DNA of 64,000 nt from Anolis carolinensis (lineage: Eukaryota). The notes beneath the pieces are model-generated. The model worked only from the letters and a program-made list of their open reading frames with translations, was not told where the DNA came from and searched no databases. The translations under genes were made by a program, and so were the position numbers. Location of the stretch: NCBI RefSeq assembly GCF_035594765.1, contig NC_085841.1:312923402-312987401 (forward strand), written 5' to 3'. Below are positions 1 through 64,000 of this stretch, piece after piece; the first letter of the stretch is position 1; each line of letters begins with the position of its first letter.

Positions 1-35200: not shown

Positions 35201-38200
35201 CAAAAGGATAGGAACAATGTTCCTCAACTTGGTTGGTAATAAATAATACTTGCCAGTAGGCATGGCGAAGTTCAATGTTCTATAAAAGATTGCATATGAG
35301 AAAAACATTTAAAATCCAAATACAGTAGAGTTCTGGTTATCAGAGTTAAATGGGTGGGCCGTGTGTCGGATAACCGGATCTTGTTGGATAATAGGGAGGC
35401 CCAGCCAGTCAGGCCTTTACCAAAAGAATGAAACTCTTCCCTTCGGTAAAAGCCTGAGACCGGGGAAATGCGGAGCAACCCCTTCCCATTTCCCCAGTCA
35501 AGCGCCTTTACTGGAGGGAAGAGAAAACTCTTCCCTTTGGTAAAGGCCTGACTGAGACTGGGGAAATGCAGAGCGCGTTTCCCCAGTCAAGCGCCTTCAC
35601 TGGAGGGAGGAAACTCTTACCTTACCTTCCATGGCTGTCTCTGCGTCTGCCTCCCTTCCTCCGCCGCCTCCTCCTGAGGCAGGCCAAGAAAGAGGGAGAA
35701 AAAAGTCCTCCCTTTCTCGAGCTCCCTCCGGCTCAGCAGTGCTCCCTTCTTCGGGCTGCCCCAGGAGGGGGCAATGGAGGAGGCACAGAGGAGGGGGAGG
35801 CAGATGCAGCGGCAGAGGCAGCCATGAGCGCGGTGGGGGGAGGGGGGATACGATGCGGCGCCTTGGATAATATGGAGTGTTGGATAAGGGGAAGATGGAT
35901 AAGCGGAACTCTACTGTATAATAAAAATCAGAATCACCTTGGGAGGAATGCCATTTTTGGAATTATTTTGACATATAGTTATTGACCAAAATACCAATTT
36001 GCCTTCCCTGACTATTTCTTAAGAGTTAGAAATACAGATTCCAATAAAAATATAACAATACCTCTGTGGGGCTGATAATTAAGAGGCCTTGACAGACTTG
36101 CTTGCAGATCAAATACTGGCTTTTTAGTGCTTGTGAGTTCTGCAGTGTCGGATACAGACTTGAAAAGAGTAACAGCTATAAGGAGACAACAATATATTTA
36201 TCATCACTAAGCAGGATACAAGAAAATATTACCTGAAGGTATTACTTAAATTGATAGCTATCTACAGCTATAAATATAATGAAAAGAACAATAAAATTGC
36301 TTACCTATTTCTGGATTCAGGCAGCAGTAGGACTTTTAATACTGAGTTTTTTAGTAACAGTACAGCAAACAATGATGCTTATGCTTACTGAGCTGAAGCA
36401 GGGGTCAATTTTGTATACTGTACTCATTTAATTTATTGGAGAAGGTGTAAAGTATTGCATATTTACACTCTTACAAATTTTATTTTCTCCTGTACCTTTG
36501 TAGAACTGTGTCCTACATCTAAGAAGTACTAATGTTTCTCAAAGAAACTGTTCCTATGAAGAAAGATTAATTATTTCAATTTATCAAGACAGAGGAGATT
36601 GGAAGTTTGAATTAATGAACGATATCGGATAGGACTCAAATTTAAGTGATAGCAGAGGAAGAAAAAAAATATCTTGCTCAAGGTTTCCAAAGGAGCTTTA
36701 CTTAAGCCCATAACAAAAAAAAAAAAAAAATGATTCAATATTCTTAGAAAAAAGTATTCCGACCTTGAAGAATGAAGCAAAGAACTACCCTATTTCTTTC
36801 ATTCTAATGTGCACTTTTCCCCATATAAACGTATATAAAAATTGAGTGTAGAACTGCATATACTGCATATATCTATCTATCTATCTATCTACGAGGGCTA
36901 TCCAGAAAATAGGTTACATTTTGGATTTTTAAAAGGACGAAGTATAGGATAAATCATTTACCATATGCAGCTGAAAGACATTCAAATACTACAATCTCAT
37001 GTAATCCCCATTGAAATTTAGGCACGTTTCATACAGATAAATGAGTTTGAAAAGTACTGCTCCAGTAAATTCCCCGCTTGTGTCCTCAGCTCTTCCCCCT
37101 TCTCCCTTCCTGCAGCGTACCGAAAACGCTGCGCTGCCAGCCACGCCCCATTGTTGGAAACGGAGGAGAGAGGCAGCAAATTTACTAGGGCAGGCCTTTT
37201 CTAACTCATTTATCTATAAGAAACGTGCCTAGATTTCAGTGGGGATTACGTGAGATTCTAATATTGGAATGTGCCTTTCAGCTACATATGGTAAATGATT
37301 TATCCTATACTTTGTCCTTTTAAAAATCCAAAACGTAACCTACTTTCTGGATAGCCCTCGTATCTTACAAATGATGGCATCTTAAAATTGAAGAAATACG
37401 GTACTTTATAAATAAACACAATGAAGTGGTTATGCATGCATATGCTTGCTCAGGTGTGGAGAAGGGAATGGGAGAACAGACGGAGGGGGGCTCCCTTCCT
37501 TTGGCCAACACAGGTGAGCGAGTGTATATACACCCTCTTCGTGTCCCATCCCTCTATGCATGAGACAAGGAGCATCCATGTGATTGGTCACACACCCCCT
37601 GCCAGTGTGATTTCCTCCCCACAACACGAGTGTTATCAAAGTGCCTGTTAAAAATGCTATAGGGCAGCAGAGAAGTCACAGCAAATAAAATAATCCAAGA
37701 ATGATTAATGTTCAAATGAAAGTCAACCTTATGTAATAATAAATTTAATTTACAAGAGTTTCTTTGAGCTTCTTTTAGTTGACACTTTGTTGCACTTCTT
37801 GCGATGTTCTTCCTAGTTATTACATCTTCATTGCTCTTCTGCATGTCTGGGGTGCAACCATTGAGGAATTGAGGTTTTCTAGAAGGGGTCTTGGTAAGGG
37901 AGCGTTTGTGCTCATTGTCCTCTGTAGACTCAGAGAATCTGAATAGAAACATTTACGTTATTTAATTGCTCAAGTTTAAGAAAATTCTTAAATCAACTTC
38001 ACCTAAAGAGAAGTATACCGTACATTTCTATTACATTATTAAAATACAATCAAATCTGAGCTACTGACACTACAGATGTTTTTAAAGTAATCATGCTATA
38101 AATTTCTGAAAATTTGGTTCCATAGTTGTAAATGTGATTTCATAAATTGTGAAGTTAGATTCTCATATTACCAAATCAATACTATTTACTTTATCAGTTG

Positions 38201-41200
38201 ATGCTGCCTATAGTGCAGATGCTGGTATGAATTACCTGACATTCGTTTTAGTGGCTGAGAGGTCAGTTGAGCTGAATGCTGATTTCTGAGATAAAATATT
38301 TTTTGAGGTGCCAGGAAAATTCCGTGGTGAGCGCCTTAAGATTGGAGTACATGTAGGAGAGAGCCTATTCTTTTGATTGTGCGGGCTGAATAAAACCCCA
38401 CTGGAACACATCTGCAAACAGGTAGTTATTAGTACGATATAAAATCTGACTTGTATGATTTGAAGTAAAAGATATTAGATCAATGAGGCCATCCTGTTTT
38501 AAATTGATTTTAATCAAGCATTTATTCCTACCTTGGAACAACTCTTTAGAGTTTCTTTCTTGGAGGATTTCTGAGGATTGTTATTCTTAGTCAGAATCTG
38601 CAAAAAATGGAAAACATATTGTATAGTATTTAGCATTTTATCATGAGCACTATTATGAATCATTGTTTCAAAATGGATAATTTCTAGAGTTCTTATATAA
38701 CCATAGAAAAAGTGTCAAATTAAAGGAACAGCGGGTCTGTCAAAGATCAGTAGTTCACAACTGGTTTTCCCGGGTATCTCTCCAGTTTCGGAAACCCTTC
38801 TTCTGGTACGCGACAATATATTTCTAAATTCTTTTTGTTATGATGATATATATCATCAGTTGTGAACGACTATATTACCTCTATTTTCCATGACAGAACC
38901 TATTCCAGCCAACAACCAGCTACTCAGGATCTGCATTAACGTCGTATCTGTTTCCCTTGTTTTTGAATTTACTCTCGTTATACTGAATTTACTAATGTTA
39001 TACTGAATCTTTGGAGATACCTTACATCTTTGACACCATCAGCACAGGAGTTGGAACATCTATAAGACTTTTACCACATTTGGTTGATGACCTAGACTGT
39101 TCTACTCTAATCCTGTGTTTTACTCAGTTGGGGTCCAGAGTAAATCCTTCCAGGATTGCAGAAACTGAGTCTGTTTGGCTCTAATCCGTGTTCAATCTAA
39201 TTGAAGTCCATAGGAAATTCTTCCAGGACTGCAGAGACTTACATCTAATTGTTTGGTTTAATATGTTTAGAAATATATTTTTTCATTTTTAATCCCATAT
39301 GATTTCAGAGGATTTGTCATGAGTTAGTTTACGTGAAATGTATCTGGTGCTCTAATATACATATTGTGTATATCATATCTTTTGAACCATTATTGTTTTC
39401 TATATATTTTGGCAAGCTGTTCTTTACACCAAACTCTGAAACTGTAAATGGAAAGCAGCTGAAGGGAGGCGCGGGACAGTAAAAATCCCAAGGAAGCTAG
39501 ATTGTCCTGGCTTTTCTTGGATATGCATGAAGTATAATTCTATTAGGCATTTTGTGCTAGTATGCAGCGGTGCTGTATGTTTTTCCCGTGTTCGGTTTTA
39601 ATTTTAATGGCACTCTGAAATTATATTGTTTATTATTTTTATTTCATTTAGTTTTATTATAAGTTTTATAAATCTCTTTATTGTATGTAGCTCTGCCTCT
39701 TATAGCAGAGGATACAATTTATAATTCTAAAATAAATACAGCATTAAAAAGGAGTGAAAACAAGGAGAACACAGAAACAAGTTGTTTCATATACACCCTG
39801 AATATACACACACACACACACATATATATATACACACACAATATAAAACTATGTACACTGAACTATCAGAAAACAGAGGTATCATTATGTCGGCCACCCA
39901 ATGTAGACAATTTTGGATTCTTGGGCACTTCAGATTTCTGGATATGAGATAGTGAACCTGTATACCATCAGAATATTTTACATGAAAGAACTTCACATAT
40001 TTGGTGGGATACTCTTGCGGAAAGAAAGGATAAATACCTAATTTCTTTAAAGCATACCTATATTCGCCAAAGTACAAATATGACTGAATAAAAGCCAAAA
40101 CCCACTTAGGGTTTTTTTTTTTTTGGGGGGGGGGGGGGGGACGACGACTTTTACCTTATCCTCCTTAACTGAATTGCTGACGTTGCAAATCATTTTCTTT
40201 TTCTTTTCAATGTACTCATCAATTGATTGCATTTTCTTGAATTGAGCTTCGTGAATTTTTTTAAAATCTACAGAATCAAAAGGAACATATTATTGGTATT
40301 TTGTTAAGTACATTGATAACTTGTTAGGTCGCCCAAGTTGGGCTTCTCACTCAAGCAATATGTAACAAAATTTGAAAATGTTTCTGTTCCTGGTTTGAAA
40401 GTGTTATTTCTTGTTTAATTGTGCGGTTCTTACTTTGAAAGTAGTTGTATAATCCAGAAACTTTGTTTTTGTAGCTGCCACAAACTATGTTGAATTGGTT
40501 GAGAGACTATGAGATATTCAATGAAAAACTATATTTATTTCCCATACTTTTACCTTGCCCTTCTCACCCCGAAGGGGACTCAGGGCGGCCTCACAACAGG
40601 CGACAAATGAATGCCAAACATACAATTCCAAAACAACAGTTACAATTAAAACCAAATATCAAAACATCAATTATTAAAATGAATTAAAATCACAAAAGTT
40701 CAAAATGTGCTGCAGGGTGTCTTGTAAAAACAAAGTTTTTGCAATTTAATACAGTTTCCCATGTTTTTAGGATAGAATCAATTAGGAAATGACATTTACC
40801 ACCCAGGAACAAAAATTGTGTTACTTAGTGTTATGAATGAACATATACCTGAACTCAATAAGTATGTCCTCTGTAAATAAAGTAGCCTTGGGCAACTTTA
40901 TTTAGTCTTATGCACAGCAATAGAAGATAATTACTTTTAAAATGGAAAACAGTCACAGAAAACACAAGTTATATATAGCTTCCTAAAACTAGAAAACAAC
41001 TTTCCTTTTGTTTTCATATATTAAAAAACACAGAAATCACCTGAATGAAAATAATGTATTATTTTATGATCACATGGTGGACATTCTCAGAAAAGGACTT
41101 GAGGTCCTGTTTTAGAGAGAGGAGCAAACTGTTGACTGAAGAGGTCCCCTTCAAGTCCTTTCCACATTATTTGTTGCTTAAATAGTTGGAGCCAAGCAAG

Positions 41201-44200
41201 TATTTTTTAATTACTATTAATCCAAGGCTTTAAACAACCTTTTAACATTTTTCTTATATCAGTCTGTATTTTAGTTTTCCAACATCTTTTAAAATGTTTT
41301 GTAGTCAGGAATACCAAATACAGGTAGTCTCAAAGTTATAAGCAAGATAGATTCTACAGGTTTGTTCTTAAACTGAATTTGTTTGTAAGTCAGAATAGGT
41401 AAATTTTTAAGTGTAACTCCAGCCAAATTTGGCTTTTAGTGGAAACAAGGATTAGTGAGAAAGCTTCAGTGGAGCCACCTTTTCCCCATGACAACTCTTT
41501 CAGGAGTGAATTTTCCAATTGAGATTTCCCTCATTTCCTGTTGTATAACTCCTGCTCTTAACTATGAGTCATTTCTAAGTCAGATATTTGTAACTCAGGG
41601 ACTGCCAGGATACACATAATTCTTTGAAAAGAATGTATGAAAATAGAAACAAAAAACCCCAAGCATGTAAATATCACATTTCTTGTGAGTCAGCCCTCCA
41701 AATTTGCAGGTTTACCTTTTGTGAATTTGATTATTCACAGATCGCATTAGACCTTCCAGGGCAACTATGTGGTCAAATTCTGCTGGTAATTGATCATATT
41801 TGCCTAGGGGATCTAGACATTCCTAAAAAGGTGTTACCCCAACTGCCACAGAAATAGAAAATCTATTGTAGTTGGTATCATGGCACTCAAGTATTAAAAT
41901 AAGCTAATTATTATTTATGCACACAGCAATGGCATGACATTTTTATTATTTTGCTCTACAAATAAAATCTTTTATATATATATATATAATAACTCATGTT
42001 AGAAAACAAGCCATCAGAATGGGCTTTCAGACAAAAATATGTCCGTTATTAATGGATAGCTGCTATCAGATCCATTTCTAGAGGCTGCTATATGGGCACG
42101 GTTATATTACTGTTAGTGTAGCGGCAAGTAAGCTTACAACTTACTTGGAGTGGTAGGTGTTCCTCTTCTCCCAGATTTTGGCAAGTTGCCTTTGTAAGGT
42201 TTCTTTCCAGAAAGAGAGCTCACAGGAGTATCACCTCATATAAAAACATTGGAAATAAAGCTTTAACATTGGTGGGAAGCAACTTTCACTAGCAGCCAAA
42301 ATGAGATCACCTCATGAAATGACATTACCCACTGTAAAAGATAAAAATGCTTCCTAAAGTAAAAGGCAGGAGAGGAAGAATAGGCTACAGTCGGATTAAA
42401 TAAAAAAGGCATGACTCTGAGCTCTGCAAGTCGGAAAATCATGCCCTATGAAATGCAGCTTAGGGAACTGGAAATATTTATGGGAAGGAGGGGGTATGAT
42501 AATCACGTTTAAATATTTGGAAAGATATACTATTGAGGATGGAGTGAACTTGTTTGCTGCTATTCCAGAGACATGAACCAATTAATTCCAACTACAGTAA
42601 AAGAAATTCCCCCTAAACACTAGGCCAGTAAACTAAATAAGTTGTCTCCTTATTAGAAAACTATCAGATTAAAATAAAACTAATATTCTATTTATAAGGG
42701 CAAATTACTTTCAATTGTTTTTTGTACAGTAGAATTCTCTTTTTGATGGCCTGGAGTAACAGATTCTGCTGCCAAGTTTCCTGTCATTTTGCTGTTGGTC
42801 AGATATTCATCTTGGTATGTCTCCAGTGTTTTTCCAGATCCAGCATTTTGCAATGGTTCATTTTCTTTCTGATCTTCTGGAATCTACAGTTGAAAATCAA
42901 TAGACAAATATATTTGAAGTCTAACATCTAGCACCAGCTGGTGGTGCCATCTCAATGAGGCAGCAAGTCCAATCAGTCTAAAACATAAAAAGATTTAGAA
43001 ATAATCCGAAGTTCAGACAACATTCCAGAGCAAATTCAGCACCCCATTCTTATGGAAGTCACCTGCTTCTACATCATTATTTTCTTCCTTCACATGGAAT
43101 GCAAACAAAATAACAACTGCAGAAAGCAGACATTTACAAATTGTTAGATGTTGACCACACACATCTATTTATCATATAGATGTGGGTAGGAACTTCTGAA
43201 AGACTCTCACGAGAGTCTTGAACAGATTTAGGGTGTATCTACACTGCAGAAGGTTGACACCACTTTAACTGCCATGGCTTGATGCTATGGAATCATGGAA
43301 GTTGTAGTTTTACAAAGTCTTCTCTGCTAGAGTGTTGGTGCTTCACCAGGAGATCACATGATTTTGTTCTTCCTGATGAATAACTGAGAAAAAAATTGTT
43401 GGCAATATTTCTTGCTGCATTTTAAAGGACACAAAACACAAAACTGTATTAATGCTGTAATCATCCAGTTATTATATAATGTGCCATAACTATTTTGTGT
43501 ACATTGCTTTTGGTGCTTTTCATAGCAAGGATGGAACATGAATAATATAAATCTTATATGCTGAAGAGTACCTCTTTCTTTGGGTGACATTCTGGTTTTA
43601 AGTCACAAATGTTTATTTCTAGACTTTCCAGTGCATTATGAGAATTCAGTTTTCGACGACTTTTGGTAACCATGGACAGGTTGGCAGGCATTTGACTGCT
43701 GTCACCTTCCTCAACATCCGAAGCAGAAAAGGTTTCGTTGCTGATCTATACACAAAATAAATTGGACCACATTATTTCTATTTCAGTGTTATCAGTGAAG
43801 AAATGAAAGATGTTCTCAGCTACTAGCAACTAATGCTATATTTCATGCCCCGAGAATAATTGTGACAGTTAAGGGAAATAATTGTTTCTTTGGTCATATA
43901 TATATGGCATATAGCCATCAAGTGAATGGGACATTTCAGAGGCAGAATACGATTCACTTTTTAGAAAACAGGGAAATTACTCTTTTGGTTCTTTCTTAGA
44001 AACAGACTCAGTAGTGGATTTTTTAAAAATGCTTACCATACTTCCATTTTCCTGTGTTGCCTCATGAAAATGCTGCTTCAACACCTTTAACAATTTGTCT
44101 GCCTGTTACAAAAATATGATAACAAATTTCAGAGCTAGGTATATGCAGCTATATTACATAATTCATTACATGAAATACAAAAATGTACTATTAATTAAGT

Positions 44201-47200
44201 TATATAAATAAACAAGAAAAAATATTGCATTAAAATAGCAAGTTCAGCTTGAAATAGTAACAGGAGTGTGAGAAATCTGTCTGCAAGATGCATGCAAACA
44301 TTAGATAGAAACATAACTAAGACATCTTTTACTGCTGTGTGGCCCATGGCTGTCTTCATATGACTGAAACGGAATTCTATGAGTTTTTCATTACTGAGTT
44401 CACACAAAAGGAAATGTACAATACAGTTATTTGAGGATACCATTCTTTGCCATCCAAACTTTCAAAATGTTTTTGTTGCTTTTAAAGCAACCTGTTCAGA
44501 GTATTTCAAAAAGATCTGAAATTGCTATCTCTCTGCCACCACAAACCACTCACAAATAAAACCTTACCACTTGAAATTAGAGCATAGTTTCAAACAATTC
44601 TTCTTAGAGGCCTCTTCCAGCACACAAAGAAGCTCCTATACAAAGCAATTCACAAGATGGCAACACCACAACATAAGGGCCAATGAGATTTTCCCCATTT
44701 CCAGGACTATCTTCTAGATATGTTTCTGGCTGAAATTAAACCGTTTCTAACTTTTTGTGTAATTGTAACATGTTGCCATCATGAAATATCCGTATTTACA
44801 AGATTGAAATGTGCACCTTAATTTTGAGGTGCTCATCTCTAAAAAATTGATTTCCCTCACCCAACCCCAAACTAAACCCTGAAACTTCACCCCTCCTGGG
44901 AGAGAGCGCAAGCCACGAGATGGGGTGGAGGAGCAAGCCACGCACCATGGAAAAAAGTGCAGTCGGAGCGCCCAGTGCCTCAATGCCACTGCCCTCCCAG
45001 ACATGACTTCACCCCCGCAGGCGACGCGATGCAGCGGATTGATGATAAATTGAAGCTCTTACGTGTGCCCGCAATCCAGTCATCCCGCAGAACAATAACA
45101 TGCCAAATAAAAATATAATTTAAAAATATTGATGCTGCTATATAAATATGCAATACTAATAGGGATACAATTAAATTACTCAGCATAAGTGCTAACAGAA
45201 TCAATGTCTCAGGATTACCCATAGGTGTCACTGTAATTGAGGTGTGGTAGCAGAGTGCTGAGATTTTTGCATATAAATTTATAGTAACCTGATGAAAGTT
45301 TGATGAGGGTTGGAGACTGGTGAAGATAAGAGTTTGTAAATACTGAGGAGACCACTCCCTAACAGGAGTGAAGAGTCCCTTCCGCTATAGAACAGAGAAT
45401 TGTCAGGGGCTGATTTCAACTCCTGGCAACACCAACATCATCAACTACTCTGAAAACAACAATAAAAAAATAACCCTCGAACATTACTGAGACAATTTCC
45501 AGTAAAGAAGCAATGCACTTAACAGGAGGAAGAAATATTAACACACAATGTACACAATGATACAGTGTAAGTGCTTGCAGCACTGCCTAGTTTGGAAGAA
45601 GTCAGCAATGCCATCAGCCAACAAAAAAACAACAAAGCCAGCAGACCTGATGGGATCCCTGCTGAAATCTTCAGAGGGTGGACCTGAGCTGATACAACAA
45701 CTCCACTGAAAAAGTGTGGGTGACCGAAAAAATCCCAGCAGACTTCAAGGATGCCACATCATCACCCTTTTCAAGAAAGGGGATAGAACAGACTGCAGAA
45801 ACTATCGTGGTATCTCCCTTCTAACCTCCGCTGGGAAAATCCTCGCAAGAATCCTTGGAAACCTTGCAAAATGCTGATGATAGCGTAGTCTGTGCGCATT
45901 CAGAAGAAGACCTACAAGCCATTCTAAACACCTTTGCAGAAGCATACGAGAAGCTCGGCCTCTCACTGAACATGCTCTTCCAACAGGCACCAGCTAATCC
46001 CTCTGCAATGCCAGGAATACAGCTTAATGGTGTCACATTAGAAAACGTTGAGCATTTCCGCTGCCTTGGCAGCCACCTCTCCACAAAAGTCAACATCAAC
46101 ACTGAAATACAACACCGCCTGAGCTCTGCAAGTGCAGCATTTTTCCGTATGAAGCAGAGTGTTTAATGATCGGGACATTCGTATAGATACCAAGGTGCTT
46201 GTTTACAAAGCCATTGTCCTCCCAACCCTGCTCTACGCCTGCGAAACTTGGACGGTCTACAGACGTCATACTCAACTCCTGGAGTGTTTCCATCAGCGTT
46301 GCCTCAGAAAAATCCTGCAAATCTCTTGGGAAGACAGGCAGACAAATGTCAGCGTGCTTGAGGAAGCAAAGACCACCAGCACTGAAGCGATGCTCCTATG
46401 CCACCAACTCCGCTCCGATCACCGTCTCCCAAAGCAGTTACTCTACTCCGAACTCAAGAACGGGAAACGTAATGTTGGTGGGCAGGAAAAGAGTTTTAAA
46501 GATGGGCTTAAAGCCAACCTTAATAACTGTGGCATAGACACTGCGAACTGGGAAGCCCTGGCCCTTGAGCGCTCTAATTGGAGGTCAGCTGTGACCAGCA
46601 GTGCTGCAGAGTTCGAAGAGGCTTAAGGGAGAAACGTGCCTTCCACCTGGAAACCAATGTCCTCACTGCGGTAGAACATGAAGATCAAGAATAGATCTCT
46701 TCAGCCACCTACGGACACATCCCCAAGACACCAGAAATGGAAGACAATCATCCTCGAACTATGAGGGATTGCCTAAGTAAGTAAGTACAGTGTAAATCAG
46801 GCATGGGCAAACTTCGGCCCTCCAGGTGCTTTGGACTTCAACTCCCACAATTCCTGGCAGCTTTAGGTTGCTTTTCCTCCTCAGCCGCTTAAGTGGGCCG
46901 AGGCTGACAGGAATTGTGGAAGCTAAAGTCCAAAACACCTGGCGGGTCCAAGTTTGCCAATTTCTGGTGTAAATGCACCTCAAGCTCCATCAAATCAGTT
47001 CGTCTCTAAACACCGAGTTCAAGACCCTTTCTGTTTTTAGAGGCACAAAACCACAATCGAGACTTCAGGTTTCTTCGATCGCAGGTCACAAAGGGTGCGT
47101 TTACACTGCAGAAATTAGCACAATTTGACACCGCTTTAACGGCCATGACTCAACTATATAGAATCATGGGAACTGTAGTTTAACAAGGTCTTGGGCCTTC

Positions 47201-47470
47201 TCCGCCAAATCCCGGGATTTTATAGTACTGTGCCATGGTAGTTAAAGTGGTGTCAAACTGCACTAATTGTACAGTGTAGATGCACCCTCATGTCCTTCCG
47301 CGTCCCAGATAGCAATCTGTAAATACGTTCTCATGGGGAATATCAATAACTACGGTGAGGCGTTAAGTTCTCACCTTGAGATTGGCTCTCAGTCCCAGAG
47401 CCTTGGCCAGGGACTGCAGCTCGCTGTACTTGAGCGTCTCCAGCCGTGCCTCGGGAGGGGAAACCTCCAT
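32263..47470 (-). CDS. NUSAP1: NUSAP1 nucleolar and spindle-associated protein 1, about 476 aa
   Basis: Coding exons: 47375-47470, 44037-44102, 43572-43745, 42709-42883, 42145-42234, 40155-40267, 38532-38597, 38236-38411, 37754-37938, 36062-36175, 34248-34335, 32263-32350 (1431 nt, open frame). SAP-like N-terminus [84 protein letters not shown] and a KEN box. Boundaries of the poorly conserved middle exons 3-5 and 7 are less certain. Confidence 0.9.
34547..34864. mobile_element. TcMar/Tigger-like MITE
   Basis: Same family as 13918, opposite orientation; TA TSD. Confidence 0.85.
35323..35916. mobile_element. Tigger-like MITE with GC-rich repetitive interior
   Basis: TIRs cagtagagttctggttatcc / ggataagcggaactctactg; TA TSD. 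Confidence 0.8.
36892..37360. mobile_element. Mariner-type MITE with very long TIRs (about 160 bp)
   Basis: TA-cgagggctatccagaaa...tttctggatagccctcg-TA; arms complementary for about 160 bp; adjacent (ATCT)n repeat. Confidence 0.9.
40356..40830. mobile_element. MITE with CAC...GTG-type termini (Chapaev-like), interrupted by an inverted L2-type tail at about 40533-40600
   Basis: caatatgtaacaaaattt...gttcctgg versus ccaggaacaaaaattgtgttacttagtg. Confidence 0.55.
41321..41608. mobile_element. Degenerate TcMar MITE
   Basis: caggtagtctcaaagttata...tgtaactcagggactgccag imperfect TIRs. Confidence 0.55.
45630..46785 (+). mobile_element. RTE-clade LINE 3' fragment, internally deleted and frameshifted
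   Basis: RT motifs ([27 protein letters not shown] in place of [37 protein letters not shown]) and a (TAAG)n 3' tail. Confidence 0.9.
46798..46966. mobile_element. hAT-type MITE
   Basis: TIRs caggcatgggcaaactt / aagtttgccaatttctg; perfect 8-bp TSD gtgtaaat. Confidence 0.85.
47092..47288. mobile_element. GGGTGCATCTACAC-TIR MITE
   Basis: agggtgcgtttacactg / cagtgtagatgcaccct. Confidence 0.75.
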
Positions 47471-47865
47471 GACTGAGCGCCACCGGTTCCGCTCGCCTCA
47501 AGCCACCAAAGGCAACGCTCCAACCGCCGCACCTCGAAGCCGCTCGCGCTCTGCCTTTGAATATTCAATTGCCGCGCTGCGTTGGTTGAACCCTCGGGGA
47601 AGAGGGCGGTGCCTGAAGGGGGCCCTTGACCAATAGGATGCCTTCGTGCGAGCCAGCAAAAAAAAAATGTTTATTTTTAAAAGGCGCGAGCGTAAATGGT
47701 GACTCCAGAAGCGAAAACATCGCCTTCCCCCCTCCCTTGGAATAATCTGATTGGGTCAAATCGCAAAGTGAGCGAGCAGCTCCAGCCAATAGGCGAAGAG
47801 AAGGCGGCCGCGTGCTTCCCCCAGACTTAACGGAGGCGGGGAATGAGGTTTGAATCTTTGGCAAG
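47471..47865. promoter_or_regulatory. NUSAP1-OIP5 bidirectional cell-cycle promoter (CCAAT/CHR/E2F-like)
   Basis: 395 bp between the two ATGs. CCAAT boxes at 47630, 47750 (reverse) and 47786; CHR TTTGAA at 47556-47561 and 47849-47854; GGCGGGGA at 47835; YY1-like AAGATGGCGG over the OIP5 ATG. Confidence 0.8.
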
Positions 47866-50800
47866 ATGGCGGTGCGTCGGCAACTGCAACTGCTCTTCCA
47901 GGGGCCCCAAGCGTGTGGCGGCATCATGGTGGAGCGGGCGGGAACCGGGGCGGCGAAGGGCCTCGGCCCGCAACCAAGCAAGAGGCCTGAGGATGCCTTG
48001 GAGCGAGGCTCCGGCACTCGGGGCATGAGGCCGAAGGACTGCGTGCTCTACCAATGCCGGAGCTGCCGCGTCGTGTTGGGGGACTCGCTCCACCTCTGCG
48101 CCCACGAGGACAAGCTCCGCCTCCTCGCCTGCTTCAGTGAGTTCACCTGGCTCTGGGCATCCTCTCTAAGCCAAGTGGGGACAAGCTGGCCCTCCAGTGT
48201 TTGGGACTCCCAACTCCCAGAAGCCATAGCCAGCTTGTCCAATGGTCAGGAATTTTGGGAGCTGAAGTCTGAAACATCGGAGGACTAGAGTTTGCGACTC
48301 ACTTGGGAATGAATGCAGTTTTTGTCACCACTTTAATTTAACTACTTTAACACTTTAATTCACTGGGTCTGGAATACCCATCCAAAAGAAAATAGGTTAG
48401 CCCTCACCCTTCAATTCTTCCAATCCAGCCTGAAAACATGGATGTTCAAACAGGCTTTTGACATGGGCTGAATAGGCCCATATGAAGTTGACACTCTGGC
48501 ACTTTAGTTGTGAATTGATGGCAGCTAGTTTTATCTATAGATGTCAGTGTTTTTAAAATTGTGCTATACTAATTTTATGTTATAGGTATTGACAGGGGTC
48601 CTTATAATTTTATGTGATTTTGTTTTATACGTATGTACCATTTTTACAGTTATGTCATATGCGCCACCTTGGACTGCCCTTGTAAGCCGCCCGAGTCCCT
48701 TCAGGGAGTTGGTGGCGGGATATAAATAAAGTTTATTATTTATTTGTTTACGTACTATATATCAACCCCACTCTTTTCACCCCGCTAGGGACTCAGAGCG
48801 GCTTACAGTTTGGCCACTTCAGTGCCACATTGCAAATACACAGTGTATAAATAGAATACACACCTGGTAAACTGGCTGTTATTTCTGGGAGTTGTAGGCC
48901 AAAAACATCTGGGGGCTTCCAGGTTCAGAACCACTGCTATAAGGTATCATTATTACTGTGCGTCTATGTTTTAAAATTATGGGAGTTGTTGTTTTCATGG
49001 TGTTTAAGTCTTCTCTGCTCAAGAATGCTGGTGCCTCACCAAACTACAACACTACAATTCCATATCATCAAGCCATGGCAGTTACACTAGTGTCAAGTAT
49101 GTTCTCTCAGGGCTGTTAAACCCATCTTCATGGGGGGGGGGGGGGGGGTCAGCCTTATGGTTGCCTTCAACAGGCCTTTGAATCCATGGATGAAGAATCT
49201 GAATACAGGGGGCCAGCTATATTTTTTCACATAGTTGTCTTGCATTTTTAGCCCATTTTGGTCCCCAGATGTTCTTGAATGACAACTCCCATCACTTTTG
49301 ATTATCAGCCATGCTGACTTGGGAAAATGGGAATTGCACTCGATGGCACTTGTAGCTATGAGGTTAGGGAAAGTTTAAAGGACATTTTATAGTCAAATAT
49401 CATATCCACAAGCCTTATATCTAAATTCAGACACCATTTTTCTAACTAAAAAGGACAGTTTGCAGCCTTACAGATGTTACTGTATCACATTTCTTATTAG
49501 CTCTAGTCATGATGTCTATTGAACAGGAATGACAACAGAGTTGTCATTCAGCATCTAGAAGCCCACATAAAATGACATGGCAGGTCAGATTTGTGTAGAT
49601 TCACCCTCAGAAATCTTTCCAGCTCAATTATATCCATATATCCTTGAAGGCTACCTCTTCCTACTTCGTGTTTTCTTTTCTTTACTTTTTGTTCCAGGCC
49701 ATCTACCAACATAAAAATAGTTCACCTTTTTCTTTTCTGTTCAGCAAATGAATGAGATTCTTCTGCAGTCAAATTTCTTGTCAAGTCTTTAAGCAGTATG
49801 CAATTATTGGGATACAGTTGACTCTTCACATCAGTTAATTTGCAGATTTCTTTGCTGTATTTATGCCACTTCTTCTGCTGTTCTACACACAACCAAAAAC
49901 ATGTGGTATTTTCTGTCTAGACATTTGTGTCTCCGAACAAATGGCTAGAGCAGTGTTCTCACAAGTTAAAAAATAACATTTACAATTTATATTTGCATTT
50001 CCCCCAATTGAGACCCTGTGGCTCTAACACCTGTAAATGTGGATGAGCTACTATATATTAGAGATGTGTGAGACGTCAAAAAACTGCCATTTTCTGTCCT
50101 ATTTTCGGCTCCTCCCCTTCTGTTTACCAGGAAATTCCCGAAATCGGAAGGGGAAAAATAACGTTCCATGATCCAACAACCAGAAGCTCTGTTTCTGGGA
50201 AGATCTGGCCCATTGGTGACAATGGGGAATTTGCAAGACTTCTCTCTCTGTCATTTTTATGGCTATCGGGATAAAAATGGACACACTTGGAAGACACATT
50301 TATGACTGCAAGCCCTACATGTTTCAGGACGTTTGGGTCATCCACTGATTTTTAGGAAATTGTTAAAGTTTCTAAATTGAAATAATATTCTCCTCATGGG
50401 GACTCAAGGGAGTCAGGCTATCACTCCCATCCCTAAACCTATCCCACACTCAATCAAGTTAAAGCAAAAAAAAGTTTAAAATATTTAAACAAACACACAC
50501 AAAACGCCCTTTTAAAACTCACAGCCCCCCCCCAAACACACACACACACACGCCTCCCTAGTGAAATTAGTAAAATAAAAGAACTACTGTATAAGATATT
50601 AACTCAAAAAATGATATACTGTAATACAAAAGAAAAAGATTGGAATTCTCAAAAAGCGATCATAAGCAACAACACTGAGATAGAACACAGAGCTATTTAT
50701 CATACGCTGTCTTGCTCTCTCTCAAATGAAGGTAGATGATGACAAGCTGGAAAGTGTCCAGAGGAGGGCGACTAAAATGATCAAGGGTCTGGAGAACAAG

Positions 50801-53800
50801 CCCTATGAGGAGCGGCTTAAAGAGCTGGGCATGTTTAGCCTGCAGAAGAGAATGCTGAGAGGAGACATGATAGCCATGTATAAATATGTGAGGGGAAGTC
50901 ATAGGGAGGAGGGAGAAAGCTTGTTTTCTATTGCCCTGGAGGCTCGGACGTGGAACAGTGGCTTCAAACTGCGGGAAAGGAGATTTCACCTGAACATCAG
51001 GAAGAACTTCCTAATTGCGAGAGCTGTCCGGCAGTGGAACTCTCTGCCCCAGAGTGTGGTTGAGGCTCCTTTGGAAGCTTTTAAGCAGAGGCTGGATGGC
51101 CATCTGTTGGGGGTGCTTTGAATGTCATCTTCCTGCTTCTTGGCAGGGGGTTGGCCTGGATGGCCCGTGAGGTCTCTTCCAACAATGAAAAAAACTGTGT
51201 GCAGTTGATATTGTCAATCACGGAGCAGCTAAATGTAGCTGAAATATCCGGCACCAGGTGGTCTGTTCCAGCTGAGTCTGGCTGCCCCCACCTGGTCTGT
51301 TTTTGGCGGTCCAGCTGCTGGATCACCAAATTTCCCCAAATCCCGCACCGCAAAATAAAACAATGCACACTCCTACTATATATGTTATGATATGTTATGC
51401 ATTCATATCATATAATAATGTATTATTTATAAAAATATATTATTTTAGTTTGTTCTTATACGGAAATGTCTCTTAAAAGTATACATTAAAGTTGAAGTTC
51501 ACACTGTAGTGATTCTAGCAATAGATTATGGTCTTCTACAGTCATGACTATAGATAAATATCTGTTTATATATATATACAGTAGAGTCTCACTTATCCAA
51601 CATTCGCTTATCCAATGTTCTGGATTATCCAATGCAGTCTGCCTCCTGCCGGGATACACAGCTGTTTCTCTAGACAGCAAGGACTGAACTTTTTACGCAT
51701 TTAATTTCCAACAATGTTGTTACTATAAGTTCATTTTATGCAATTATATCTTTATTCGTAGTCAAATTGTTAGTAGCCAATGTTTTTGCAGTCAATGTTT
51801 TCAATACATTGCGATGTTTTGGTGCTAAATTCGTAAATATAGTAATTAGTACATAACATTACCGTGTATTGAACTGTTTTTTCTGTCGATTTGTTATAAA
51901 ACAAGATGTTTTGGTACTTAATTTGTAAAATCATAATGTAATTTGATGTTTAATAGGTTTAATCCTTCCTTATTATCCAACATTTTTGCTTATCCAACGT
52001 TCTGCCAGCCCATTTATGTTGGATAGGTGAGACTCTACTGTATAATAAAATCTGTTAGCAGGATTTTTGAAGTTTAATTTTTGAAAAATGTTTTTCTCTT
52101 TCAGAAGTTACAAAAGATATTGTTGTGGAAGATGATTTGATGGTTTGTGTTGAAGGCGATCTTACTGGATGGTGGGTATTTCTTGAAATTATTCCTTCTC
52201 TTTTATGCATGCTAAATTAAGTGACTATTACTTGTAGAAGATAACTAATAGTTTCCAGGCCTGTGTTTTGCATCTTTCTTCAAAATGCAATGAGTATATC
52301 TTTCTATTTCCTTTGAAATGAAAACCTTCTATGAGAAAAAGGGGTGGGTTTTTTAACCAAAAAATATGATGAAGAGAAACTTTGTATTGCTTTTGTACGT
52401 CAAAACTTATCTTTGTTCACCCTTCAGTTGTTGAATAATTAAAGCTGTACCAGATTTGGTAGGTTTTAATACAGTTTTCTTACATTAACATCTTTCATGT
52501 GTGTTTAAATTTCCTATAGATAATACTGCTTTTCTAATTGATTATGATGATAATATATTAGTTTTTATATTCTATATTGCTTATATTCTAACTTGTTTGT
52601 GGAGTATATTTCCTGGCAAAGCAGGATCTAAATACTTGAACAAATTAACAAAAATATGATTGGATTCTGTGGAAAAAGGAAGTGTTCAAATTATGTTATT
52701 TTAAATATATTTTAGATGAAGCAACAAGTGTTAGAATTTAATGAAGCATTTCTGTAATAAGGAAAGTATAGTGATATTGATAGGTGCCCCAGTGGCTCAG
52801 TGTGTTAAAGCGCTGAGCTGCTGAACTAGCAGACTGAAAAGTCCCAGGTTCAAATCCCAGGAGCGGAGTGAGCGCCCGCTGTTGCTCCAGCTTCTGCCAA
52901 CCTAGCAGTTCGAAAACATGCCAATGTGAGTAGATCAATAGGTACCACTCCATTGGGAAGGTAACAGTGCTCCATGCAGTCATGCCAGTCACATTACCTT
53001 GGAGGTGTCTACGGACAATGCTGGCTCTTTGGCTTAGAAATGGAGATTAGACATGACTGGACTTAATGTCAGGGGAAACCTTTACCTTTTAGTGATATTG
53101 ATGTTTACTGAATCTGTTTTATCCGTGAGTTGAACTGCTATTCTTACATTACATTAGGAGAAGAATGGCTTTTGTTACATTTTCTTTAGGATTATATAAT
53201 GGAGAACCCATTGAAATTGCAAAAATACATGCCGAATATGCATATTCTCAGACACAGTATTATATACATTTATCATGCAAATCTTCAAAAAAATGACTTA
53301 AAATAACTTCTGAATTTGGGTTTTCAGACTGCAGTTTTTTCAGGAATTTATAGAATAGGTTCAAGAGCTGTTTCCATGGTGTTTGATGCCTATGAAATGT
53401 GGTGTAAAGTTCAATTTGTTATATAGAAGACAATTTGGAACTTTGAGCTGACTCCAGCCTCTGTCTTTTTCTGCCAGCACTTATAACTTGTTGCTCTGTC
53501 GGTCCTGTGAAGCATGTGTAGGCTTGAAGCTATATTGTTCAGAATCTCATGCTTATCTCAGAGGCTTCTTCTGCCTTTTTAAGGACAACATCATATGGTT
53601 AGTATCCTTCACAATCATACTAAACCTCAAATTTAGAAAGCTAGTTTTAAGAAGAATGGATCTCAGGGCATGCTGAAGCAATCTGTAATTAAGTAGAGGT
53701 GGGATGATGCTCAGCCCAAGCTTACATATAAATATCTTTTCTTTTTTTAAACTAGTTCATATGACTTGCCCTTATGTGAAAAGATTAGGACTTGGAGCAA

Positions 53801-56339
53801 TGGGTTCAAATCACAGGAAAGAAGATTCCATCTGAATGTTAGGAAGAACTTCTTAGTTGTGAGAGTTATTTAACAGTGGAACTCTCTGCCTTGGCGTGTA
53901 GTCAAGGTTCCTTCCTTAGAGGCGTTTAAACAGGCTGGGTGGCCATCTGTCAGGAATATTTTGATTGTGCTTTTCCTGCATGGCAGGGGGCGTGGACTAG
54001 ATGGCCCATGTGGTCTCTTCCAGCTCTATGATTGTATGATTAATTAATAGTCACAATTTGGTCTGAATATTTAGATGTGAGGACTTTCTCTTGCTGCCGT
54101 AAATGGAAAAGAATGCGGATGTGAAATATTCAGAAATGCTACGATTGCTGAAATGAACTCAGCCTGATGTTTCAAGAATTAACCCTCTTCTGTATCACCT
54201 GCAGCCTCCTGCATGTTCCCAAATATCTAGTGCAGTGGTTCTCAACCTGTGGGTCCCCAGATGTGTTGGTCTTCAACTCCCAGAAATCCTAACAGCTGGT
54301 AAACTGGCTGGGATTTCTGGAAATTGTAGGCCAAAACATCTGGGGACCCACAGATTGAGAACCACTGATATAGTGGGTGTTTTTTCAAGCTAATTTAGGG
54401 GATTCTATGGGCTTGTGAGAGGTGTAAAGGAAGGAAAATCCCCTCCTGCAATCATTTTTGATGGAAGCTGATCTTTGTCAGGAGGGATTAGATAACTCCA
54501 ATATACATTAATATGAAATTGTTATTGTTGTTTTATTACAAAAAATGTATTTTCTTGTCTTAGTTACTCATTAGAGACTAAAACCACTGTTGAAGCTTCA
54601 AAGATTATCTGTCCTCAAATCAGCTTAAAGGAACAGGTACAAAAGGTAACCTTTTTCTGCTTTTTGAGTTTTTTAAATAAATGTGCATATTAGAATTTAT
54701 ATTTTGCTTTGGCACAGAGAAATATAACAGATTACAATAAAACTAAACAGTTCAAAATATGCACAGTACAGCATTGTAAGTACCCTGGAGGTTTTCAAAG
54801 GCTGGATAACAATTTGTCGGGAGTGTATTCCTGCATGGCAAGAGATTGGACTGGATTACCCTTGTGACCTTTTCCAACTCTGATTATGTGTTGATGGACA
54901 GGGTACTTAGACATTTCTCATTCATAAGGTCGCCATAAGCAGATTTGCCAAAATCCTTTTTCCACTGGACAGTCCCACCATGTATGAAGACAAAATCCTA
55001 CCAAAGCAGCTTCTTCAGCATAGTGAAGAACTATTATTATTAGTTATGTGGCACCTTTAATTAATTTTTAAAGTGCCACAGCATTCTTTTCTTTTTTTCA
55101 TCCTTGAAGAAGTGGCTGTGGGTGACAAAAGCTTGTGCTGAAATAAATTGGTTAGTCCTACAGGTGCCAGAAGACTAGCAGAAATCCGTTTATACCATGG
55201 GACTTTCCTATTCATTATTATAACTCTACTGCAGGTTCTTGTGCATCCTGAAAAATGGGGAAATGAAGGCCAGGAACTTCATTTGGGTCTTGGACCCTAT
55301 GGGGAGACTCAACAAATATTAGGCAAAACACTAAAGTAAGCGTGAGCGTTTTAAGATGCTTGAGTAGTAGACATGCCTTTCCCACTGAACCTCATAGAGC
55401 AGCATTTGTCCCCTCTGTACCTCCATATTTTCCCATTTTTTTTAGTTAGAACTCCCCATGCCTTATGTTTTGTACCTCTTATTTTAAAATTATATTATTA
55501 ACATTATTCATGTCCCCGCCCTCAGGAATCCCCTTCCAAAGGAGACTGGGCTCCCCCCCCCCCCCCCCATATTATAATTTTACCAACAGGCAAAGACATT
55601 TTTATTCAAGTAGACCTTTATCTGATAAGGTTTTTATAGGATACACTGGGCCCTTACTATCTATTGGGGTTTGGTTACAGGACCCACCCCCAGACCAATG
55701 GATACCAAAATCTGCATGCTTCGATCCCATTACAGTAGCATAATAAAATGGTGTCACTTATATGAAATGGCAAAATCAAGGATTTTGTATCCCTGTGTCA
55801 ATATGTTAAAGCCATGAATAGTTAAATCTGTGCATATAGACTATTTTATCAATTATTTGTTTGTTTATCTTTAAAATGTTTTATGTGGCTCTGTTTTAAA
55901 TTTTAGTATGAATATTTTAACTGATTGTTTTTGGGAGCCGATATAGGTCCCAATCTGAAAGACAGTAAACAAGTGCAATACTTAAATATTTTAAAGTAGT
56001 AATAACATAACACCCTTGTTTTTGTTGATATAAATATTTGTCAAGTAAAAAATAGTTTTTAAAAGTTCCACAGTACATTGAATATTTTACCAATTCCTAA
56101 TTATTTTATTAGAAAGTGTTTAACTCATATTTTGTGTTACTTGTTTTACTTAAATGTTATTGTTTAAACTTCTTTTGAAGTTGAAAGAAAGACTTGTAAT
56201 AGTACACACACGTATAGAATTGCTGATGGAGAAATTGGAAGGATTAAACCAGCAGAAAATAAAGGCAGAGAAGCAAGACTCTCATGGAAGACGACATAGC
56301 CAGATACCTGGATGTAAAAGGAAAAAGTCAAGCAATTAA
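47866..56339 (+). CDS. OIP5: OIP5 / Mis18-beta centromere licensing factor, 232 aa
   Basis: Coding exons 47866-48136, 52105-52171, 53478-53597, 54564-54645, 56181-56339 (699 nt). Two CxxC motifs of the Yippee/Mis18 domain (YQCRSCRVVLGDSLHLC; YNLLLCRSC...LRGFFCL) and a C-terminal helical segment. Head-to-head with NUSAP1 as in other vertebrates. Confidence 0.93.
50733..51183 (+). mobile_element. CR1 LINE 3' end (ORF2 C-terminus)
   Basis: KLESVQRRATKMIKGLE..PYEERLKELGMFSL..RLDGHL plus the CR1 3'UTR. Confidence 0.92.
51579..52040. mobile_element. TcMar/Tigger-like MITE (longer variant)
   Basis: TIRs cagtagagtctcac / gtgagactctactg; inserted in a (TA)n run. Confidence 0.88.
52783..53089 (+). 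mobile_element. Sauria SINE
   Basis: Same sequence as 16221; 13-bp TSD tagtgatattgat at 52769-52781 and 53090-53102. Confidence 0.9.
53787..54040 (+). mobile_element. CR1 LINE 3' end
   Basis: Homologous to 50945-51183; ends tctatgattgtatgatt. Confidence 0.85.
54233..54367. mobile_element. hAT-type MITE
   Basis: TIRs cagtggttctcaacctgtgggtccccagatg / catctggggacccacagattgagaaccactg; TSD atctagtg / atatagtg. Confidence 0.88.
55045..55178 (+). mobile_element. Penelope-like element terminal fragment (degenerate)
   Basis: tgaagaagtggctgtg...aaagcttgtgctgaaataaattggttagtcctacaggtgcca resembles the reptile PLE terminal repeat; recognised from memory. Confidence 0.5.
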
Positions 56340-56775
56340 TCTGTTGAATTTCTACAGTAATATCTTAATTGTGTCAAACATGGTGTTTGAAAGGAACTTC
56401 ATACAACTTTGATTTTGAATGCATTTGAAAATGGACCTGCAGTTGAATTTTATGTGAAATTCAACTGCAGGTCCAATTTCAAATGCTATTTTTTTACAGA
56501 GCACTCAAGTGCATTAATAGGTTGAATAGGAACAACATGTGCATTATAGATGCCTTTAGCTTACATTCACAGAAACATGGTTATCCTTCTGTTTTATGAT
56601 TGCATTATGAATATATTTTGATACAGATTGTGACATTTTGCCCATAGGGCACATGCCTCCCGTTGATCCTGCCAGGTACCATCTATGCTAAAACAGATTT
56701 TTTTAAAAAGGAGTACAGCTTGGGGGTAGGTGGGGGAGAGGAAGGGCCTGTTGAAATTGCTGTTGCTTTGTCAGA

Positions 56776-56781
56776 AATAAA
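56776..56781 (+). terminator. Candidate OIP5 poly(A) signal AATAAA
   Basis: AATAAA about 440 nt after the stop, followed by a GT/T-rich element (tgtgttttttt). Confidence 0.55.
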
Positions 56782-56932
56782 TGTAAAATTTGCACATGTG
56801 TTTTTTTGACCCCAAGATCATCTGGTCTTCATTTTTGGGTGAAAGCAGTTAGGATTCTACTTCAGTGAAATAGAAGTGTGAATTTAGAAATCAGTTATGT
56901 TAAAATAAATTGAGCCTTTCTTAATTAGCTTA

Positions 56933-57127
56933 ATGTTGTTGTGTGCCTCTAAATTGTTCCCAATGTATAGCAACCCTAAGGTGAACCTATCATGGGATTT
57001 TCTTTCTCAGAGACTGAGAAAGTGTGACTTCTCCTAGGTCACCTATTGGGCTTCCATGGCTGCGCAGGTATTCAAACCCTGGCCCTCAGAGTCCTAGTCT
57101 AATGCAGAAACCAATACACTACACTGG
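56933..57127 (-). mobile_element. tRNA-derived SINE
   Basis: Reverse complement of the 17166 family; B box attcaaaccc; (ttg)n tail. Confidence 0.6.
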
Positions 57128-57199
57128 GATTAAGAAATTTTTAAAATAGTGTCTGAAAGAATGACAGATGGACAGTTGCTTCCAGGGGAGTTTTGCCCT

Positions 57200-57790
57200 T
57201 GTGAGTTAGCTGTCCTGAAGACTGATGTCATTTCTGCAAAAGAGCTTGCCTAATGCTCTATGAACTTCTAAGAAAGGGTGTGATTACTGCAATTGATATC
57301 AGCTGCCGTGGACTGCATTGCTCCACAAACTACTTGATGGATGTGCAGTGTCTTGAGTCATGTGCATTGGGGTTTGAAATAAACCATCTTTATCATCATG
57401 GGGTTTAGCCCTGAGGAGATGGGCTGCCTATTAAAATGGTCTGCTGCAAGAGGCTTATGGACCCAGATGCATTCGTCATGGCTCCTGCTGTCTTGATAGG
57501 TGGTACTTATGAAGTTCTACCCAATCTCTGGATTGGGCAAATGGCCCAGGCATTGAACACAATGCTCTTGAGCATCCCCTCACAAAATGAAGCCAGGCTG
57601 CCTTCCACTTTTCCAGGGAACTGGTGGTAATGAAACAAATAAGACTGACTGGAGCAACATTGGTAGAAAAAGTGCATCCAAGACTGGCAAAATCTCATCT
57701 AAGGGCCTACTCTGTGGCAACAAAGATAAATATAGTCTCTGCCTCTATTTCATCTGCGGAGAACCAGCCAGCAGAGCTGTTTCAAATAGG
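57200..57790 (+). mobile_element. Degenerate L2 ORF2 fragment (endonuclease-RT linker region)
   Basis: aggcttatggacccagatgcattc...atctctgga...atggcccaggcattgaacacaatgctcttgagc...gaactggtggtaatgaaac resembles squamate L2 ORF2; recognised from memory. Confidence 0.6.
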
Positions 57791-57855
57791 GATATTTTAC
57801 ATACAAACCCAAAAGAGGAAAATCCAGATTGCTCTTACCTCATAAAGCCACTTCC

Positions 57856-57861
57856 TTTATT
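57856..57861 (-). terminator. Candidate distal CHP1 poly(A) signal AATAAA
   Basis: TTTATT on the plus strand at the edge of unique sequence, about 1.5 kb after the CHP1 stop; alternatives near 57942 and 58390. Confidence 0.45.
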
Positions 57862-59398
57862 TCAAGTCAAAACATGTTTTTCCAATTATATTGTATTAAC
57901 AAACAAACAAAAAAGACTAGGAACTTATCCAGGTTGAAGGATTTTATTCACAGACTGATGGAATACAAGCGGTCTCACAAGGCACAACTGTTGATTATAG
58001 CTACAGAGCCAAAGGATGAAGCTTATTTAAAAATAAGCACATCTAACACCTTGGTATTAATGATCACTGTTCTTCTCTTTACAAAATTCCTATGTTACAT
58101 TGTAGTCAGAATCCCAAAGCATTCTGTTCAAGAGAGATCATTCAACTTGTATTTCCTAAGGGGTTACAATTTAATGATTGGACTGAAAATATACTTCCTT
58201 ATGTAATTTAACAAAGTAGTGCAAATCAACTTTGAGAGATTATTAAATTGTGCAAAATTTAAGTAACTGGGACAAAATACTCAATGCTTATAGAAACATG
58301 GCTTATGAGAGTAGCAAGAGAACAAAGTATTTGAACATTCAAAATAGCTTTTAGCAAGTTACACAACCAAAACTGTTAAAATCTCAAAATTTATTTCAGC
58401 CAATGTGATACTACTTAGTCTGAATGCAGGAATGCTTGAAGTAAAACAAAATAAATTTCCTTAGATCACAGGTTGTACATGTTCTAGATATTATCCTAAT
58501 AATGACAGTGTTCTCATAAATGTGAAAGAACATTATACTCCTCCAGCTTGACTTTCATGTGTATGTTCGGAAACGAAAAATCCAATTGGTCTAGTGTATC
58601 ATAATATGAAAAGAAAACTTTCCTTACAGTTGTCAACAAAAAGAATATGTTGCAAATACTAATTGAAAAATAGTTAACCAAAAGCACAAGCAAGAAATTC
58701 AAGACTTCACATTGCAAACATTTCAAAATAGATAGCAGGAAAGAATTTAACGTCTACTAGTTGAGAAATTACATATACATAAAAACAACATTAACAAGTC
58801 ATATCCTTGGCAGGTGTCCCATCTTCCGGTGGACAAATTCATATACATTTGACATACTTGGAAGCCTATAGTCAACCAAGCCTTAGTCCTGAAAATGAAA
58901 TCACTGGCTTTGCATCATTACTTTTTGAGGTTTAGTAAAATGGGCAGGCATCTATTTCAACAAAACCAGGAGAAGAGAAGGCAGTTATGCTGGCAAGACA
59001 AAGATAATGGAGTATATAGGTACTACCGATCAGATCTTTGTTGCACTTTTTTTGAAATGGCTCTCAGCCAGCCCCTACAGTAGAATTTGCTGTCCTCTCT
59101 AATTTATAGTCCATAAGATGGTGGAAGAGTACAGTACACGGGAAGAAATAATTTATAATCAGAAAACAATGCAAATAGAACCGTGATGAAAAGGCTGTTT
59201 CAATGCTCCATTCCAAGCTGCATTGCAGCCATGTTTCTTGTTCTGATGCAGAAGGAATGTTCACGCTGATGGAACAAACTGGGGAGGGATTTGGAGATGT
59301 ACCTCACATGCACCAGAAGCAATGCTCAGGAAAAAAGATAGTAAAACAAACTATATTCCTTAAATATGAGGACAATGCAAGGATTTGGCCTGGATTCA

Positions 59399-64000: not shown

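Follow-up and report, generated by a model that had tools for sequence, protein, structure and literature searches.

The window, as we call the whole 64-kb stretch of anole DNA analysed, contains five genes in the order RTF1 (−), NDUFAF1 (+), NUSAP1 (−), OIP5 (+) and CHP1 (−), and is without any N. Pfam matches upstream of OIP5 were to NUSAP, CIA30 and Plus-3 (NUSAP1, NDUFAF1 and RTF1), and the closest named NDUFAF1 was from Anolis sagrei (90%), followed by other squamates at 61–78%. Exons 1 and 3 of OIP5 match the Pfam family Yippee-Mis18, and the frame terminates in TAA at 56337–56339. The minus-strand gene that follows carries an EF-hand in its penultimate exon (Pfam) and its product ends SIRFLH-stop, with the stop codon at 59399–59401; by its sequence and its place among the neighbouring genes we take it to be CHP1. 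Two bidirectional CpG-island promoters, of NUSAP1/OIP5 and RTF1/NDUFAF1, lie at 47300–48150 and 23600–25000, and the start codons of NUSAP1 and OIP5 are ~400 nt apart. The coding features on either side of the interval of interest were:

47866..56339, + strand: OIP5 (Mis18-beta) coding gene, an open, spliced frame of 232 aa that adjoins NUSAP1.
47866–48136, 52105–52171, 53478–53597, 54564–54645 and 56181–56339, + strand: OIP5 exons, with AG/GT boundaries.
59399..62174, − strand: the final four coding exons of the gene for calcineurin B homologous protein 1 (CHP1), called from the translation and the EF-hand, the gene continuing past the window.

OIP5 and CHP1 converge, and the interval between their stops (56340–59398) is exactly 3,059 nt long, matching the ~3 kb given in an initial annotation of this DNA. 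That annotation also placed the likely poly(A) signals at 56776 and 57856, ~1.1 kb apart, and AATAAA is indeed present at both positions; a further plus-strand copy lies at 57378. All poly(A) signals given here are motif calls and mark predicted ends, the predicted signals of the two genes being ~1.0–1.1 kb apart, depending on which are used.

56340..56930, + strand: predicted 3′ UTR of OIP5, with AATAAA copies at 56776 and 56904.
57835..59398, − strand: predicted 3′ UTR of CHP1, AATAAA at 57856–57861, alternative at 57943–57948.

The point of convergence is where the lncRNA gene Cyrano (OIP5-AS1, 1700020I14Rik) sits in mouse and human: in mouse it lies between Chp1 and Oip5 (PMC8184514) and in human its neighbours are CHP1 and OIP5 (PMC7363876). 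The initial annotation assumed this position, next to OIP5 and between it and CHP1, which is correct for both mammals; in zebrafish the gene also adjoins oip5, but its opposite neighbour is tmem39b, not chp1 (Table 1 of PMC6347452). OIP5 is thus the invariant neighbour of Cyrano, and, as CHP1 adjoins OIP5 in the anole as it does in mammals, parsimony suggests that Cyrano already lay between the two genes in the ancestor of amniotes. The order of CHP1, OIP5 and NUSAP1 that flanks the Cyrano locus in mammals, birds, frogs and fish is the same in the anole, so that the orthologous position is present and identified by five flanking genes, yet the RNA gene itself was not found there. According to one comparative study, Cyrano is known from mammals, chicken, Xenopus, fish and elephant shark, has an exonic length of 2,340–10,155 nt with nine ordered motifs, and cannot be aligned outside its core (PMC7798263); a 300-nt core is listed for ‘reptiles’, which could include squamates, in a supplement legend of another (PMC7430676), which speaks against a reptile-wide loss. 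A transcript of this length is too long for the gap of ~1 kb, and whereas the known loci produce an abundant spliced RNA of 2.3–10 kb from the CHP1 strand, the anole locus has a short gap devoid of the lncRNA, its promoter and its miR-7 site. The gap and its contents were:

56800..57835, strand not applicable: intergenic gap expected to hold Cyrano, ~1 kb, with no CpG island, Cyrano motif or core match.
56934..57130, + strand: old SINE-like repeat, called from similarity to a second copy, with a tRNA B-box-like motif seen by eye.
57150..57830, + strand: degenerate LINE-like fragment, ~0.7 kb of broken frames.

Mammalian Cyrano has its own CpG-island promoter, located after CHP1. The initial annotation had seen no such promoter in the anole gap, and base composition bears this out, the CpG observed/expected ratio being 0.09 for the gap and 0.19 for the CHP1 UTR, whereas the window’s two real promoters have 0.86 and 0.76. 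It had further described the gap as filled by a SINE and an L2 fragment, of which the SINE is supported. The SINE (56934–57119) aligns with a second copy at 17175–17367 (64% identity over 195 columns, E 7e-11), and is presumably of MIR/CORE type. The broken frames at 57150–57830 seem to resemble a LINE ORF2, in particular the L2 ORF2 linker, but the L2 label was confirmed by no tool, homologue searches, a representative search and Pfam all giving no usable match in its support; a match of P0121 to this fragment was discarded as unrelated, a spurious product of low complexity.

Vertebrate Cyrano cores for the search were found in a metagenome collection, which we scanned with a two-part miR-7 pattern (115 loci out of ~280 estimated, with 27 of the 64 parts scanned). 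Two of the 115, L108 and L110, have Pumilio and miR-25/92 motifs in their flanks; they share 80% identity over 101 columns and both agree by eye with the human core (supplement of PMC7430676). These are Cyrano cores that occur as host DNA in the collection (L108:195–400 and L110:225–425), and the order of the miR-25/92, miR-7, Pumilio and Rbfox motifs is retained in each. Elsewhere in the collection, a marine metagenome contig (L085:240–290) bears a site almost perfectly complementary to miR-7, for which no hairpin partner is obvious, and ~80 nt downstream another match to the seed; the contig was ruled out as a Cyrano core by its flanks.

A profile built from L108 and L110 was used to search the 64 kb with blastn and nhmmer. 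When planted in the window the two cores recovered each other (E 2e-11 and 7e-11), and mutated planted cores were recovered in 10 of 10 cases at 20% change, 10 of 10 at 30% and 7 of 10 at 40%, rates which are biased upward because the model included the mutated core. By neither program was an alignable conserved core (67–300 nt) around a miR-7 site present in the window, and within the interval there was no Cyrano-core match, the best profile score being 2.5 bits. The best score of the whole window, 10.1 bits, fell at 44468–44495 (−) in NUSAP1 intron 1, where 24 of 28 positions agree with the core’s 5′ half, with no seed (E 0.03); this score was reached by 2 of 120 shuffles. Paired with 43739–43773 it was tried as a split core and rejected: although the order of the two halves fits, they flank a NUSAP1 exon and lie on the side of OIP5 away from the Cyrano position, and 43739–43773 is a NUSAP1 splice acceptor. 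On the minus strand of 56340–59390 none of nine typed Cyrano motifs was found (these cover the short 5′ ORF, miR-25/92, Pumilio, Rbfox, miR-153 and the poly(A) 8-mer), whereas the controls L108 and L110 each possess five of the six motifs tested in them, the sixth being an alternative Rbfox form. At E up to 1, Rfam gave 22 matches in the window, all to microRNA families, with scores under the gathering threshold and for the most part on inverted repeats; none was to mir-7 or a lncRNA.

These searches also bear on a possible remnant, a core-less Cyrano transcript persisting as CHP1 read-through or as a short antisense RNA over the 3′ end of OIP5. Such an RNA could escape alignment, as the lncRNA is not alignable outside its core (PMC7798263), but we consider its existence very improbable, since the conserved 5′ and 3′ motifs and a promoter-like CpG island are absent and it would have ~1 kb of room, most of it repeats. 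It would in any case provide no miR-7 trigger.

The miR-7 site itself was sought separately. The extended site (8mer seed, central loop and ~14 nt of 3′ pairing) was not found in the window: the 11-mer of the 3′-pairing part has no exact match in the 64 kb, and the best two-part match combining seed and 3′ part on either strand had four mismatches, with four or fewer obtained in 11 of 20 shuffles. The seed 8-mer occurs six times (11118, 31881, 46738, 50288, 56285 and 61624), compared with a chance mean of 2.35 over both strands, and 4 of 100 shuffles reach six; all six copies are on the same strand and several lie in introns or repeats. None is inside 56340–59398, and the copy at 56285 is within coding exon 5 of OIP5. 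The initial annotation listed seed-only matches at ~50289 and 56285, and was right that they lack 3′ pairing; the first is more exactly at 50288, and the other four had been missed. In a duplex scan with the miR-7 sequence from L038, the real cores gave −29.5 kcal/mol, whilst the best values in the window were −21.1 kcal/mol on the minus and −22.9 kcal/mol on the plus strand, and the best minus-strand duplex of the interval was −18.4 kcal/mol; shuffled strands of the window gave −19.5 to −23.4. Motif scan, duplex scan and core profile all agree with the earlier reading by eye that no Cyrano-type miR-7 site is present.

The strongest plus-strand duplex lies within the interval:

56808..56832, + strand: weak miR-7-complementary stretch, duplex −22.9 kcal/mol, flanked by the OIP5 poly(A) signals at 56776 and 56904.

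This stretch raises the question of whether the lncRNA was lost and its job taken by another transcript, possibly the OIP5 3′ UTR binding miR-7 extensively at this point, which we regard as a distinctly unlikely course of events. In its favour, 56808–56832 forms the best miR-7 duplex of the window and falls inside the 3-kb interval, and its energy is matched by only 4 of 150 intervals and 2 of 150 miRNAs after shuffling, and by none of 18 other tiles. These frequencies (nominal p 0.01–0.03) hold for the interval, however, and the stretch was found post hoc; at the scale of the window it is at chance level, as two of six shuffled 64-kb strands match it. Nucleotides 3–19 of the miRNA are paired, with one bulge and G:U pairs, but nucleotide 2 is not, so the seed is limited to nt 3–8 (an offset 6mer) and lacks the nt 2–7 or 2–8 pairing. 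Its 3′ part pairs at nt 12–19 and 22–24, again with G:U, and its centre is paired, not looped. By contrast, all known triggers pair through the seed, and even a Cyrano reduced to a 7mer-A1 site loses 75% of its activity (PMC10899785). The stretch also lies beyond the first poly(A) signal, on the strand opposite to ancestral Cyrano, and has no match to the core profile. Its miR-7 complementarity is probably due to chance.

Cyrano is, we are confident, absent from its ancestral position in the anole. The initial annotation had inferred that the gene was lost from this locus or relocated, and its absence at the locus is upheld by a search with real cores and a check of power.

Could the missing segment have been dropped in assembly, by a collapse between repeats? 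The gap is made up of repeat-like DNA, as such an artefact would require, but the window holds no N and words of the region are found in independent data. A total of 340 words sampled from 56100–59500 were sought in sequencing runs; of the 24 runs listed, 20 contain at least half of the words and 16 contain at least 0.95. With two studies that have possible source samples left out, shares in the three remaining, independent studies were 1.00, 1.00, 0.98 and 0.98 (P2), 0.99, 0.99 and 0.95 (P3), and 0.98 and 0.95 (P4). These values of up to 0.98–1.00 argue indirectly against misassembly, although a wrong junction within unique sequence, which would bring in 30 foreign words, would stay hidden at a share of 1.00 if at most one of these were sampled, an outcome with a probability of 0.18. 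Word shares are blind to a collapse between near-identical repeats, but the repeats in the gap are old and no near-identical repeat pair was found in the region. Four small runs, which we guess to be RNA, contain 0.69–0.76 of the words against 0.65–0.69 expected from the two terminal exons, and no evidence is drawn from them. Taken together, a collapsed or dropped Cyrano segment seems to us a most improbable explanation of the short gap.

A relocated Cyrano deserves somewhat more weight, yet we still think it unlikely. Under this explanation the gene was carried off by a rearrangement or by retroposition and persists, miR-7 site included, at another genomic position, as might be expected of a core that is otherwise kept from fish to mammals; our analysis covered 64 kb, and the different CHP1-side neighbour in zebrafish implies that the neighbourhood can rearrange. 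The link to OIP5 is retained in fish and mammals alike, however, and with the flanking order intact in the anole a move would have needed a clean excision. It is suggestive, too, that lizard is among the species used for Chaserr, PUM1 and PUM2 in Table S1 of LncLOOM and is missing from those for Cyrano, the species having been chosen by usable RNA-seq.

On the evidence of these 64 kb we prefer deletion: Cyrano was probably removed in the lineage that led to anoles and is likely lost from the whole genome. The entire gene, with its promoter, exons and miR-7 site, would have been deleted and not moved, and its neighbours spared. This may have happened in a single repeat-mediated event or by erosion in steps. 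Such a deletion could be tolerated if Cyrano is dispensable for viability, and zebrafish with a Cyrano deletion are viable and fertile (PMC6347452) and mice without overt defects (PMC13125240). The anole locus resembles these engineered alleles, the zebrafish cyrano a172 (4,374 bp; PMC6347452) and the mouse deletion (10.1101/279687; PMC8184514), which are viable, with the trigger gone and the neighbours intact. The anole loss differs from them in being natural and apparently fixed, the latter because three independent studies contain the words of the short allele, and compensation has hence had evolutionary time to act. Cyrano triggers the degradation of miR-7 (10.1101/279687; PMC10899785), and in anoles miR-7 is predicted to escape this ZSWIM8-dependent decay. 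The expected outcome would be a raised ratio of mature miR-7 to its star strand, most of all in brain and muscle, provided that miR-7 transcription is not lower and that there is no other trigger. A broader version, in which Cyrano, of all known triggers of microRNA decay the most conserved, has been lost entirely from anoles and perhaps from a larger group of squamates, in an event so far undescribed and undated, and in which miR-7 is either stabilised or under a replacement trigger, possibly 56808–56832, is tentative and on balance doubtful.

Lineage-specific loss of deeply conserved lncRNAs, such as that of Malat1 in birds, was reportedly described by Hezroni et al. 2015 and Ulitsky 2016, and slightly more likely than not one or the other noted the loss of Cyrano in lizards; if so, the absence in the anole is the very event they described. 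The literature searched, to which these two papers do not belong, held no statement of a loss of Cyrano in lizards: reptiles go unmentioned in the text of a 2026 review (PMC13125240), and passages of PMC8764876, PMC7671363, PMC7155256 and PMC13389317 contain nothing on it. Loss of conserved lncRNAs is a known kind of event, and an earlier publication may have mentioned the one in lizards.

The miR-7 site of Cyrano has been kept for >400 million years, yet its deletion in mouse or zebrafish causes no overt defect, which raises the question of what selection protects in Cyrano. If the loss is true, anoles would be a natural knockout in which to ask why other vertebrates keep the gene, and a Cyrano-less lineage permits the comparison of miR-7 level, guide-to-star ratio, ZSWIM8 sensitivity and target-site conservation with those of turtles, crocodilians and birds. 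The absence also limits the common claim that Cyrano is conserved throughout vertebrates. As an absence at one locus in one species, its value is moderate.

Several other repeats were apparent in the window. The OIP5 3′ UTR contains a near-perfect inverted repeat at 56421–56486 (30-nt arms, 97%, 6-nt loop), which is probably a MITE and could form a hairpin in OIP5 mRNA, and a second, MITE-like inverted repeat is located in the last CHP1 intron at 59663–59748 (36-nt arms, 94%). Finally, NUSAP1 intron 1 harbours a broken LINE reverse-transcriptase fragment at 45500–46790 (+) with a weak RVT_1 match, which we take to be RTE-like.
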